Positions 1-64,000 of a DNA stretch of 64,000 nt are shown piece after piece. The stretch is from assembly GCA_965223505.1 (NCBI GenBank), contig CBDCWP010000042.1, positions 1-64,000 on the forward strand. The letters run 5' to 3'. The first letter of the stretch is position 1. The number at the start of each line of letters is the position of its first letter. Source of the DNA: Planctomycetota bacterium (GTDB lineage Bacteria > Planctomycetota > PLA2 > JAEUHO01). The translations under genes were made by a program, and so were the position numbers. The notes beneath the pieces were generated by a model. That model did no database searches. It saw only the letters and a program-made list of their open reading frames with translations, and was not told the origin of the DNA.

Positions 1-2
1 TC

Positions 3-266
3 ATGACCAGCACGGCGTTCGGCGTCCGGCCGAAGCCGGGCCCGCCGAGGCGACAGGTGCTCGAGATGCTGCTTGGGCTCTACTTCCTGTCGTACGTCAT
101 CGCGACGGCGGCGGACGACGGCTCGTTCGTGGTCGCGCTCGCCGGATTGGCGCTCGCCTTGGGCGCCATCTATTTCACGCAGTGGTTCATCCGCCGTCTC
201 GCTCGTCCCCGTCCGGACTCCCCACCGCCGGCGGCCCCGGCTCCGGAGGAAGCACCTCGCGCTTGA
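3..266 (+). CDS. Small membrane protein, probably the 3' part of a gene starting left of the window
   Basis: Two hydrophobic segments (MLLGLYFLSYVIATA; FVVALAGLALALGAIYF), GC-rich third codon positions, Pro-rich tail; overlaps the end of the convergent gene. Confidence 0.5.
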   Translation: MTSTAFGVRPKPGPPRRQVLEMLLGLYFLSYVIATAADDGSFVVALAGLALALGAIYFTQWFIRRLARPRPDSPPPAAPAPEEAPRA

Positions 267-1596
267 TCCGCTCGACGAGCGCCTTGAAGCGATCCATCGA
301 CTTGATCGGGTCGAGGTCGCGGTCTTCCTGCATCCAGCCGACGTCGCTCCAGCCCGCGTCGACCGCGTACTCCAGCTCGTCGAGCGCGCGCATCTTCAAG
401 AGCTCGGGATCACGCTCGCCGGGCTCGCGCGACCAGCTCGCGTAGGCGCATGCCAGGTTGTAGTACGACGTGGCGCGAGAGAGACGGCTGCGCATCAGCA
501 CGTCGCGGTAGGCGCGAATCGCGCGTTCGTACCAGCCGACGCGGATCAGCATGCCCGCGCGCGTGTGGCGCAGAAGGCTGGGCTGGTAGACCTGCCAGGT
601 GTCAAGGATCGCGAGGTACTCCTCGACCTCGTCGGCGTAGTTGTCTTCGTCGATCAGGCACAGCGTCGAGAGGATGTCGCCCCAGTTGCCGACCGCCTCC
701 ATCAGATCGAGCTGCGTCTCGATGTACGCCTCGTAGTCGTCGTCCAGAGAGAACCGACCCCACTGCCGGAGTCGCTTCTGGAATCCGATGCACTTGACCT
801 CGAGCGACTGCGCGTACGCGTGCAGACGCAGGATGAAACGCATGTCGGTGGGCTTGGCGAGATCGGAGACGGCGTTCGTCGCCATCCCCTGCACCTCCCA
901 GTACTCGTGGGGATGCTCGCGCAGGAACGTGTAACGGCCGGTCCGGTACAGACCCGGGATCGGGAAGGCCTTGTCCATCGCGATACGCGTGCAGACCTCC
1001 AGCGCGAGCTCCCGCTCGTACTTCAGGTCTTCGTACTGCCCGCGGTAGTAGCCCGTCCCGCCGGTCTTGCTCTTCTTCGCGAGGAACTTCGCTTCGATCT
1101 CGGCGCGCAGCAGCAGTCGGCGGAACTGTTCCATTCGCTTGGCGGTCCGCTCGTCCGTTCGCCGCACGGTCACGTCGTTGCGCCGGAACGCGGCGAGCAC
1201 CGTGTTCGACGCTTCGACGTCCTTGACCAACGCGAGCTGGATCAGCGTCGCCTGCGCTTCGTCCGTGCGGCCGAGATGCACTAGGAGCGCGTTCATCGCT
1301 TCCGGCGATCCATCCCGCGCGAGGATGTGCGCGGCGTGCAGCTGCACCGTCCACGAGCCTTCTTTCAGCGCCCGAATGACGCGCGGCCGCACCCCGGGCA
1401 GCAGCGTCATCAGTCGCTCGACGGCCGCCTCGCGGTCCCGCAGCAACGGCCGGTCGAGGTCCTCGATCACCGCGGCGACCTCGGACCGCTTGTCTTCGAC
1501 GTCGCCGGCGAACGCCACCGGCAGTCCGGCGGCCAGGACGAGGATCAGTCCGCAGCAAAGCGAACGGCCGGCAAACGGGTCACGAACGGCGCTCAC
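187..1596 (-). CDS. Secreted HEAT-repeat / TPR protein
   Basis: Signal peptide ending VAFA; HEAT-like helices; C-terminal TPR motif YYNLACAYA...AVDAGW...EDRDLDPIK; TAGGAT 6 nt before the GTG. Confidence 0.75.
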   Translation of the reverse strand: MSAVRDPFAGRSLCCGLILVLAAGLPVAFAGDVEDKRSEVAAVIEDLDRPLLRDREAAVERLMTLLPGVRPRVIRALKEGSWTVQLHAAHILARDGSPEAMNALLVHLGRTDEAQATLIQLALVKDVEASNTVLAAFRRNDVTVRRTDERTAKRMEQFRRLLLRAEIEAKFLAKKSKTGGTGYYRGQYEDLKYERELALEVCTRIAMDKAFPIPGLYRTGRYTFLREHPHEYWEVQGMATNAVSDLAKPTDMRFILRLHAYAQSLEVKCIGFQKRLRQWGRFSLDDDYEAYIETQLDLMEAVGNWGDILSTLCLIDEDNYADEVEEYLAILDTWQVYQPSLLRHTRAGMLIRVGWYERAIRAYRDVLMRSRLSRATSYYNLACAYASWSREPGERDPELLKMRALDELEYAVDAGWSDVGWMQEDRDLDPIKSMDRFKALVERIKREVLPPEPGPPAVGSPDGDERDGG

Positions 1597-1799
1597 ACCC
1601 CGATCCTATCGGCCCCTGCGGCGATTCCCCATTCACACGTCGCAAATCCGACAATGTCCTTAGTCCGCGTGGGACCCCGCTCCGAAGAGGTAGGGAGCGG
1701 GTGGCGCGGAATCCAGGCCGTTTTCCGGAGCAGATGGGGCGCCACGTGCCATCGGTCCCACCCGCTAGGATTCTCGTCGGAAGTCCCCCGGAGCACCCC

Positions 1800-2171
1800 T
1801 TGGCGTCGACGCCCGAATCGACGGATCGAGAGCTGGATCCTCGCTTCGAGGCGGAGCTTCGTCGCGGGGTGCTGCAGCTCGTCGCGCTCCACTTCCTCGA
1901 GACGCCCCGCTACGGGTACGACCTCGTACGGCTGCTGGGCGGTGTCGGCTTCGCCGTGGAAGAGGGCACGCTCTACCCGATTCTGCGCCGGTTCGAGAAG
2001 CAGGGGCTGTTGACGGCGACCTGGAACACCGAGGGCGCGCGGCCGCGCAAGTACTACGTGCTGAGCGAAGAGGGCTCGCGCCTGCGCGACGGCATGCTGA
2101 AGGCCTGGGAGCGCGTTCGCACCGCCACGGACGACGCCGTCGAGCGAGCGAAGAAGGAGGAACTGTCGTGA
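1800..2171 (+). CDS. PadR-family transcriptional regulator
   Basis: LRRGVLQL..L..PRYGYDL..EEGTLYPILRRFEKQGLL..W....RPRKYY; TTG start at 1800 after GGAG. Confidence 0.92.
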   Translation: MASTPESTDRELDPRFEAELRRGVLQLVALHFLETPRYGYDLVRLLGGVGFAVEEGTLYPILRRFEKQGLLTATWNTEGARPRKYYVLSEEGSRLRDGMLKAWERVRTATDDAVERAKKEELS

Positions 2172-3124
2172 GTGCGCCGACGACGATCCAAAGCTACCTG
2201 GAGAAGCTGGGAGACCTTCTGCCCGCGCGCGAGTCCAAGCGCGTGCTGGCCGACGTGGAAGCGTTGATCCTGGACCGCGTCGAGGCGGAGCAGGCGAAGG
2301 ACCCCGGCATCGACGCGACGGAAGCGGAACGGCGCGCGCTCGCGGCGTGGGACCGCCCGGAGGTGCTGGCCGACCAGCTCGTGTCCGCTCCGCTGCAGGT
2401 CGACTTCGCCACCCGCCGCTCTTTCGTCCGCTCGCTCGCGGCGCTCTTTGCCGCGCATCTCGTGTTCAGCATCCTGCTGACCGCCGCCGGCGCCGAGGGC
2501 ACGGCGATTCCCGGCCTGCTCGGACCGTTGCCGACCACGCCCTGGACGTCGACGCTCGTGGCCGCCGCGGGCATCTTCTTCATGGACGTCGGCGCGCTCG
2601 CCGTGCTGTTTCTCCTGCTCGGCAAGGGAAGGCGCACGCGCCTGCCGCAGCTGGATCTCGGCATCGCGTGGACCCGCGCGGACGCGGTCAAGGGGATCGT
2701 GCTGGTCGCGTTGCTCGCCGTCATCTTCAACGCACTGCTCGACTCGATCTTCGCGATTCGAAGCGGCGACGAGCTGCGGTCGTTCCTGTCGCAAGATCTC
2801 AAGGAGCTCGTCCCGTACTTCAACATCGTGCTCGGCCTCTTCGCCGTCCGCTACGTGCTGACGTTCTTCGGGCGCGGCGGCCGGCCCGAAGCGTCGGCCG
2901 TCGATGCGCTCGCCTGCCTCGCCGCGTGCGCGCTCCTCGTGATGGCGGTGACGCGCGCCGAGCTCGTGCGAATTCCCGAGGGCAGCCTCGGCGACTTCAC
3001 CGCGAAGACGCTGACGAACCTGACGGAACGGCTGCTCCTCCTGGTGTTCGTGACGGCCGCGCTGCTGTTGGCCGTACGGTTCGTCAAGCAGGCGCTGCGA
3101 ACCTGGCGCCTGATGGCCGCCTAG
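2168..3124 (+). CDS. PadR-associated membrane protein (HAAS-like N-terminus plus multiple TM helices)
   Basis: IQSYLEKL...ALAAWDRPEVLA N-terminal helical domain, about 6 TM segments, GTGA coupling to padR. Confidence 0.7.
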   Translation: MSAPTTIQSYLEKLGDLLPARESKRVLADVEALILDRVEAEQAKDPGIDATEAERRALAAWDRPEVLADQLVSAPLQVDFATRRSFVRSLAALFAAHLVFSILLTAAGAEGTAIPGLLGPLPTTPWTSTLVAAAGIFFMDVGALAVLFLLLGKGRRTRLPQLDLGIAWTRADAVKGIVLVALLAVIFNALLDSIFAIRSGDELRSFLSQDLKELVPYFNIVLGLFAVRYVLTFFGRGGRPEASAVDALACLAACALLVMAVTRAELVRIPEGSLGDFTAKTLTNLTERLLLLVFVTAALLLAVRFVKQALRTWRLMAA

Positions 3125-3128
3125 CTCG

Positions 3129-3863
3129 ATGCCGCTTGACTACCGCTACCCCCATCCCCTGATCGAAGGCCGGCTGGTGAAACGCTACAAGCGTTTCCTC
3201 GCGGACGTGACGCTGCCGGACGGCGCCGCGCTCACCGTGCACTGTCCCAACCCGGGCGCGATGACGTCGTGTAGCGACCCCGGCAGTCGCGTCCGCATCA
3301 GCGACTCCCGCAACCCGAAGCGCAAGCTCCGGTACACGTTGGAGCAGGTCTGCATGGGCCGCTCGTGGGTCTGCGTCAACACGCAGATCCCCAACGCCGC
3401 CGTCGAGCAGGCGATCCGCCGCGGCGCGCTGCCCCAGCTCACGGGCTATTCGTCGGTGCGGCGCGAGGTCGCCGACGGCGCCGGGAGCCGCTTCGACCTC
3501 TTGCTCGAGGACGAAGACCGCCGCTGCTGGATCGAGGTCAAGAACACGAGTCTGCGGGTGGGCCGAGAGGCGCGCTTTCCCGACGCGGTCACCGAACGGG
3601 GTCGCAAGCACCTGCACGCGCTGGTGGAGCGAGTGAAGGCGGGCGATCGAGCGGTGCAGCTGTTCGTGGTCAGTCGCGGCGACGTGCGCTTCTTCCGGCC
3701 GGCATGGGAGGTCGACCCGGACTACGCGCGGTCGCTTCGAGCGGCGTCCGACGCCGGCGTCGAGCTCCTGCCGGTTCGGGCGCGCGTGACGGCCCGCGGC
3801 ATCACGCTTCACGACCTCATGCCCTACGCCCTCGACGCCGACGGCGCCACGGCCGGGCGGTGA
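3129..3863 (+). CDS. sfsA: DNA/RNA nuclease SfsA
   Basis: RYKRFLADV, HCPNPGAM, SRFDLLL, IEVKN, FPDAVTERGRKHL motifs. Confidence 0.95.
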   Translation: MPLDYRYPHPLIEGRLVKRYKRFLADVTLPDGAALTVHCPNPGAMTSCSDPGSRVRISDSRNPKRKLRYTLEQVCMGRSWVCVNTQIPNAAVEQAIRRGALPQLTGYSSVRREVADGAGSRFDLLLEDEDRRCWIEVKNTSLRVGREARFPDAVTERGRKHLHALVERVKAGDRAVQLFVVSRGDVRFFRPAWEVDPDYARSLRAASDAGVELLPVRARVTARGITLHDLMPYALDADGATAGR

Positions 3864-3879
3864 GGTACAACACGCGGTC

Positions 3880-4566
3880 ATGTCCGAGGTCGTACCCGCA
3901 CTGCGCATCCGAGACCTGAAGCGCACATTCAAGCATCCCGAAGGCGGGCGCCTCACGGCGATCGACCTCCCCCACCTCGACGTGGCGGCGGGCGAAGCGC
4001 TCGCGCTGCAGGGGGAGAGCGGCAGCGGGAAGACGACGCTGCTTCACTGCATCGCGGGCATCCTTCCGGTCGACAGCGGGACCATCGAGATCGCCGGCGA
4101 GCCCATGAGCGGTCGTTCCGAGACCGTCCGCGACCGCCTGCGCGCGAAGCACATCGGCTATCTGTTCCAGACATTCAACCTGTTGCAGGGACTCAGCGCG
4201 AAGGAGAACGTCGAGCTGGGCATGACGTTCCGTCCGCGCGGCGGCGAAGCGCCCAAGAAAGCCGCCGAGCAGGCCCTCGAACGCGTCGGTCTCGCCGACC
4301 GCATGAACCACCGGCCTTCGCAGCTCTCCGTCGGTCAGCAGCAGCGCGTCGCGATCGCCCGGGCGCTCGCCGGCCACCCCGCGTTGGTGCTCGCCGACGA
4401 GCCGACGTCGAACCTGGACCGCGCGCGAGCCGACCAGTGCCTCGAGCTTCTGCTCACCTTCGCGCGGGAAACGGGCGCCGCGCTCCTCATGGTCAGCCAC
4501 GACGAGACGGCGCTTCAACGCTTCGAGCGGCGCGAGACGCTGCGCGCGCCGGAGGCGGTCCGGTGA
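3880..4566 (+). CDS. ABC transporter ATP-binding protein (LolD/MacB-like)
   Basis: Walker A GESGSGKT, signature LSVGQQQRVAIARAL, Walker B LADEPT, SHD. Confidence 0.93.
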   Translation: MSEVVPALRIRDLKRTFKHPEGGRLTAIDLPHLDVAAGEALALQGESGSGKTTLLHCIAGILPVDSGTIEIAGEPMSGRSETVRDRLRAKHIGYLFQTFNLLQGLSAKENVELGMTFRPRGGEAPKKAAEQALERVGLADRMNHRPSQLSVGQQQRVAIARALAGHPALVLADEPTSNLDRARADQCLELLLTFARETGAALLMVSHDETALQRFERRETLRAPEAVR

Positions 4567-5813
4567 ACGTGCTTTCCCTCGCTTGGCGAAGCGTCCGTCA
4601 GCGGCCGCTGTCGAGCGTCCTGACGGCGGTGTCCGTCGCGCTCGGCGTCGCCCTCACGATCGGCGTGCTGCAGATTCGCGAGGCCGCGCGGGACTCGTAC
4701 GCCAAGGTCGCGCAGGGCTACGACGTGATCCTCGGTCCGACCCACGGCTCGCCGCTCACCATCGTGCTCAACACGATGTTCCACATCGGGGACGCGAAGG
4801 GCACGGTGCCCTGGGAGATCTACGAGGCGGCGCAGGCGGACGAGCGCGTCGCCCGCGCCGTGCCCTACGCGGTCGGGGACACGTTCCGCACCCATCACGT
4901 GGTCGGCACCTCGGAGGAGCTCTTCACGACGCTCACCGATCGCGATCAGACACCCCTGGGCGCCGAGATCCGCGGCCGCATGTTCCATCCGAAGCGCTTC
5001 GAGGCCGTCGTCGGGAGCATCACGGCCGGCACCAACGGGTTGCGGCTCGGCGACGAGTTCTTCCCGAGCCACGGGCTGACGCCGGGCGGCAAGGAGCACA
5101 CGCAGGATCCGTTCGTGGTGGTCGGCGTGCTGCGCCCCACGGGCACGCCCGCGGACCGGGCGATCTTCATTCCGATCGCGATGTTCTACGAGATCGAGGA
5201 TCACAAGAAGGCCACGGACATCCTGCGCAAGCAGCGCGGTGACGACGACCTCGAGGACCACCGGATCCAGGGGCTCTCCGCCGTCGGCATCAAGCTGCAC
5301 GTGCCCTATCAGCGCTACGAATACCTGGCGGAATTCCGGCGCGGTCGCGCGCAGGCGCAGGCGGCGATTCCGGTCAACGAGGTCGGCGAGCTGATGCGTC
5401 TCGTGGAGAAGATCGACGTCGTCTTCGAGCTGATCGCGTACCTCGTCGTGCTCGTCGCCGCGGTCGGCATCCTCGTGAGCCTGTACAACACCATTCAGGG
5501 ACGCCGGCGTGAGATCGCGATCCTGCGCGCGCTGGGCGCGCGCCCGCACCACGTCTTCACGGTCATCGTCCTGGAGTCGCTGCTGATCTGCATGCTCGGG
5601 GGCCTCTTGGGGCTGTTGGTCGGCCACGGCGCGATGGTGGCCACGGCGCCCACGTTGGTCGAGCGGTACGGCGTCGTCGTGTCCGGCGGTTTCCAGTTGC
5701 TCGATCTTCAGATCATGATCGCACTGGCCGTCGTCGGCGTCGCCGCCGGCGTGCTGCCCGCGTGGCGCGGATTGCGCACACCGGTCGCCGAGAACCTCCA
5801 CCCGCAAGATTGA
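4563..5813 (+). CDS. ABC transporter permease (MacB/FtsX type)
   Basis: GTG overlaps upstream stop; N-terminal TM, periplasmic domain, RRREIAILRALGA motif, three C-terminal TMs. Confidence 0.9.
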   Translation: MNVLSLAWRSVRQRPLSSVLTAVSVALGVALTIGVLQIREAARDSYAKVAQGYDVILGPTHGSPLTIVLNTMFHIGDAKGTVPWEIYEAAQADERVARAVPYAVGDTFRTHHVVGTSEELFTTLTDRDQTPLGAEIRGRMFHPKRFEAVVGSITAGTNGLRLGDEFFPSHGLTPGGKEHTQDPFVVVGVLRPTGTPADRAIFIPIAMFYEIEDHKKATDILRKQRGDDDLEDHRIQGLSAVGIKLHVPYQRYEYLAEFRRGRAQAQAAIPVNEVGELMRLVEKIDVVFELIAYLVVLVAAVGILVSLYNTIQGRRREIAILRALGARPHHVFTVIVLESLLICMLGGLLGLLVGHGAMVATAPTLVERYGVVVSGGFQLLDLQIMIALAVVGVAAGVLPAWRGLRTPVAENLHPQD

Positions 5814-6457
5814 TGTCGCAGCTCGAACACTTCGCCGTCTGGACCCTGGGCGTCTTGATCGCCGGCGGCGTCGCCTGGTCCATCCACGTGTCGGACCGGC
5901 CCATGGGGGACGCGGCGCGCGACGCCCGGACGTTCACCGCGCGCGGCGTCCTGGGTCATGGCGACCCGCTACGCGCGAACATCGACCCGCTGCTGCCCCC
6001 CGGACTGCCCGGCGGCGTGCGCATCGACCCGGAGACGGGCTACATGGTCGGCATCGCCCTGCCGCCGGATCCCGACTATCGGGACCTCGACTGGACCGCG
6101 CTCGACGACGAGAACCTGGCCACGTCGGTGCCCGCCGAGATCCAGGCGCTCCACAACGAGCCCGTCCGCATGACGGGGTTCTTGCAAGCGTTGTACGACG
6201 TGTCGGATCTGCGCACGTTTCTGCTCGTGGGCAACCACTTCTCCTGCTGCTTCGGCCGGTTTCCAGGGCTCGGCGGCCTGGTCGAGGTGACGCTCGGCGT
6301 CGACCAGCCCGATGCCGACATGACGTTCGCGCCGATCGTCGTGCGCGGCAGGCTGCGCATCGAGCCGCTGCGCGTCAATCCCCGCGACGCCAAAAGCCGG
6401 GTGGTCTTGCTGTTTCACCTCGACGACGCGAGGGTTTCGACCCTCGACGGCGACTAG
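5813..6457 (+). CDS. DUF3299-like membrane-anchored protein (copy 1)
   Basis: TGATG coupling; N-terminal TM; VRMTGFL...FLLVGNHFSCCFG...PIVVRGRL pattern; context next to ABC genes. Confidence 0.7.
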   Translation: MSQLEHFAVWTLGVLIAGGVAWSIHVSDRPMGDAARDARTFTARGVLGHGDPLRANIDPLLPPGLPGGVRIDPETGYMVGIALPPDPDYRDLDWTALDDENLATSVPAEIQALHNEPVRMTGFLQALYDVSDLRTFLLVGNHFSCCFGRFPGLGGLVEVTLGVDQPDADMTFAPIVVRGRLRIEPLRVNPRDAKSRVVLLFHLDDARVSTLDGD

Positions 6458-6474
6458 GCACTAGGATGGGTTGC

Positions 6475-7116
6475 ATGAACGTCTGGGACCGCATCACGAT
6501 CCTGATCGGCTCGGTGATCCTGGCTGTCGGACTGTACGCCGGCGCCGCGGTGTCGGCGGAGAGCAAGGCGACCGTGCGTGACGCTCAGACCTTCACGGCC
6601 GTCGGCGTCGCGGGCCTCGCATCGGCGCCGCGCACGGTGGACGGAAACCTGATCGAACCGGTCGCGGTGCGTCTCCCCGCGGGCGTTCGCGTCGATCCCT
6701 CGACGGGCCTGCTCGTCGGCGTACGCCTGAAGGGCGACAAGGACACCACGCCCGCTCCCTGGGAGCTCTTCCGGTCGTACGACTACCAGAAGGGTCTCGA
6801 GGGGATGCCGGAGTCGATTCGCGACCTGCACGAGAAGAAGGTCGTGATGCTGGGCTTTTTGTGGGCGATCTACGAACCGGACGACATTCGCCGCTTCGGC
6901 CTCGTCGGCAGCCATTGGTCCTGCTGCTACGGCGTACCGCCCGGTTTGAGCGACGTCGTCATGGTCGAGCTCAAGGAGGGCGAAGACGGGCTGTCGCAGA
7001 CGCTCAACCCGATCCGCGTCGTCGGCACGCTGCACATCCGTGAGGAGAAGCAGGGCGGATTCACGACCGCGATCTATCACATGACCGATGCCGTCGTGCA
7101 AGTGCTCGAGTACTAG
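6475..7116 (+). CDS. DUF3299-like membrane-anchored protein (copy 2, paralog)
   Basis: VVMLGFL...FGLVGSHWSCCYG...PIRVVGTL; shares RDAxTFTAxGV and LPxGVRxDPxTG with copy 1; TAGGAT 7 nt before ATG 6475. Confidence 0.72.
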   Translation: MNVWDRITILIGSVILAVGLYAGAAVSAESKATVRDAQTFTAVGVAGLASAPRTVDGNLIEPVAVRLPAGVRVDPSTGLLVGVRLKGDKDTTPAPWELFRSYDYQKGLEGMPESIRDLHEKKVVMLGFLWAIYEPDDIRRFGLVGSHWSCCYGVPPGLSDVVMVELKEGEDGLSQTLNPIRVVGTLHIREEKQGGFTTAIYHMTDAVVQVLEY

Positions 7117-7119
7117 GGT

Positions 7120-7153
7120 GGGCGCCAACGGCGCCCGCCGCCAAACTGGCGGC
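7120..7153. terminator. Two adjacent hairpins between convergent genes
   Basis: GGGCGCC-AAC-GGCGCCC (7120-7136) and GCCGCCA-AAC-TGGCGGC (7137-7153). Confidence 0.5.
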
Positions 7154-8109
7154 TAACCGTCCGACTTGGGACGGCGCTTGACGGGTCACCCGGGTCCCGG
7201 CGTCTCCGCCTTCGGAACGGCCTTCCCGGCACGGACCGCGGCGATCGCGTCGAGCAACCAGTTCTCGCGCTCGTCGTCTTCCATCATCTCGTTGGGGTCG
7301 TTGTCGAGACTCCCGCGGAAGCGCAGCTTGCGGTCCGCATCGAGCACGAAGAAGTGCGGGGTGCGCTTGCCACCCAGCACGTCCGTCATCTGCTGCTCGC
7401 GATCCGGGATGATCCGCGTATGGAACCCGAGGCCGTCGATGAACGCCTGGTAGTGCTCCTCGGTGTCGCGGTAGTTGCAGGCGACCGCGAACAACCGCGC
7501 CTTCGAGGCCGCGAGCTTCGCGTTGATCGACTCGTTGAGCTTCTTCGACGTCGGGCAGTTGGGCGACCAGCACATCAAGACGACCGGCGCATCGCCGGCC
7601 GCGACGATCCAGTCGACGACGTCCGAGAGCGTCTCGAGGTCGGCCGCGCTCTCTTCGTTCGCCTGCAGGCCGTAGAACGAACCGGCCTTCGCCACGAACT
7701 CGCCCTTCATCATGGTGTCCAGCTCGCCGTCCTCCTGGACGTTCGCCAGAGCGGCGATCGCCGTGTCGAGCGTGGCGTCGTCCGGCGCACCCCAGGTCTT
7801 CGCGAGCGCCATGACGGACGCTTCCGCATCCGCCTTCGTGATGGCGAGCTTGCTGAGCTGAAAGGGCTTCCCGTCGACGTCGGTCGCGGCAAGGTCCGGG
7901 ACCTGTTCGCCGATGGCCACCGGACCGCTCGGCGCCGGTTCCGGCTTCGGATCGTCGTGGGGTTCATCCGCCGGCGGCGCATCCGCGGGCGGCGTGTCGG
8001 CCGGCGGCTTGTCGGCGGGCTCAGCGCCGCCGTCTTCGTCCTGTCCGCATCCGGCGAACGAGAACGCGGCGACCGCGAGGAAGAGAATCCAGAATCGACG
8101 ATCGGGCAT
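7153..8109 (-). CDS. Redoxin (AhpC/TSA-like, thioredoxin-fold) lipoprotein; probable selenoprotein with UGA at 7188-7186 read as Sec308; ACP-like insertion
   Basis: Lipobox FAGC; IGEQVPDL..TDVDGKPFQLS; WSPNCP; RTPHFFVLD..LRFRGSLDN; C-terminus ETPGPG-UGA-PVKRRPKSDG-UAG matches the family G-C-x-(I/V)-K motif. Without readthrough the gene is 7186..8109. Confidence 0.8.
7157..7174 (-). promoter_or_regulatory. Candidate bacterial SECIS hairpin
   Basis: On the mRNA: UGA + 11 nt + CCGUCC-CAAGUC-GGACGG. Confidence 0.6.
7960..8019 (-). repeat. Degenerate 15-bp tandem repeat encoding a (PADxP)x4 linker
   Basis: PADKP PADTP PADAP PADEP just after the lipoprotein cysteine. Confidence 0.7.
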
Positions 8110-8215
8110 GGCGAATCTCCGTAGCGAGGGGCCCGGTTATACCCGTCGCGCCGGTGACCGCATCCCCCGCACGGGGGCGGAAGCCCGGGATGTACAGACC
8201 TGGACGCCGGGAGCC

Positions 8216-8635
8216 CTAGGCGGCGTCGTCGACCAGCGCGCTGCCGGCCACGCGAATCCGACGTGGGCTCAGCCCCCACCGCAGCGTCCGGCCACGCGGC
8301 GTCTCGACCTCGCCGCAGCCGTCGAGCTCGACGACGAAATGTCCGTTCACGGCGATCGTGACCGGGCCGTCGCGGCACTCGATCTTCAGATCCTCGCCGT
8401 CGACGACGAGACGGCCTTCCGCATTGGAGAGGATCGCCTCGGTCGCGGTGACGTGACGCGGCGTGCCGCGTCCGCTGAATTGAAAGCCGTCGGTCCGGCC
8501 GCGTCGGACGAAGACCTGTCCGCGTCCTTCCAGGTCGATGACGACCTCGCCGGCGCCGCGCAGGCGTACGAAGCCGAAGCCGCGCAGGAGGTGCGGGCGG
8601 CTGAGAATGGGAGTGCTTTCGGTCGGTTGGTTCAT
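8216..8635 (-). CDS. Hypothetical beta-rich protein with internal repeat
   Basis: ORF with good codon bias; repeated motifs (VIDLEGRGQV / VVELDGCGEV). Start could also be 8668. Confidence 0.55.
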   Translation of the reverse strand: MNQPTESTPILSRPHLLRGFGFVRLRGAGEVVIDLEGRGQVFVRRGRTDGFQFSGRGTPRHVTATEAILSNAEGRLVVDGEDLKIECRDGPVTIAVNGHFVVELDGCGEVETPRGRTLRWGLSPRRIRVAGSALVDDAA

Positions 8636-8726
8636 GGCTGGCTCGCAATGCGCGCCGACTTCCACCATGGTCCTGTACCCGATGCCTATGCCCCGGTCGC
8701 GCGATCCGGACAGATGAGCACGGAAC

Positions 8727-8972
8727 TCATTCGTCCGATCCGGCCTGTTTCGAATCGAGACGACGGCGCGGCACTCTGCGCGTCGCTCGAATCCAAACGA
8801 ACGTTAGTGCGGTGAAGAGCACCACCATGGCGAGGTCGAAGTCGAGCAGCCGTTGTTTGCCGTGCGCGAGTCGAAACAGCACCCGGAACAGGAACCACGT
8901 TCCGGCGGCCGCCAGCAACACCGTGCACACCTTCCGGATACGGTCGGCGACGAAGGCCTCGCGGTCGCTCAC
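8727..8972 (-). CDS. Small two-TM membrane protein
   Basis: GTG overlaps the stop of the methyltransferase gene; two hydrophobic helices. Confidence 0.5.
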   Translation of the reverse strand: MSDREAFVADRIRKVCTVLLAAAGTWFLFRVLFRLAHGKQRLLDFDLAMVVLFTALTFVWIRATRRVPRRRLDSKQAGSDE

Positions 8973-10177
8973 CACGGTCGCACCTGCAGCACGTAGCCCG
9001 AGAGATATCGGCTCGCAGGCGCGCCGGGCGCGATCGGGTGATCGGGGCCGGCGTGGAGTTGATGGACGACGCGCACGAACCGGCGACAGTCGCGTCCCGC
9101 GCTCTGCGCGAGGTCGAGCAACTTGTCCGCGTCCATCCGCGGGCTGCACGAGAACGTCGCCAGGAATCCGCCCGGCTCGACGCGCGTCATGGCGCGCACG
9201 TTCAGCTCGCGGTAGGTCTTCCACGCCTTCGCCGCGCTGCCTTTCGTCGGCATCAGGTTCGGCGGATCCAGCACGACGCAGTCGAACGTGAGCCCGTCCT
9301 CCCGCAGGCGCCTCAGGACGTCGGTCACGTCCCCACGCTCGAAGACGGCGCGGTCCGCGCACCCGTTGCGCTCGGCGTTGCGCCGTGCCGTATCGAGCGC
9401 ATGGCCCGAGCTGTCGACGGCCAGCGCGCCAGCCGCGCCGTTGCGAAGCGCCTGGATGGCGAACCCGCCCGTGCCGCAGTAGAGGTCGAGCACGCGCAGC
9501 CCGCGGCTGAGCGCGCCGACGATCACGCGGTTCTCCCGCTGATCCGCGAAGTGGCCGGTCTTCTGACCCGCCAGCGGCGCGACCTCGAGCGCCATGCCGC
9601 GCTCGTGAACCCACAGCGGCGGCGACGGGTTGGCCCCCACGATGTACGGCTGGGCATCCGGCACGATGCCCTCTTCGCGTTCGAATCCGGCGGGCCGGCC
9701 GATGACGGCCGCGGCGCCGGTCCGTTCTCTCAACAGGCGTGCCAGCTCGTCGCGCCGGGCATGCATGGGGTGGGTCGCGAACTGCGCGACGAGCACGTCG
9801 CCGAGCCGGTCGACCACCAGCCCCGGCAGGCCGTCCCCTTCCGAGTGAACGAGCCGGTACGCGTCGGTGTCCTCGGAGTCGGGAAACAGCCGCTCGCGTA
9901 ACCCGACGGCGGCTTCGATGCGCGCACGCAGGACCTCTTCCAGGTCGACGCCGCTGTCGCCGCGCTCGACCAGGCGCACCCGAATCGCCGACCGGGGCGA
10001 ATAGAGCCCTCTGCCCACGACGCGGCCTTCGGGATCGATCACGCGCACGACGTCGCTCGCGTCATCGCCCTCGATGGCAGCGACGCTGTCGGCAAACACC
10101 CAGGGGTGTCCCATCCAAAGCGGCTTGGCTCGACCGGGCTTGAGTTGAAGCGTGCGCACCGCAGGAGAGGATCGCAC
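8969..10177 (-). CDS. rlmI: RlmI/RlmK-family SAM-dependent rRNA methyltransferase
   Basis: PUA-like GHPWVF, SEGDGLPGLVVD, GQKTGHFADQRENR, VLDLYCGTGGF, VLDPP, FSCS. Confidence 0.85.
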   Translation of the reverse strand: MRSSPAVRTLQLKPGRAKPLWMGHPWVFADSVAAIEGDDASDVVRVIDPEGRVVGRGLYSPRSAIRVRLVERGDSGVDLEEVLRARIEAAVGLRERLFPDSEDTDAYRLVHSEGDGLPGLVVDRLGDVLVAQFATHPMHARRDELARLLRERTGAAAVIGRPAGFEREEGIVPDAQPYIVGANPSPPLWVHERGMALEVAPLAGQKTGHFADQRENRVIVGALSRGLRVLDLYCGTGGFAIQALRNGAAGALAVDSSGHALDTARRNAERNGCADRAVFERGDVTDVLRRLREDGLTFDCVVLDPPNLMPTKGSAAKAWKTYRELNVRAMTRVEPGGFLATFSCSPRMDADKLLDLAQSAGRDCRRFVRVVHQLHAGPDHPIAPGAPASRYLSGYVLQVRPW

Positions 10178-10184
10178 GCCGCCG

Positions 10185-11213
10185 CTACCTGGCGAGGGAT
10201 TGCAGCCAGTCGCGCTCCACGTCGGCCAGCGTCTCCCCCAGCGCGGATTCGAGCGCGCTGTCGGCCAGCGGCCCTCGCAGGAGCCGAGCGACGAGGTCCA
10301 GGACGGCGCGCCGCTGCCGCGGGCGTGAGTCGTCGAGCAGATAGCGCATGAAGACGCTGGTTTGGTCGTAGTGCCGGCCCTCGAACTTGTCCTGTCCGAG
10401 CCGCACGAGCGTGGCCAACGGCGTCCACTGCTTCCACGCCATGCGTTGCTCGAACCGCTCGACGCGCAACGCGCCGGCGTCGGTGCCCTCGGGATCGCCG
10501 AGGGTCTCGCTGTGGATGGCGATGCCCTCCCACAACCAGAACCAGCCCTCGTTGAATGGACGGCCGCGAAGCGACTGACGCCGGCTCAGATCGAGCACCT
10601 GGTGCGTCATCTCGTGGCGCAGGTCGGCGATCCACGGCAAGGCCCCCGCGGGCGCGGGCTCCATGCTCACGTAGACGACCCCTTCGGCGGCGTCGTAGAA
10701 CGCGCCCCAGCTCACCGGATTCGGGACGATGCCGTAGAGGATGCGCTCGAACTCGGCACGCGTGTCGGTCACCACGACGGGCAAGGGGTCGTATGGAAGG
10801 CGCAGATCCAGCACCTCGCCGTAGGTGAGCATGAGTCGCATGACGTGCACCTGTGCGGCGCGCGCGGCCTTCACCGCGTCGACCCATGCGCAGTTGGTCG
10901 TCATGGCGACGTGGTCGGTTCGCAGCCGATAGCCGTCCCGCGCGCTGACGTTGGCCGGCAGCGGCTGCGAAAACGGGACATAGTCCGCCCCGTCGAACAC
11001 GACGCGGCGCTCGTAGGGCTCGACCTCGTCCGCATCGATCCAGAGCAGGTCGTCGACCTTCACCCAGCCGCGGTCCTGCGGGTCTCGCCCGCTGAACGGC
11101 GGCATGCGCTCCCCCGAACCCCGGTAGCGCGGCGGGACGGGGCGCCCGTCCTCGACGGGGTCGGAGTCGATGGGCGTCACGCAGCCCGCGCACACCAGGA
11201 TCGCGAGGAGCAT
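10185..11213 (-). CDS. DUF1570-like zinc metallopeptidase-domain lipoprotein
   Basis: Possible lipobox CAGC; GAFYD; HEMTHQ (HExxH) followed by WLWEGIA. Start codon uncertain. Confidence 0.7.
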   Translation of the reverse strand: MLLAILVCAGCVTPIDSDPVEDGRPVPPRYRGSGERMPPFSGRDPQDRGWVKVDDLLWIDADEVEPYERRVVFDGADYVPFSQPLPANVSARDGYRLRTDHVAMTTNCAWVDAVKAARAAQVHVMRLMLTYGEVLDLRLPYDPLPVVVTDTRAEFERILYGIVPNPVSWGAFYDAAEGVVYVSMEPAPAGALPWIADLRHEMTHQVLDLSRRQSLRGRPFNEGWFWLWEGIAIHSETLGDPEGTDAGALRVERFEQRMAWKQWTPLATLVRLGQDKFEGRHYDQTSVFMRYLLDDSRPRQRRAVLDLVARLLRGPLADSALESALGETLADVERDWLQSLAR

Positions 11214-11275
11214 TGTCGCGTGGCGCTTCGGTGCGGGCTGGGGGACCACCAACATCGGCCCGTAGGATACCGCCC

Positions 11276-11779
11276 GTGTCTCGCAAACCCGCCCGTTCCA
11301 AGTCCGGCGCCAAGGGGTCATCCAATGCGAGCGATCCGAAGGTCGTTGTCAGGGCCACGAATCGCCGGGCGTTTCGCAATTACGTGATCGAGGACAAGGT
11401 CGAGGCGGGGCTCGTGTTGACCGGCAGCGAGGTGAAGTCCCTACGGGTCAGCACGCCGACCCTGACCGAAGGCTACGCGCGCTTCGAGGGCGAGGAGCTG
11501 TGGCTGCACAACGTGCACATCCACCCGTTGCCCCAGGCCTCCTACTTCAATCACGAGCCGACGCGCAAACGCAAGTGCCTCATGTACAAGCGCGAACTGC
11601 GCAAGCTCAAGCTGCGCCTGGAGGCGAAGGGCGCGACGATCGTGCCGCTGTCGCTCTACTTCAAGGGGACGCGGGTCAAGGTGGAGCTGGGCATCGGCCG
11701 CGGCCGCCGCAAGGGCGACCGGCGCCAGGCGGATCGGGACAAGGAGGACCGCCGGAAGATCCGGGACGCGTCATTGTAG
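11276..11779 (+). CDS. smpB: SsrA-binding protein SmpB
   Basis: NRRAFRNY, EAGLVLTGSEVKSLR, NHEPTRKRK, TIVPLSLYFK; next to tmRNA; TAGGAT 7 nt before GTG. Confidence 0.97.
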   Translation: MSRKPARSKSGAKGSSNASDPKVVVRATNRRAFRNYVIEDKVEAGLVLTGSEVKSLRVSTPTLTEGYARFEGEELWLHNVHIHPLPQASYFNHEPTRKRKCLMYKRELRKLKLRLEAKGATIVPLSLYFKGTRVKVELGIGRGRRKGDRRQADRDKEDRRKIRDASL

Positions 11780-11915
11780 CGAGCTCTCGAGAGCCCCGGC
11801 ACGAGCGGGTTGCGTTCTCCAGGTCCTTCAGGGGTCGCGCCCGCGCCGCCGGTACAATGGTTGCGCTCTGTGACATCGCGGGTTCCTGCACCACCAAGCT
11901 GTTCACGATCGACGT

Positions 11916-12266
11916 GGGGGCGAATGGATTCGACCGGGCGTCGGTCCGTATGGGTGGCGCGCCGAGGATCCAGGTTGACCTCGTCAAAACAGCCTGGAAA
12001 CCACAGTTGCCAACAGCAACTACGCACTCGCCGCTTAGTTAAGCGGCGCGATCACTCCCCTCTGTCTGCAAGGGGATGCTGATTGCCATTCTGCAGACTG
12101 GCCCCAGCCTCGCCGTGTGTCGGTGCGACGGGTGAGATAACACACACTGGTTCGACGAGCAGCCTGTCCCGGGCGGCGCGCTGAACGAGATACAAAACAA
12201 GGACTACGCGCGTAGAGGCTCATGCGGGCTCGTCTAGGGACGGGGGTTCGATTCCCCCCGCCTCCA
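11916..12266 (+). ncRNA. ssrA: tmRNA; tag peptide (A)ANSNYALAA at 12009-12038; 3' CCA not encoded
   Basis: 5' GGGGGCGAATGGATTCGAC pairs with 3' CGCCTCC-A including the G3-U alanine determinant; T-arm GGGGGTTCGATTCCCCC; tag ORF ends YALAA-TAG. Confidence 0.97.
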
Positions 12267-12371
12267 TTTTTGATTTCTGGCAACGGCCCGCCAAGACAGT
12301 GGCGGCCCGTGCGCGACGGTGCTTGTGGGAATTCCGCCTACTGTTTCAGTGCGCAGCTCGCGGACGTGGCA

Positions 12372-12698
12372 CTAGCGATCCACCGGCGCGAAATGCGGAA
12401 ACGGGCGCGTCGACTCCTGCAGCTCCGCCAACGGCACGAAGTCGCACACCTCCGCCATCGGCCCCCAGATCTTCTGCACCTCGGGATCGCTGTGCGCCGC
12501 CCGCGCCGCCTCGTGCGACACCCACTCGAACACCTCGACGAACGTGCCGTCGGCATAGGAACGCATCACGATCGGCGCACGATCCGTGACGAGGCCCAGC
12601 TCGCGCAACTTCGGCACGTGCTGCTCGATCAGCGCCTTCAGCTCTTCCTCCTTGCCCGACTTCGGCTTGTACAACGCCGTCACGATCTCACGCGCCAT
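12372..12698 (-). CDS. Small dimeric alpha-beta barrel (ABM-like) protein
   Basis: YKPKSGKEEEL...GTFVEVFEW.S.EAARAAH..PEV..IW; GGAGGG RBS; overlaps the macrodomain gene stop. Confidence 0.7.
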   Translation of the reverse strand: MAREIVTALYKPKSGKEEELKALIEQHVPKLRELGLVTDRAPIVMRSYADGTFVEVFEWVSHEAARAAHSDPEVQKIWGPMAEVCDFVPLAELQESTRPFPHFAPVDR

Positions 12699-13221
12699 CG
12701 GTCCCTCCACTCGAGCGCCGCGCCAGCGCCTCGCGCAGCAGTGTCGCATTCCCCTCGTCGAAGGCACACAAGACGATTCGTTGCGGCGTCTCGTTTTCGC
12801 GGGCGAAGCGTAGGCATGCACGCACGGCCACGTCGGCGGCGAGCTCCGACGGGTACCCGTAGATCCCCGTGCTGATGCACGGAAACGCGATGCTGTCTGC
12901 GCCGCGCTCCGCCGCCAGCTTCAGCGCATGCTTGTAGCAGCTCGAGAGGTGCGCCGCCTCCCCGCGGCTCCCGCCGTGCCACACCGGGCCCACCGCGTGG
13001 ATGACCCAGCGGGCCTTTAGCGCAAAGCCGTCGGTCACGACCGCGTCGCCCGTCTCGCAGGGCGCGAGCGGGGCGCACGCCTCGGCCAATGCCGGTCCCG
13101 CCGTCCTGTGAATCGCCCCGCAGACCCCGCCACCGGGCTGGAGCTGCTCGTTGGCGGCGTTCACGATCGCGTCGACGTCGAGCGCCGTGATGTCGCCCTG
13201 CACGACCTCGATCCCGCTCAT
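12688..13221 (-). CDS. Macrodomain protein (O-acetyl-ADP-ribose deacetylase, YmdB/MacroD-like)
   Basis: GDIT, DAIVNAAN, GGGVCGAIH, VIHAVGP, AFPCISTGIYGYP. Confidence 0.93.
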   Translation of the reverse strand: MSGIEVVQGDITALDVDAIVNAANEQLQPGGGVCGAIHRTAGPALAEACAPLAPCETGDAVVTDGFALKARWVIHAVGPVWHGGSRGEAAHLSSCYKHALKLAAERGADSIAFPCISTGIYGYPSELAADVAVRACLRFARENETPQRIVLCAFDEGNATLLREALARRSSGGTDGA

Positions 13222-13298
13222 TCGGCATGCCCTCAGCTTCATGTCAGTTTGGTGTCCAGAGTATGACCCGGCCGGGTTCGGCTGGGACCGGAGGATTC

Positions 13299-14252
13299 AT
13301 GCGCATCGCCGTCATCGGCGCTCGACGTCGCCGCCAGGGGATCGGCGAACACCTGGCCCGCTTTCTCGCAGCCGAGGGATGCGAGATCGCCGCGGTCGTC
13401 GGCACGACCCGGGCGACCGTCGCCGATGCGATTGCCGGACTCGGCTCCGCGTGCGGGATCGCGCCCGTCGGGTTCACCGACGCGGCCGAGATGTTCACGA
13501 CGACCCGGCCCGAGGCGGTCGTCATCGCCAGCCCGCACGAGAGCCACGCCGACTACCTCGGCCTGGCCCTGGAAGCGGGCGCGCACACCCTGTGCGAGAA
13601 ACCGGTGTGTTGGGGCGGCGCATCGCCGGCCGACCAGGCCGAGCGCTACGGCGGCGCCTTCCTCGAAGCGAAGCTGCATCTTCGCGTGAACGCGCAGTGG
13701 CCGTTCACGCTGCCGACGTATCGCGAGATCGCGGAAGGTGCGCTCGACCACACGCCGTCCCGATTCTGGATGCGGATGTCCCCCTCGAGCAGCGGCTTCG
13801 CCATGTTGCTCGACGCGCTGCCGCATCCGCTCAGCCTGCTGTACGCCGTGGCGCCCGACCCGGACGCGACCGTCGGCAACGTCAACATCGAGGGCGCCGG
13901 AGACGAGAGCACGAACGTCGTCGTCTGCTTCGACTACGCGGCGCGCGGACATCCGATTTCCTGTGAGATCGAGTTGATTCAGTGCCCGGCGCAACCCCGC
14001 CCCGCTGCATTCGGATTCGATGGGCAGGACGTCCACCGCGAGGTCACCCTGTCGCCGTACGCGCTGTACCTCACGCGCGGTGATCGCCGGGTTCCTCTGC
14101 CCGATCCAACGCCGCTTCTCGTACGCTCGTTCCTCGACGACGTCGCCGGCGGCCCCCCCACCGCGATCGACCCGAGCGTGCGCCCGGGCATGCGCCACCT
14201 GCGGGACCTCTGCGCGGCGTTTCGAAGTCCGCGCGAGATTCCCGCCACGTGA
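13299..14252 (+). CDS. Gfo/Idh/MocA-family oxidoreductase
   Basis: GGAGGA RBS; MRIAVIG; VVIASPHESH; HTLCEKP. Confidence 0.85.
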   Translation: MRIAVIGARRRRQGIGEHLARFLAAEGCEIAAVVGTTRATVADAIAGLGSACGIAPVGFTDAAEMFTTTRPEAVVIASPHESHADYLGLALEAGAHTLCEKPVCWGGASPADQAERYGGAFLEAKLHLRVNAQWPFTLPTYREIAEGALDHTPSRFWMRMSPSSSGFAMLLDALPHPLSLLYAVAPDPDATVGNVNIEGAGDESTNVVVCFDYAARGHPISCEIELIQCPAQPRPAAFGFDGQDVHREVTLSPYALYLTRGDRRVPLPDPTPLLVRSFLDDVAGGPPTAIDPSVRPGMRHLRDLCAAFRSPREIPAT

Positions 14253-15514
14253 CGCAGTCGCCCAACCCTCCGACCTCCGACGATCCGGCAGCGGCGCCGG
14301 CGCTCGAGCCGGTCCACGATTTCGTCGGCAAGCTGCGCCAGCCGGGGCTCCTTCCGCGCGTCCAGGACTACGTGGATTGGCGGCGCGCCGTGCTCGCGGC
14401 GCGCGCGGCCGGCGACGACGCGCCGGCGATGCCGGACTGGGCCCCGCTCTCGATCAACCTCGATCTCACGACCGCCTGCAACTACGCCTGCGACCACTGC
14501 ATCGACTGGGACATCCTCAACAGCGGCATCTCCTACGACGACCGGGCGCTGCGCACGTCGATCGCGAACATGGCGAAGCGGGGGCTTCGGAGCGTGATCC
14601 TGATCGGCGGCGGCGAGCCGACCGTCTACCCGGGGTTCCGCGACATCGTCGGGTTCCTGAAGGACCTGGGACTCCAGGTCGCGATCGTCTCGAACGGCAG
14701 CCGCAACGATCGCATCCTCGACGTCGTCGACCGCCTGGACGAGCACGACTGGGTGCGGCTGAGCCTCGACGCCGGCACCGACGCCACGTTCCAGGCGATG
14801 CACAAGCCCAAGAAGCCGGTCACGCTCGAGGAAATCTGCGCATGGATCCCGCGCATCAAAGCGCGCAACCCGCGCCCGCGCATCGGCTTCTCGTACATCA
14901 TCGTCTGGGAGGGCGCCGAGCGCGGTCCCGACACGCCGCCGATCGTCGAGAACATCGACGAGATCCCCGAAGCGGCACGGCTCGCCCGCGATCACCAGTA
15001 CGACTACATCTCGTTCAAGCCGTTCCTCACCCGCGCGCCGGACGGCGCCGAGATCATGGATCCCGACGCCGCGCGCCAAGACCACCAGACGTTCGTCGCG
15101 CGGATCCGCGCGAAGGTGGACGCCGCCAAGGCGCTCGCGTCCGAGACCTTCGCCGTTCTCGAGAGCACGAATCTGAAGCTGCTCGAGACCGAACGCTGGC
15201 GGTCCTGGACCGCTCAGCCGCGAACGTGTCACATGCAGGCCTTCCGGCAGGTGCTGTCGCCGTTGGGCCTCTGGAACTGCCCGGCCCACCGGGGCGTGGA
15301 CAAGGCGCGCATCGCGGACCGGGACGCGTTCGGCGACGACGGCGCGACGAACGCGAAGGTCGGCGCCATGCTCGACTCGTTCGATGCGAGCTCGGAGTGC
15401 CGCGAGGTCACCTGTCTCTACCACGCTGCGAACTGGTGGATCGAGCAGGCGATCGAGGATCCGCGGGGTCGCCTGGCGGGCGAATCGCACGACGGCGAGG
15501 ACCACTTCCTCTGA
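14249..15514 (+). CDS. Radical SAM protein with C-terminal SPASM/twitch-like auxiliary cluster
   Basis: CNYACDHC (CxxxCxxC), IGGGEPT, VSNGS, WVRLSLDAG; C-terminal C-x16-C ... C-x4-C; GTGA coupling. Confidence 0.9.
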   Translation: MTQSPNPPTSDDPAAAPALEPVHDFVGKLRQPGLLPRVQDYVDWRRAVLAARAAGDDAPAMPDWAPLSINLDLTTACNYACDHCIDWDILNSGISYDDRALRTSIANMAKRGLRSVILIGGGEPTVYPGFRDIVGFLKDLGLQVAIVSNGSRNDRILDVVDRLDEHDWVRLSLDAGTDATFQAMHKPKKPVTLEEICAWIPRIKARNPRPRIGFSYIIVWEGAERGPDTPPIVENIDEIPEAARLARDHQYDYISFKPFLTRAPDGAEIMDPDAARQDHQTFVARIRAKVDAAKALASETFAVLESTNLKLLETERWRSWTAQPRTCHMQAFRQVLSPLGLWNCPAHRGVDKARIADRDAFGDDGATNAKVGAMLDSFDASSECREVTCLYHAANWWIEQAIEDPRGRLAGESHDGEDHFL

Positions 15515-16263
15515 TGAAGGAACCGGTGGACATCCGGATCGTCGAGGATCGAACCGACGACACCCGCTGTGACGAGGGGTTCTTGCGGGTGCGCCGCTTC
15601 ATCGTGCAGAACGAGTACGCGGACGGCACGACGTCCGAGCGGTACCCGTGCGACGTCGTCTCGCGCCGACAGCCCGACGCCGTGGCGGTCCTCGTCTACG
15701 AGGTGAACGAGGACCGGCAGGTGCATGTAGCTCTTCGAAGCGGTGTGCGTCCGCCGGTGTACCTGCGCAAGCACAAGCAGTTCGTCCAGCCCGATGCGCG
15801 CGCGTACGTCCTCCTGACGGAGATGGTCGCCGGGCTGCTCGAGCCCGACGACGAGGGCCCCGGCGGGCTCGGACGGCGCGCGGCGGCGGAGTGCCTGGAG
15901 GAGGCCGGCATTCGCGTCGACCCCGACGACACGGTCGAGCTCGGCGCGCCGATGTTCCCGACGCCGGGCATCACCGACGAAAAGGTCTTCTACCGCGCCG
16001 TCGAGTCTCCTTTGGCGGATCGCGTCGAGCCCGAGAGCGACGGGTCGATCATGGAGGAAGCGGGCGAGGTGGTGATCCTGCCGATCGACGAGGCCGTTCG
16101 CCGCTGTCGGTCCGGCGAGATGCCGGACAGCAAGACCGAGGTGGCGCTCTTGCGGCTCTGCGACCTCATCGGCTACTCGGTGCAGCTCGGCAGGTTTCTC
16201 GACGAGCTGCCCGACGACGTGCGGCCAAAGCCGGAACGCGGGTCGTGGTTGCTGGGCAACTGA
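15514..16263 (+). CDS. NUDIX hydrolase (ADP-ribose / NDP-sugar pyrophosphatase-like)
   Basis: TGATG coupling; EMVAGLLE...AAAECLEEAGI Nudix box; FPTPGITDEK; DSKT. Confidence 0.85.
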   Translation: MKEPVDIRIVEDRTDDTRCDEGFLRVRRFIVQNEYADGTTSERYPCDVVSRRQPDAVAVLVYEVNEDRQVHVALRSGVRPPVYLRKHKQFVQPDARAYVLLTEMVAGLLEPDDEGPGGLGRRAAAECLEEAGIRVDPDDTVELGAPMFPTPGITDEKVFYRAVESPLADRVEPESDGSIMEEAGEVVILPIDEAVRRCRSGEMPDSKTEVALLRLCDLIGYSVQLGRFLDELPDDVRPKPERGSWLLGN

Positions 16264-16314
16264 CCTGCGGCCGGTCGTCGGCCGGATCAACCCGACACCG
16301 AGCGCTCCACGTCG

Positions 16315-17190
16315 CTAGAACAGCAGCTGCTGCCCTTCGATCTCGGTGAAGCGCTTGAGCTCCGAGTAGGTGCGCACCAGCGGTTCCGGCGCCGGCACCG
16401 GCCCGCCGGTCAGCAGGCTCTTGATCTCGAGCGCGTTCGCGAGCGCCTGTCCGGCGTAGTGGTTGTTGGCGATCAACACGCCCGTTCCGGCCTTCTCGGT
16501 CAGCTCGCGCATGCGGTCGGTGACCTCGGTGACCTCCTTGCGGTCGTAGAGATAGTCGTACCGCTCGTTGCGGCCGGCGCCCTTGTCGAACCACGACTGG
16601 CGGTTGCGTCCGTGAAGGCGCAGGTACGCCAGCTTCGACAAGGACGGATGGTCGAACGGGGGATGATCGCGCGCGCTCGGCATGTCGACGTGCACCAGGC
16701 CGGTGTCGAGACCGCGCAGCCACGCGAGTGCCTCGGGCGTGAACCAGGATGCGTGCCGTGGTTCGAGGTGCAGCGAGGCCGTCGGGAACAGCCGACGAAT
16801 CGACTCGAGCCGGCGCCGGCCTTCGTCGTCGAGGCGTTGAAAGAACGGCAGCTGCACGAGCAGACCGAGACAGACACCCGCCACGGACAGCGGTGCGATG
16901 CCCTCGGAGAACGTGTGCGCCGCGCGATCCATGTCGCCCGACAGCGGCTCGTGGGTGAACGACCGATGTAGCTTGACGAGGAACCGGAAGTCGGGCCGGT
17001 CGGCCACCAGATCGACCCAGCGCCGCGCGTTCCGCTCCTGCGGCAGTGCGTAGAACGTGCTGTTGATCTCGACGCAGTCGACGAAGCGCGCGAGATACGG
17101 CAGCGCGTGGAAGTCGCGCGGTTTGGCACGCGGATAGACGACCCCTTCCCAATCCGCGTACGACCAGCCCGCGACACCGATGTAGATCAC
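16315..17190 (-). CDS. DUF72 family protein
   Basis: IYIGVAGWSYADW, VEINSTFY, LLVQLP, YLRLHGRN, RYDYLY, NNHY. GTG 17190 preferred over 17328 (CACACT 7 nt upstream; atypical codons further up). Confidence 0.9.
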   Translation of the reverse strand: MIYIGVAGWSYADWEGVVYPRAKPRDFHALPYLARFVDCVEINSTFYALPQERNARRWVDLVADRPDFRFLVKLHRSFTHEPLSGDMDRAAHTFSEGIAPLSVAGVCLGLLVQLPFFQRLDDEGRRRLESIRRLFPTASLHLEPRHASWFTPEALAWLRGLDTGLVHVDMPSARDHPPFDHPSLSKLAYLRLHGRNRQSWFDKGAGRNERYDYLYDRKEVTEVTDRMRELTEKAGTGVLIANNHYAGQALANALEIKSLLTGGPVPAPEPLVRTYSELKRFTEIEGQQLLF

Positions 17191-17212
17191 CGGATCCAGT
17201 GTGCCACGAACG

Positions 17213-17400
17213 AAAAGGGCTGCGGCACCGAGCAGAGCGACGGCAGCCAGAGTCACGACCGTGGCGCTACCGCGCCTCACGATTCCAATCGAGCGTTGCG
17301 CTCCTGCGCTCGTCGTTCGACGAGTCACCTTGTCATCTCCCTTCGCGTCGAGGCGTCTCCAAGGGGCTCCATGCCCCGGCCCGACGACGGCATCCCCGAC
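17213..17400 (-). ncRNA. Candidate GGA-loop (CsrA/RsmA-binding-type) small RNA
   Basis: Six GGA motifs, including GGGGC-AUGGA-GCCCC and GCGC-AGGA-GCGC hairpins; ends in a GGCUGC...GCAGCC-C-UUUU terminator-like stem. Ends approximate. Confidence 0.45.
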
Positions 17401-17618
17401 GCAACACGTGGGTCACTTCCGACGATGTGTGAAGAGGTCGCCCTAACTTGCTTCGAATACGCGGGTTAGGTGTGAACAACCGCGACGCGCGGAGCGCCGC
17501 GGGCGCGGGACAGAATGGCCCTGCGGCGGACAAGTTGTTCCCCGACGACCTGGACACATCGTCCCCTCGAGGCCGTTCGCTTCGGTGTCGGCCGCTTCGC
17601 ACCTACCCTCTCCTGCAC

Positions 17619-18791
17619 ATGCCGGAACGAGCCGACATCGCGATCATCGGAGGCGGCCCCACGGGATCCGCGCTCGCGACGTTCCTCGCGCGCGCGGGGC
17701 GGGACGTGCTCGTCGTCGAAGAGCGCAAGGAGCCGGCGATGGCCGTCGGAGAATCGCTCCTTCCGTTCGGCAACCGGGTGCTCGAGATGCTCGGCGTGTC
17801 GATGGACGGGTTCATCGTCAAGCACGGCGCCGTATTCGTTCGCGACGGGCAAGCCGGGCGCGTCGACTTTGCCGAGGCGTCGCGCCCGGAGTTCACGAGC
17901 GCCCATCAGGTCAAACGCCATGACTTCGACGGCCGTATCCGCGCGGCGGCGAGGGATGCCGGGGTGCGCTGGCACCACGCTCGGGCAACCGGCGCGGAGC
18001 TGCCCGGCGTGCTGCACACGACGGACGGCGACGTCCACGCGGGGTGGATCATCGACGCCGGCGGACGGACGATGATGCTCGCGCGACAGCTCGGCCTGCG
18101 CGACCCGCACCCACAGCTACAGAGCGCGGCGCTCGCGCGCCACTACCGCAACGTGCGCACGTTCGAGCCCGAGACCGAAGGCGACATCACGATCTGCGCA
18201 TTCGAGAACGGCTGGACCTGGTTCATCCCCTTCGCCGACGGCGACGTCTCCGTCGGCGTGGTGATGTCGCGCAGAAGCAAGATCGACGGCGACCCGTGGG
18301 CGTACGCCCTCGCGCAGTCACCCGACACGGCGGCACGTTTGGAGGGCGCGGAGCCGGTCACCGACGTGCAAGGCTTGCAGGACTTCTCCGCGTACGCGTC
18401 GCAATTCCACGGCGACGGGTGGGCGCTGGCCGGCGATGCCGCGCTCTTCCTCGATCCGGTGTTCTCGTCCGGCGTGCTCCTGGGGCTGGAAAGCGCGGAG
18501 CGCCTGTCGCGGCACCTCCTCAACGGCACCCTCGAGAACTACGAGAGCGAGATGCGCCGCGCTGCCAAGACCTTCGAACGGGTCATCCTCGCGTTCTACG
18601 ACGGCTCGTTCCTGGACGTGTTCTTGTCGCCCAAGGAGCTGCACCCGGAGAACTACCGGCGCGCGATCACCTCGCTGCTCTGCGGCGACGTCTTCGACGG
18701 CGGAAACTACGGCGCGCGCTCGATCTCCGCGAAGTTCCAGACGCTGGCGAAGTACGTCAAGGCCAAGACGTCCTTGGACGATCGGATCTAA
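17619..18791 (+). CDS. FAD-dependent oxidoreductase, flavin-dependent halogenase family
   Basis: IIGGGPTG, VGESLLP, VKHGA, GWTWFIP (WxWxIP), GDAALFLDPVFSSGV. Confidence 0.85.
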   Translation: MPERADIAIIGGGPTGSALATFLARAGRDVLVVEERKEPAMAVGESLLPFGNRVLEMLGVSMDGFIVKHGAVFVRDGQAGRVDFAEASRPEFTSAHQVKRHDFDGRIRAAARDAGVRWHHARATGAELPGVLHTTDGDVHAGWIIDAGGRTMMLARQLGLRDPHPQLQSAALARHYRNVRTFEPETEGDITICAFENGWTWFIPFADGDVSVGVVMSRRSKIDGDPWAYALAQSPDTAARLEGAEPVTDVQGLQDFSAYASQFHGDGWALAGDAALFLDPVFSSGVLLGLESAERLSRHLLNGTLENYESEMRRAAKTFERVILAFYDGSFLDVFLSPKELHPENYRRAITSLLCGDVFDGGNYGARSISAKFQTLAKYVKAKTSLDDRI

Positions 18792-19246
18792 TCGTCGCCG
18801 CCGCTGTCGTCGTCGGACTTGGCGGCGTCGGCGATCTTCTTCGCGAGCGCGGGGTTGAACGTCAGGTACAGCGCGAGCACGCCGACGATGTCGGCGAGCA
18901 GCGCGAACCAGAAGCCCACGCCCCAGGACACGTCCTCGCCGCCCGCACCCTGGATGAGGACGGCGATCAGGAACAGGCCCGCGAGCTTGAATCCCAGAAA
19001 GCTGACCGCGCAGTGCTTCTCGTCACTCATCCCGACGATGTGGGTCTTGCCGAACGTCGAGAGTGCCGCGAACGCGGCAGCAATCCACGCGGACAGCAAG
19101 AGGAATCCGCCGATCGGCATGCTGATCACGCGCGCCGAGCCCGAGTGGTCGCCCTTGCCCCAGGTCGTGGCGGGCAGCACCAGCAAGGACACCACCATCA
19201 CCAACCCGCAAATCGTCGCCACCATCGTCAAGAACTTCCGATTCAT
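18788..19246 (-). CDS. Four-TM hypothetical membrane protein
   Basis: GAGGAG RBS, four hydrophobic segments, strong codon bias. Confidence 0.75.
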   Translation of the reverse strand: MNRKFLTMVATICGLVMVVSLLVLPATTWGKGDHSGSARVISMPIGGFLLLSAWIAAAFAALSTFGKTHIVGMSDEKHCAVSFLGFKLAGLFLIAVLIQGAGGEDVSWGVGFWFALLADIVGVLALYLTFNPALAKKIADAAKSDDDSGGDD

Positions 19247-19315
19247 CGCCGCTCCTCTCGGGCCGCATCCCCACCGCGGTCCGGCGCGATTCTGCCCGCG
19301 GGCGGCGCCAAATTT

Positions 19316-20413
19316 CTAGTGGTATCGGATTCGATCGCGGCACACGGCCGCTTTGGCGAGCGCGCGCGGGCCTTGCAGGCGCAGGAAGTCGCCGTGTCCC
19401 TTCAAGCCGGCGCGGTACACGTGCCAGTTGGAGTGCGGCTCGCGGTGATCCGACCAGCGGTCCTTGTGCGGCGACGACGGACAGCAGTTGTTCATCCGCT
19501 GAAGCCCCGCTGCGCACTCGCGCTCGAGCAGCGTGCCCCACGCGATGTTGCCGGGCCCCCCGCGGCGGTGGGCCGGGTCGTATTCCTGCTTGAGCCCGTA
19601 CAAGACGTCGCCGTCCCGCAGCGCCAGCTCGTACGCGACGGCGTCGCCGCGATGGCGAACGACCTGGATCCGCAAGTTGCCGGCGGCTGCCATGCGGCGG
19701 CAAAGGTCGGCGTAGAACGCTCGGTTGCGGTCGTTCGCGAACGTGCCGGTCCCGTCTTCGCCCTGCCAGCTCGCCTGCGACACCGCGCGAAGCTCGCCGA
19801 GCGCCGCGTCGAACGCGGCGGCGTCTTCGATGCACTCGTAGCTGATTGCGTGGTCCTGCTCGCAGCGCCGGAGATCGCGCAGCACCAGCTTTCGCGTGGA
19901 AGGCTCGAGTCCGTCGCTCCAGTGCTCGAGCGCCCCCACGTCCAGACACGGGGCGTAGTACGTGAAGTCCTCGTACGCATGCAGGCCGCGCTCCCCCACA
20001 GCGTGTTGCAGCGCCGCCTGGGCCGACGCCGAGTGCCGCAGCTCGTCGATGCGCAGGCATCGCCACGGCGCGTCGGATGCGAACACATGATCGAGAAATG
20101 CGTTCCACGCAGCCGTCGACCGTTCGGGCATCGCGGGAATGCCCGCCTCGGGGCTGTAGTCGTTCTGAAGCAAGGCGAGCGCCGGTCGCGCGCCCGCCGT
20201 CTCTCGGAACGGGAACACCGCGACCAACGCGTCTTGCTCGTACGCCGCGACGACGTGAAGCGATTCGTCCCCGCCGTAATGACGCAACCACGCCGCGTAC
20301 CAGTCGTAGGTCTCGAAGACGTACGGAGAGTCGAGCGACGCCTCGAGCCGACGCCACGGTTGCTCGAGCGCCTCGAAGGCGGCGAGCGAGCGGACGATCT
20401 CGAGGTGGATCAA
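19316..20413 (-). CDS. GNAT-family acetyltransferase (CelD/BcsL-like)
   Basis: LEQPWRRL...VFETYDWYAAW; YDPAHRRGGPG; HKDRWS; TTG start inferred. Confidence 0.75.
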   Translation of the reverse strand: MIHLEIVRSLAAFEALEQPWRRLEASLDSPYVFETYDWYAAWLRHYGGDESLHVVAAYEQDALVAVFPFRETAGARPALALLQNDYSPEAGIPAMPERSTAAWNAFLDHVFASDAPWRCLRIDELRHSASAQAALQHAVGERGLHAYEDFTYYAPCLDVGALEHWSDGLEPSTRKLVLRDLRRCEQDHAISYECIEDAAAFDAALGELRAVSQASWQGEDGTGTFANDRNRAFYADLCRRMAAAGNLRIQVVRHRGDAVAYELALRDGDVLYGLKQEYDPAHRRGGPGNIAWGTLLERECAAGLQRMNNCCPSSPHKDRWSDHREPHSNWHVYRAGLKGHGDFLRLQGPRALAKAAVCRDRIRYH

Positions 20414-20424
20414 TGTCGCAGTCG

Positions 20425-20982
20425 CTAGATCGCGACGGCCTGGACTTCGAGCACCTCGGGCACGAGCTGCCGGAGCCGGGTCTCCACACCCTGCTTCAAC
20501 GTCGCCATCGAGCTCGGGCAGCCCGAGCACGAGCCCTTGAGCTGCAGGTACACGACGCCGGACTCGAACTTGTCGAAGACGATGTCGCCGCCGTCCATGG
20601 CGACGGCCGGGCGGATCTGCTCGTCGAGGATGGCGATGACCTTCTGCGCGACCTCGGATCCGTCGCCGCCGTGCTCGTTGGTCGTCACCTCGCCAGTGAT
20701 CACCGGCTCGCCCGCTTCGAGGTGCGCCTTGATCTCCCGGAGCATCGCGGTGTTGACCTCCATCATCAGAAGCTGGTCGGTGACGGTGACCGTGACGAAG
20801 TCGCGGCCGATCATCACGGCGGCGACGCCGTTCACCGCGAACAGCCGCTTCGCGAGCGGCGAGGCCTCGGCCTGCGACGGGTCGGTGAAGTCGGCAGCGC
20901 CACGCTCGATCAGGACTTGCGACACGGCGTACTTCAGCGTGTCGGGATTCGGCGTGAACTCGAGATGGACGTTGACGGACAT
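20425..20982 (-). CDS. Nfu/NifU-family Fe-S cluster carrier (Nfu_N plus NifU C-terminal domain)
   Basis: EFTPNPDTLK, SPLAKRLF, IRPAVAMDGGDI, GSCSGCPSS. Confidence 0.93.
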   Translation of the reverse strand: MSVNVHLEFTPNPDTLKYAVSQVLIERGAADFTDPSQAEASPLAKRLFAVNGVAAVMIGRDFVTVTVTDQLLMMEVNTAMLREIKAHLEAGEPVITGEVTTNEHGGDGSEVAQKVIAILDEQIRPAVAMDGGDIVFDKFESGVVYLQLKGSCSGCPSSMATLKQGVETRLRQLVPEVLEVQAVAI

Positions 20983-21053
20983 CGGGTTGCTCCGGCGGGT
21001 CGCTACAGTTTCGTATGGGCGCGCGGCCCTGCCACGAGATTCCTGGACGCGGG

Positions 21054-22475
21054 CTACTGCGGGAGGGCTGCCAGGCCGTCCGCGAGCGCATCGGCCACGA
21101 CGGCGTTGCCACGCGCCGTCCAGTGGAAATCGTAGATGTGGAAGAGACGCTCGCCGCGGGCGGTGCCGTCGATCAGCGGCTTCGTGACGCTCACGAACGG
21201 GATCTGTTCGGCCTCGCAGAAGGCACGCAGCACCGCCTCCTTGCTGCCGGCGCCGTCGAAGACCGCTTTCGCGAGCTGCTCCGGGGCCAGTAGCGCGCCC
21301 CGATTCCGAAAGGCGACGAACGCGTGCATTTTGTCCACCGGGATGCGTTCCCGCGCCAAGGGCAGCACGACGCGCATCTTGGTGGCCGCGAACGAGACCA
21401 CCAGCCGCGCGCCGATCTCGTCACAGACGGACTTCATCTCGCGCAGCACGCCGGCGGCGTGCGTCCATCCCGGCGACGCGCGAAACTGCGCCTCGCTCAG
21501 CGCCAGGCGTTGGACCTCCTTGGGGAGACACACGTACGGCAGTCCGCCTTCGCCTTCGGGCACTCGGACAGGCAGCCATGACAGCGTGTCGATCCCCCGC
21601 ACGTCGCCGTCGGCGTTGATCGGACCGAGGAGGCCGATCACGCCGGCCCGGAAACCGCGCGTCACGGGCGACGTCTCGAAGAACATCTCTACCTTGCCGC
21701 CGAAGCTGAGGTCGGACGCCTTTCGACGCGGTCCTTTGAAGTCGTTGCCCCCGAAGAGCATGCACACCACGAGCTTGGGCTTCAGTCCGGCGCCGATGGA
21801 CTTCAAGGCCGCGAGGTAGTGATCCGGGTCGCACCCGGACATGCCGAGGTTGTAGACGACCTCGCCGCGCGCCTTGCCGAGCAGCACCGGCCAGGCCTCG
21901 TCGTCCGACACCTTGTTGCCCTCGGCGAACGAGTCGCCGATCACCAGCAGGTCGCACGCGTCGAGCGCCTGCGCGTTGCGAAACCCGCGTGCATCGGTCG
22001 TCAGCTCGACCTCGCGCGGCTCGCCGCGCGGCGCGTTCGGATACGAGCGCGGATACCGCGGCGCGTCCACCACCGTCAGGCGGTAGTGCTGGTTCGCCGG
22101 ACGGCGGATGATCGTCTCGTCCGGATTGAGGTCCGGCCAGCGCGTGGTGTCCACCGCCGTCTGTTCGTAGTGGTCCTTGCGCAGGAGGCGCCCGCCGACG
22201 TCGAGCAGCACCAGCGTGAAGACGACCGCGAACGAGACGGCCAGGGCGCGAAAGGCCACCTCGCGCCGCGTGCGGGTCCGGCGCATCCAGCAGAGCGAGG
22301 CGAGGAACAACAGCAGCAGGCTGACGAAGAACAACACGGCGAAGTGGCCGACGCCGTAGCGCCCCAGCACGATCGGGCGTCCGAGCGCGATCAGCCGAAC
22401 GACGTTGCTCGGAAAGAACCACGGCACGACCGCCCCCGCGACGAGGAGCCACGCCGCCACGGTGGGTCGCTTCAT
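21054..22475 (-). CDS. Membrane-anchored SGNH/GDSL hydrolase (AlgX/AlgJ-like)
   Basis: Three N-terminal TMs; IGDSF, NLGMSG, GGND and DFHW blocks. Confidence 0.85.
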   Translation of the reverse strand: MKRPTVAAWLLVAGAVVPWFFPSNVVRLIALGRPIVLGRYGVGHFAVLFFVSLLLLFLASLCWMRRTRTRREVAFRALAVSFAVVFTLVLLDVGGRLLRKDHYEQTAVDTTRWPDLNPDETIIRRPANQHYRLTVVDAPRYPRSYPNAPRGEPREVELTTDARGFRNAQALDACDLLVIGDSFAEGNKVSDDEAWPVLLGKARGEVVYNLGMSGCDPDHYLAALKSIGAGLKPKLVVCMLFGGNDFKGPRRKASDLSFGGKVEMFFETSPVTRGFRAGVIGLLGPINADGDVRGIDTLSWLPVRVPEGEGGLPYVCLPKEVQRLALSEAQFRASPGWTHAAGVLREMKSVCDEIGARLVVSFAATKMRVVLPLARERIPVDKMHAFVAFRNRGALLAPEQLAKAVFDGAGSKEAVLRAFCEAEQIPFVSVTKPLIDGTARGERLFHIYDFHWTARGNAVVADALADGLAALPQ

Positions 22476-22678
22476 CAGAAGACCGGATAGAGGAAGGGCG
22501 CGATGCCGGTGCCCGCGAGGAACACGAGCAGGCCGAAAATGCCGACGACGATCAAGATCGGCAACAGCCACCACTTCTTGTTGTGCTTCAGAAACGCCCA
22601 GAACTCGCCGAGCAGACCCGCGCGGCGTTCAGAGGCGAGTTGCTCGAACTCGTTCGACGGTTGCGGATCGTCCGACAT
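22475..22678 (-). CDS. DUF5989 / SxtK-like small membrane protein
   Basis: EFWAFLKHNKKWWLLPI...APFLYPVF. Confidence 0.88.
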   Translation of the reverse strand: MSDDPQPSNEFEQLASERRAGLLGEFWAFLKHNKKWWLLPILIVVGIFGLLVFLAGTGIAPFLYPVF

Positions 22679-22686
22679 GGCGTGCC

Positions 22687-23106
22687 TCAGAACTGACGGA
22701 AGTAGCGCTGCGTGTCGGTCACGGCCGGGCGATCGACCCAATACGTCGACGCATCAGGGTCGAACCGCCGACGAAGCTCGTCCCGGCGGATGAGCCGGAA
22801 GACCAGGCCGACCGGTGTGAGAATACCGAAGAATACGACAGCGAGAACGATGTACGAGACGACGAGGCCGATCGGGTAGACGGCGATCATCAGGACGACG
22901 TACAGCGGCCGGTTCGCGGCGGGCGCGACGAGCGCCAGCAGCCCGGACAGCACGGCCAGGGCCCCCAGTCCGACGCTCAGCCACTCGGGCCCCTGCCAGT
23001 GCCAGTGCGTCAGAGCGGCCAGGGTGCCGAACGCCACGAGCGCAGCGGCGCCGAAGACCCGCAGGTCCGTACGGCCGGGATTGAGGTTGAGGTCGATGGC
23101 GGCCAT
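22687..23106 (-). CDS. SxtJ-family membrane protein
   Basis: DLRVFG...IGLVVS.IVLAVVFFGILTPVGL..R...D.L..RFDPDASTYW...YFRQF; TGATG coupling. Confidence 0.88.
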   Translation of the reverse strand: MAAIDLNLNPGRTDLRVFGAAALVAFGTLAALTHWHWQGPEWLSVGLGALAVLSGLLALVAPAANRPLYVVLMIAVYPIGLVVSYIVLAVVFFGILTPVGLVFRLIRRDELRRRFDPDASTYWVDRPAVTDTQRYFRQF

Positions 23107-24929
23107 CAGTCGAGCGCGAACTCCGCGAGGTACTGCTTGCGATCGACCCCGGTATCGGGTTGGTCGACCTTGCGCAGGACGTAGTCCTCCATCACGAGCA
23201 CGTCCATGTCGGTGCCCATGAAACAGCGATAGGCGTCCTGGGGGGTGCACACGATCGGCTCGCCCCGCACGTTGAAGCTGGTGTTGATCATGACGGGGCA
23301 GCCCGTCTCGCGGTGAAAGCGCGACATCAGCCGGTAGAGCGGCCCATGCCGCTCGGCGTCGATGGTCTGCACGCGTGCCGAGCAGTCCACGTGGGTGACC
23401 GCGGGGATCTCCGAGCGCGGTTCGTGGAGCTTGGCCAGTCCCTCGAGCGACCCGTCGACCGGCTTGCGCTTGTCCTCGCGTACGCCCGCGACCAGCAGCA
23501 TGTACGGACTGTCCTCGTTGGGACGCATCTCGAAGTACTCGTCCACGTGTTCGCGCAGGACGATCGGCGCGAACGGGCGAAACGACTCCCGGAACTTGAT
23601 CTTGAGGTTCATCACCGACTGCATCTTGGGCGAACGCGCGTCGCCGATGATCGACCGGTTGCCGAGCGCGCGCGGACCGAACTCCATCCGCCCGTGCAGC
23701 AGGCCGACGACCTGCTCCGAGGCGAGATGGTCCGTGATCGCTCGCTCCCACGATTCGCGGTCTTCGTGACGCTCGTACACGGCGCCGACACCGTCGAGAA
23801 ACGCGCCGATCTCGCCGGACGAGAACCGCGGACCGAGCAGCGAGCCGCCTTGGGAGTCCGACGGGCCGACCTCCCGGGGGTTTCCGAGCAGCTGGTGCCA
23901 CACGAAGAGCGCGCCGCCGAGCGCGCCGCCGGCGTCCCCGGCGGCCGGCTGGATCCAGACGTTCTCGAACGGGCCCTCGCGCAGGATCCGCCCGTTCCCG
24001 ACGCAGTTGAGCGCCACGCCCCCTGCCATGACGAGATTGTCGCACTGTGTGACGTGGCGGGCGTGCTGCGCGATCCGCAGCATGATCTCCTCGGTCACGA
24101 GCTGGATCGACGCGGCGATGTCCATCTCGCGCTGTGTGATCGGCGACTCCGGCTTGCGCGGCGGCCCGTCGAACAGCGCGGCGAACTTCGCGGTCGTCAT
24201 GTACGGCGTGTGCAGGTAGCCGAAGTACGACATGTCGAGCCGGAAGGACCCGTCGTCCTTCAGGTCCATCAGCTTGTCGCGGATGCGGCCGGCGTAGCGC
24301 GGCTCGCCGTACGGTGCGAGCCCCATCAGCTTGTACTCGCCGCTGTTGACGCGAAATCCGCAGAAGTACGTGAACGCCGAGTACAGCAGCCCGATCGAGT
24401 GCGGAAAGCGCATCTCCTGTATCAGCTCGATCCGGTTGCCGCGACCGACGCCGATGCTCGCGGTCGTCCACTCCCCCACGCCGTCCAGCGTGAGGATCGC
24501 CGCCTCCTCGTAGGGCGACGGGAAGAACGCGCTCGCGGCGTGGGACTCGTGGTGCTCCACGAAGATGTAGCGCCCGCGGTAACGCTTGTTCAGGCCGCGG
24601 TCGAGCGCGCGCGGCGTGTGCAGCTTGTGCTTGAGCCAGACGGGTAGTCCGCGCTGGAACATGCGAAATCCACGCGGCGCCATCGCGATCCAGGTCTCGA
24701 TCAGCCGCTCGAACTTGAGCAGCGGCTTGTCGTAGAAGACGACGTGATCGAGATCCTCGGGCGTGAGGCCCGCTTCTTCGAGACAGTATGCAACCGCGTT
24801 CGTCGGGAACCGTTCGTCGTGCTTCTTGCGAGTGAACCGCTCCTCCTGGGCCGCCGCGACGAGGCGTCCGTCCTGCACGAGGCAGGCGGCGCTGTCGTGA
24901 TAGAAGGCGGAGACCCCCAGGATGTTCAT
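23106..24929 (-). CDS. O-carbamoyltransferase (NodU/CmcH/SxtI family)
   Basis: ILGVSAFYHDSAA, QEERFTRKKH, EHHESHAASAF, GEYKLMGLAPYG, EFGPRALGNRS, NTSFNVRGEP; TACACT 7 nt before ATG. Confidence 0.95.
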   Translation of the reverse strand: MNILGVSAFYHDSAACLVQDGRLVAAAQEERFTRKKHDERFPTNAVAYCLEEAGLTPEDLDHVVFYDKPLLKFERLIETWIAMAPRGFRMFQRGLPVWLKHKLHTPRALDRGLNKRYRGRYIFVEHHESHAASAFFPSPYEEAAILTLDGVGEWTTASIGVGRGNRIELIQEMRFPHSIGLLYSAFTYFCGFRVNSGEYKLMGLAPYGEPRYAGRIRDKLMDLKDDGSFRLDMSYFGYLHTPYMTTAKFAALFDGPPRKPESPITQREMDIAASIQLVTEEIMLRIAQHARHVTQCDNLVMAGGVALNCVGNGRILREGPFENVWIQPAAGDAGGALGGALFVWHQLLGNPREVGPSDSQGGSLLGPRFSSGEIGAFLDGVGAVYERHEDRESWERAITDHLASEQVVGLLHGRMEFGPRALGNRSIIGDARSPKMQSVMNLKIKFRESFRPFAPIVLREHVDEYFEMRPNEDSPYMLLVAGVREDKRKPVDGSLEGLAKLHEPRSEIPAVTHVDCSARVQTIDAERHGPLYRLMSRFHRETGCPVMINTSFNVRGEPIVCTPQDAYRCFMGTDMDVLVMEDYVLRKVDQPDTGVDRKQYLAEFALD

Positions 24930-25007
24930 GCCGGGGAGTGTAGAAGTCGCCTGCGAATGTCCCGCGTACAATGTCGACCCGCTTCGGACAGGCAACCGGG
25001 ACGCCCC

Positions 25008-26279
25008 ATGAGCCAGCACACAGGACTGTCACGCCTGGGCTTGCTGCTCGTCGTTCTGCTCGGCCTGTCGGCAGGGCACGCTTTCGCCGGCGAGGACGAG
25101 GACGACGCCGAGGCGGCCAAAGTGCGGGCCGGCTTGCAGAAGAACCTGGCGTTTTCCGAGCGCGGCAGCCTCATTCGACAGCTCGAGGCCGAGCTCGCGA
25201 GCGCCAACGAGTGGATCCAGCAGGCGGTCCTCTACGTCGAGCTCGGCAGCACGCGCGACCGGCGCGCGGTGAAGATCATCGGCGGCGGCCTGGAGGGCCG
25301 CAACGGCAACGTCACCGCGTTCGCCCTGAACGTGCTCACGCGCTTCACGAAGACGGATCTTCGGAAGGGCGGCGGACCCGAGCTGTTCGACCGGCTGCTC
25401 GTCCACGCGCGCACGGGAACGGCCTACCAGAAGCACAAGGCGTTCGCGGTCTTGCGCAAGCTCGTCGGGTTCGACCTCGGCACCAAGCCCGGCCGCTGGA
25501 TCGACTGGCGGGAGCGCTTCCCCGACGAGCTGAAGCTCGAGCCGCTGAAGCCGCCCTTCGACGAGTCGCTCTACGATCCCGAGGTCGTTGCGAAGGTGAA
25601 GGACGAGCCGGAGCACGACACCGTGGCGTTCGCGCGCATTCCACCGGTCACCGAGTACGTCACGAAGCTCCGAAAGAAGGGCCTCGACGCGGTGCTGTGC
25701 CTCGACCAGACCGGCTCGATGTCGTCGGTCATCGAGGCCACCAAGGCGAACCTGCGGCTGATGATGCTGACGCTGCGCGAGGTCCTGAGGGACTTCCGGG
25801 TCGGCCTCGTCACGTACGACGACAGGGTGCAGCGCACCGTCCGCGCGACGAGCGACATACGCAGCCTGCGCATCAAGCTCAACAAGGTCCAGGCGGAGGG
25901 CGGCGGCGACTTTCCCGAGGGTGTCGACAAGGCGATCCGGCGCGCGTTCTCGTCCCGACTGGGGTGGCGGACGCATTCGGTGAAGACGATCGTCGTCCTG
26001 GGCGACGCGCCGCCGCATCAGGAAGACGTCGCGTCGATGATGGCGGACATCGAAGCCGAGCGAGCGAAGCGCAACGTCGTGGTGAACACGGTCTCGACCT
26101 CGACCGGCTACGTGGCGCACTTTCGCGAGATCGCGAAGGCAGGGGGCGGCCGCGCGATCGTGCAGCGCCGCGCCGACGATCTCATCACGGAGGTGCTGAT
26201 CCTGATCCTCGGCGAGGCGATGCGCCCCGCGATGGAGCGCTTCGTCCCGGTGCTGATCGAAATCGTCAAAGCGCGCTGA
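25008..26279 (+). CDS. Secreted HEAT plus vWA-domain protein
   Basis: Signal peptide ending AFA; DQTGSM MIDAS-like motif, GGGDFPE, LGDAPPH. Confidence 0.85.
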   Translation: MSQHTGLSRLGLLLVVLLGLSAGHAFAGEDEDDAEAAKVRAGLQKNLAFSERGSLIRQLEAELASANEWIQQAVLYVELGSTRDRRAVKIIGGGLEGRNGNVTAFALNVLTRFTKTDLRKGGGPELFDRLLVHARTGTAYQKHKAFAVLRKLVGFDLGTKPGRWIDWRERFPDELKLEPLKPPFDESLYDPEVVAKVKDEPEHDTVAFARIPPVTEYVTKLRKKGLDAVLCLDQTGSMSSVIEATKANLRLMMLTLREVLRDFRVGLVTYDDRVQRTVRATSDIRSLRIKLNKVQAEGGGDFPEGVDKAIRRAFSSRLGWRTHSVKTIVVLGDAPPHQEDVASMMADIEAERAKRNVVVNTVSTSTGYVAHFREIAKAGGGRAIVQRRADDLITEVLILILGEAMRPAMERFVPVLIEIVKAR

Positions 26280-26604
26280 GCATTCCGATCGTGAGGACGA
26301 GCCAGAGCGTCCCCAGCAGCCCGCCGCCGATGACGGCGATCCACGCGTGGACGGCGCCGCGCGCTTCCGGGTCCGCCTTCGCCTTTCTCAGCCCGACGAT
26401 CCCGCAGATCAACGCCGCGATGCCGATCGGAAAGAGCGGCAGCAGCGAGAAGACCGCGAGGTAGTACCCGACGAGCGCAGGCACGTTGCGGTACGGAATC
26501 AGGCCGCCCATCGAGCGGCTGGCGTACTCGTGCTCGGCGTCGGCGCGCTCCTCTTCCTCGTCGTACGGCTCTCCGAGATCTTCGAAGTCGTCGCCGTGCG
26601 CCAC
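26266..26604 (-). CDS. DUF4190-like membrane protein
   Basis: GGLIPYRNVPALVGYYL...GIVGL......RGAVHAW; GGGAG RBS before GTG 26604 (alternative start 26637). Confidence 0.7.
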   Translation of the reverse strand: MAHGDDFEDLGEPYDEEEERADAEHEYASRSMGGLIPYRNVPALVGYYLAVFSLLPLFPIGIAALICGIVGLRKAKADPEARGAVHAWIAVIGGGLLGTLWLVLTIGMLSAL

Positions 26605-26624
26605 GCTGGATCTCCCGACCGGAT

Positions 26625-29345
<2,721 letters not shown>

Positions 29346-29471
29346 GGGGTCCTTTCCGTTCCGGGGGACCGAGTATGGCCCCCGGAACATGCGTTCCCAA
29401 GCGACCGCGCGGCCCCTTTCGCTGCGGCGGCGCCCGTGCGAGGCTGAACCGGCCCGGGTTCCGTTTCGTTG

Positions 29472-29499
29472 GGAACCGCGGCCGTCCCGTCGGGTCCAA
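29472..29499 (+). promoter_or_regulatory. ECF-sigma-type promoter candidate upstream of the giant VIT/vWA gene
   Basis: GGAAC-N17-GTCCAA; first 18 bp match the motif upstream of the ECF sigma gene at 16 positions. Confidence 0.45.
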
Positions 29500-29560
29500 T
29501 GCGAACGAGCCGGGCTGCCCCTGCGCCCCCTGCCAATTGAGATTCCCCGAAAGAGCCCCC

Positions 29561-32500
29561 ATGCGTCGACTCGTCCTGCTGCCCTTCGCCTGTCTCCTGC
29601 TCCTCCCGATCTTCCCCGCCGAGCGCTCCGACGCCCGCAGCTTGGCCGACGACGGCCGGGTCGCCACCGTGATGGAAGTGCAGGGCACGGCGCTCGTGCG
29701 CCCTGCGGGACGCGGTCGCTGGAGCCCGCTCGGACCCAAGTCCCTGCTGCTGCCGGGCGACCTGGTGCGCACGGACGCGCGCGGCGCGCACGCCCTCGAG
29801 ATCCAGATGACGAAGGGGCAGCGCCTGGTCATCGGCCCGGGCACCGTGGTGGAGCTGCCGGCCGAAGGCGGCATTCGACTCCTGCGCGGCGTGCTCGAAG
29901 CCAAGGGCGGCGACGCGCCCGTGCCGGTCACGGGACCCGGCGCCTACAAGCAGGACATCAAGGGCACGGCCTGGCTGCAGACGCGCGGAAAGACGACGCG
30001 CACACTCGAAGAGCAACCGAAGTGGCTCGAGGGCTATCGCGCGTCGGCGAGCGACGAGTGGATGGGGTCGCTGCTCGCGAACGTCGACGGCAAGAGCGTC
30101 CCGCTCGCGGTCGGCTATCACAAGGTCAACGTCGACATCAAGGACCAGATCGCGCGGACGACGGTCGAGCAGTCCTTCATCAACACGACCGACGTTCGCC
30201 TGGAGGGCATCTTCTACTTCCCGCTGCCCGCCGACGCGTCGATCAGTGGTTTCGGCATGTGGATCGGCGGCGAGCTGGTCGAAGCCGACATCGTCGAGAA
30301 GCAGCGCGCGCGGCAGATCTACGAAGACATCCTGCGGCGCAAGAAGGACCCCGGCCTGCTCGAGTGGGAAGGCGGCAACCTCTTCAAGGCGCGCGTGTTC
30401 CCCATCGAGGCGCACTCGGAGAAGCGCGTCCGCATTCGCTACACGCAAGTGCTCCCGCTCGAAGGATCGACCTACCGCTATCGCTACGCGTTGCGGAGCG
30501 AGCTCCTGCGCACCAAGCCGCTGCGCGAGCTGCAGCTGCTCGTTCGCATCGTGTCGGAAACGCCGCTCGGCGAGGTCGCGTCCCCCACCCACGAGTGCCG
30601 GATCAACCAGACCGGCCACGAAGCCGAGGTGGAGTTCACCGCGCAGCAGTACAGCCCCGAACAGGACTTCGAGCTCGCGGTAGCCGTCAAGGGTCGGCAG
30701 GACCTCGTCGCGCTCCCCCACCGGCGTGGCGAAGACGGGTACTTCATGTTGCAGCTCACGCCACCGGACGCATCGGACGCCGGCTGGCAACGCGAGCTGC
30801 TTCCCGAAGGCGAGCCGCTCGACCTGCTGCTGATCGCCGACACGTCCGGGTCGATGGACGCGGCCGCGCGCGCGAACCAGGAGAAGTTCCTCAGCAGCAC
30901 GCTCAGCCTGCTCGGTGAGAAGGACACGTTTCGTCTGATGGTCTGCGACGCTGAGGCCGCGTGGATCGAGTCGGAGCGCTTGCCGGCGACGGACGCGACC
31001 GTGGACGGCGCCCTCGACAAGCTGGCGACGCGCCGCTCGCTCGGATGGACCGACATCGACCTGGCGCTCGACACGGCGCTGACCGCCGCCGACGAGAAGA
31101 CGACCGTGCTCTACGTCGGCGACGGCATCGGTACGACGGGCGACGCGGATCCGGTCGCGCTGGCCGAGCGCATCCGCGCGCGCGGCGCGAAGAGCGAGGC
31201 GGTCGTTCACGCGATCGCCGTGAGCTCGAAGTACGAAGCGCCGGTGCTCGCGGCGCTCGCCCGCATCGGCGGCGGCTCGGTGCGCTCGGTCGGCGCGGAT
31301 CCGGTCGGCGCCGCGTACCAGGTGCTGAGCGAAGCGGCGCGTCCGGTCGTCAAGGATCTGAAGGTGCGCATCGACGGCATCCGCACGGCGCGCGTCTACC
31401 CCGAGGTCCTGCCGAACCTGCCGCTGGGTGCGCAGCAGGTCGTGCTCGGCCGCTTCCTGCCGGGGGACCAGCCGCAGTCCGGCACCGTCACGATGAGCGG
31501 GCTGCTCGACGGCAAGCCCGTGCAGTACACCGCGAAGCTCTCGATCCCCGCGGCCGACGTCGGCAACTCGTTCCTGCCGCGGCTTTGGGCGCGGCGCCAC
31601 CTCGACGCGCTGCTCGCGGGCGGCAACACGCCCGAGATTCGCGAGGAGATCATCAGCTTCAGCGAGCGCTTCGGGATCATGACGCCCTACACGTCGTTCC
31701 TCGTGCTCGAGAGCGACGAAGACCGCGAACGCTACGGCGTGGCGCGCCGCGTGCGCATGCGCGACGGCGAGCGCTTCTTCGCGGACGCGCGCGACCGCGC
31801 CACGCTCGAGATCACGCGCCAGTCGGTGAAGAACGCCGCCCGTTGGCGGCAGGAGCTGCGCCGCGGCATGCTGCGCGAGATCGCCGACCTCGGGCGCAGC
31901 CTGCCGATCGCCGAGCCGACGCCGCGATTCGCGGGCCAGGAGATCAACCTCGGGGACGGGCCCTGGGACGCCGACGAGGTGACCGCCGAGACGATCGGTA
32001 TCGGCGGCGGCGCCGGCGGCTCGTTCGGCGGACGCGGCGGCGGCCGCGCCGGAAGTCGTGGACGCAGTCTCGGCTCCAACTTGGAGGACCTCGAGAAGAA
32101 GAGCGAGGATGCGTGGGGCGCCGACGACGCCGAGGATCGCCAGCGTGGGGAACCGAATTCCATGCCGGCGCGCGACGGTCTGGAGCAGCCCAGCGCGGGT
32201 GGTCCGAAACCGAAGTCCAGGGCCGCGTCGCCGGCCGAGTCGCCCGCGAACGAGCTCGACAGCATCGAAGAGTTCGAGGAGGAGCTCGCGGACAAGCGCT
32301 TCGACCGGGAGGCTCGGCGCAGTCGGAGCAAGGGTTACATGGGCCGGCCCGAGAACGTCTACGGCGGCGGTATGTCGCTCCAGCAGTTCGGCGGCAGGCT
32401 CGTGTATCCGCGGCCGCCGCACGTATTGACCCTGTCCAACCTCGGCTTCCCGCACATTCCCGAGCCGCCGAAGAAGGACGACGACGAAACGCCGGATCCC

Positions 32501-35500
32501 GACTTCGACCCCGCGATCGCGAAACTCTTCAGCGAGCTCTGGATGCGCCCGAAGCTCGGTGAGCTCGGCAAGGCGCTGCACCTGACCTCGCTCAGCGAAT
32601 CGCTGCACACGACGCGGCAATCCGTGACGGGCTTCTCGCAGGCCGAGCTCCGGCTCGCGCCCTCCGCCTGGGTCTTCGAAACGGCGGGCTTGCACGCGCA
32701 GCCCGCCGCGCAGTGGGTGCACGCCGGCAAGCGCGCCGGGCTGGCCAAGGGCAAGCGGCTCGCCCGCTCGCGCGACGCCGAACCCGAAGATGCGCGCGCG
32801 TGGCACTTCCCGCTCTGGAACCTGCACGTGCAGCCGTTGGCGAAGTCGTGGCGCGGTTGGCGCGGCACCCTGGTTCGGGGCGAGGACGGGATGGTCGAGA
32901 TCCACCTCCGTCGCATCGACGCGCCGGACGACATCGCCATCCTCGTGATCGACGAGAGCCGCAAGGTGCTGCTCGAGCAGCGACGCGTTCACGACGGCAA
33001 GGTGACCGGTCGAACCACGTATGACGACTACGTGCAGATCGCCGGTCTCTGGTGGCCGCGGCGCGTCGAGACCCGCGACGACGACGACGCCGTCACGCAG
33101 CGCCGTACGTTGACGGTCGAGGAGATCGAGGTCGAAAACGTCGCCGAGAACGCGACGCGGCTGACCGCGAGCCTGTCGGACGCGATCGTGGTCGACGGAA
33201 AGCTGCCGACGATCACAGAGTCGAAGGAGCGCGTACACGAGCGCAAGGCGGGATTCATCGAGCTGTTGACACTGGCGCTTCATCACGCCGCGACACAGCA
33301 GTGGGACCCGACCTGGGAGCGCTGGGACGCCGCGGAGGCGCTCGAGGCCAAGAAGATCGGGAGCCGCTGGATCCGCGCGAGCTTCATGCACCGCGCGCGC
33401 ATCGGCGAAGCGTTCAAGCAGCACGTCCAGTCGATGGTGGCGCCCGTCGTGGCGACGTCGGGGCTCGAGGGCGCGTACGCCGCCCCGGAGCTCTACGGCG
33501 TCGCGTCCCGGGTGCTCGGACCGAACGAGCGCCTCGACCTGCTCACCGAGCTCAAGACGGGCTGGATCGAGGCCGGCGTGACCGGCGCGGAGCTGCGGGA
33601 GAAGCGCTGGCACTGGGCCATGGTGAACGCGCTCCAAGGCATCGACGATCAGGCCGGCGCGCGCGCGCTCGTCGCGACGATGTTCGAGCGCTGGCCGACG
33701 GACCTGGACATCGTCCTGCGGTTCGAAGCCGATCGCTTCAACGTGGGCCACCGCGACGACGCCGTCGCGACCCTGGCGACGTCCGTTTCGCAACGCGAGC
33801 CGTGGACCGACCGGGAACGCCACTCGCTTTACGTGCGCTACACCGACCGGCTCTGGGCGCTGCGACGTCTGGACAAGCTGGCCGCCGTCCTCGACGAGTG
33901 GGTCAAGCGCCGGCCGGAGTACTCCGCGCCCTATCAACGGCGGATCGCCACCCGCTACCTGCGCGGCGACACCGACGCGGGCGATGCGCACGTCGAGCGG
34001 ATCCTGACGTCGAGCTTCGGCGCCGACGCACAGGAAGACGTGTGGGCGGAGCTCTCGGCCGCCATCATGGTCGCGCTCGGCGACGGATGGGCCTTCCGGG
34101 TCAGCCACGTCGATTCGAGGTGGCATGCGCCGCTGCGCGACGTCGTCCTGCGCCTCGCGCGCATGGACCTGGACCGGCGACGCTCCGACGCAGACCGCAT
34201 CATGCGCGAGTATCGCTTCCGACGCACCGACGCGTACAAGCAGGTGCATGCCGCGCTGCGCGAAGACCTCGCGGCCGACGGCGCCGTCGAATCGATGGCC
34301 CGCAACCGGCTGGGGTGGTACGTGCGCCAGCTGTCCTGGCACCGCAACAACGTCGACCAGGACGTGTTCGATTCGATGGTCGCCCGATTGACGACGCGCT
34401 GGGAGAAGACGGAGGACCGGCACGAGATCGACGCCGCGGCGGCCAACGTGCTGCACGTGCTCGATCAACACGGCGACAAGGACGCGGCGATCGTGTTCGT
34501 TCGCAAGCGTCTCGAGCGCGAGCCCGACGACCGCAAGCACACGATCGCCCGCGACCTGGTCAACCGCCTCGTCGCCGGCAAGCACAGCGAAGCCGTCGAG
34601 GCCGAGCTGTTCTCGTTGCTGCAATACCTGCCCGCGCCCGAAGACGGCGAGGAGATGATCCGCAGTCGTCTCGCGAAGGCCGTGCGTAGCATCGGCGACC
34701 GGCTGTACCGCTGGCGCTACGAGAAGGCGCTGGGCACGCCCGAGGAGCGCAAGGCGCTCACCCGTGCCGAGCAGAAGTTGCGCCGCAAGGAGTCGCGCGC
34801 GACCGCGCGCCGCGAGCTCGTGACCGTGCTCGCCGCCGCGACGCCGTCCGTGCCGGAGCCGGCTCGCCCCTGGATGGACATCGAGCGGCTCTGTTACGCG
34901 ATCGAGGCCGGCGACGACATTCCGGCGGTCGCGACGGAAGCGCGCGGGGTCCTGCGCGCCGACTGGGAGCCGAACGGCAACCCGCTCGACCGCGTCCTGC
35001 GCGAGCGCGCGGCGGCCGTCCTCGCGTACGGCTGCACGCGGCGCAACGCGCCGGAGACGCTGCCGCAGGAGGTGCTCGGCGACTTCAGCCTCGCCTTGAC
35101 CGCGCAAGCGGAGGTTCTCGTGAACGACGAGAAAGCCGTGGAGCTGATGGACTGGCACTACCAGATCTACCGGCTGCTGATCGCGCTCGACCGCCCGGAC
35201 GATCTCGAGAAGCGGCTGACGAGCTGGATCATCCCCGCCAAGGTCGAGAGCCGCTGGCGCATCGCGCTCGGCTACCTCTACGCCGAGACGAGCCGTCTCG
35301 CGCCCGCCGCCGAGCAGTTCGAGACCGTGCGGGCGCAGGACGAGCTCGGCGCCGCCCAGTACGAAGCGCTTGCGACCTGGTATCTCGTGCTCGACGACGA
35401 TGCGCGCCGCAACGCCGCGCTGCTCGGGCGCTATCAGTCGATGGGCGAATGGCAGCTCGGCAACCTGCTGTACGAGCACCAGCGCAAGGTCGCGCCGCGC

Positions 35501-38188
35501 CGCCGCGGCGGCATGCCGGAAGACCTCGACCCCGAGGCGCTGCTCGTCATGCAGGCGCTCATGCGCAAGTCGTCGTACCCGGGCAATCAGCTGTACCGCG
35601 TGCGCAACATCTACCGCGCCGTCAAGGACCACCGCCTGTTGGAGAGCATGGTCGACGGTCTGCCGGGCCACACGAAGGAAGGCATCTACAGCTTCTTGCG
35701 TTCGGCGCAGACCATCACGAACGAAATTCACGAAGAAGCGACGTGCGATGCGCTGGTCGCGCGGATCGAGGCGGTCGCCGCCGAGTCCGACAGCCCGCTG
35801 GACCGCCGTGCCCTCATGTTGTTCCGGGCGGCCGTCGAGCACCGCGCCGCACAGGTGCAGGACGCGGACCCGGTCCACGCCGATCGCGCGTACGAGGCGC
35901 TACGCGGCGCGCTCGACAACGAGTGGCAGCCGGGCGAAAAGCGCTTGCTGGCCCAATACCTGAGCGGCTTGCGCTTCCCCCAGGCGGGACGTCTGGAGAC
36001 CGTGCAGATGTCGCACTTCCAGGCGATGTACCGCGGTGAGCCGGCCGACTCGAAGCAGCGCTTCTGGATCGCCTTCTACCACGCGCAGGCGGAGTGGGGC
36101 TACGGACGCGGTGATCGCGCCATCGACCGGCTCACGACGGCGCTGGACGACGAACGCGAGCGTGCCGGTCTCGGGTGGCTTCCCCACGAGGCCAACCACG
36201 GCTTCCAGACGTTGGTCAGCTGGCACACGCAGCGCTCGCAGTTCCTCCGCGCGGAGCGGTTGATCCTCGAAGAGCGCGCGCGCCGCAAGCTGCCGATCCA
36301 CGTCGAGCAGCTCGACGGCCAGCTCTACAACGTCTACATCCAGGCGCTTCGCAAGGGCGGCAGCGTGTCCCTCGGGCGCGGGAATGCGCTGTTCGACGCC
36401 GCGACGAGTCAGCTCGCGGCCGTGCTGCAGCGCGCCCCGTTCCGCATGAACCAGCTCTTCTCGACGTACTGCCAGCTGCACCAGACCGACCGCGGTCGTC
36501 CGATCGTGAACGGCGCCGACGACCGGCTGCACGCCTACGGCAAGCAGACGCTCCCGGGCCTTCTCGAGCGGCTTCCGCTGCAGGCGACGAACCTCGCGGG
36601 CACGATGGCGGGCGCGCTCAGGCGTCTGACCGGCCCGCGCTCGGGAATCCGGTATCTGCTGGACCGCCGCGACATCGAGCCGACGTGGCTCCGGCGCATC
36701 AGCTACGACGTCTGGTATCGCCACAACCGCTCGCTCGCGCAGTGGCGCTACGACGCGGGCAATCTCGGTGACCTCGAGCCGCGCCTGTTGAAGGTCGTGA
36801 TCGCGGCGCTGGAGCGGCGTCTGGAGACCGGGTCGAGCCGCGGCGGCTACTTCTGGAACCGGAACAACAAGTGGTACTGGGGCGCACAGGCGACCGAGTT
36901 CGCCGCGACCGCCACACGCATTCTGGAGCGGCACGAATCGTCGCCGGCGATCATCTGGCGCGTCGCCCACTTCCAGCGCAACGATCTGGGGCTGCGGCGT
37001 GAAGCCGTCGCCACACTCATGGCCGCACACAAGCGGGAGCTCCTCGACATCAATCGGCGCTGGACGCTCGGCAGCTGGCTGCGCGACGACAAGCGCTTCG
37101 AAGAGGCGCTTCCGATCGCGTTGGCCTTGCGCGAGGAGAAGCCGCGGTCCCTGCCGTACCGGCAGCTCGTGATCGACGCGTACGGCGGGCTGGACCTGAA
37201 GAAGGAGGCGCTCGCCGCGCTGCTCGACACCGAGACCACCTTCCGCGAGCTGAAGATCTGGACCGAATCGGCCGCTGCCGGTCTGGCCCAGCAGGCCGTC
37301 ACGTACCGCTTCGCCGAGCACGGCGTGCGGCTGTACGAAGAGGCGATTCGCCTGCGCACGGACACCCGTGGTTATCGAGGCGGCCGCGACAACACGATCG
37401 CGAACTACAACTTGCACCTCGCCAAGGGTCGCGCGCAGCTCGGACGCATCGAAGAGGCGGTGCAGGCCGCATCGGCCGCGCTGGTCGCCATCGACCGTTC
37501 GCAGCGAAGCCAGGACCGCGCCCTCGGGGCGCTGCGAGAGGTGCTGCGCGAAGCCGAGGACCTGAGCGCCTACGTCGCGACGTACGACGCGGAGGTCGCG
37601 AAGACGGGGCTCGATGCACCGCTCCTGCGCCGTGAGCTGGGCGCCATCTTCCTGGACAAGGAGGAATACGACGCAGCGGTCACGCAGCTGCGCGCCGCCC
37701 GAGAGCTCGACGGCACGGACGCGAGGGTTCACCAGCTGCTGGTGAAGGCCTACGACGGCAAGAACGACGCCGAGGGCGCCATCGACGCGCTGTTCGGATC
37801 GATCCGCATGTCGCCGCACAACCTGGACGCGTACGAATCGCTGGCGGGGCGATACGAGCGCACCAACCCGGGTGCGAGCGACGTCGAGCGCGCGCTCACG
37901 ACCATGGTCGAGAACACGCCGCACGACGCGGACGGGCACCGCAAGCTCGCGCAGATTCGCGAGACGCAGGGACGTCTGGAGGACGCGGTCGTTCAGTGGG
38001 AGCAGGTCGTGCGCACGCGCAGCCTGGAACCCGACGGCTACCTCGCGCTGGTGCGCCTCCTGATCCGGCTCGAACGCACGGACGAGGCCCGCAAGCACAT
38101 CCGGCATCTCATGACGTCGAAGTGGGAACAGCGCTTCGGGGACGTCGCGGCGAAGGCGAGCGCGCTGCTCGAGACCATCAACAACTGA
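29561..38188 (+). CDS. Giant (2875 aa) secreted FecR-like / VIT / vWA / TPR protein
   Basis: Signal peptide; FecR-like [17 protein letters not shown] domain ([27 protein letters not shown]); vWA DTSGSM; WARR...[10 protein letters not shown]; long helical/TPR C-terminus. Confidence 0.88.
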
Positions 38189-38268
38189 TCGGCGCCGAAA
38201 CAGGGGACTGACAGCCGTGAACGGCTCGCTGTTGACGCGCGCCATCGATCCCAGCCACCATTTCCGCC

Positions 38269-38574
38269 ATGCCGGAAGCGCCGGTCCAAACCCCCGAGGC
38301 CGAAACCTCGGAGCACACCGAGCTCGCGCCGCAGTGGAAGGTCTTGCTGCTCAACGACGACGTCACGACCGTCGAGTTCGTGATCTGGCTGCTCAAGAAG
38401 GTCTTCCACAAGCCGCACACCGAGGCCGTTCGGCTGACGTGGGAGGTGCACGACACCGGCGCCGCGCTGATCACGGTCACGAACCTCGAGCGGGCCGAGC
38501 TGTACGTCGAGCAGGTTCGTTCGCTGGCACGGCCGCGCGGCTTCCCGCTCACGGCGACGATCGAACCGGCGTGA
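38269..38574 (+). CDS. clpS: ATP-dependent Clp protease adaptor ClpS
   Basis: WKVLLLNDDVTTVEFV...VHDTG...FPL.ATIEP. Confidence 0.95.
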   Translation: MPEAPVQTPEAETSEHTELAPQWKVLLLNDDVTTVEFVIWLLKKVFHKPHTEAVRLTWEVHDTGAALITVTNLERAELYVEQVRSLARPRGFPLTATIEPA

Positions 38575-38697
38575 CGCGCGCGAACTGAATACGAATTCAC
38601 CGGTGACGATCGCGGAAAAGAACTCTGGCATCCCGCGGATCGGCCTTGCACAATTGTCGCGACGACCTCGGGAGGGACGTCGGCGGGAGGGTTGTTC

Positions 38698-38976
38698 GTG
38701 ACGGGACCGATCTCAGGGCATCGGCGCCGCTGGCGCGCCCAGCTCATCCTCTACATCGCGCTGGCATTCGTACTGGGTCTCACCGCCTGCAGCACGCGCG
38801 CGTCCTGCACCGAGGTCTTCGACTGCGACAGCTGCTGCTGGCCGCGGGGTCAGATCGGTCCGTTCCTGCCGTGCCTGTGCGAGGACTACGTCGAAGACCC
38901 GTGCCGTTGCTTCCCCGAGAAGAACCCGCCCATCAAGGCCTACGACGCTCCGGTGCCGGGCAAGTCGATCAGCTGA
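38698..38976 (+). CDS. Small Cys-rich lipoprotein A
   Basis: GGGAGG RBS; basic N-region, hydrophobic core, lipobox LTAC; 9 Cys in total; strong codon bias. Confidence 0.7.
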   Translation: MTGPISGHRRRWRAQLILYIALAFVLGLTACSTRASCTEVFDCDSCCWPRGQIGPFLPCLCEDYVEDPCRCFPEKNPPIKAYDAPVPGKSIS

Positions 38977-39173
38977 CCCCATCGCCGGGTCGGCGCGTGT
39001 CCCCCTGGCAGTCGCCCGTCGTGTCACCGTTGTGCCACGACCGCACCCACTCGGGCTTCACGGCGTGCTCAAGGCGCGCACTTTTGAACCCGATCCCACA
39101 TGAAGAATCCCCCGCCCCACGGGGCGAACTCGTATGCTACGAACTCGCACGTAGGGCACGCGCGGAGGAACCC

Positions 39174-39479
39174 ATGAAGAACTTTGTCCTGCTCCTGGCC
39201 TTGGTCGGGCTGGCTTTCGCCGTCGGTGGCTGCTCGTCGAACATGGCGTGCGGCGGCATGTCGGCCAACTGCTGTCAGACCTGGGACTTCTACGAGAAGT
39301 GCGACCTGATCGAAGGCCGTCGCGCGATGTGCTGCGGCGCCGAGCTCGGCTGCGAGCCGGGTGTGATCGTCACGCGCGAGGTCCGGGCGCCTGCGGACGT
39401 CGAAGTCGTCATCGAAGACGAGGTCATCCAGGAGATGCCGGCGCCCGAGGTATCGACGCCGGACGCCTCCGACGGCTAG
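39174..39479 (+). CDS. Small Cys-rich lipoprotein B
   Basis: GGAGGA RBS; MKNFVLLLALVGLAFAVGGC signal; 8 Cys in total; acidic tail. Confidence 0.78.
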   Translation: MKNFVLLLALVGLAFAVGGCSSNMACGGMSANCCQTWDFYEKCDLIEGRRAMCCGAELGCEPGVIVTREVRAPADVEVVIEDEVIQEMPAPEVSTPDASDG

Positions 39480-39536
39480 CCACCGCTCGACATGCCACCG
39501 GTGGCGCGCGCCGCTGGATGCGACAATCGTGAATTG

Positions 39537-39575
39537 AACCGGGGCGCGGCCTTGCAAAGGGCCGCGCCCCGGTTT
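39537..39575. terminator. Strong intrinsic terminator-like hairpin between convergent genes
   Basis: Perfect 15-bp inverted repeat AACCGGGGCGCGGCC / GGCCGCGCCCCGGTT followed by T. Confidence 0.8.
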
Positions 39576-39590
39576 CGTGTCTGCTGGGTC

Positions 39591-40052
39591 CTACGCCGCC
39601 GCGACCGCAGCCCCTTCCTTGCCACGCGAGCGGCTGCGCCGCGCGATGAGCCACCGGAGGACGAACAGGCCCAATGCCGTTCCCGCCCCGCCGAGGCTGA
39701 CGAGCAACGTGAGTGACCGCAGGCGGTCCGTCTGGAACGTGTCTTCGCCCTTCGCGCGATCGACGAGCAACAGCGTCAGCGACTCGTCTTCCTTCGGCCG
39801 GACGATCTTGTCTTCGTCCGCGAAGATGACGGACGTGGGTTTGCCGAACGGCGTGCCGTACAGCTCCGCGACCGAGTAGCCTTCCGGATCGAGCGCGTAG
39901 AGGTCGCGCTTCGCGCCCAGCGAAGCTTCGTCACCCGGCTCCACGTACTGCACTTCGATGGCGGTGGATTCCAACGCCCACGCCACGGGCCACGCGAGCA
40001 CGGCGACCGCGACCGCGCCGATCGCCCCGACCTTGAGAAGACGCATGATCAT
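39591..40052 (-). CDS. Two-TM hypothetical protein
   Basis: N- and C-terminal hydrophobic helices; directly downstream of the YceI gene. Confidence 0.65.
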   Translation of the reverse strand: MIMRLLKVGAIGAVAVAVLAWPVAWALESTAIEVQYVEPGDEASLGAKRDLYALDPEGYSVAELYGTPFGKPTSVIFADEDKIVRPKEDESLTLLLVDRAKGEDTFQTDRLRSLTLLVSLGGAGTALGLFVLRWLIARRSRSRGKEGAAVAAA

Positions 40053-40069
40053 CGAATCCGCCCTTCGCC

Positions 40070-40711
40070 CTAGTTGCGTCGTGCCGGGCGGGCCGTGGTG
40101 CCGAACAGGTCGACCTTCACGTCCCACTCGTCGCTGACCTTGCCCTTCAGATCCTTGTCCACGTTCACGCCGTGGTCCGAGAGCTTGACCTTGAACGTCG
40201 CGCGCACGTGCACCCAGTCGCCGGCGCCAAGGCGGTTCTTCTCGGCGATCTCCTTCGGAATCGCGATGACGCGCCCCGTTCCCGAGACGTCCCGGACGAC
40301 GCCCTTGATCTTCAGCTTGCCCTTGTAGGACCAGGTCTTGCCGTCCTTGCCCTCGGTCGCGATCAAGTCGTCGAGCTCGATGTACGGGAACCTCGCCGCG
40401 TCGAGCCAGTCACTGCTCTGAAGATGCGTGTCGCGAAGCGGAATCCCCGTTTTGAGCGTGCGCACCCCCACCTTCAAGCTGCCGCTCGCCTTGGTCCCCG
40501 AGGCATCCACCGACACGCTGCCTTGAATGGCGTTGGAGGTGCCGTTGATGGTCTCGAAGTCCGCTTCGCTGACGAAGCTGATGTTGGTCCGTGCGGGGTG
40601 CGTTCCGAAGTGGAAGGTCTTCGACTTCAGCTTCTCGTTGCCGAGCGCGGGCGCCGCGAGCAACAGGAGAAGTGAAGATACGATCAAGAGGCCGAAGGCG
40701 GAAAAGCGCAT
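40070..40711 (-). CDS. YceI-family lipid/polyisoprenoid-binding protein
   Basis: Signal peptide; LKTGIPLRDTHLQSSDWLDAARFPYI; GKLKIKGV; F.VKLSDHG. Confidence 0.9.
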   Translation of the reverse strand: MRFSAFGLLIVSSLLLLLAAPALGNEKLKSKTFHFGTHPARTNISFVSEADFETINGTSNAIQGSVSVDASGTKASGSLKVGVRTLKTGIPLRDTHLQSSDWLDAARFPYIELDDLIATEGKDGKTWSYKGKLKIKGVVRDVSGTGRVIAIPKEIAEKNRLGAGDWVHVRATFKVKLSDHGVNVDKDLKGKVSDEWDVKVDLFGTTARPARRN

Positions 40712-40746
40712 GGTTTCGTGACTCCACTGGCTGGTTCATCGAGGTT

Positions 40747-40773
40747 GACGGCGTTGTCGCTCGTTCAGTTTCA
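40747..40773 (-). promoter_or_regulatory. ECF-type promoter candidate for the YceI gene
   Basis: TGAAAC-N17-CGTC on the minus strand, about 35 nt before the ATG. Confidence 0.4.
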
Positions 40774-40922
40774 AGAAAACCGCCGCGAGCCCCAGAACCT
40801 GGACACTCGAGCGCGCACGTCCTGCGTCGCCGACGTTCCAGACCGTGAACGTCGGCGTCGCCGCAGTTCGCCGGACTGCGGATGGCTTGCCGCGTCTCGG
40901 CGAATCGAGGAAACTCCGTCTC

Positions 40923-42620
40923 TTGAATACGACGTCCCTCACCGCCCGTTTGTTCCGGCATGCGGCCGCGTTGCTCGTCGCCTGCATCGCGGTGCTCGGC
41001 ACGACGCCGCGCACCGACGCGGATCCGAAGGCGATCAAGGCCCAGCTCGAGCGAATCCGCAAGAATGCACGCGACGCGTTCGCGCAGCGCGAGCGCGAGG
41101 CCGCGATCCGTGAGATCGCCAGGATCGGCGGACCCGACGCCGCCGCCGCGCTCGTACCGTTGTTCGAAGACCCGTTCGTACACCTGCGCGATCACGTGGT
41201 GAGCGCGTGGATCACGATGCTGCGCGGGACGTTCGCGGGCGAAACACAGACCTGGTTGTCCGGCAAGGCCGTCAGGGACCGCAACCCCGAGGTGCGGGCG
41301 GCAGCCGCGACCGCCATGAGCGTCAACGGCGGCGCCGAGCTGGCCGAGGTGTTCACCAACGTCGTCAAGAGCGAGAAGGACGGCCGCGTCTTGAAGGCGC
41401 TCGGCGTCGGCGCGCTGCGCATCGCGGACCGCGCCTCCATTCCCGATGTGTTCCTGAAGAAGCTCAACCACAGAGACGGCGAGGCGGTCCTCTACGCCGC
41501 ACAGTGCGCCGCGAGATTCGACGGCGACGACGCCCGCGCCGCGCTGCGCAAGACCCTCAAGCACAGGCATCCGCTCGGACGGGCGGGAGCGGTGCTCGCG
41601 TTGCAGTCGCTCGACGCGCTTCCCGAGAGCGCGGTCGCGGCGGTTCTGTCCGACAAGTCGCACGAGCCGGCGATCGCGCTCGCCGAGAGCTTGTCGCTTC
41701 GAACGAAGGTCCTGCCGTGGCCGGGCGCGGGCTTCGAGATCTGGAAAGCGCTGCTCGAGCATCCGAGCTGGCGCGTCCGCGCCGCCGCGATTCAGGCAGG
41801 CCTGCACGTGTGGGAGATGGAGATCGTCGAGCCCCTGATCCAGCGAATGGAGAAGGAGCCCGGCCGGCTCGCGGACGACGCGCACAGGGCGCTGCGCACC
41901 TTCACGGGGCAGCAGATCACGAACGATCCGGAACTCTGGCGCAAGTGGTGGATCGTGCGACGTGCGGAGTTCGACCCCGGCGAACGGCCGGAGCCCGGAG
42001 GCAGTGGACGCATCGAGCGCGACGCCACCGCGGACGCCGACATCGAGGGCTCGGTGGCGTTCTTCGACATGCCCCTGCGTTCGCAGCGCATCGCCTTCGT
42101 CTTCGACCTCTCCGGTTCGATGCGCGATCCGGCGACCGACGCGGACGGCGCGCCCACGAAGCTCGAGCTGCTGCGAGCGGAGTTCGCCAAGACGCTCGAT
42201 GCCTTGCCGCCGGAGACCGAGTTCGACGTGCTCGTCTACCGCTATCCGAGCAAGTATCCGCCGAAGCCGGTCCTCACACGCGCAGCGAAGAAGCTGCAGC
42301 CCGCGACGCCGGGCAATCGCCGGCGTGCCCGCGAGTGGCTCGAGCGGCAGGAAGCGCGAGGATGGGGCGCGTTCATGGAACCGCTCGAAGCGGCGTTCCA
42401 AGAGGACGTCGACACGGTCATCCTGCTGTCGGACGGGCGGCCGAGCCGTGGTCGCTACGACCGCGACTTCCGCATCCTGCAGGAGCTGCCCGCGGTCAAC
42501 CGGTTCCGGCAGGTGGCGGTGAATACGGTGTTGATCGGCACGAAGGGAGCGGATCGCGAGTTCATGCAGTCGCTGGCGGAGCAGACGGGCGGCCGCTTCC
42601 GCGAGGTCGGCGGCGAGTAG
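40923..42620 (+). CDS. Secreted HEAT-repeat plus vWA-domain protein
   Basis: Signal peptide; HEAT repeats; FVFDLSGSM; DTVILLSDGRP; LAEQTGG. Start uncertain (40845 or 40923). Confidence 0.85.
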   Translation: MNTTSLTARLFRHAAALLVACIAVLGTTPRTDADPKAIKAQLERIRKNARDAFAQREREAAIREIARIGGPDAAAALVPLFEDPFVHLRDHVVSAWITMLRGTFAGETQTWLSGKAVRDRNPEVRAAAATAMSVNGGAELAEVFTNVVKSEKDGRVLKALGVGALRIADRASIPDVFLKKLNHRDGEAVLYAAQCAARFDGDDARAALRKTLKHRHPLGRAGAVLALQSLDALPESAVAAVLSDKSHEPAIALAESLSLRTKVLPWPGAGFEIWKALLEHPSWRVRAAAIQAGLHVWEMEIVEPLIQRMEKEPGRLADDAHRALRTFTGQQITNDPELWRKWWIVRRAEFDPGERPEPGGSGRIERDATADADIEGSVAFFDMPLRSQRIAFVFDLSGSMRDPATDADGAPTKLELLRAEFAKTLDALPPETEFDVLVYRYPSKYPPKPVLTRAAKKLQPATPGNRRRAREWLERQEARGWGAFMEPLEAAFQEDVDTVILLSDGRPSRGRYDRDFRILQELPAVNRFRQVAVNTVLIGTKGADREFMQSLAEQTGGRFREVGGE

Positions 42621-42709
42621 CGGGGACACCGCGCCGACCGACCGGCTTCCGCGCTCGCAGTCGTCGGACCTCCGGTTAGCCTCCGTGGCCCCACTCGCGA
42701 GGACACGTC

Positions 42710-43798
<1,089 letters not shown>

Positions 43799-43898
43799 CC
43801 GCTCGAGCGTCGGACGGGCCGCGCGGGACCGGCCCCAAGACTCGTCTTCCCCGCCCCTCTGTGCCATCATCCGGCCCGAGTTTCAGGAGACCGTTTCC

Positions 43899-44288
43899 AT
43901 GCCCGACCGCCCCAGCGACATCAAGTACAGCGCCACCCACGAGTGGGTGCGCATCGAGGGAGACGAGGCCACCGTCGGAATCACCGACTTCGCCATCGAG
44001 CACCTGGGTGACCTGGTGTTCGTCGACCTGCCCGACGAGGGACAGGAGGTCGAGCAAGAGGCCCCGATGGCCGAGGTCGAGAGCGTCAAGGCGGTCGGCG
44101 AGGTTTATGCCCCGGTCAACGGCGAGGTGATCGCCGTGAACGCGGATCTCGCGGACGATCAGAGTCCGATGGCGGAGGACCCGTACGGCGCCGGCTGGCT
44201 GGTCAAGATCAAGATCTCCGGCGGCGGCGACCATCTGATGGATCTGGCCGCGTACGAGGCGAAACTGGCCAGCGAAGCGGCGGGCTGA
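43899..44288 (+). CDS. gcvH: Glycine cleavage system H protein
   Basis: HEWV, VGITDFA, LGDLVFVDLP, lipoyl-Lys motif ESVKA, DPYGAGW. Confidence 0.97.
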   Translation: MPDRPSDIKYSATHEWVRIEGDEATVGITDFAIEHLGDLVFVDLPDEGQEVEQEAPMAEVESVKAVGEVYAPVNGEVIAVNADLADDQSPMAEDPYGAGWLVKIKISGGGDHLMDLAAYEAKLASEAAG

Positions 44289-44355
44289 GCCGCCGGCGCT
44301 GCGCGCCGCATATGCTCGTACGACCTGCGGCCGCGACCTTGGGAGGGCGCACCCC

Positions 44356-45141
44356 GTGTATCCGGTTCTCTTCGAACTTGGCAGCGTCAAGATCTACTCG
44401 TTCGGAACGCTCATCGTCATCGCGTTCCTCGTGTCGTCCTGGTACACGAAGCGCCGGGCGAGCAAGCTGCTGGAGCTCGACTCGGAGCGCGTGTTCAACA
44501 TCTGCTTCGCGCTCCTCTTCATCGGGCTGGCAGGCGCGCGGTTGCTCTACGTGCTCGTCGAGTACGAGAAACACGCAGCCGAACCGTTGTCGTTTCTCTA
44601 CGTCTGGCGCGGCGGACTCGTCTTCTACGGCGGGCTGATCGCCGGGCTGCTGTGGCTCGCGTGGTATCTCCCCCGCCACGCCGACCTGAAGGGCTGGTCG
44701 CTCATGGACTGCCTCGCGCTCGGCGGCTGCTTGGCGATCTTCATCGGCCGCTGGGCGTCGTTCCTGTCGGGCGAGAACTACGGCAAGGAGGCGCCGGACC
44801 TGGCGTGGGCCGTGAAGTTCCCGTTCCACGAAGCGACCCAGGCGCCGCCCAACATCGCGCTCCATCCGACGCAGCTCTATCACAGCTTGCACGGACTCAT
44901 TTTGTTCGGGCTTCTGCTGTGGTTCCTCAAGCGCAAACCAGAGCCCGGGCGCGCGTTCGGCCTGTTCCTGATGCTGTACGCCGTCGGCCGCGTCGTCATC
45001 GAGATGTTCCGCGGCGACAATCAGGAACGCGGCATGATCATCGACGGCGAGTTTTTCCTGTCGACGAGCCAGCTGATCTCGATTCCGATCCTGTTCGTCG
45101 GGATCGCCGTCTATCTCATCCGCCGTCCGGCGGACGCGTAG
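44356..45141 (+). CDS. lgt: Prolipoprotein diacylglyceryl transferase
   Basis: GARLLYV, GGLVFYGG, IGR, HPTQLY, R..IEMFRGD. Confidence 0.92.
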   Translation: MYPVLFELGSVKIYSFGTLIVIAFLVSSWYTKRRASKLLELDSERVFNICFALLFIGLAGARLLYVLVEYEKHAAEPLSFLYVWRGGLVFYGGLIAGLLWLAWYLPRHADLKGWSLMDCLALGGCLAIFIGRWASFLSGENYGKEAPDLAWAVKFPFHEATQAPPNIALHPTQLYHSLHGLILFGLLLWFLKRKPEPGRAFGLFLMLYAVGRVVIEMFRGDNQERGMIIDGEFFLSTSQLISIPILFVGIAVYLIRRPADA

Positions 45142-45631
45142 GCTCGAACGGCGCGGTGTTGACGGCCTGCGGCAGGAGCTTCGCCGCCTGTCGTTGCACG
45201 AGCAGGTGGTACACGATCAGCACGCTGTAGCCGACGATCGCGATCGCCAGGCACGCACGGCCGAGCGGCCAGTTCTTGTGCAAGCACAGGAAGCCGACGG
45301 CGACGATGGTCAAGATCGTCTTGATGAAGATGAAGTGCGGCACCCCCAGGTGCAGCGCCGCGCGCATGATCGGGTTCGCCTCCTCGGCCTTGCCCTGCTC
45401 CAGCAGCTCGAGCGTGTAGAACGCGTCGAGGGACGAGAGACCGACGACGACGACGAACCCGGCCAGCGTCCACAAGCCCGGTCGATCGACGTACACGAAG
45501 TCCCGTTCGCCGTCTCTGCGACCGCCCCGGCGCCGGCCGAACAGGAGCCAGCGCGAGAGCATCGGCGTGGGCCGGTCTCGGCGGTCGCCGAAACCGCGCT
45601 GCTCACCGTTCGAGGATTCGTCGGAACGCAC
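45116..45631 (-). CDS. DUF5658-like membrane protein
   Basis: GRRRGGRR...YVDR; LSSLDAFYTL; EANPIM; FIFIK; TATCCT 6 nt before GTG. Confidence 0.75.
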   Translation of the reverse strand: MRSDESSNGEQRGFGDRRDRPTPMLSRWLLFGRRRGGRRDGERDFVYVDRPGLWTLAGFVVVVGLSSLDAFYTLELLEQGKAEEANPIMRAALHLGVPHFIFIKTILTIVAVGFLCLHKNWPLGRACLAIAIVGYSVLIVYHLLVQRQAAKLLPQAVNTAPFEPTRPPDGG

Positions 45632-45670
45632 CGCGGGAGGATATCCGCCCCCGCTGGGCCGACAAGCGGA

Positions 45671-47620
45671 TCAGCGTAGGTCCGCGCGGTGGCGCACGCG
45701 GTTCAACGCGACGTCGACGGCGGAACGCGCGTCCTTCGGCATGCGGGCGCGCAGAGAGGCGAGATCGTTCGCGGCCGACGCCGGAAACGTGAGATAGGCA
45801 ATTCGAAGCACCGTCGCGATCTCGCCCGGGTCCGAACCGCGTTCGATCGGCTCGACCAGGGCTTGCGCGACCTCGAGCGGCAGCACGCGATCCAGCGTCG
45901 AGAGCGCGGCCAGGAACAGCGGCCGTCGCTCGCCGCGAAGCTCCTCGGACATCGCGCGGGCGCCCGCCTCCTCGAAGTCGAGTAGTGCAGTCGCGAGTCC
46001 CGCCACTTCGCGTTCGGGCAATGCGCGCAGCCAACTGCGGAACCGCTCGACGAAGGCGAGATAGCGTTCCGGTTCGATGCCGGCGCCGCGCGAGTAGAGA
46101 AACACAAGGAGCTGTCGCAGCTCGCGCGTTCCGTCCGTTCCGGCTTCCTCGAAGAGCCGTTCGACGATCGGGATCGCGTTGGTCGCGCGTGACCGTCGAA
46201 TGAGGTTCAGCACCAGCGCGCGCGACTCCTCGTCGCCGCTGAACGCCAGCTCCTCCAGCGCTCCCAGCAGATCCTTCTGCCATGGTGAGAGGCGGTCGAA
46301 CGCGCCTTCGATCGCGTCCTTGTACAGGTGCGTCGGCCGCGCTTCGTAGAGGACGCGGAACAGCAGGGCACGCGACACGAGATCGGCCGCAGGATCGGGG
46401 AGCGTGCGCACCCACGTGTTGACGTCCTCGCCCGAGACGGCCTCACCCTTCCCGATCGCTTCGAGCGCTTTCTCGAGCTTGCCGAGCGCCGCGAGCGAGT
46501 CTCCCGCGGTGTTCATCTCGCTCGTGCAGTGAAGTGCGGTGTAGTAGATCGCCGGATCCACCTCCTCGAGCGCGAGGTCCGCCTCTCGAGCGCGCACGAA
46601 AGGAGCGAAACCGCGCATCGCGAGGGAGCACCTCGCTTCGGCGGCCGACACGCGTCCGGTCACGTAGTAGCTCTGCGCGGGCACGACGCATTGATCGATC
46701 AGCGTCGACGCGAACGCGCCGCTGCCGAGGGACATCGCCGAGGGCAGTGCGCCTTGCGCGGTGTAGACGATCTCGTTGCCGTCTTCGTCCGCAAGCGTGT
46801 AGCGGGCGACCGACGGGTCCAACCACGCGCGCACGTTGCAGAACGCGAAACGCTTGTCCCGGGGGAGATCCGACGAAAGCTCGGGACCGCTGGCTTCGAC
46901 GGCGGCGTTCCACCAGGCCATGGCGCTGGCGAGTCGTGACTCGTCGGCGTCCGGTCGCTGGGACGTTCGCAACAGCTGAGGCACCTGCCCCCACAACCGC
47001 GGAGACCCGCGCCGGTAGGCGAACGTGAGTGCGCGTTCGATGTAGGGCGTTCCGTAGAACGCCATGGCCCGAAACGCCAGGGGGCCGATCATCCGGTCGC
47101 GCGCGTCGCGCTCGAGAAACCGCAGGAGGAGATCGGCGGCGCGGGGATCCTCGACCGTGGTCAGACAACGGACGGCGCGGCGGCGAAGCTGCACGTCGTT
47201 GCGATCGACGGCGGGCTCGGTCCAGCGCAGGACGACGTCGGGCCCCTTGTCACGGATGGCGGTCAGCGCGGAGAGCACGCCGTGCCAGGGGTTGGCGTCG
47301 GGCGATCCGGTCAGACGCTCGACGAGCGCTGAATCGTCGAGCAGGCGAAGGGTGACGGGTCCAAGGGCGACGAGGTCCCGGTGTGCGAGGTCGAGGTTCT
47401 TGAGGTGGGCCTTGGGAATGCGCAGGACGCGTTGCGCTTCGGGGCCGGTGGCGAGTCGTTCGAGGGCGTAGCGGGCGCGTGTTTCGTCGGGAAGGGGATC
47501 GAGGACGATGACGGGGCGAACGGGTGTGTCGTCGGAGGCGTCGTCCGGCTCGTCCCCGCAGGCGGCGAGGGCAAGGCACAGGAGCGGGAGCGCGGTGCGA
47601 AGGAGTTGTCGAATCAACAT
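45671..47620 (-). CDS. HEAT/ARM-repeat lipoprotein
   Basis: Lipobox LAAC; helical repeats. Confidence 0.7.
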   Translation of the reverse strand: MLIRQLLRTALPLLCLALAACGDEPDDASDDTPVRPVIVLDPLPDETRARYALERLATGPEAQRVLRIPKAHLKNLDLAHRDLVALGPVTLRLLDDSALVERLTGSPDANPWHGVLSALTAIRDKGPDVVLRWTEPAVDRNDVQLRRRAVRCLTTVEDPRAADLLLRFLERDARDRMIGPLAFRAMAFYGTPYIERALTFAYRRGSPRLWGQVPQLLRTSQRPDADESRLASAMAWWNAAVEASGPELSSDLPRDKRFAFCNVRAWLDPSVARYTLADEDGNEIVYTAQGALPSAMSLGSGAFASTLIDQCVVPAQSYYVTGRVSAAEARCSLAMRGFAPFVRAREADLALEEVDPAIYYTALHCTSEMNTAGDSLAALGKLEKALEAIGKGEAVSGEDVNTWVRTLPDPAADLVSRALLFRVLYEARPTHLYKDAIEGAFDRLSPWQKDLLGALEELAFSGDEESRALVLNLIRRSRATNAIPIVERLFEEAGTDGTRELRQLLVFLYSRGAGIEPERYLAFVERFRSWLRALPEREVAGLATALLDFEEAGARAMSEELRGERRPLFLAALSTLDRVLPLEVAQALVEPIERGSDPGEIATVLRIAYLTFPASAANDLASLRARMPKDARSAVDVALNRVRHRADLR

Positions 47621-47810
47621 GGAGTCGCCTGCCGCCGTGCCCGCGGTCATTGAACCATGCCGACGGGCCTACCTCCCGTCTCCAGGGCCCTCCCCCGCCC
47701 TGCTCTCCCGGGTGACGTCACGGGGCGAGGTCAGCGCGCGGCCATCTCCGAGGACGCGTGGTCTGCCACGCGACGAGGAAATGGCAACGTGATGGCGCGC
47801 GTCCGTCGTG

Positions 47811-49379
47811 TCACCGGCAGCAGGCGGGCCAGGAGGGAGGCGCAACATTCAGGTTCTGCCCGAGCGCGCCGGCGGCGCGCCAGAGCCGGCTCTCGGCGAT
47901 GCGCAGGTCGGCGGCGGCGCGTCCGAGACGGGTGCGCGCGCTCGTCAGGTCGTCTTCCTTCTGCAGGACGCGAAACGGCGTCGACTGACCGGTGTCCTTC
48001 TTGTCCTGTTCGCCCTCGACGGCTTCCTGGGCGGCAGCCACCTCGGCCTGGGCCGCGATCAGCTGCGCGCGCGCGGTCTCCATGTCGCGCAGCGCCGCGC
48101 GCACCTCGACGACGATCCCGTTCTCCGTTTCCTTGTACCGCAGGATCGCCTGACGGCGGGCCCACCCGGCGGCTCGCCAGTTCGCCTTCGCGGCACGTTG
48201 TCCCACGTACACCGAGAAGGTGAGACCGATGCTCGCGGAGAACGCTCGACCGGTCACGACCTCTTCCAGGGACGCGCCGAAGGCGTCGTCCAGCCCGTCC
48301 GTCGCGACGCGTCCCACGACGTTGAGCTGGGGCTTGATCGCATCGTGGGCTTCGACCATGTCCAGTCCGCGCGTCGCGATGTCCGCGCGGCGGCTGCGTA
48401 GCTCCGGGCGCCCGCGCAGCGCCAGCTGCACGAAGCGCTCCTGATCGCTCCAACCCAGATTGTCATCGCTGTCTTTGTGCGACGAGTCGGTCGGGACGAT
48501 GCGCACGCGCTTGAGCACCGCGCCGAACGGCATGATCAAGCTACGGAGGACGTCCTCCGTCGCGCCGCGCAGGTTCTCGGCCTGCAGACGTTCGCTCTTG
48601 CGGCGTTCCAGGCCCGCGCGCGCCTCGGACACGGCGAGCGACGTACCGATGTCGGTCTCGAGCTTCGCCTGCTCGTCGGCGAGCAGCTCCCGCGCGACCT
48701 CCTCGGACTTCAGGCGCGCGTCGAGGTTGTCGTCGGAGAACACGAGCTCCCAGTAGCCCTCCGCGATGCCGAGCAGAAGCGACTCGAACTGCGTCGCGTA
48801 GTTCGCGCGCGCCGCCTGCATGCCGACCTGGGCCCGCCGCACCTCGGTGACCGCGACGCTGCCCGCGCCGCGTAGCAGGGGCTGTGTCGCCTCGACAGCG
48901 AAGCCGGAGCGCCATGACGGGTTGATGGAGGTGATGGCGGAGTTCGTGTCGACTCGGTCCGCCTGATAGAGCACGGCGACGTTGCCGCCCTGGCGCAGCC
49001 GCCGCGACACGCCCGTCTCGAGCTTGAAGGAGTCCTCGGTGACGTTGCCGGTGCCGGTGAAGATGCTCGCGGAGCGTTGCTCGTTCTGCGCGACGTCGAA
49101 ACCGGCCGTCAGCAGGCGGTCGAACGCCGCGTCCGCGGCCTGAAACAGCGCGTGCGCGATCGGTTCGTCGTACCGCGCCTCGCGCAACGTCAGGTTCGCT
49201 TCGATCCCCATGCGAACGCAGTCACGCAGGCTGAGGTGAAGCACCTCCATCTCCGCGGCGCCGCTCGGCGCCGGCGCCGGAGCCTCTGCGGGGGCTTCGT
49301 CGTCGGGTCGGGCCGAGGCGGCGGCCCCGGTCACCAACGTCACGACGGTCAAGCACGCGATGACGCGCAGAGTTCCCAT
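47811..49379 (-). CDS. TolC-family outer membrane efflux protein
   Basis: Signal peptide; LSLRDCV..GIEANL; TQPLLRG; YWELV; AL..RPEL; GQST.F.VL. Confidence 0.88.
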   Translation of the reverse strand: MGTLRVIACLTVVTLVTGAAASARPDDEAPAEAPAPAPSGAAEMEVLHLSLRDCVRMGIEANLTLREARYDEPIAHALFQAADAAFDRLLTAGFDVAQNEQRSASIFTGTGNVTEDSFKLETGVSRRLRQGGNVAVLYQADRVDTNSAITSINPSWRSGFAVEATQPLLRGAGSVAVTEVRRAQVGMQAARANYATQFESLLLGIAEGYWELVFSDDNLDARLKSEEVARELLADEQAKLETDIGTSLAVSEARAGLERRKSERLQAENLRGATEDVLRSLIMPFGAVLKRVRIVPTDSSHKDSDDNLGWSDQERFVQLALRGRPELRSRRADIATRGLDMVEAHDAIKPQLNVVGRVATDGLDDAFGASLEEVVTGRAFSASIGLTFSVYVGQRAAKANWRAAGWARRQAILRYKETENGIVVEVRAALRDMETARAQLIAAQAEVAAAQEAVEGEQDKKDTGQSTPFRVLQKEDDLTSARTRLGRAAADLRIAESRLWRAAGALGQNLNVAPPSWPACCR

Positions 49380-49434
49380 GCGGCGCCCTCCTCCTCCGTC
49401 CTGGGGACGTCAGATCATACGCGGTCAGCCGCGA

Positions 49435-50664
49435 TCACCGCGCGTCGGAGCGGGGAAAGTCGTCACTCAGCAGAAAGGCAACCCAGTCGGCGCTGGGGCG
49501 CAAGACGTCGTCCGAACCGGTCAACGCCTCGTGCACGCGCCGCAAGTGCGCGAGCGCCGACGTCGTGCGGATGCGCGCCAGTGCCAACAACGCGGCTCGC
49601 TCCATGCGCGGACTCTCGCACCGGTCCATGAGCCACGGCACCTGCTTCTCGCCGCCCAGCAGACCCGCGGCCCGAACGAGCGCGGTGCGCACCTCGATCG
49701 CGTCCTCGTTGGCGTACGCCCGCAGGAGCCGCTCCACCTGGTCTCTGGCATCGAGCGCGACGAAACCGTGCACGGCGGCCTCGCGCGCCGCCGGCTTGCC
49801 GTTCGCGAGAACCCAGAACGCGCGCTCGCGATCGACCCCCGTGGGCATCGCGAAGAGCGCTTCGACGATCGCCAGCTGCCGCGGGGAGGCGGCATCGAGG
49901 AAGGCCCGCTTCCACGGGTCTTTCTCGACCGTCGTCGGCGCCGGTCGGTCGTCCTTCGGCGCCGCCGGAACGGGCTGACGATCGAGCAGGCCGACCAGCT
50001 GCTGCAGCACGCCACGTTGCTCGCGCGGAATCCGCTTGCGCAGCAGGCCCTTCAGCTCTCGCCTGACCTCGGCGTCGAACAGGTCGGGCCGGACGAACGC
50101 CAGATGATGGAGCTCACGCGCCGCGTGGACGCGCGTCCATCGACCCGCCGCACGTAGTGTGTTCAGCTGGTGCGCGAGGGTCTTGCGCGCGCGCTCGTTC
50201 ACGTCCTCGATCTGGAAGAGCTTCACCTCCGCCGCGATCGAATCGATCTTCTCCTCGCCGACGAGCCCGTTCGCCAACATGCGGTCGACGAACCGGAATG
50301 CGACGCCGTCCGGCCGCTTCGCGAGGAAGAAGACATGACGCTGCTCGCCCGACGTGGGCAGCACGGGCGCCGACGGGGCATCGGGGTCGAGGGTCGGCTT
50401 CGGACCCCGCACCATCACGGTGAGGGGACCTGCGGGCGCGGCGCCGAAGAGCACGCGCTCGACCTCGAGCCTTGCGATCTGCTGGGTGCGGACCTGCTTC
50501 ACGCCCGCGCTGCGTCCGACCACGACGAGGTCGCTGCGTTTCAGGATGCCGTCCGCGAGGGTCGTGAAGCCGCGCTCGGGCTCGTCGGCCAAGGCGGACC
50601 CGGCGCCGGCGAGCGCGAACCAGGTGCACGCGGTGACGAGAAGAAGGCGTCGGAGGGAGGTCAC
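49435..50664 (-). CDS. Secreted protein with N-terminal beta domain and HEAT repeats
   Basis: Signal peptide ending ALA; SDLVVVG..EVERVLFG; HEAT-like C-terminus. Confidence 0.7.
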   Translation of the reverse strand: MTSLRRLLLVTACTWFALAGAGSALADEPERGFTTLADGILKRSDLVVVGRSAGVKQVRTQQIARLEVERVLFGAAPAGPLTVMVRGPKPTLDPDAPSAPVLPTSGEQRHVFFLAKRPDGVAFRFVDRMLANGLVGEEKIDSIAAEVKLFQIEDVNERARKTLAHQLNTLRAAGRWTRVHAARELHHLAFVRPDLFDAEVRRELKGLLRKRIPREQRGVLQQLVGLLDRQPVPAAPKDDRPAPTTVEKDPWKRAFLDAASPRQLAIVEALFAMPTGVDRERAFWVLANGKPAAREAAVHGFVALDARDQVERLLRAYANEDAIEVRTALVRAAGLLGGEKQVPWLMDRCESPRMERAALLALARIRTTSALAHLRRVHEALTGSDDVLRPSADWVAFLLSDDFPRSDAR

Positions 50665-50741
50665 AGCCCCAGAGTTTGCGCGACGTCCGTCACCGCGGGG
50701 CAACCCCACCCAGAAACCACCTGGGCCCGCTCGCTGTCGGG

Positions 50742-50957
50742 CTACGCGTGGGCGCGCGCCTGTCGATAGGTGCGAATCGAGACGGGGCGGCTGCGCGGCG
50801 TTCTCCGGTCGTCGATCTGGGCCTGAGCGACCTTGGCGTTGTGGATCTCGATGAAGCGCTCACACTCACCGGACGTGCCGACGAAGATCTGCTCGCCGTT
50901 GAGGCGAACACCGTAATACTTCGACCCACCCTGAATGCACTTGAAGACGACTTCCAT
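50742..50957 (-). CDS. Small (71 aa) hypothetical protein
   Basis: MEVVFKCIQGGSKYYGVRLNGEQIFVGTSGECERFIEIH...; AAAGG RBS; strong codon bias; dedicated promoter region. Confidence 0.75.
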   Translation of the reverse strand: MEVVFKCIQGGSKYYGVRLNGEQIFVGTSGECERFIEIHNAKVAQAQIDDRRTPRSRPVSIRTYRQARAHA

Positions 50958-51097
50958 GACCGGCCTTTCTTCAGGCCCCCCCACCACAGGGCGACCCAGT
51001 CCTCCTGGGGTCTGCCGCGGGGTCGAACGCTGCCCATCCGAACGGATGAGCGGCGGCCCACCATGCGACCAACCGCACGCAGTCCCTATCGGCACAA

Positions 51098-51113
51098 AGC
51101 AACTCGCGTACCG
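51098..51113 (-). promoter_or_regulatory. Sigma54 (-24/-12) promoter
   Basis: CGGTACGCGAGTTGCT = GG-N10-GC, close to TGGCACG-N4-TTGCW. Confidence 0.7.
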
Positions 51114-51342
51114 AGCGAACTTCGCTTTCCGATCGCCGGACCGGGCTCCGAATCCGGCGCCGCGGGACCCGCTGGGACCGCTATGTATGTCAACGTAAGA
51201 CAGCGTTACGGACAGCGAGAATCCGTAAACGTCCCCTGAGAAGTGCATCGGCGTCCTCGGATGGGGACATGAGCGCGCATCCCGGAAAACCCCCATTCAT
51301 AGGTTCTTGCGGCGAATTCCTGATTTCGCGTCCAAGCAGCGG

Positions 51343-51358
51343 TGTGCGATCTCGCACA
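51343..51358. promoter_or_regulatory. Palindromic enhancer-like site (TGT-N10-ACA)
   Basis: TGTGCGA-TC-TCGCACA, about 230 bp upstream of the sigma54 site in an AT-richer intergenic region. Confidence 0.5.
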
Positions 51359-51512
51359 ACGAATCTGTAAGAATTGCTTAACACCATCTTCAACGGCGCG
51401 ATTGCAAAGCGGGCCGTCGCCGTCCGGGTTGCCGGTTTCCGGCGGTGGCAATCCGGATCACCGCCGGGTGCCGTTCGTCACAACGTGGATACGAACGAGT
51501 TTCTCTCGAAAC

Positions 51513-52959
51513 CTAGAAACCGCGATACGCCACCTGCAAGGCGAGCAGCACGAGCGCCGTGTCGCCGACCTTCTCGCTCGTCTTGGCCTGGCCGTTGGGC
51601 AGCAGGCGCCCGATCAGCGCGTCCGTCGTGTCGTCCATCCAGCTACGCAGACGCGGTTTCGCCGCGCCTCGCTCGAGGTAGCGCAATGCGGAGCCGCGCG
51701 CCAGCTCGCCACCGACCGTCCCGTCCGACGCCTCGTCCGACGCGCTCGCGACCCAGGAGCCGAACCGCGCGCTCTCCTTGGCCGTCGCCTCGATCACCCC
51801 CGTGCGTGCCGCGGCGTCCAGCGCCCACGCGGCCCACACGTGCTCGGTCGCCGCGGCGTCGCGGTCGCGGATGTGTCGCGTCAGCGCCTCGATCTCGCGG
51901 GCGCGGTCCTCGGCCTCCGCTGCCGGCAGGCGTCCGTAGCTGAGCGTGTAGTCCTCGGACAGTGCGATGAGCGCAACGTCCACGCTATCGGCGTCGAGAC
52001 TCGTGCGCACGGCGCCGTCGCTCGCGAACGCATTCTGCCGCAGCCATCCGATGCCGCTGCGAACGACACGCTTGCTGGACGCGTCACCGCGGTCTTGCGA
52101 GCTCGTCCCTTCGCCCAGGAACGGCAGGAGCGCGCGCGCCGTCTGCTCGACCTCCGAACGGCCGCCCTCGGAAGCGAAGTGGCCGTCGGGCCGCTGGCGC
52201 GTGGCCAGGTACGCCAGTCCGCGGCGCACCGCGTCCAGCGTGCTCTCCGAGTCGCGACCGAGGCCGGCGAGGCGTCGCCGCTTGAACGACTCGGCCTTCA
52301 CCAGGATCGCGCGGCTGCGCGGGTGATGTACGAGGCCGCCGGCATCCGGCAGATCGAGATCGGCGACGGTCGGCCCGCCGCTCACGGCCGGCTCACCGTC
52401 GTCGAAGAGCCCTTCCTCCAGCAAGCGCGCGAACTCGCTCGGCTCCTCCATCTGCAATCGCTGCAGACGCTGCTCGGGGGCTGTCCCACGGCAGATCGGA
52501 GATCGGGCTGTAGTCCGTCATGAACGAACGCGAGCGCGCGATATCGCCCTCGTCGGCGTCCGGCATGGTGTAGATGATGAAACCCAACGCGAGCGCGTTG
52601 ATCGCCAAGGACGTCATGATGGCCGCACGCCAGCTCAGGCGCCGTGAGCGGACCGTCCGGCCGGACGCCGCGCGCGCGGCGCGGGCTTCGCTCGCCTTCA
52701 CGTGATCGATGATCCGGGCCGCGATCCGCGTCGCGTGCTCCGCGTCGCGGCGCACGCCGCGCGCCTGCTCGAACGCGAACAGCGCCCCGAGGCGGTCGTG
52801 CGCGGCGGCCAGCGCCGGCTCCGCGGCGATGCGCTCGCGCACGCTCCGGGCCGCGTCCGCGTCCAGCTCCCCGCGGAGGAGGTCGACCAGGAGCGCCTCG
52901 TCGGCGTCCGGCAGCTCGCCCGCGGGTCGGGCGCCTCGGTTCGGGTCGTCGCGGGTCAT
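51513..52959 (-). pseudogene. Anti-sigma-like membrane protein with prenyltransferase/squalene-cyclase-like alpha/alpha domain, split by a +1 frameshift near 52476-52480
   Basis: ORF 52393..52959 has EALLVDLLRGELD (anti-sigma-like) plus a TM; ORF 51513..52457 has AVRRGLAYLATRQRPDG and TARALLPFLGEG; removing one C of CCCCC fuses them into 481 aa. Confidence 0.65.
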
Positions 52960-53029
52960 CGGGAGAGGCCTGTTTCTCGGGGGTTGGGACGGAATTGGAC
53001 GGCTTGCCTACTCAAGGAACGAGAGGGGG

Positions 53030-53614
53030 TCATTGCGGTTCGATTCCTTCCCGTTCCAGGGCCCGCCGCACCTGGCGCACGGCGGCGTGCATACGGGACT
53101 TCACGGTCCCCACGGGGATGTCCAAGATGCGCCCGATCTCCTGGTAGCGGAGTCCCTCGACCTGCGAGAGGACGAACACCTCCCGGTGCTCGGCGCCCAG
53201 CGCCTCCACCGCGCGCTCGAGCGCCGCGGTGATCTCCTGCCCGCGAAGGGTCTCTTCGGGCGCCGCGTCGGGACCGGGCAGATCGCCCGCCCCGCGCCGA
53301 TCGCCGTCGTCGCCGCCCCGATCCACGGGCACGGTCGGCGGCTGCGCCTTGCGATGCCGGTAGACGTCGATCCAGTGATTGCGCGCGATGTGGAACAGGT
53401 ACGTGGTGAACTTCGCCCGCGCGACGTAGGACGCACGGGCCTTGTACACCTTTACGAAGACCTCCTGCGCACAGTCTTCCGCGAGGGTGGGATCGGCGCC
53501 CATGCGGCGAAAGTAGCCCTCGAGCCGCGGCAGAATGCGCACGACGAGCGTCTCGTAGGCGGCATCGTCTCCGGCCGCCACGCGCAACATGAGTTCGGTT
53601 TCGTCGTCGGCCAA
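53030..53614 (-). CDS. ECF RNA polymerase sigma factor
   Basis: AEDCAQEVF, KFTTYLFHIARN..ID, EGLRYQEI..IL.IPVGTVKSRMH; TTG start inferred. Confidence 0.93.
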   Translation of the reverse strand: MADDETELMLRVAAGDDAAYETLVVRILPRLEGYFRRMGADPTLAEDCAQEVFVKVYKARASYVARAKFTTYLFHIARNHWIDVYRHRKAQPPTVPVDRGGDDGDRRGAGDLPGPDAAPEETLRGQEITAALERAVEALGAEHREVFVLSQVEGLRYQEIGRILDIPVGTVKSRMHAAVRQVRRALEREGIEPQ

Positions 53615-53670
53615 GGAGGCCCTCGAGTCGGAGGGTCGGAGACGTCCGGTCCGTCGAACGCCTTCCCGAG

Positions 53671-53696
53671 CATACGGGCGGGACGGCCGAAGTTCC
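53671..53696 (-). promoter_or_regulatory. ECF-type (autoregulatory) promoter candidate
   Basis: GGAACTT...CGTA (GGAAC-N15-CGTA) about 60 nt upstream of the sigma gene. Confidence 0.5.
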
Positions 53697-53709
53697 TGGA
53701 ATCGGCCCG

Positions 53710-56700
53710 TCAGCGCGGCCGCGGACGCAGTGCGACGTCTGCCTCGGTGGTCGCGCCCGCGTCGATCGAGATCAGTACGCGCTCGACGTTGTAGGTGTCG
53801 CCGGCGTCGATGACGACCTCGTAGGTGTCGGGCTCGAGCTCCCCCACATCCAACACGCCCGTCTTCGGAAGGAAGCCCCACCGAGGATTCAACGTCAAGC
53901 GCGCGAGCGGCCGGCGGCGCGCGACGACCTCTTCCGTCCCGGCACGCAGGATGTCGATGCGTGCGCGCGTGACCGGGTCGCGGCCCGCGCCCGTCACGTA
54001 CAGCCGCAACGCCCCGGCGCGGCCCAGCGCGATCTCGAGCGGAAACGTCCCTCCCTCCGAGACGCGCACGCGTCGAAGCGTCGGACGGCCGTACCCGCGC
54101 GCCTCGACGCGGACGAAGACGTCCTGCGACGGTACGCCGGGAATCAGCAGCTTGCCGCGCGGTCCGGTCGAATAGGCATTGACGTGCAGCGGGACGCCGT
54201 AGTCGTCTTCGATCCAAACGCGCGCGCCGCTGACGCCGCGGCCCACCTCGTCGATCACTGCCAGGTCGATCTCGCCGCCGCGCCCGAGGACCACGGTGAC
54301 CTCTTGCGCCGCCGCGCCGACCTCGGCCTGGACGGACTCGAGCACGCCCGGCGGAAGTCCCGGCGCGGACACGTCGAGGGCGTACCACCCCGCCGGGAGG
54401 CCGGTCAGCCGGAAGCGGCCGCCGGGGTCGCTGCGCCCGCGCGCCACGACGGCGTCGTCGGACGGCAGCCCCTCCTCGTCGAGTGACCGCGCGAGCACCT
54501 CGGCGCCGGCGACCGCGTCGCCGAACGAGGTTTCGACGCGCCCCACGATCTGCGCCTCCCACGCCTCGAGATCCAGCACGACCCGATCGCCGTCGCCGAC
54601 GTAGACGTCGTGGTGAATGCGCGTCGAGCCGTCGCCGAGATACACGTGATACGAGCCCGGCAGGAGGTCGTCCCAACGGAAGGCGCCGCTCGCATCGCTG
54701 CGCGTCTGCATCCGTCGCATCGGTCCGTCGACCTCGACGCCGTCGGAGATCAGCTCGAGCAATGCGTCGGCCACGCGCTTGCCGCGCCGCTGCACGGTGC
54801 CTTCGACGGTCCCGCGCCCCTTGACCGCGAAGTCGACGGTGGCCGTCTCGTCTTCGATGACCTCGATCAGCGCCTCCGGCCGGTTGCCCATGCTGCGCCA
54901 GGTCTCGAGCGCCACGACGCACGCGCCCGGACGCACGTGCAGCAGCTCGAACGTCCCGTCGGCGCGCGTTCGCGTCTCGCGCGCCACCGCGGATTCCTCC
55001 AACCGGCGCAACGTGACGCGCGCACCGTCCATCGGACGACCGTCGGGCAGTACGGCCTTGCCGTTCACCGTTCCGCCGCGGCCGAGCACGAGCTCCGGCG
55101 TGACGAGGAACTCGTTCTCGACGACACGCACCTCCTGCATGTCCTCCGCGAACCCGTCGTCCGTCGCGTACACGCGCCACACGCCCGGCGCGACGTCTTC
55201 GAAGATGAACCCGCCGTCGGCGTCGGTGCTACGCACGTGCCGGTTGGTCGACGCCCCCGCCGGCATGTCTCCGGCGCCGTTGACGCGAACCAGCCGCACC
55301 TTCGCACCCAACACGGGAAGGTCGGCGGCATCCAGAACGGTCCCGGCGATGCGCGCGCCGACCGGAATCGGAAGCTCGATCTCGCGGACGTCCTCGTCGT
55401 GAATCAGCAACGAGAGCGCGCTGGAGTCGCGCAACCCTTGCACGGCGCGCAACCCGTACGGGCCCGGCGGCAACCCTTCGATGACGAACGCGGCGTCGGT
55501 GCTGCCGCCGGGCTTCGTATCGACCGCCAGCACCGACACCCAGCGATGGCGCTCGAGCCGCGGGTCGTAGCGGGGCGTCTCGACCTCGACGCGAACGGCG
55601 CCGCCGTCCGGGTCGATGCCCGTGACCGTCCCCTCGACCGCCAGCAAGGTGGGCAGCACGATCTCGACGTGCGTCTCGTCGCCCGGCATGACGCTGTCTC
55701 GGCGAGCGACGACGACGTCCGGACGCGAGGTCGGCGCCACCTCGATGTCGATGGCCACGGAACGCAGTGACGTCAGCTCGAACCGCCCGTCTTCATCGGT
55801 CTGCGCGCGCACGACGCCGCGGCCGTCGCGCGGCCGCGCCGCGACGTCGAACGTCGTCCCGCGCTTGCCGTCCGCCGTGAGCACCTGGCCGGTCACGGTG
55901 AGCGCCGGCGTGAGCGTGACGTCCCAGCGTTTGTGGGTCGCGGCGGCGGGCGCACTGAACGTGCGGGTCAACTCGATCCAGCCGTCGCCCCGAACGATGC
56001 AGGTCACGTCTTCCTCGGGCAGGTCGCGCATGGACGCCACGCCGTTCGTGTCCGTGAGCTCGGTGCGCCGGAGCGTCGCCCAGCCCTTGTGACCGCTCGA
56101 CGCCGCGTAGCGCGTCGGCAGTGCGTGCACGTGAACCCCCGACACGGGGCGGCCGCCGGAGTCCCGCGCGCGCACGACCAGCTCCCAGCCGGGGTTCATG
56201 CGAATCGGCGCCACGACGGTATCGCGCCGGCGCACGGCTTCGAACGGCTCCGAGGACGCCGGCGCGTACCCGCCGGCGGACGCGAGCACGCGGTACCCTT
56301 CGCCGGGTGAGACGCCGCGCAGGCGATACCGCCCGGACGCATCCGTCTTCACGGCGCGCACGACGGCGGCCTGCTCACCGTCGGGATCGTCGCTCGTCGC
56401 GTCGCGCACAAGTCGGACGTCGACACCGGCGAGCGGCTTCTTGTCCGCGTTCTCGACGACGCCGCGCACGTCGTAGCGGCGATACGCGAACCAAGGAGGA
56501 ATGCGAATCGGCTTGCGCAAGTTCAGCTCGATGCGCGGAGGCGCGGGATCGAACTCCCACTCCGCGCTCAGCAGCGCGATCTGGTAGATGCCCAGCGGGA
56601 GGTCCGAAGCGACGAACCGCCCCGTCTCGTCGCACGCGACCTCGCGCATCACGTCGGGCGCGCCCGGCAACGACTGAAAGCGGAGCGCGAGCCGCGACAC

Positions 56701-57348
56701 GCCGGCATCCCCGCCGCGGTCGGCGTCGAGCAGCCGGCCGCTGATCGACGCGCCGGTGGGCAGCTCCACATCCGGCGCCGGCGTCCCTGCGTCGACCTCG
56801 CCCAACGACTGGTACCGACCTTTCGCCCGCTTGAGCAACAGCTCCCAGCGACCTGCATGCAGCGAGTCGAAGCGATACGTGCCGCTCGCGCTGGTGCGCG
56901 TGCGGTGAACGAGGTCGGCATGCTCGTCGACCGGAACGGCGAGCACCTCGACGCGCGCGGCGGGCTCGCCGCGCGCGTATCGGATCCGCCCGGTGATCAC
57001 CTCCGCGAGAGAGAGGCGCACGGTCGCGCGATATGGATGCGCCGGAACGAGCACCGCCGCATGCCCGGGCGACCACACGACGAGCCGACCGGGCTGCGGC
57101 GTGCCGTCCCCGACGTCCTCCGCACGCCCGTCCGCCGGGGTCGTCGCGAGGGCCTCGAGATCGGCGGCGAAGACCGCGCGGTCACGCACCTTGTCGGTCG
57201 TGACGACGATCTGCGCGTTCGGAAACGGCCGTCCGTCGGGACCGAAAACCTGAATGCGCTGGGGTCGGACCGCTTCGTCCTCCGCGCCGGCGCGATGGGT
57301 ACAGACCAGCACGGCCAGGCACGCGACGAAAACGACGCTGCGGCGCAT
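53710..57348 (-). CDS. Secreted protein with many carboxypeptidase-regulatory-like (CnaB/transthyretin-like) repeats
   Basis: Repeated G.V.D..G.P..G..V...TD..G.F....L.PG.Y units; signal peptide; TGATG coupling to tsaE. Confidence 0.85.
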   Translation of the reverse strand: MRRSVVFVACLAVLVCTHRAGAEDEAVRPQRIQVFGPDGRPFPNAQIVVTTDKVRDRAVFAADLEALATTPADGRAEDVGDGTPQPGRLVVWSPGHAAVLVPAHPYRATVRLSLAEVITGRIRYARGEPAARVEVLAVPVDEHADLVHRTRTSASGTYRFDSLHAGRWELLLKRAKGRYQSLGEVDAGTPAPDVELPTGASISGRLLDADRGGDAGVSRLALRFQSLPGAPDVMREVACDETGRFVASDLPLGIYQIALLSAEWEFDPAPPRIELNLRKPIRIPPWFAYRRYDVRGVVENADKKPLAGVDVRLVRDATSDDPDGEQAAVVRAVKTDASGRYRLRGVSPGEGYRVLASAGGYAPASSEPFEAVRRRDTVVAPIRMNPGWELVVRARDSGGRPVSGVHVHALPTRYAASSGHKGWATLRRTELTDTNGVASMRDLPEEDVTCIVRGDGWIELTRTFSAPAAATHKRWDVTLTPALTVTGQVLTADGKRGTTFDVAARPRDGRGVVRAQTDEDGRFELTSLRSVAIDIEVAPTSRPDVVVARRDSVMPGDETHVEIVLPTLLAVEGTVTGIDPDGGAVRVEVETPRYDPRLERHRWVSVLAVDTKPGGSTDAAFVIEGLPPGPYGLRAVQGLRDSSALSLLIHDEDVREIELPIPVGARIAGTVLDAADLPVLGAKVRLVRVNGAGDMPAGASTNRHVRSTDADGGFIFEDVAPGVWRVYATDDGFAEDMQEVRVVENEFLVTPELVLGRGGTVNGKAVLPDGRPMDGARVTLRRLEESAVARETRTRADGTFELLHVRPGACVVALETWRSMGNRPEALIEVIEDETATVDFAVKGRGTVEGTVQRRGKRVADALLELISDGVEVDGPMRRMQTRSDASGAFRWDDLLPGSYHVYLGDGSTRIHHDVYVGDGDRVVLDLEAWEAQIVGRVETSFGDAVAGAEVLARSLDEEGLPSDDAVVARGRSDPGGRFRLTGLPAGWYALDVSAPGLPPGVLESVQAEVGAAAQEVTVVLGRGGEIDLAVIDEVGRGVSGARVWIEDDYGVPLHVNAYSTGPRGKLLIPGVPSQDVFVRVEARGYGRPTLRRVRVSEGGTFPLEIALGRAGALRLYVTGAGRDPVTRARIDILRAGTEEVVARRRPLARLTLNPRWGFLPKTGVLDVGELEPDTYEVVIDAGDTYNVERVLISIDAGATTEADVALRPRPR

Positions 57349-57917
57349 CAATCGAACACTCCCTGCGTCGCGGCCTCGAGCTTGCGCAGGACGGCACGCG
57401 CGTTCGGGCCGCGCGCCGTCAAGCGCACGGTGCGGCCGCACTCGGGGATCGCGCCGGGTTCCGGGGGCGGCGCCCCGTCCGCATCGTCCATCGCCAACGT
57501 GACCTCCAGCCGGTCGTCGGGGAGCGCGGCCGGCACGCGCTCACCCCATTCGACGCACGTCAGGCACCCTTTCCCGCACATCTCTTCGAAACCGGCCGCG
57601 TCGAGGTCCTCGGCCCCCTCGAGCCGATAGGCGTCTACGTGGTGGAGCTCGATCTGGGCGCCGGGCACCGGATACGAGCGCGCGATCGTGAACGTCGGGC
57701 TCACGATCGCCGTCTCCGCGGGAATGCCGATCCCGCGCGCGAGGCCGCGGACGAAGACGGTCTTGCCGACGCCCAGATCACCCGAGAGGCAGAGCACGAG
57801 GCCCGCGTCCGGCAGCGGCAGGCACGCCGCGCCCACGCAGCGTCCGAGCGCGAGCGTGTCCTCGGTCGTCGCGGTGCGAAGCGACAGCACGGGTTCGGTC
57901 TGGGTCACTTGACCCAC
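57348..57917 (-). CDS. tsaE: tRNA t6A37 biosynthesis ATPase TsaE
   Basis: LSGDLGVGKT, SPTFT, HVDAYRL, VEWGE. Confidence 0.94.
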   Translation of the reverse strand: MGQVTQTEPVLSLRTATTEDTLALGRCVGAACLPLPDAGLVLCLSGDLGVGKTVFVRGLARGIGIPAETAIVSPTFTIARSYPVPGAQIELHHVDAYRLEGAEDLDAAGFEEMCGKGCLTCVEWGERVPAALPDDRLEVTLAMDDADGAPPPEPGAIPECGRTVRLTARGPNARAVLRKLEAATQGVFD

Positions 57918-57918
57918 T

Positions 57919-58845
57919 CTACGCCTCGAAGTGGTCGTATCCGAGCGCGGGGAGCGGTTCCGTCCCGCTCGCGCGCCGAAGCGAGATCCGAGGCGCTTTC
58001 GTCACGCGCCCGATCGCGTGCAGGGGGACACCGCGATCGGCAAGCGCGTCGAGCGCGCCGGCGTCGAGGTCGTCGTGCGCGAGCAACAGCTCGAAGTCCT
58101 CGCCGTCGTGCAGGGCGTGCCAAAGCGGTTCGTGCTCGTCGTCCCGGACATCGGGATGGATCGGCACGGCCTCGGCATCGATGACGGCGCCCACCCCGGA
58201 CATGGCGCACAAACGGGGCACGTCGCGGCTCAGGCCGTCCGAGAGGTCCATCATCGCCGACGCGATCTCCTCGTCGGCAAGCACCTTGCCTTCCGCAACG
58301 CGCGGGTGGAAACGCAGGTGACGCCCGAAGATCGACCCACCGAGCGGTCCGGTGACGCTCAGCACCTGGCCGGGCTTCGCGCCCGCCCGGCCCACGACGC
58401 CGCCCGGTCCGGGCCGGCCGAACGCGGTGACCGACAGGACGAGCGGACCGCGCGCGACGTTCGTGTCGCCGCCGACGCACGGGCAGTCGAACTCCTTCGC
58501 GGCTCGGTCGAAGCCCGACATGAGCGCGTCGAACAGGTCCTCCGACGCCGGGCGCGGCATGACCCCGCCGACCAGGAAGCCCATCGGCGTCGCGCCGGCG
58601 GCGGCCAGGTCCGACAGGTTCACCGCCAGTGCCTTTCGGGCGGCCATCGCCGCGCCGCACCCGTCGAGCTCGAAGTGAACGCCGTCGACGAGCACGTCGT
58701 TGGTGAGCACCACCGTCTCGCTCCCGACGTCGATCGCGGCCGTGTCGTGACCGAGATCGAGCAGCACGTGGGACCGGTCGGGTCCGCTGCCGAATCGCGC
58801 GAGCGCTTCGGCGAGCAGCGCGTCTTCGCCGCGGCCGGGGCTCAT
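57919..58845 (-). CDS. thiL: Thiamine-monophosphate kinase
   Basis: GHDTA, DGVHF, AVNLSDLAAAGA, VGGDT, MMDLSDGL, GEDFELL, GYDHF. Confidence 0.94.
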   Translation of the reverse strand: MSPGRGEDALLAEALARFGSGPDRSHVLLDLGHDTAAIDVGSETVVLTNDVLVDGVHFELDGCGAAMAARKALAVNLSDLAAAGATPMGFLVGGVMPRPASEDLFDALMSGFDRAAKEFDCPCVGGDTNVARGPLVLSVTAFGRPGPGGVVGRAGAKPGQVLSVTGPLGGSIFGRHLRFHPRVAEGKVLADEEIASAMMDLSDGLSRDVPRLCAMSGVGAVIDAEAVPIHPDVRDDEHEPLWHALHDGEDFELLLAHDDLDAGALDALADRGVPLHAIGRVTKAPRISLRRASGTEPLPALGYDHFEA

Positions 58846-61379
58846 CGAACGTCCCGCGCGACGGTCTTGCCGTGGTCACTTCGCTTCTTGGCGTCGATCC
58901 ACAGCTGCGCCGCGCGCACCATCGCCCGCAGCTCCGAGCGCGGCATCTCGGGGTAGTAGCCGAGATCGGTCTCGCTGATGCGTTGGAAGATCAACACCCA
59001 TCGAACGACGACCTCGGAGCGCGGCTGCCGCACCTGCGACGCGCGGCGCAGTGCACGGGTCACGGCCTCCGCCACAGGAATCGCCGGCAGGGAGGTCAGA
59101 CGGTTGGCGATCACGTCACGCACGCGGACGTCGCGGTCCTTCTGGGTCGCAACCAGCGCGTCGAGCACCACTGGATCCCGGGGACCCACCTGCGCGAGCG
59201 CCTGCGCCGCGGCGAGTCGAACGCCCGCATCTTGCTCGGTCCGAAGCACCGTCATGAGCCGATCCTGGGCGCGGCGCCCCGACGCGCGGGCAACGGCGAA
59301 GCAGGCGGCCTGCCGAACGACGCCTTGGGGATCGTCCAGCCCCCGCGCCGCCAGCGCCTCGTGGCCGAACCGCCCCGCGACGAGCACGCCCTCCTTGCGA
59401 AGCAGCGACGCCGGATCGCGAATCACCCGCCCGAGCACCTCGGGGGTCACCTGCCCGTCTGCGACGAGCCGGTCGAAGGCCGCCCGGCGCACGCCGTACG
59501 CCCCGGATCGGATGTCGCGCAAGAAGCCGGGATTGGTGTTCAGCCACTGCGGGGCGATCGCGAACGCCGTCGCGCGCCAATGCGCCTTGGCCTGCGCATC
59601 ACCGACGGCGTCGGGAAGCGACGTCGCGAAAACGAAGCGCAGCTGCCCCAACGCGAGCGAGGCCGCCAACGCGTCGAGATCCCAACGCACGAACACCTCG
59701 GACGCGTCGCGCCACGTTTTCGAGAGGACCGCGCCGGTGCGTTTCGCGCCGCCGGTCTCGGCGATGAGCTTCACCGACCGGTGCCGCTCGGGCCCTCGCT
59801 CGGGCGGCAGCCGCTCGACGAGAATGTCGAACGCCGCGCGGCCCCCTTCGCGCACGTCCCGCGCGTTCTCCTCGGACGGATCCTCCAACCACGCGTCGAC
59901 GCGCAGCGCATTCGCGGCCCGGGCGGCCGCGGTGGACTCGGCCTGCGCGTCGTCGACGGCCGCCACGATGGACACGAGCTCGGGCGCCCGCGCTCGCTTG
60001 CCGAGCCGCTCGAGAAACCGAGCGGCCGCCCCGGGCCGGTGGTCCAGCAGCAGCAGGCGGATGTAGCGCTCCGTCGTCATCAGATCGAGCGCGTCGGCCC
60101 CGTCGCGCTCGATGCGCGCGCGCGTCATTCGCAACCAAGCGAGCGGATCCTCGTCGAAGCCGAGCAGAGGGTTGCGTGCGCGCAGCTGTCGTCGCGCGTC
60201 GCTCGCGGGGTAGTCGACGTCGAGCCGTCGCGTCCACTCGTGCGCGACGTTGGAGTCTCCGCCCGGGCGCGCCTCGGCCTGAATGCGCAACGCGATCGCC
60301 GCTGCCGGGTCGCGCAGGCGCCCGAGCTCTTCCTCCGGGAGGAAGCGCAACAAGGCGCGCGCCGCGTTCCAATCGCCTTCGTCCACCGCGCCGCGCGCGT
60401 TGAGCACCGTGACCTCGGCCTGGATCGACGGCGGCAGCGGCTCGGGCAACGACGCCAACATGCCCGCCCGTCCCGTATCCGCGAGCGCCTGCTCCGCGTC
60501 GAGCAGCGCGCGCCAGGGTCGCGCATCGAGCGGGAGGAAGCGTTCGCGCAGGGCCTCCCGGGCGGGACCGACCCAGGACGCGTCGGGCTCCTTGATGAGG
60601 CGCCGCAGAATCCAGTCGGGATCGTCGCCCTCGGCGGCGAAGGCGAGCAGCCGCGCCGCGTCGCCGGGTCGCCCGCGCGACGCGAGCAGCAACAGCACCG
60701 CGACGCCGGTGGCTTCGGCGGCCGCGGGCTCGTCGGCGGATACGATCGACGCCGTTCGGTCACCCAGCGAGCCGCGGCGATGAAGGCGCTCGATCCGCGC
60801 GTCGGTGTCGCTGACCGCCAGGGCGGCGGCGAGCGACGTCACCCACGCGGGCACGGGCTGATGACGCCATGCCGTCACCTCGAACACGCCGGCCGTCAGC
60901 GCGTCGATCAGCGTGACGTACGGCGTGCGCGTGCCCGCGACCAACGTGCGCGCGTTGACGGTGATCACGGGCCGCCGCAGCCCGTCGACGACCTCCGGCT
61001 TGATCTCGAACGGGCGGCGCTCGTCCGCGAGCGCGGCGAGCACGACCTTCGGCTGCGGCCCGTCGCCGAATCCGAGACCGGTCCGCTCGGCCATGCGTGT
61101 GAACGCCTCGCGCACGCGTACGTCCCATTGCGCCGCCAACACGTCGAAGCGCTCGTCGCCCAGGTACGGACCGGCGATCACGTTCGTCTCGACGCCGCCG
61201 AGCGCGCGCCTCGCCATGCGCGCGAGCGCGCTGTCGCCGCCCTCGGCTTCACCGTTGGGATCACCGGTGGCCGCGTCCGTGGCACCGGCCCCATCCGGCG
61301 CAGGCACCCCGCCCTGGCAGCCCGCCAACCCAACGGTCGTTAGGGTCAGGAAGACGGCGAGGGCGCAACGGACGCACAT
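58842..61379 (-). CDS. Lipoprotein with degenerate peptidase-MA-like domain and HEAT repeats
   Basis: Lipobox LAGC; TLIDALTA...VPAWVTSLAA; C-terminal HEAT repeats; CACAAT 7 nt before ATG. Confidence 0.7.
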   Translation of the reverse strand: MCVRCALAVFLTLTTVGLAGCQGGVPAPDGAGATDAATGDPNGEAEGGDSALARMARRALGGVETNVIAGPYLGDERFDVLAAQWDVRVREAFTRMAERTGLGFGDGPQPKVVLAALADERRPFEIKPEVVDGLRRPVITVNARTLVAGTRTPYVTLIDALTAGVFEVTAWRHQPVPAWVTSLAAALAVSDTDARIERLHRRGSLGDRTASIVSADEPAAAEATGVAVLLLLASRGRPGDAARLLAFAAEGDDPDWILRRLIKEPDASWVGPAREALRERFLPLDARPWRALLDAEQALADTGRAGMLASLPEPLPPSIQAEVTVLNARGAVDEGDWNAARALLRFLPEEELGRLRDPAAAIALRIQAEARPGGDSNVAHEWTRRLDVDYPASDARRQLRARNPLLGFDEDPLAWLRMTRARIERDGADALDLMTTERYIRLLLLDHRPGAAARFLERLGKRARAPELVSIVAAVDDAQAESTAAARAANALRVDAWLEDPSEENARDVREGGRAAFDILVERLPPERGPERHRSVKLIAETGGAKRTGAVLSKTWRDASEVFVRWDLDALAASLALGQLRFVFATSLPDAVGDAQAKAHWRATAFAIAPQWLNTNPGFLRDIRSGAYGVRRAAFDRLVADGQVTPEVLGRVIRDPASLLRKEGVLVAGRFGHEALAARGLDDPQGVVRQAACFAVARASGRRAQDRLMTVLRTEQDAGVRLAAAQALAQVGPRDPVVLDALVATQKDRDVRVRDVIANRLTSLPAIPVAEAVTRALRRASQVRQPRSEVVVRWVLIFQRISETDLGYYPEMPRSELRAMVRAAQLWIDAKKRSDHGKTVARDVR

Positions 61380-61414
61380 GGTTCCAATTGTGCCCCGCCG
61401 GCTTCACAAGGGGG

Positions 61415-62035
61415 TCATACGGCGGGTGTGTGTTCGCGCAGCGCCCGTGCGGTCGCGACCGGGTCCGCCGCCTCGCGCAGGGCACGAATGACCGCCACGC
61501 CGTCGGCGCCCGCGCCCCGCACCGCCGCCGCGTTCGACGGGTCGATGCCGCCGAGCGCCACGACCGGAAGCTGCACCGTCCCGCGCAGCCGCTCGAATTG
61601 CGACACACCGATCGGCGCGCCTTTGCCCGGCACGTCGTAGACCGGTGAGAGCGTGACGTAGTCGGCGCCGGCGCGCTGGGCGCGACGAAGCTCGCGCTCG
61701 TCGTGGCAGCTGACCCCCATCCACCCCGGAAACCAGGACCGGACGCGGTCCGCGGGCGGCGAGTACGAGCCCAGGTGGACCCCGTCCGCGGCGACGGCGC
61801 ACGCAACATCGGCCCGCCCGCCCACCATCAGCCTGACGTCGTGAGCGTGACAACGATCGCGCAGTTGCTGCGCCACGCGGAAGAGTTGGGCGCCGTCGAG
61901 CGCGTGATCGCGCAACCAGACCGCGGTGACGCCCGCCTCGAGCACGTCGCGGATGTGGCGTTCGTCGGCGCCGGCGCGCTCGTCGACGATGTAGACCAGA
62001 TCGATCGCGCGCCGAACGGGGTCGGAGACGGTCAT
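61415..62035 (-). CDS. Thiamine phosphate synthase family protein (ThiE/TenI-like)
   Basis: ADGVHL, GVSCH, GADYVTLSPV, PVVALGGI, GADGVAVI; ATGA coupling to dapB. Confidence 0.85.
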   Translation of the reverse strand: MTVSDPVRRAIDLVYIVDERAGADERHIRDVLEAGVTAVWLRDHALDGAQLFRVAQQLRDRCHAHDVRLMVGGRADVACAVAADGVHLGSYSPPADRVRSWFPGWMGVSCHDERELRRAQRAGADYVTLSPVYDVPGKGAPIGVSQFERLRGTVQLPVVALGGIDPSNAAAVRGAGADGVAVIRALREAADPVATARALREHTPAV

Positions 62036-62763
62036 GCGTCGCCGAAGACGACGGGCTCCAGGCCGCGCGTTACGCCGGAGCGCTGGCCGGCCGCGCGAAT
62101 CGCCGCGATGACGCCGGGCAGGTAGCACGCGCGGGAATTGGCTTCGTGCTGCAACATCAGCCCTTCGTCAGCGCCGCCGAAGTGCACGGTCTGACGCGCC
62201 TCGACGTTGGCGAGTCGCATGCTGTGCACGCGTACGCCGTCGACGTCGAGCCCGCGCGCGGCGTCGCTACTGTCGGGTCCGGAGCGGGCGCCGCGCGCAG
62301 CGAGGCGCTCCGCGGTTCGCTGCGCGGTGCCGGACGGCGCATCGAGCTTGCCCTCGTGATGCGTCTCCACGATCTCGACGCGCGGGAAGTAGCGAACGGC
62401 CTCGTCGGCGAACCGCTGCAACAGCAGCATGCCGAGGGAGAAGTTCGGCGCGATGATCAGGTTGCGCTCCGCGGCCTGCGCCTCCCGGTCGAGGGCGTCG
62501 AGATCCTCCGTCGTGAACCCGGTGGTGCCGATCACGCCGTGCGCGCCGGCTTCGATGATCTTGCGCGCGTTGGCGACCGCGGCGGCGGGGGTCGTGAAGT
62601 CGACCACGACCGTGGCGTCGTTGTCGCGCACGGCGCCGACGAGGTCGTCGTCGACGTCGACGCGGGCGACGAGGGCGATGCCTTCGGCGGCATCGAGGCC
62701 CGGGCACAGGGCCCGGCCCATGCGCCCGTGGGCGCCGGAAAAGACGACGCGGATGTCGCTCAT
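62032..62763 (-). CDS. dapB: 4-hydroxy-tetrahydrodipicolinate reductase
   Basis: GAHGRMG, VDFT, VIGTTG, APNFSLG, ETHHEGKLDAPSGTA. Confidence 0.94.
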   Translation of the reverse strand: MSDIRVVFSGAHGRMGRALCPGLDAAEGIALVARVDVDDDLVGAVRDNDATVVVDFTTPAAAVANARKIIEAGAHGVIGTTGFTTEDLDALDREAQAAERNLIIAPNFSLGMLLLQRFADEAVRYFPRVEIVETHHEGKLDAPSGTAQRTAERLAARGARSGPDSSDAARGLDVDGVRVHSMRLANVEARQTVHFGGADEGLMLQHEANSRACYLPGVIAAIRAAGQRSGVTRGLEPVVFGDA

Positions 62764-62787
62764 GCGAGGTTCCTTTCGGCCGACACC

Positions 62788-63222
62788 CTACGCTTCCGCC
62801 GCGAACTGTCGAATCGCGGCGATCTGGCCGCGGGTCTCGATGGATCCGGGACGCCGCGACCGAACGTGCTCGATGGCCTCGTCGGCGCTGTTGCCCTGGG
62901 CGACCAGCCATGCCGCGAGGACGGTGCCCGTGCGGCCCTGGCCGGCGAAGCAGTGGACCGCGACGGCGCGCTCGGCCTCGACTTGCTCGTCGATCCAGTC
63001 GACCGCACGTCGCAAATCCTCCATGGACGGCGTACCGAAGTCGATCAAGGGGACGTGGAAGACGACGAGCCCGTGCTTCTCGGGCTCGCCGAACGCGGGC
63101 CGCTCGGTGAGCGTGAGGACGGCGTCAACGCCCGCTTCGCGGAGCCGGGGCCAGGCGTCGGGCGCAGGCATGGCCATGCCCGCGACGCGTCCGCGCTCGA
63201 TCCAGCTGAAGTTAGGCAGCAT
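62788..63222 (-). CDS. Dual-specificity protein phosphatase (DUSP23-like)
   Basis: NFSWI, DFGTP, VHCFAGQGRTG (CX5R), RPGSIET..Q. Confidence 0.9.
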   Translation of the reverse strand: MLPNFSWIERGRVAGMAMPAPDAWPRLREAGVDAVLTLTERPAFGEPEKHGLVVFHVPLIDFGTPSMEDLRRAVDWIDEQVEAERAVAVHCFAGQGRTGTVLAAWLVAQGNSADEAIEHVRSRRPGSIETRGQIAAIRQFAAEA

Positions 63223-63407
63223 GGAGGCATGGTTACGCAGGAACGGCCAGCGCGCATCGAAAATCGGACGTGCGGCGAGGTGCGCGTAACCGGCGACCGC
63301 GCCCGGACGATGTCGGTCTGGGGGGCCCGCCGCACTCCACGTGGAAACCAGGGCCGAAGACGGGTTGTGTTGCGGCTGGGACTGAGGCGCCCGTAGCTTC
63401 TTGGGCC

Positions 63408-64000
63408 GTGGGCCCGGAACTTCTCACCATCCTCGCGATCGCCGTCGTCATGGCCAGCGCCATGATCCCCGCGCTCTCCATCGACATGGCGGCCATCGTC
63501 GCCCTGGGGATGCTCGTCATCGGCGGCGTCATCGGCCCGACGGAAGCGGCGAGGGGCTTCGGCAACACCACCCTTCTCACCGTGGCCGGCATGTTCGTCG
63601 TCGCCGAGGCCTTGCACCGCACGGGCGCCGCCGACGGCATTACCAAGCTCGTGCGCCGAAGCGCCGAGAAGGGCCAGCGCTGGCTGCTGTTGGCGCTGCT
63701 GCCGGTCGTGATGGTGCTGTCCGGCATCATGAACAACACGGGCGTCGTCGTCCTGCTGCTGCCCGCGCTCATCACCGCCGCGCAGCAGATGAAGATGAGC
63801 CCCAGCCGCCTGCTCCTGCCGCTCTCCTACGCGTCGATCACCGGCGGGACGCTCACGCTCATCGGCACCACGACCACCCTCCTGGTGAACGGCATCGTCC
63901 AACAGCAGTGGATGAACGCCCGGGACGCCGCCGGCGCCGCTACCGACGCGGAGGAACGCGCGGCTGCGGTCGCCGACATGGACTTCCTCAGCGAGTTCAG
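63408..64000 (+). CDS. SLC13-family permease, truncated by the window end
   Basis: Not in the ORF track; manual translation gives GFGN....TVAGMFVV...L..TG, SGIMNNT, PSRLLLPLSYASITGGTLTLIGT. Confidence 0.88.
   Translation, partial: MGPELLTILAIAVVMASAMIPALSIDMAAIVALGMLVIGGVIGPTEAARGFGNTTLLTVAGMFVVAEALHRTGAADGITKLVRRSAEKGQRWLLLALLPVVMVLSGIMNNTGVVVLLLPALITAAQQMKMSPSRLLLPLSYASITGGTLTLIGTTTTLLVNGIVQQQWMNARDAAGAATDAEERAAAVADMDFLSEF

Follow-up and report, generated by a model that had tools for sequence, protein, structure and literature searches.

Caulobacter PrxL (cd02969) is described as an exported protein in which two distant cysteine residues form a disulfide that is kept reduced by ScsB, and which showed no peroxidase activity (PMC3322552). 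In the consulted sections of a catalogue from 2026, which covers 119 families of prokaryotic selenoproteins, no selenocysteine (Sec) is recorded at the C-terminal position described below. For the bacterial SECIS element, a published model provides for a loop of 3-9 nt, a stem of 4-16 bp, a G within the first two loop bases, a distance of 16-37 nt from the UGA and a hairpin energy of -7.5 kcal/mol or lower, as set out in the Fig. 2 legend of its source (PMC13188914).

We analyzed a stretch of 64,000 nucleotides (the window) from a Planctomycetota genome, in which the minus-strand ORF 7186..8109 encodes 307 amino acids ending in KAETPGPG, followed by a TGA at 7186-7188. If this TGA is taken as U, the frame continues as U308-PVKRRPKSDG up to a TAG at 7153-7155. 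Both the ORF end at GPG-TGA and the read-through to U-PVKRRPKSDG-TAG had been claimed in the preliminary description and were reproduced from the sequence; its assignment of C185 (codon 7555-7557) and its numbering of U308 are right. Region 7153..8109 (minus strand, as are all features given below) very probably encodes a 318-residue exported selenoprotein of the PrxL branch, in which UGA308 is decoded as Sec by means of a downstream hairpin and Sec308 forms a redox center with C185. The complete coding sequence (7153..8109), as defined by the ORF and the orthologs, would comprise 318 codons plus TAG and specify a signal peptide, a linker, a redoxin domain with an insert, Sec308, and a 10-residue tail. 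A DUF3299 gene lies convergent to it, and the neighboring DUF3299 proteins carry S-C-C motifs.

In the signal peptide (8047..8109), residues 4-5 are RR, a hydrophobic core follows, and the end, MPDRRFWILFLAVAAFSFAG-C21, is lipobox-like; we take S-F-A-G-C21 to fit the lipobox pattern. Judged from its N-terminus, the encoded protein is probably exported and lipid-anchored, while the majority of the orthologs lack C21 and have ordinary signal peptides of the A-x-A type instead. Residues 22-61 (7927..8046) form a linker rich in Pro, Asp, and Ala that lies outside the ortholog alignment. The protein scored above the cut-off for Pfam PF00578 and PF08534 and gave profile matches to 2ywi (E 2.5e-42), 3u5r, and 2cvb that include GCsIKW (E range 2.5e-42 to 5.4e-37). 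An AF2 model with a pLDDT of 96.6 found its best Foldseek fold matches in 2cvb, 2ywo ('reduced' form), 3u5r, and 2ywi, with TM scores (target) of 0.74-0.76. C185 (7555..7557), part of W-S-P-N-C-P, stands at the N-terminus of the active-site helix, which in the model starts one residue after it. P251 (7357..7359), part of a T-P motif, is at the position of the thioredoxin-fold cis-proline, a role suggested by the fold. According to alignment A2, which contains 61 sequences, and the model, an insert of about 85 residues (88-172, 7594..7848) follows the first beta-hairpin of the redoxin fold and precedes its active-site strand. It is modeled as helices with a pLDDT of >94 and is confined to the window's own family within a 301-genome sample of the phylum. 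No Pfam match was obtained for the insert, and its matches in the PDB, to helical repeats and ACP, were weak and at chance level (best E 3e-4, no stretch passing alone).

The protein is a PRX_like1/PrxL-type redoxin with a thioredoxin fold, the link to cd02969 being made by the family motif and PMC3322552. The two conserved redox residues of PrxL are present as C185 in x-x-x-C-P (61 of 61 rows) and as the C-terminal G-U/C (61 of 61 rows). Two other assignments were tried. Membership in the peroxiredoxins (cd02971) was rejected because their motif is incomplete here: S182 and C185 are present, but the Pro of P-x-x-x-T/S-x-x-C is L178, and there is no invariant Arg, position 249 being T in 23, R in 13, and V in 9 of the 61 rows. 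The class of UxxC Prx-like/TlpA-like selenoproteins was rejected as well, the corresponding motif being S-P-N-C without a UGA and Sec lying 123 residues downstream. None of the selenoprotein models in NCBIfam release 20.0 matched; the only matches in that release, to DsbE (22.6 and 21.9 bits) and ResA (17.7 bits), were far below the cut-offs.

That UGA308 (7186..7188) is read as Sec, as the preliminary description proposed, is strongly supported by sequence comparison, namely by TGA or TGC in the ortholog column, by in-frame conservation past the UGA, and by Sec machinery elsewhere in the genome. Of the ortholog loci, all from one family of 29 genomes and not independent of each other, 22 had a readable column, which contained TGA in 20 and TGC in 2 of them; L041, whose contig ends before the column, was left out of the count. 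As expected for Sec, the column is thus filled by Cys or UGA and x-[V/I]-K-R is kept after it. This motif remains in frame in the orthologs, and codons +2 to +4 vary only synonymously or between V and I: the 20 TGA forms have GUC (14), AUC (4), or GUG (2), followed by AAG in all 20 and then by CGC (14), CGU (2), CGA (2), or CGG (2). Within the ten post-Sec codons (PVKRRPKSDG, 7156..7185), V-K-R is conserved in the ortholog comparison and the remainder is variable and basic; the UAG at 7153..7155 would be the true stop.

In the wider family, Cys occupies the Sec308 column in all other rows of A2, making it the invariant Cys of G-C-x-[IV]-K. Only five columns of the 61-row alignment are invariant, C185, P251, G266, G307, and U/C308. 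T303 is T in 54 of 61 rows, G307 and the Sec/Cys column are each kept in 61 of 61, position 310 is I, V, or L in 61 of 61, and position 311 is K or R in 59 of 61, and these counts bear out the C-terminal motif T-x-x-x-G-C-x-(I/V)-K of the preliminary description. Among 157 database homologs, 65 carry GCx[VIL][KR] and 42 end exactly at the G before the Sec/Cys column. When 31 rows were placed on a tree, the forms with Sec and those with Cys were interleaved, with at least five changes. Two short PRX_like1 genes from other Planctomycetota families encode G-U-x-[VI]-K-R and have canonical hairpins 12 nt after the UGA. A search of genome contigs with query P0001 yielded no related loci, the search for relatives with alignment A5 yielded a single locus, L051, which is a duplicate of L028, and searches of metagenome contigs with A5 and with P0006 yielded no loci.

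The absence of sel genes from the window had been stated correctly, and selA (507 bits), selB (336 bits), selD (338 bits), and tRNA-Sec (69 bits), all above curated cut-offs, are encoded elsewhere in the genome. The tRNA-Sec has the anticodon TCA (ARAGORN), and selD itself contains an in-frame TGA, at GAGG-U-AAK. Six further redoxin genes of the UxxC type in the same genome have an in-frame TGA. Hairpins are present 13-25 nt 3' of the in-frame UGAs of these six genes and of selD, with mostly G-first loops (GGU, GUC, GGUC, GUU) and UGA-to-loop spacings of 20-29 nt. The 20 genomes with TGA forms have selA above the cut-off in 18 cases, as a contig-end fragment in one case, and in one case (G004) selA was not found, selB and tRNA-Sec being present there. 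As the Cys-form genomes G010 and G021 carry the Sec machinery too, its presence or absence does not tell Sec from Cys forms, and the selA survey across the relatives did not separate the two groups of genomes. TGA serves as an ordinary stop codon in the window's genome, where it terminates 3639 ORFs of at least 300 codons, so the code is not reassigned.

Three hairpins stand in tandem in the short stretch that precedes the convergent DUF3299 gene. Hairpin 1 (7156..7175; GCCGUCC/CAAGUC/GGACGGU, -11.3 kcal/mol) has a UGA-to-loop distance of 17 nt and is SECIS candidate A. Hairpin 2 (7137..7153; GCCGCCA/GUU/UGGCGGC, -12.0 kcal/mol), with 39 nt from UGA to loop, is SECIS candidate B and/or a terminator. 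Hairpin 3 (7120..7136; GGGCGCC/GUU/GGCGCCC) starts 4 nt past the stop of the DUF3299 gene and is probably a terminator or stabilizer serving both convergent genes. The SECIS-like hairpin of the preliminary description stood in part: the CCGUCC/GGACGG stem is real, extends to 7 bp, and has its first paired base at the 11th nt after the UGA, but its first two loop bases include no G, contrary to the published rule. Hairpin 2 lies 2 nt beyond the published range. A hairpin of at least 5 bp starting 9-18 nt downstream was also found for 286 of 1,500 random TGAs of this genome (67% G+C), so hairpin 1 alone is not beyond chance, and the folding z-score of the 81-nt region was only -2.41. In a search of 7050-7300 against Rfam with E up to 10, no SECIS family was found and the one match, to veev_FSE (12.6 bits, E 7.3), was a chance match; a terminator scan found no hairpin with a 3' U-tract.

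Across the orthologs, a stable hairpin conforming to rules i-iii of the published model was found in 18 of 20 cases; these rules discriminate little, since they alone also pass 2,198 of 3,000 random TGAs (73%). By the published criteria together with an energy of -7.5 kcal/mol or lower, only 9 of 20 orthologs passed compared to 366 of 3,000 background sites. L054 and L069 have canonical hairpins. By criteria chosen post hoc, with the data already seen, a hairpin with GU in the loop and starting 8-45 nt after the UGA was present in 20 of 20 TGA forms and in neither of the two Cys forms (background 323/1500 and 319/1500), and tighter criteria gave 14 of 20 against a background of about 5%. The hairpins comprise about 12 different stem sequences, and covariation is argued solely from this list of differing stems. 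RNAalifold predicted no pairs in MAFFT alignments of the 48 nt following the UGA (20 loci) and of 30-nt windows (15 loci); the hairpins stand at variable distances and were left unaligned there. In L022, L023, L025, and L030 the hairpin lies within a translated tail of 21-26 codons, more than 60 nt before the real stop, and therefore is not a terminator.

It is quite possible, though somewhat short of probable, that Sec is inserted with hairpin 2 (7153..7137, GUU loop) as the SelB-binding SECIS, while hairpin 1, folded up in between, would reduce its effective distance from the UGA. Hairpin 2 is favored by the failure of hairpin 1 under the G rule and by the loops of the genome's other Sec genes, which begin with G (GGU, GUC, GGUC, GUU, GGUC); GUU loops are also used by L023, L030, and L069. 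Moreover, the closest subclade (L024, L026, L027, L028, L030) has the same two-hairpin layout, with an A-rich loop in the near hairpin and a GUU, CGUGA, or CGUGC loop in the next one, 31-43 nt from the UGA. Against it stands the spacing of 39 nt, which exceeds both the published 16-37 nt and the 20-29 nt of the other Sec genes of the genome, and the location of hairpins 2 and 3 in the gap of two convergent genes, an expected site of terminators. Hairpin 1, for its part, places GU 21-22 nt after the UGA, near the position of G23-U24 reported for the E. coli fdhF SECIS.

In the selenoprotein reading, SelB together with Sec-tRNA(Sec) would decode UGA308 as Sec after recruitment by a hairpin directly downstream, either hairpin 1 (+11..+30) or hairpin 2 (+33..+49). 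The ribosome would then translate ten further codons and stop at UAG; because Sec is so near the C-terminus, the recoding signal would extend over the final codons and the stop codon into the 3' UTR. Once the protein is folded, Sec308 would replace the family's invariant C-terminal Cys (G-C-x-[IV]-K) and form, with C185 in S-x-x-C-P, a two-residue redox center cycling between the selenol/thiol and the selenenylsulfide. We infer this Se-S pairing from the joint invariance of the two positions and from Caulobacter PrxL. The reductant is likely a membrane transporter of the DsbD/CcdA/ScsB type, and two genes of the DsbD_TM family are present in the genome (C36:9521-10150 and C11:6459-7109). Selenium insertion, the SelB-binding hairpin, the reductant, and the physiological substrate are all matters that we infer.

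An insertion of Sec308 without pairing to C185 appears unlikely; Sec308 would then act alone, e.g., by binding a metal or metalloid, or between subunits, in the manner of the resolving Cys in typical 2-Cys peroxiredoxins. In PMC3091736, 2ywi served as a template for an A-type dimer, with its C-terminal Cys as the 'resolving' one, and the S-C-C motifs of the adjacent DUF3299 products can be counted for such a role. However, C185 and U/C308 make up two of the only five invariant columns, and the region around residue 308 is packed rather than floppy in the model (pLDDT ~95), which argues against an unpaired Sec. In addition, the oxidized Caulobacter PrxL migrates faster, which the authors of that study ascribe to a compacting disulfide of two distant Cys (PMC3322552).

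It is very improbable that UGA308 is a genuine stop and the product a one-Cys redoxin of 307 residues with hairpins that are merely terminators. Gene callers and public databases do end the protein at UGA308 (P0002-P0020), post-stop hairpins are common in the genome (891 of 1,500 by loose criteria without the GU rule), and the hairpins of the window are noncanonical as SECIS elements. A genuine stop would leave unexplained why 20 diverged orthologs keep to TGA, with no case of TAA or TAG, exactly where the family has an invariant Cys, why V/I-K-R follows in frame with synonymous changes, why two relatives have TGC at the same column, and why the hairpin of four loci lies inside an open tail of 21-26 codons. 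If UGA308 were read through with no selenium involved, either by a near-cognate tRNA that inserts Trp, Cys, or Arg or through a local code change, the downstream frame would likewise stay under selection, but nothing speaks specifically for this reading and it is scarcely conceivable given the 3639 long ORFs ended by TGA, the alternation of the column with Cys only, and a complete Sec system with seven other Sec-type UGAs in the genome.

We put at about even the chance that these genes represent an uncatalogued selenoprotein family, i.e., PrxL redoxins with Sec as the distal C-terminal redox partner (G-U-x-[VI]-K-R), spread over three or more families of Planctomycetota, with Sec and Cys replacing each other repeatedly, a hairpin straddling or following the stop, a two-hairpin signal of one subclade outside the published SECIS model, and the C-terminal residue as nucleophile. 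Since it is the most reactive position at which Sec tends to evolve, the C-terminal residue would, if the proposal is true, be the catalytic nucleophile. For the PrxL family, structures have been solved and a reductant has been identified, though no function is known, and a distal Sec would be a clue to the residue doing the chemistry. These genes would also be natural examples of bacterial Sec decoding by a hairpin located mostly 3' of the stop, with some spacings exceeding the usual model. All database copies found of the subfamily stop at G307, in agreement with the earlier claim that standard pipelines truncate the gene; the redox-active residue would therefore be missing from public protein sets and the models built on them. 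A C-terminal Sec of the PrxL type was not found in the accessible parts of the selenoprotein literature (PMC13188914, PMC2398784, PMC1088965, PMC1976440, PMC12013277, PMC13326102, PMC4807772). One supplementary file of BSepDB gave no match, and the family table may sit in another file. The method of PMC1088965 requires an ORF and conservation of the flanks on both sides of the TGA. Methods of this two-flank kind can miss a Sec located 4-26 residues from the stop, and more C-terminal cases may exist.

Among the known systems, PRX_like1 proteins (Caulobacter crescentus PrxL CC0220; 2CVB/2YWO of Thermus, 2YWI of Geobacillus, 3U5R of Sinorhizobium) share with the window's protein the fold, a full-length profile, and T-x-x-x-G-C-x-I-K. 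The two conserved, distant redox residues also resemble PrxL, whose disulfide depends on a DsbD-type reductase (PMC3322552). In contrast to PrxL, the C-terminal Cys is Sec here, the CxxC-like motif begins with Ser (S-P-N-C), and an 85-residue helical insert and a lipoprotein-like N-terminus are present. The UxxC thioredoxin-fold selenoproteins (Prx-like thiol:disulfide oxidoreductase, thiol-disulfide isomerase-like, TlpA-like, and Redoxin family), as far as Table 1 of PMC13188914 describes them, likewise combine an exported AhpC/TSA or Redoxin fold with Sec for a redox Cys, but have it in a mid-gene CxxC motif, whereas the window's protein retains the motif Cys and carries Sec as the distal partner near the C-terminus. 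As their Sec is mid-gene, UxxC genes are split in two by gene callers, whereas the gene described here merely looks 11 residues short.

The families UXX-star, KCU-star, and GUXX-star of NCBIfam, reportedly due to Haft and Tolstoy, form another comparison. As given in the rows of Table 1 of PMC13188914, they too have Sec a few residues from the stop, a hairpin mostly beyond the coding sequence, and truncated database copies, but their sequences are unrelated to the protein of the window. The Sec-containing peroxiredoxin (PxxxTxxU) belongs to the same AhpC/TSA Pfam family, and S182-x-x-C185 matches T-x-x-C/U; here, however, L178 stands in place of the Pro, an invariant Arg is absent, Sec lies outside the peroxidatic position, and PrxL is without peroxidase activity. 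Mammalian thioredoxin reductase ends in G-C-U-G and has a Sec-Cys selenenylsulfide redox center. There, Cys and Sec are adjacent in the flexible tail of a flavoenzyme and decoding relies on a eukaryotic 3'-UTR SECIS, whereas the window's protein has a thioredoxin fold in which Sec and its partner Cys are 123 residues apart.

The redoxin gene lies on the minus strand, and its open reading frame up to the first TGA (7186..8109) encodes 307 residues ending in KAETPGPG. Translation of the minus strand bore out the preliminary description, in which this sequence is directly followed by an in-frame TGA (UGA308, 7186-7188) and, with the TGA read as selenocysteine (Sec, U), by the tail PVKRRPKSDG and a TAG stop at 7153-7155. 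The CCGUCC/GGACGG stem described 11 nt past the UGA is also present, with the 11th nucleotide as its first paired base, and extends to 7 bp. The earlier observation on the end of the gene is thereby confirmed, and the results reported here support the view that it is a real selenoprotein gene that is mis-truncated in annotation.

Six-frame searching of 61 related genomes retrieved the orthologs, and none was added when all 29 genomes of the family were searched. Column 308 was readable in 22 loci, leaving out L041, which is cut by a contig end, and contained TGA in 20 loci and TGC in two (L038 and L042). In the TGA-form loci the frame remained open for 4 to 26 codons past the TGA, starting with x-[V/I]-K-R. 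Codon +2 was GUC in 14 cases, AUC in four, and GUG in two, codon +3 was AAG in all 20, and codon +4 was CGC (14 cases), CGU, CGA, or CGG (two each), the pattern expected where purifying selection acts on translated codons. The C-terminal motif given for this subfamily in the preliminary description proved correct in an alignment of 61 redoxin sequences: T303 was found in 54/61, G307 and a Cys or Sec at column 308 in 61/61, I, V, or L at position 310 in 61/61, and K or R at position 311 in 59/61. The only invariant columns were C185, P251, G266, G307, and U/C308. The alignment of homologs thus showed Cys or UGA at this column with x-(V/I)-K conserved beyond it, which together with the codon counts supports the reading of UGA308 as selenocysteine. 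Among 157 protein-database homologs, 42 stop exactly at the glycine preceding column 308 and 65 carry GCx[VIL][KR]. A maximum-likelihood tree of 31 rows, calculated without the columns of the Sec/Cys trait, contained 19 Sec and 7 Cys forms intermixed in the clade bearing the helical insert described below and required a minimum of five Sec/Cys changes, three of them forced by well-supported branches.

The genome from which the window derives (G000; 44 contigs, 92% complete) contains all the components for which a search had been proposed: selA (C8:36851-38236, 507 bits), selB (336 bits), selD (C8:38315-39232, 338 bits), and a tRNA-Sec with the anticodon TCA (69 bits, ARAGORN). The selD gene adjoins the 3' end of selA (locus L010, C8:36815-40732) and has its own UGA at GAGG-U-AAK, followed by the hairpin CAAGGCC-ACCUUGGA-GGCCUUG, which differs from those of the redoxin genes, whose loops begin with G. 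Elsewhere in the genome TGA is a normal stop codon, terminating 3639 ORFs of at least 300 codons. In the 20 TGA-form genomes, selA scored above the cut-off in 18; in G022 it is a fragment at the end of a contig, and in G004, which has selB and tRNA-Sec, no selA was found. As both Cys-form genomes also have the Sec machinery, co-occurrence does not discriminate between the two forms. In six further AhpC/TSA-family genes of G000, a TGA lies in frame at the CxxC position, giving UxxC or UxxU (C10:185735-186076, minus strand; C43:78801-79142, plus; C39:143042-143395, plus; C34:163862-164218, plus; C44:181560-181925, minus; and C7:1438-1824, plus). The motifs were TT-U-GPC (twice), PG-U-PRC, PR-U-PAC, SW-U-PGC, and PG-U-DT-U (two TGAs), and each gene has a hairpin 13-25 nt past the TGA. 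The organism is rich in selenoproteins.

Three hairpins in tandem follow UGA308 on the minus strand. Hairpin 1 (GCCGUCC-CAAGUC-GGACGGU, 7175..7156, 7 bp) has a folding energy of -11.3 kcal/mol. By itself it proves nothing on recoding: in this genome of 67.4% G+C, a hairpin of at least 5 bp starts 9-18 nt downstream of 286 of 1500 random TGAs. The folding z-score of the region was -2.41, and a search of it against Rfam gave no match. Hairpin 2 (GCCGCCA-GUU-UGGCGGC, 7153..7137) includes the last base of the UAG, and hairpin 3 (7136..7120) lies 4 nt from the stop of a convergent DUF3299-like gene (6466-7116). On the minus strand the loop of each is GUU (AAC on the plus strand), and between them (7120-7153) they fill the 36 nt that separate the stop codons of the convergent genes; a U-tract after them was found on neither strand.

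A GU-loop hairpin starting 8-45 nt past the UGA was present in 20/20 TGA-form loci and 0/2 Cys forms, against a background of 21% (323/1500 after true TGA stops, 319/1500 at random TGAs), and with tighter limits (start 9-18 nt, at least 5 bp) in 14/20 TGA forms against about 5%; these criteria were set after inspection of the hairpins, and the loci counted are related to each other. About 12 distinct stems share a few loops: CGUGA/CGUGC in 11 loci, GGUC in four, and GUU, GUC, or AGUUC in the remainder. The hairpins of L022, L023, L025, and L030 cannot be terminators because the translated tail contains them entirely and the real stop follows more than 60 nt later. Two further PRX_like1 genes (L054 and L069), which are short, lack the insert, and come from other families of Planctomycetota, also read G-U-x-[VI]-K-R and have textbook-type hairpins 12 nt past the UGA, GCGCCGCG-GAC-CGCGGCGC in L054 and UGAUACCCG-GUU-CGGGUAUCG in L069, in which the real stop is within the 5' arm. 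A 17-nt hairpin, AGUCCG-CGUGA-CGGACU, is identical in L024, L026, L028, and L033, from four genomes of three genera, just past or over the real stop of proteins that are only ~40-55% identical; AGCCCG-CGUGA-CGGGCU is common to L031 and L044. Conservation of the nucleotides to this degree exceeds a terminator's needs.

The bacterial SECIS model, as given in a 2026 review (PMC13188914), has a G in the first two loop bases and a distance of 16-37 nt from the UGA. Neither candidate hairpin in the window fits this model. Hairpin 1, named as SECIS-like in the preliminary description, has no G in its first two loop bases, and hairpin 2 lies too far from the UGA. It is a real, if somewhat doubtful, possibility that SelB binds hairpin 2 instead. 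The other Sec genes of G000 use GGU, GUC, GGUC, and GUU loops, and a two-hairpin layout recurs in the nearest subclade (L024, L026, L027, L028, and L030), in which a first hairpin, close to the UGA and A-rich in its loop, precedes a G-loop hairpin 31-43 nt out; however, the 39 nt that separate hairpin 2 from the UGA are outside the 16-37 nt of the model and the 20-29 nt of the other G000 genes. RNAalifold found no consensus structure in two MAFFT alignments of the post-UGA regions, because hairpin spacing varies between loci.

Pfam assigned residues 173-273 of the protein to AhpC-TSA (35.7 bits) and Redoxin (29.9 bits). A profile of the 61 relatives matched the solved structures 2YWI (E 2.5e-42), 3U5R (E 8e-40), and 2CVB/2YWO (E 5.4e-37) over their whole length, including the C-terminal G-C-s-I-K-W. 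An AlphaFold2 model of residues 62-318, with Sec entered as Cys, had a mean pLDDT of 96.6, and its top Foldseek matches were again these structures (target TM 0.74-0.76). The protein belongs to the 'peroxiredoxin-like 1' group; assignment as a peroxiredoxin was rejected, as it does not show the signature P-x-x-x-T-x-x-C plus Arg. Its extra features relative to the group are a signal peptide ending in the lipobox-like S-F-A-G-C21, a Pro/Asp/Ala-rich linker, and a helical insert of 85 residues (88-172; 7594-7848, minus strand). The insert matched no Pfam family and nothing meaningful in the PDB and, among 301 genomes sampled from the phylum, was confined to the window's own family; chance probably accounts for its weak full-length likeness to acyl carrier proteins (E 0.009-0.9). 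Two PRX_like1 homologs, L052 (G316; …GPG-F-RIQF) and L058 (G259; …PRG-V-RID), have lost the C-terminal Cys and kept the active-site Cys, so the two-residue centre is not universal among PRX_like1 proteins. Many PRX_like1 domains of the phylum sit in open frames of 600-730 codons (e.g., G131 C1:1811502-1811927 and G107 C1:1311033-1311458), which suggests fusions with other domains.

Many ortholog loci retain the order RlmI-like methyltransferase, 150-aa protein, redoxin, convergent DUF3299 pair, and MacB/FtsX permease; no functional link was seen in this synteny. The 150-aa ORF (8216-8668, minus strand), which has no Pfam family, is directly upstream of the redoxin gene on the same strand, occupies the same position in seven ortholog loci, and may be co-transcribed with it. 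Two tandem DUF3299-like genes (5762-6457 and 6466-7116, plus strand) with the S-C-C motifs HFSCCFG and HWSCCYG converge on the redoxin gene, an arrangement conserved in most ortholog loci, and are preceded by a MacB/FtsX-type permease gene (4437-5813, plus strand).

In the most likely mechanism, SelB carrying Sec-tRNA(Sec) would bind a downstream hairpin and Sec would be inserted at UGA308, after which the ribosome would add ten codons and stop at the UAG. The protein would be exported and probably lipid-anchored. Sec308 would stand in for the family's C-terminal Cys and form a selenenylsulfide/selenol-thiol couple with C185 of the S-P-N-C motif, located where the active-site helix begins (helix 125-141 of the model, residues 186-202). 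We infer this pairing from the joint invariance of the two residues, from Caulobacter PrxL, and from the fact that the Thermus protein has been solved separately in an oxidised form (2CVB) and a reduced one (2YWO, titled 'reduced'), both of them Foldseek matches. The couple would probably be recycled by one of the two DsbD_TM-family transporters of G000.

Caulobacter PrxL (cd02969) is the sole studied peroxiredoxin-like 1 member found in our literature search. It is exported and forms a disulfide between its two distant cysteines; the DsbD-like ScsB maintains it in the reduced state, and no peroxidase activity could be detected (PMC3322552). Thioredoxin-fold selenoproteins are commonplace. The table of 119 prokaryotic selenoprotein families in the 2026 review includes Prx (TxxU) and Prx-like, TlpA-like, and Redoxin forms with UxxC, UxxS, UGC, and CxxU; neither cd02969 nor a Sec at the C-terminal position considered here appears in it (PMC13188914). 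No NCBIfam 20.0 model fits the protein, and a C-terminal Sec PrxL-like form is not mentioned in the passages searched of the GOS, Sargasso, Olavius, deep-Sep, and BSepDB papers; nor did a text search of the literature yield a description of such a form. Relative to these known selenoproteins, the new elements are the Sec at the distal partner position near the C-terminus, the PrxL-like family in which it occurs, and the way in which the recoding signal is arranged.

Follow-up and report, generated by a model that had tools for sequence, protein, structure and literature searches.

In a 64,000-nucleotide stretch of DNA from a member of the Planctomycetota (positions 1 to 64,000 of contig CBDCWP010000042.1, all of which is referred to here as the window), we identified a gene for a thioredoxin-fold selenoprotein in which an 84-residue segment is very likely a nested domain that derives from an acyl carrier protein (ACP) and no longer works as a carrier. 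Both folds are known, and what is new is their combination, a serine-less carrier-protein domain nested in the thioredoxin fold of a protein predicted to be exported. Taken as a whole, the explanation that we consider the best, and a probable one, is that of a nested, ACP-derived, non-carrier domain that may provide a docking surface. Carrier proteins are cytoplasmic shuttles whose function depends on one modified serine, and the gene appears to be a natural case in which an exported redox selenoprotein took up such a fold, which then went without the serine and was still conserved across a bacterial family for another use; it would also represent a rare nested-domain event within the thioredoxin fold. 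Neither an ACP-like domain in a thioredoxin fold nor an exported serine-less ACP domain was found in the literature searched; the preliminary description of this DNA, made from the sequence alone, had likewise known of no description of the architecture, and no curated family model in Pfam or NCBIfam covers the redoxin together with the insert.

Positions 7153 to 8109 of the reverse strand form a single frame of 318 residues if TGA is read as selenocysteine (Sec), with U308 as the only recoded codon (Table 1). Pfam matches to AhpC-TSA (35.5 bits; cut-off, 26) and Redoxin (29.7 bits; cut-off, 26.6) both fall on residues 173 to 273 only. The closest solved structures by sequence (phmmer) are 2ywi_A (E value, 3.1e-8), 2cvb_A (1.4e-7), and 3u5r_E (2.4e-6), and the same three are found by fold when the full model is searched with Foldseek, 2cvb being first (E value, 2.2e-10; target TM score, 0.73) and 3u5r and 2ywi next. 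C185 is invariant, within the motif W-S-P-x-C-P, in the 21 family members of alignment A2; it occupies the first position of a CxxC motif, here C-P-T-S, the second position of which is mostly Ser, Val, or Ala, with Cys in some of the 21 members. The redox centre would be C185, with the Sec of a C-terminal G-U-x-[VI]-K-R motif as its partner. From two features of the N terminus, a hydrophobic segment and a lipobox-like F-A-G-C, the protein is predicted to be extracytoplasmic; a hydrophobic N terminus is present at the start of all homologues compared, and matches to lipoprotein-signal models are weak (LptM_cons, E value of 0.27; PG1828_fam_lipo, E value of 0.017). The linker that follows is missing from most homologues, leaving a gap in alignment A2. 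The full model has pLDDT values of 39 to 52 by block over residues 21 to 60, with runs below 50 at residues 1 to 35 and 51 to 53, and places the hairpin strands at residues 74 to 76 and 82 to 84 and beta1 at residues 176 to 181.

Table 1. Positions in the window of the selenoprotein gene and its parts
Feature	Positions	Strand	Basis or remark
Whole gene, 318-aa thioredoxin-fold selenoprotein, predicted to be exported; stop TAG at 7153-7155	7153..8109	-	ORF with TGA read as U; AhpC-TSA and Redoxin matches
Predicted signal peptide, residues 1-21, with lipobox-like F-A-G-C	8047..8109	-	Read from the sequence
Pro/Ala/Asp-rich linker, residues 22-60	7930..8046	-	Low pLDDT; gap in alignment A2
N-terminal beta-hairpin of the redoxin fold, residues 61-88	7846..7929	-	Model strands; alignment to 2ywi
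ACP-like four-helix insert, residues 89-172	7594..7845	-	Fold and sequence homology to carrier proteins
T132 codon, equivalent to the pantetheine Ser	7714..7716	-	Starts helix II in the model; placed on the Ser of the genome's ACP by hhalign
Core of the thioredoxin fold, residues 173-307; C185 (codon 7555-7557) is invariant within W-S-P-x-C-P	7189..7593	-	
In-frame TGA, Sec (U308)	7186..7188	-	Aligned with Cys of relatives
Basic tail after Sec, residues 309-318	7156..7185	-	mRNA hairpin at 7156-7175, candidate SECIS

The premise that the in-frame TGA is read as Sec holds, and the gene encodes a selenoprotein. U308 aligns with the Cys of the C-terminal G-C-x-I-K-W in 2ywi and 2cvb (phmmer). TGA stands in this column in 12 of 13 relatives from the same taxonomic family, the thirteenth (L084) having Cys, as do P0027 and many insert-less relatives; x-[VI]-K-R is kept after the codon in all 12 TGA-bearing relatives and is followed by a basic tail. 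The motif G-[UC]-x-[VI]-[KR]-R is present at 13 of 13 loci of family f1, and no family that carries it is listed in the accessible part of a review of selenoproteins (PMC13188914). The genome encodes SelB (335.7 bits; cut-off, 242.25), SelA (507.2 bits; cut-off, 267.9), and a tRNA-Sec (69.2 bits; gathering score, 47). The RNA of positions 7110 to 7200 (reverse strand) folds with a free energy of -49.4 kcal/mol (z score, -3.22) and a 7-bp stem with the loop CAAGUC; the hairpin in the mRNA of this gene starts 11 nt past the UGA, and relatives have hairpins past the UGA as well, with no single common shape. A whole selenoprotein family is truncated at its Sec codon in public gene calls, which stop at the Gly before the TGA in seven of seven homologues in one set and in nearly all of those in a second.

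The insert lies in frame with the gene; the hairpin segment before it ends in ...GKPFQLSKL, and it is followed by the segment of beta1, ...PVVLMCWSPNCP. In 2ywi, the hairpin (chain residues 15 to 52) directly abuts the beta1 region (phmmer), and insert-less relatives, which come from the same phylum and from metagenomes, have a short loop between hairpin and beta1; one of them (L087) is insert-less, yet has the Sec form. With Foldseek, the full model aligns to 2cvb, 3u5r, and 2ywi over 261 to 266 columns, although the targets have only 183 to 190 residues, so that some 75 to 80 additional columns are required. Because hairpin and beta1 are contiguous or short-looped in proteins that lack the insert, and because of the extra columns, we interpret the segment as a true domain insertion into an existing architecture, and the translation, the 2ywi alignment, and the insert-less relatives together bear out the earlier observation that about 84 residues separate segments that are nearly contiguous in ordinary redoxins. 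The ACP-derived domain is thus nested where the N-terminal beta-hairpin of the redoxin, predicted to be exported, would otherwise be joined to beta1 by a loop.

In the full model, the insert consists of helices at residues 92 to 105, 132 to 144, 152 to 156, and 161 to 170, with pLDDT values of 89 to 98 by block over the insert and both junctions and an overall pTM of 0.76. When the insert was modelled alone, with an alignment of 20 homologues, the same helices I and II, short helix III, and helix IV were obtained at high confidence (pLDDT, 94.5; pTM, 0.86), which argues for an autonomous domain. The first of these helices is the ACP helix-1-like segment that had been noticed ahead of the aligned stretch, and the confident four-helix model of the insert alone, together with a profile that reaches solved ACPs (see below), supports the ACP-like fold that had been proposed; profile and structure searches had been named beforehand as able to refute such a fold, and both yielded it. 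Thirty of the 50 structural matches listed are titled as acyl or peptidyl carrier proteins or PP-binding domains, with fatty-acid-synthase ACPs at the head; the remaining 20 come from complex I, mitoribosomes, megasynthases, and other assemblies of this sort, under titles that leave the chain unnamed. The expectation that Foldseek would return a four-helix ACP bundle was thus borne out as to the entries retrieved, which are carrier proteins or chains of large assemblies with TM scores of up to 0.75/0.80, but not as to significance, since the insert has no Foldseek match at an E value of 0.001 or below, the best being 0.055.

Descent from carrier proteins is argued mainly by profiles. The 21-member family profile (alignment A2), searched against the PDB, reached 2n50_A at an E value of 1.7e-5, with profile positions 66 to 140 aligned to residues 4 to 77 of a chain of 79, followed by 2lol_A (1.8e-4) and some 20 more ACP entries at 0.004 to 0.02. 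Thirteen insert sequences, drawn from DNA references and aligned on their own (A4), were compared with the ACP encoded by the same genome (L101, which adjoins fabF), and hhalign aligned the two over 42 columns with 21% identity (E value, 5e-4; probability, 31.7%), placing T132 on the Ser of D-S-L and bringing into register both the Asp that precedes helix II and the signature of helix IV; the ACP-like alignment drawn by eye in the preliminary description was in this way reproduced. When the source genome was searched in six frames with the A4 profile, the top non-self match was the ACP gene beside fabF (E value, 0.41). Across 401 genomes, at an E value of 0.001 or below per genome, the same profile found 13 family f1 genomes and six places elsewhere, and all six are small open reading frames with D-S that match PF00550 at E values of 8e-16 to 5e-11, against roughly 0.4 false matches expected over the 401 genomes at this threshold. 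We regard this reciprocal result, six of six, as the strongest evidence that these sequences offer for carrier-protein descent over convergence. That the likeness is convergent, and the insert just a small bundle of helices with no kinship to carrier proteins, is very improbable, given the identity of the out-of-family matches, the end-to-end coverage of PDB ACPs, and the in-register alignment to the ACP of the same genome at the helix IV signature and at the Asp ahead of helix II.

Single-sequence and curated-model searches were less responsive. The preliminary description had directed attention to PF00550 for residues 89 to 172, and this was not borne out, in that the model does not match the insert of the window at an E value of 10 or below, nor any of 13 members at 1 or below; a scan of the source genome with PF00550 at an E value of 0.01 or below found two other places, the insert not being among them. 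NCBIfam ACP models match a few members at E values of 1.6e-4 to 6e-3; on the insert of the window they give at most 19 bits against cut-offs of 66 to 84, NF002150 (cut-off, 66) reaching 19 bits at an E value of 0.0012. BLASTP gave no alignment of the insert with the genome's own ACP at an E value of 100 or below. In a single-sequence search of the PDB, ACPs appeared at E values of 0.0095 to 0.08, below armadillo and death-domain entries; designed armadillo-repeat proteins and the p75 death domain were rejected as relatives and are read as composition or repeat noise, because no single stretch was significant alone. Among 1.84 billion representative proteins the insert had 21 matches, most of them to the same family; P0017 (DUF7507 repeats) and P0023 (nematode allergen repeats) were discarded as summed-repeat noise, and because of such noise in the same search no weight was given to a tandem PP-binding protein (P0025; E value, 5.3e-5). 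PF00550 clusters are also present among the ESM-Atlas neighbours of the insert (score, 0.90), an observation that we treat as a lead only.

Of the carrier-protein core, the insert retains the Asp that caps helix II and, in helix IV, the T-x-x-D-x-x-x-W-I signature; the phosphopantetheine-bearing Ser is gone. The DS motif of carrier proteins had been read as DT at T132, and the hhalign comparison agrees, since it puts this residue, the first of helix II in the full model, on the pantetheine Ser of the genome's own ACP. In the survey of homologues at this site, which had been posed as a matter of Ser versus Thr, the column holds T5 A8 E6 P5 D4 S2 K2 G1 in 33 sequences (the 21 of A2 and 12 from genome loci, some of which nearly duplicate members of A2); a hydroxyl residue is thus present in only 7 of 33, while the preceding Asp is kept in 28. 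A modification site would tolerate no Ala, Pro, Lys, or Gly, and the variability of the column therefore indicates that the domain is not a carrier, in line with the earlier suggestion that it is probably non-pantetheinylated; having lost the Ser that bears phosphopantetheine, the insert would be unable to act as one.

The role of the insert may be docking or recognition, an assignment that we make tentatively and hold to be somewhat less than probable. We suggest that the insert would offer a rigid surface on which a substrate or redox partner docks, as a non-catalytic accessory that stands outside the chemistry. Rigid attachment to the redoxin core is suggested by the model, in which confidence at the junctions is high and pTM reaches 0.76 despite some 60 disordered N-terminal residues. 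The chemistry would stay with C185 and U308, which probably cycle via a selenenylsulfide, if the C-terminal Cys of 2ywi is taken as a guide; 2ywi is one of a group of modelling templates whose C-terminal Cys is described as a "resolving cysteine" in the accessible part of PMC3091736. Mean pairwise identity within the insert is highest in helix IV (0.46) and the helix I-II loop (0.40) and lowest in helix II (0.27), and the last of these values counts against a docking role. In true ACPs, helix II is the one that serves recognition. Across sequences, the insert carries a net charge anywhere from -15 to +1, and the C-terminal tail is always basic (+2 to +8); a uniform acidic docking face is therefore absent, and an acidic insert serving as an electrostatic dock for the basic tail was rejected as a general rule.

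The distribution and constraint of the insert bear on the reading that ranks next, in which it has neither ligand nor partner and is a structural add-on, such as a cover that protects the selenenylsulfide, a surface for oligomerisation, or a membrane spacer, fixed in one lineage after a chance insertion. Among 401 genomes of the phylum, insert-containing matches were confined to family f1 (13 of 16 genomes, in addition to the source genome), 12 of them strong and the thirteenth (G201) only a short remnant; outside f1 the matches were to the core only, mostly with Cys. This narrow distribution would suit an add-on, as would the shortened inserts beside an intact core in P0010 and L084, the concentration of the most conserved insert columns at carrier-protein core positions rather than on the surface, and the rigid packing suggested by the junction confidence and pTM of the model. 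Against it, mean pairwise identity is 0.37 in the insert versus 0.44 in the core, and the insert is kept in relatives down to about 35 to 40% overall identity, which speaks for a role that has been maintained; the long loop that links helices I and II, moreover, is as conserved as helix I. To judge from these identities, the insert is under purifying selection, nearly at the level of the catalytic core. We consider the add-on unlikely, although it fares better than the readings below.

A more far-reaching proposal is that the cofactor-less ACP module is a binding device in its own right, either an acyl pocket that aims the selenenylsulfide at lipid hydroperoxides or lipidated envelope proteins or a dock where the basic Sec tail or a basic partner would rest in the course of the redox cycle. 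We rate it as speculative, a little below the add-on; were it true, it would provide the first demonstration that a carrier-protein fold can function extracytoplasmically and with no pantetheine. Its narrower form, a ligand pocket in which an acyl chain or hydrophobic group is held non-covalently and lipid hydroperoxides or lipidated substrates are presented to the Cys/Sec pair, is more doubtful again. Fatty-acid-synthase ACPs, which bury acyl chains between helices II, III, and IV, are the entries that head the structural list, the host is peroxiredoxin-like and has its Sec at the column of the resolving Cys described for 2ywi, and the insert is conserved, all of which would favour such a pocket. 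True ACPs, however, tether the chain through pantetheine on the Ser that is lost here, no lipid enzymes are encoded among the neighbouring genes, and we know of no carrier-protein fold that binds free lipid without a pantetheine tether. Least credible of all is a working carrier that bears its modification on T132 or a residue close by and transports a group within the periplasm: T132 coincides exactly with the position of the Ser, the preceding Asp is mostly kept, and one relative (L078) has D-S, but most sequences have Ala, Pro, Glu, Asp, Lys, or Gly at the site, and the protein bears an export signal whereas phosphopantetheinyl transferases are cytoplasmic.

Returning to the preferred reading, a nested non-carrier domain of ACP descent, the insert can be set beside several known systems. 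It resembles acyl and peptidyl carrier proteins (PF00550; e.g., 3ce7, 2n50, and 6lvt) in its four-helix topology with a long helix I-II loop and short helix III, in the Asp that caps helix II and the T-x-x-D-x-x-x-aromatic-I of helix IV, in its length of about 80 to 90 residues, and in detectable profile homology. It differs from them in the absence of the conserved Ser, and hence of a pantetheine arm, in scoring below every curated family threshold, in its poorly conserved helix II, and in being, as predicted, exported and nested in another domain, whereas carrier proteins are free-standing or lie between megasynthase domains. The host is closest in sequence and fold to 2ywi (Geobacillus), 2cvb and 2ywo (Thermus), and 3u5r (Sinorhizobium), which we take to be the PRX_like1 group of CDD and which share with it one conserved Cys at the first CxxC position and a C-terminal G-C-x-I-K whose Cys aligns with U308; these proteins have no insert, hairpin and beta1 being contiguous, and have Cys in place of Sec. 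The forms with and without the insert would therefore offer an experimental handle on uncharacterised Cys/Sec redoxins of this kind.

For the way in which the insert may work, the nearest analogy is DsbA, an exported thiol-disulfide protein in which a helical domain is nested in the thioredoxin fold after beta3 and serves substrate binding; here, the insertion lies before beta1, and the inserted fold and its origin differ. The ACP subunits of complex I and the mitoribosome and the MmpL5-AcpM assembly, all of which have entries among the structural matches listed, offer a further analogy, in that a carrier-protein fold may be employed to bind proteins instead of shuttling a group. In these subunits, the Ser is known to be retained, along with an acyl-pantetheine that mediates binding, whereas the modification site is lost in the insert.

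A search with a family alignment (A1) found one genome locus (L001), where this gene translates to the same protein as at a family f1 locus (L076), and 67 metagenome loci, and only one of the latter (L002) spans the insert. The gene is convergent with an operon for a MacB-like ABC transporter and two DUF3299 proteins and is preceded by an RlmI-like methyltransferase gene and a 150-aa open reading frame of no known family; NCBIfam models assigned no family to the neighbouring open reading frames. The order recurs in many f1 genomes, which are so closely related that their shared synteny counts only weakly toward a functional link. A DUF3299 gene is adjacent at 8 of 13 loci, and the small open reading frame stands beside the gene at 5 of the 13 f1 loci as well as at the metagenome locus that spans the insert.

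Public gene calls shorten the ORFs of this selenoprotein family at the Sec codon, both in the window and among the database proteins P0003 to P0031. All seven homologues returned by one homologue search have as their last residue the Gly that precedes the TGA, and the same Gly forms the protein end in 13 of the 15 family members among the matches listed, the other two being P0018, which is a fragment, and P0027, which has Cys in place of Sec. Because the public calls stop at the Sec codon, the databases lack the conserved x-[VI]-K-R tail. The 425-residue homologue P0013 matches the family to about residue 190; the remainder is unrelated and rich in Arg and Ala, which probably reflects a frameshift or a chimeric assembly.

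In relatives from other families of the phylum that lack the ACP-like insert, the alignment column of U308 is mostly occupied by Cys, yet one such insert-less locus, L087 (G024:C221), carries TGA at this column, followed by A-V-K-R. In the wider family, exchange between the Sec and Cys forms is thus not tied to the presence of the insert.

Just 3' of the gene, the hairpin GUCCG-CGUGA-CGGAC recurs at four homologous loci (L072, L074, L076, and L080), with variants at L075 and L078, and may be part of a SECIS element or a terminator. A second in-frame UGA lies within the hairpin loop at L072, L076, and L078, where it seems to be the true stop.

The neighboring features are listed in the table. 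In both paralogous exported proteins of the convergent operon, two vicinal Cys residues occur in the motif S-C-C-[YF]-G, and only the second protein matches Pfam DUF3299; relatives of DUF3299 flank the selenoprotein gene at 8 of the 13 family loci. A redox link involving the operon and the selenoprotein gene is possible. The upstream ORF matched no family in Pfam or NCBIfam, and relatives of it were found upstream of the selenoprotein gene at L072 to L076 and at the metagenome locus L002.

Features at and around the selenoprotein gene (window coordinates)
Feature	Position	Strand	Arrangement
ABC ATPase, MacB/FtsX-type permease, and two paralogous exported proteins (operon)	3880-7116	+	Convergent with the selenoprotein gene
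Selenoprotein ORF as shortened at the Sec codon	7186-8109	-	
150-aa ORF	8216-8668	-	Immediately upstream of the selenoprotein gene, same strand, 106-bp gap

The protein search with the insert also returned P0025, a 502-residue tandem PP-binding protein in which the attachment motif of every repeat reads G-I-D-T rather than G-I-D-S; like the insert, it has a carrier-like domain with Thr replacing Ser at the attachment position.
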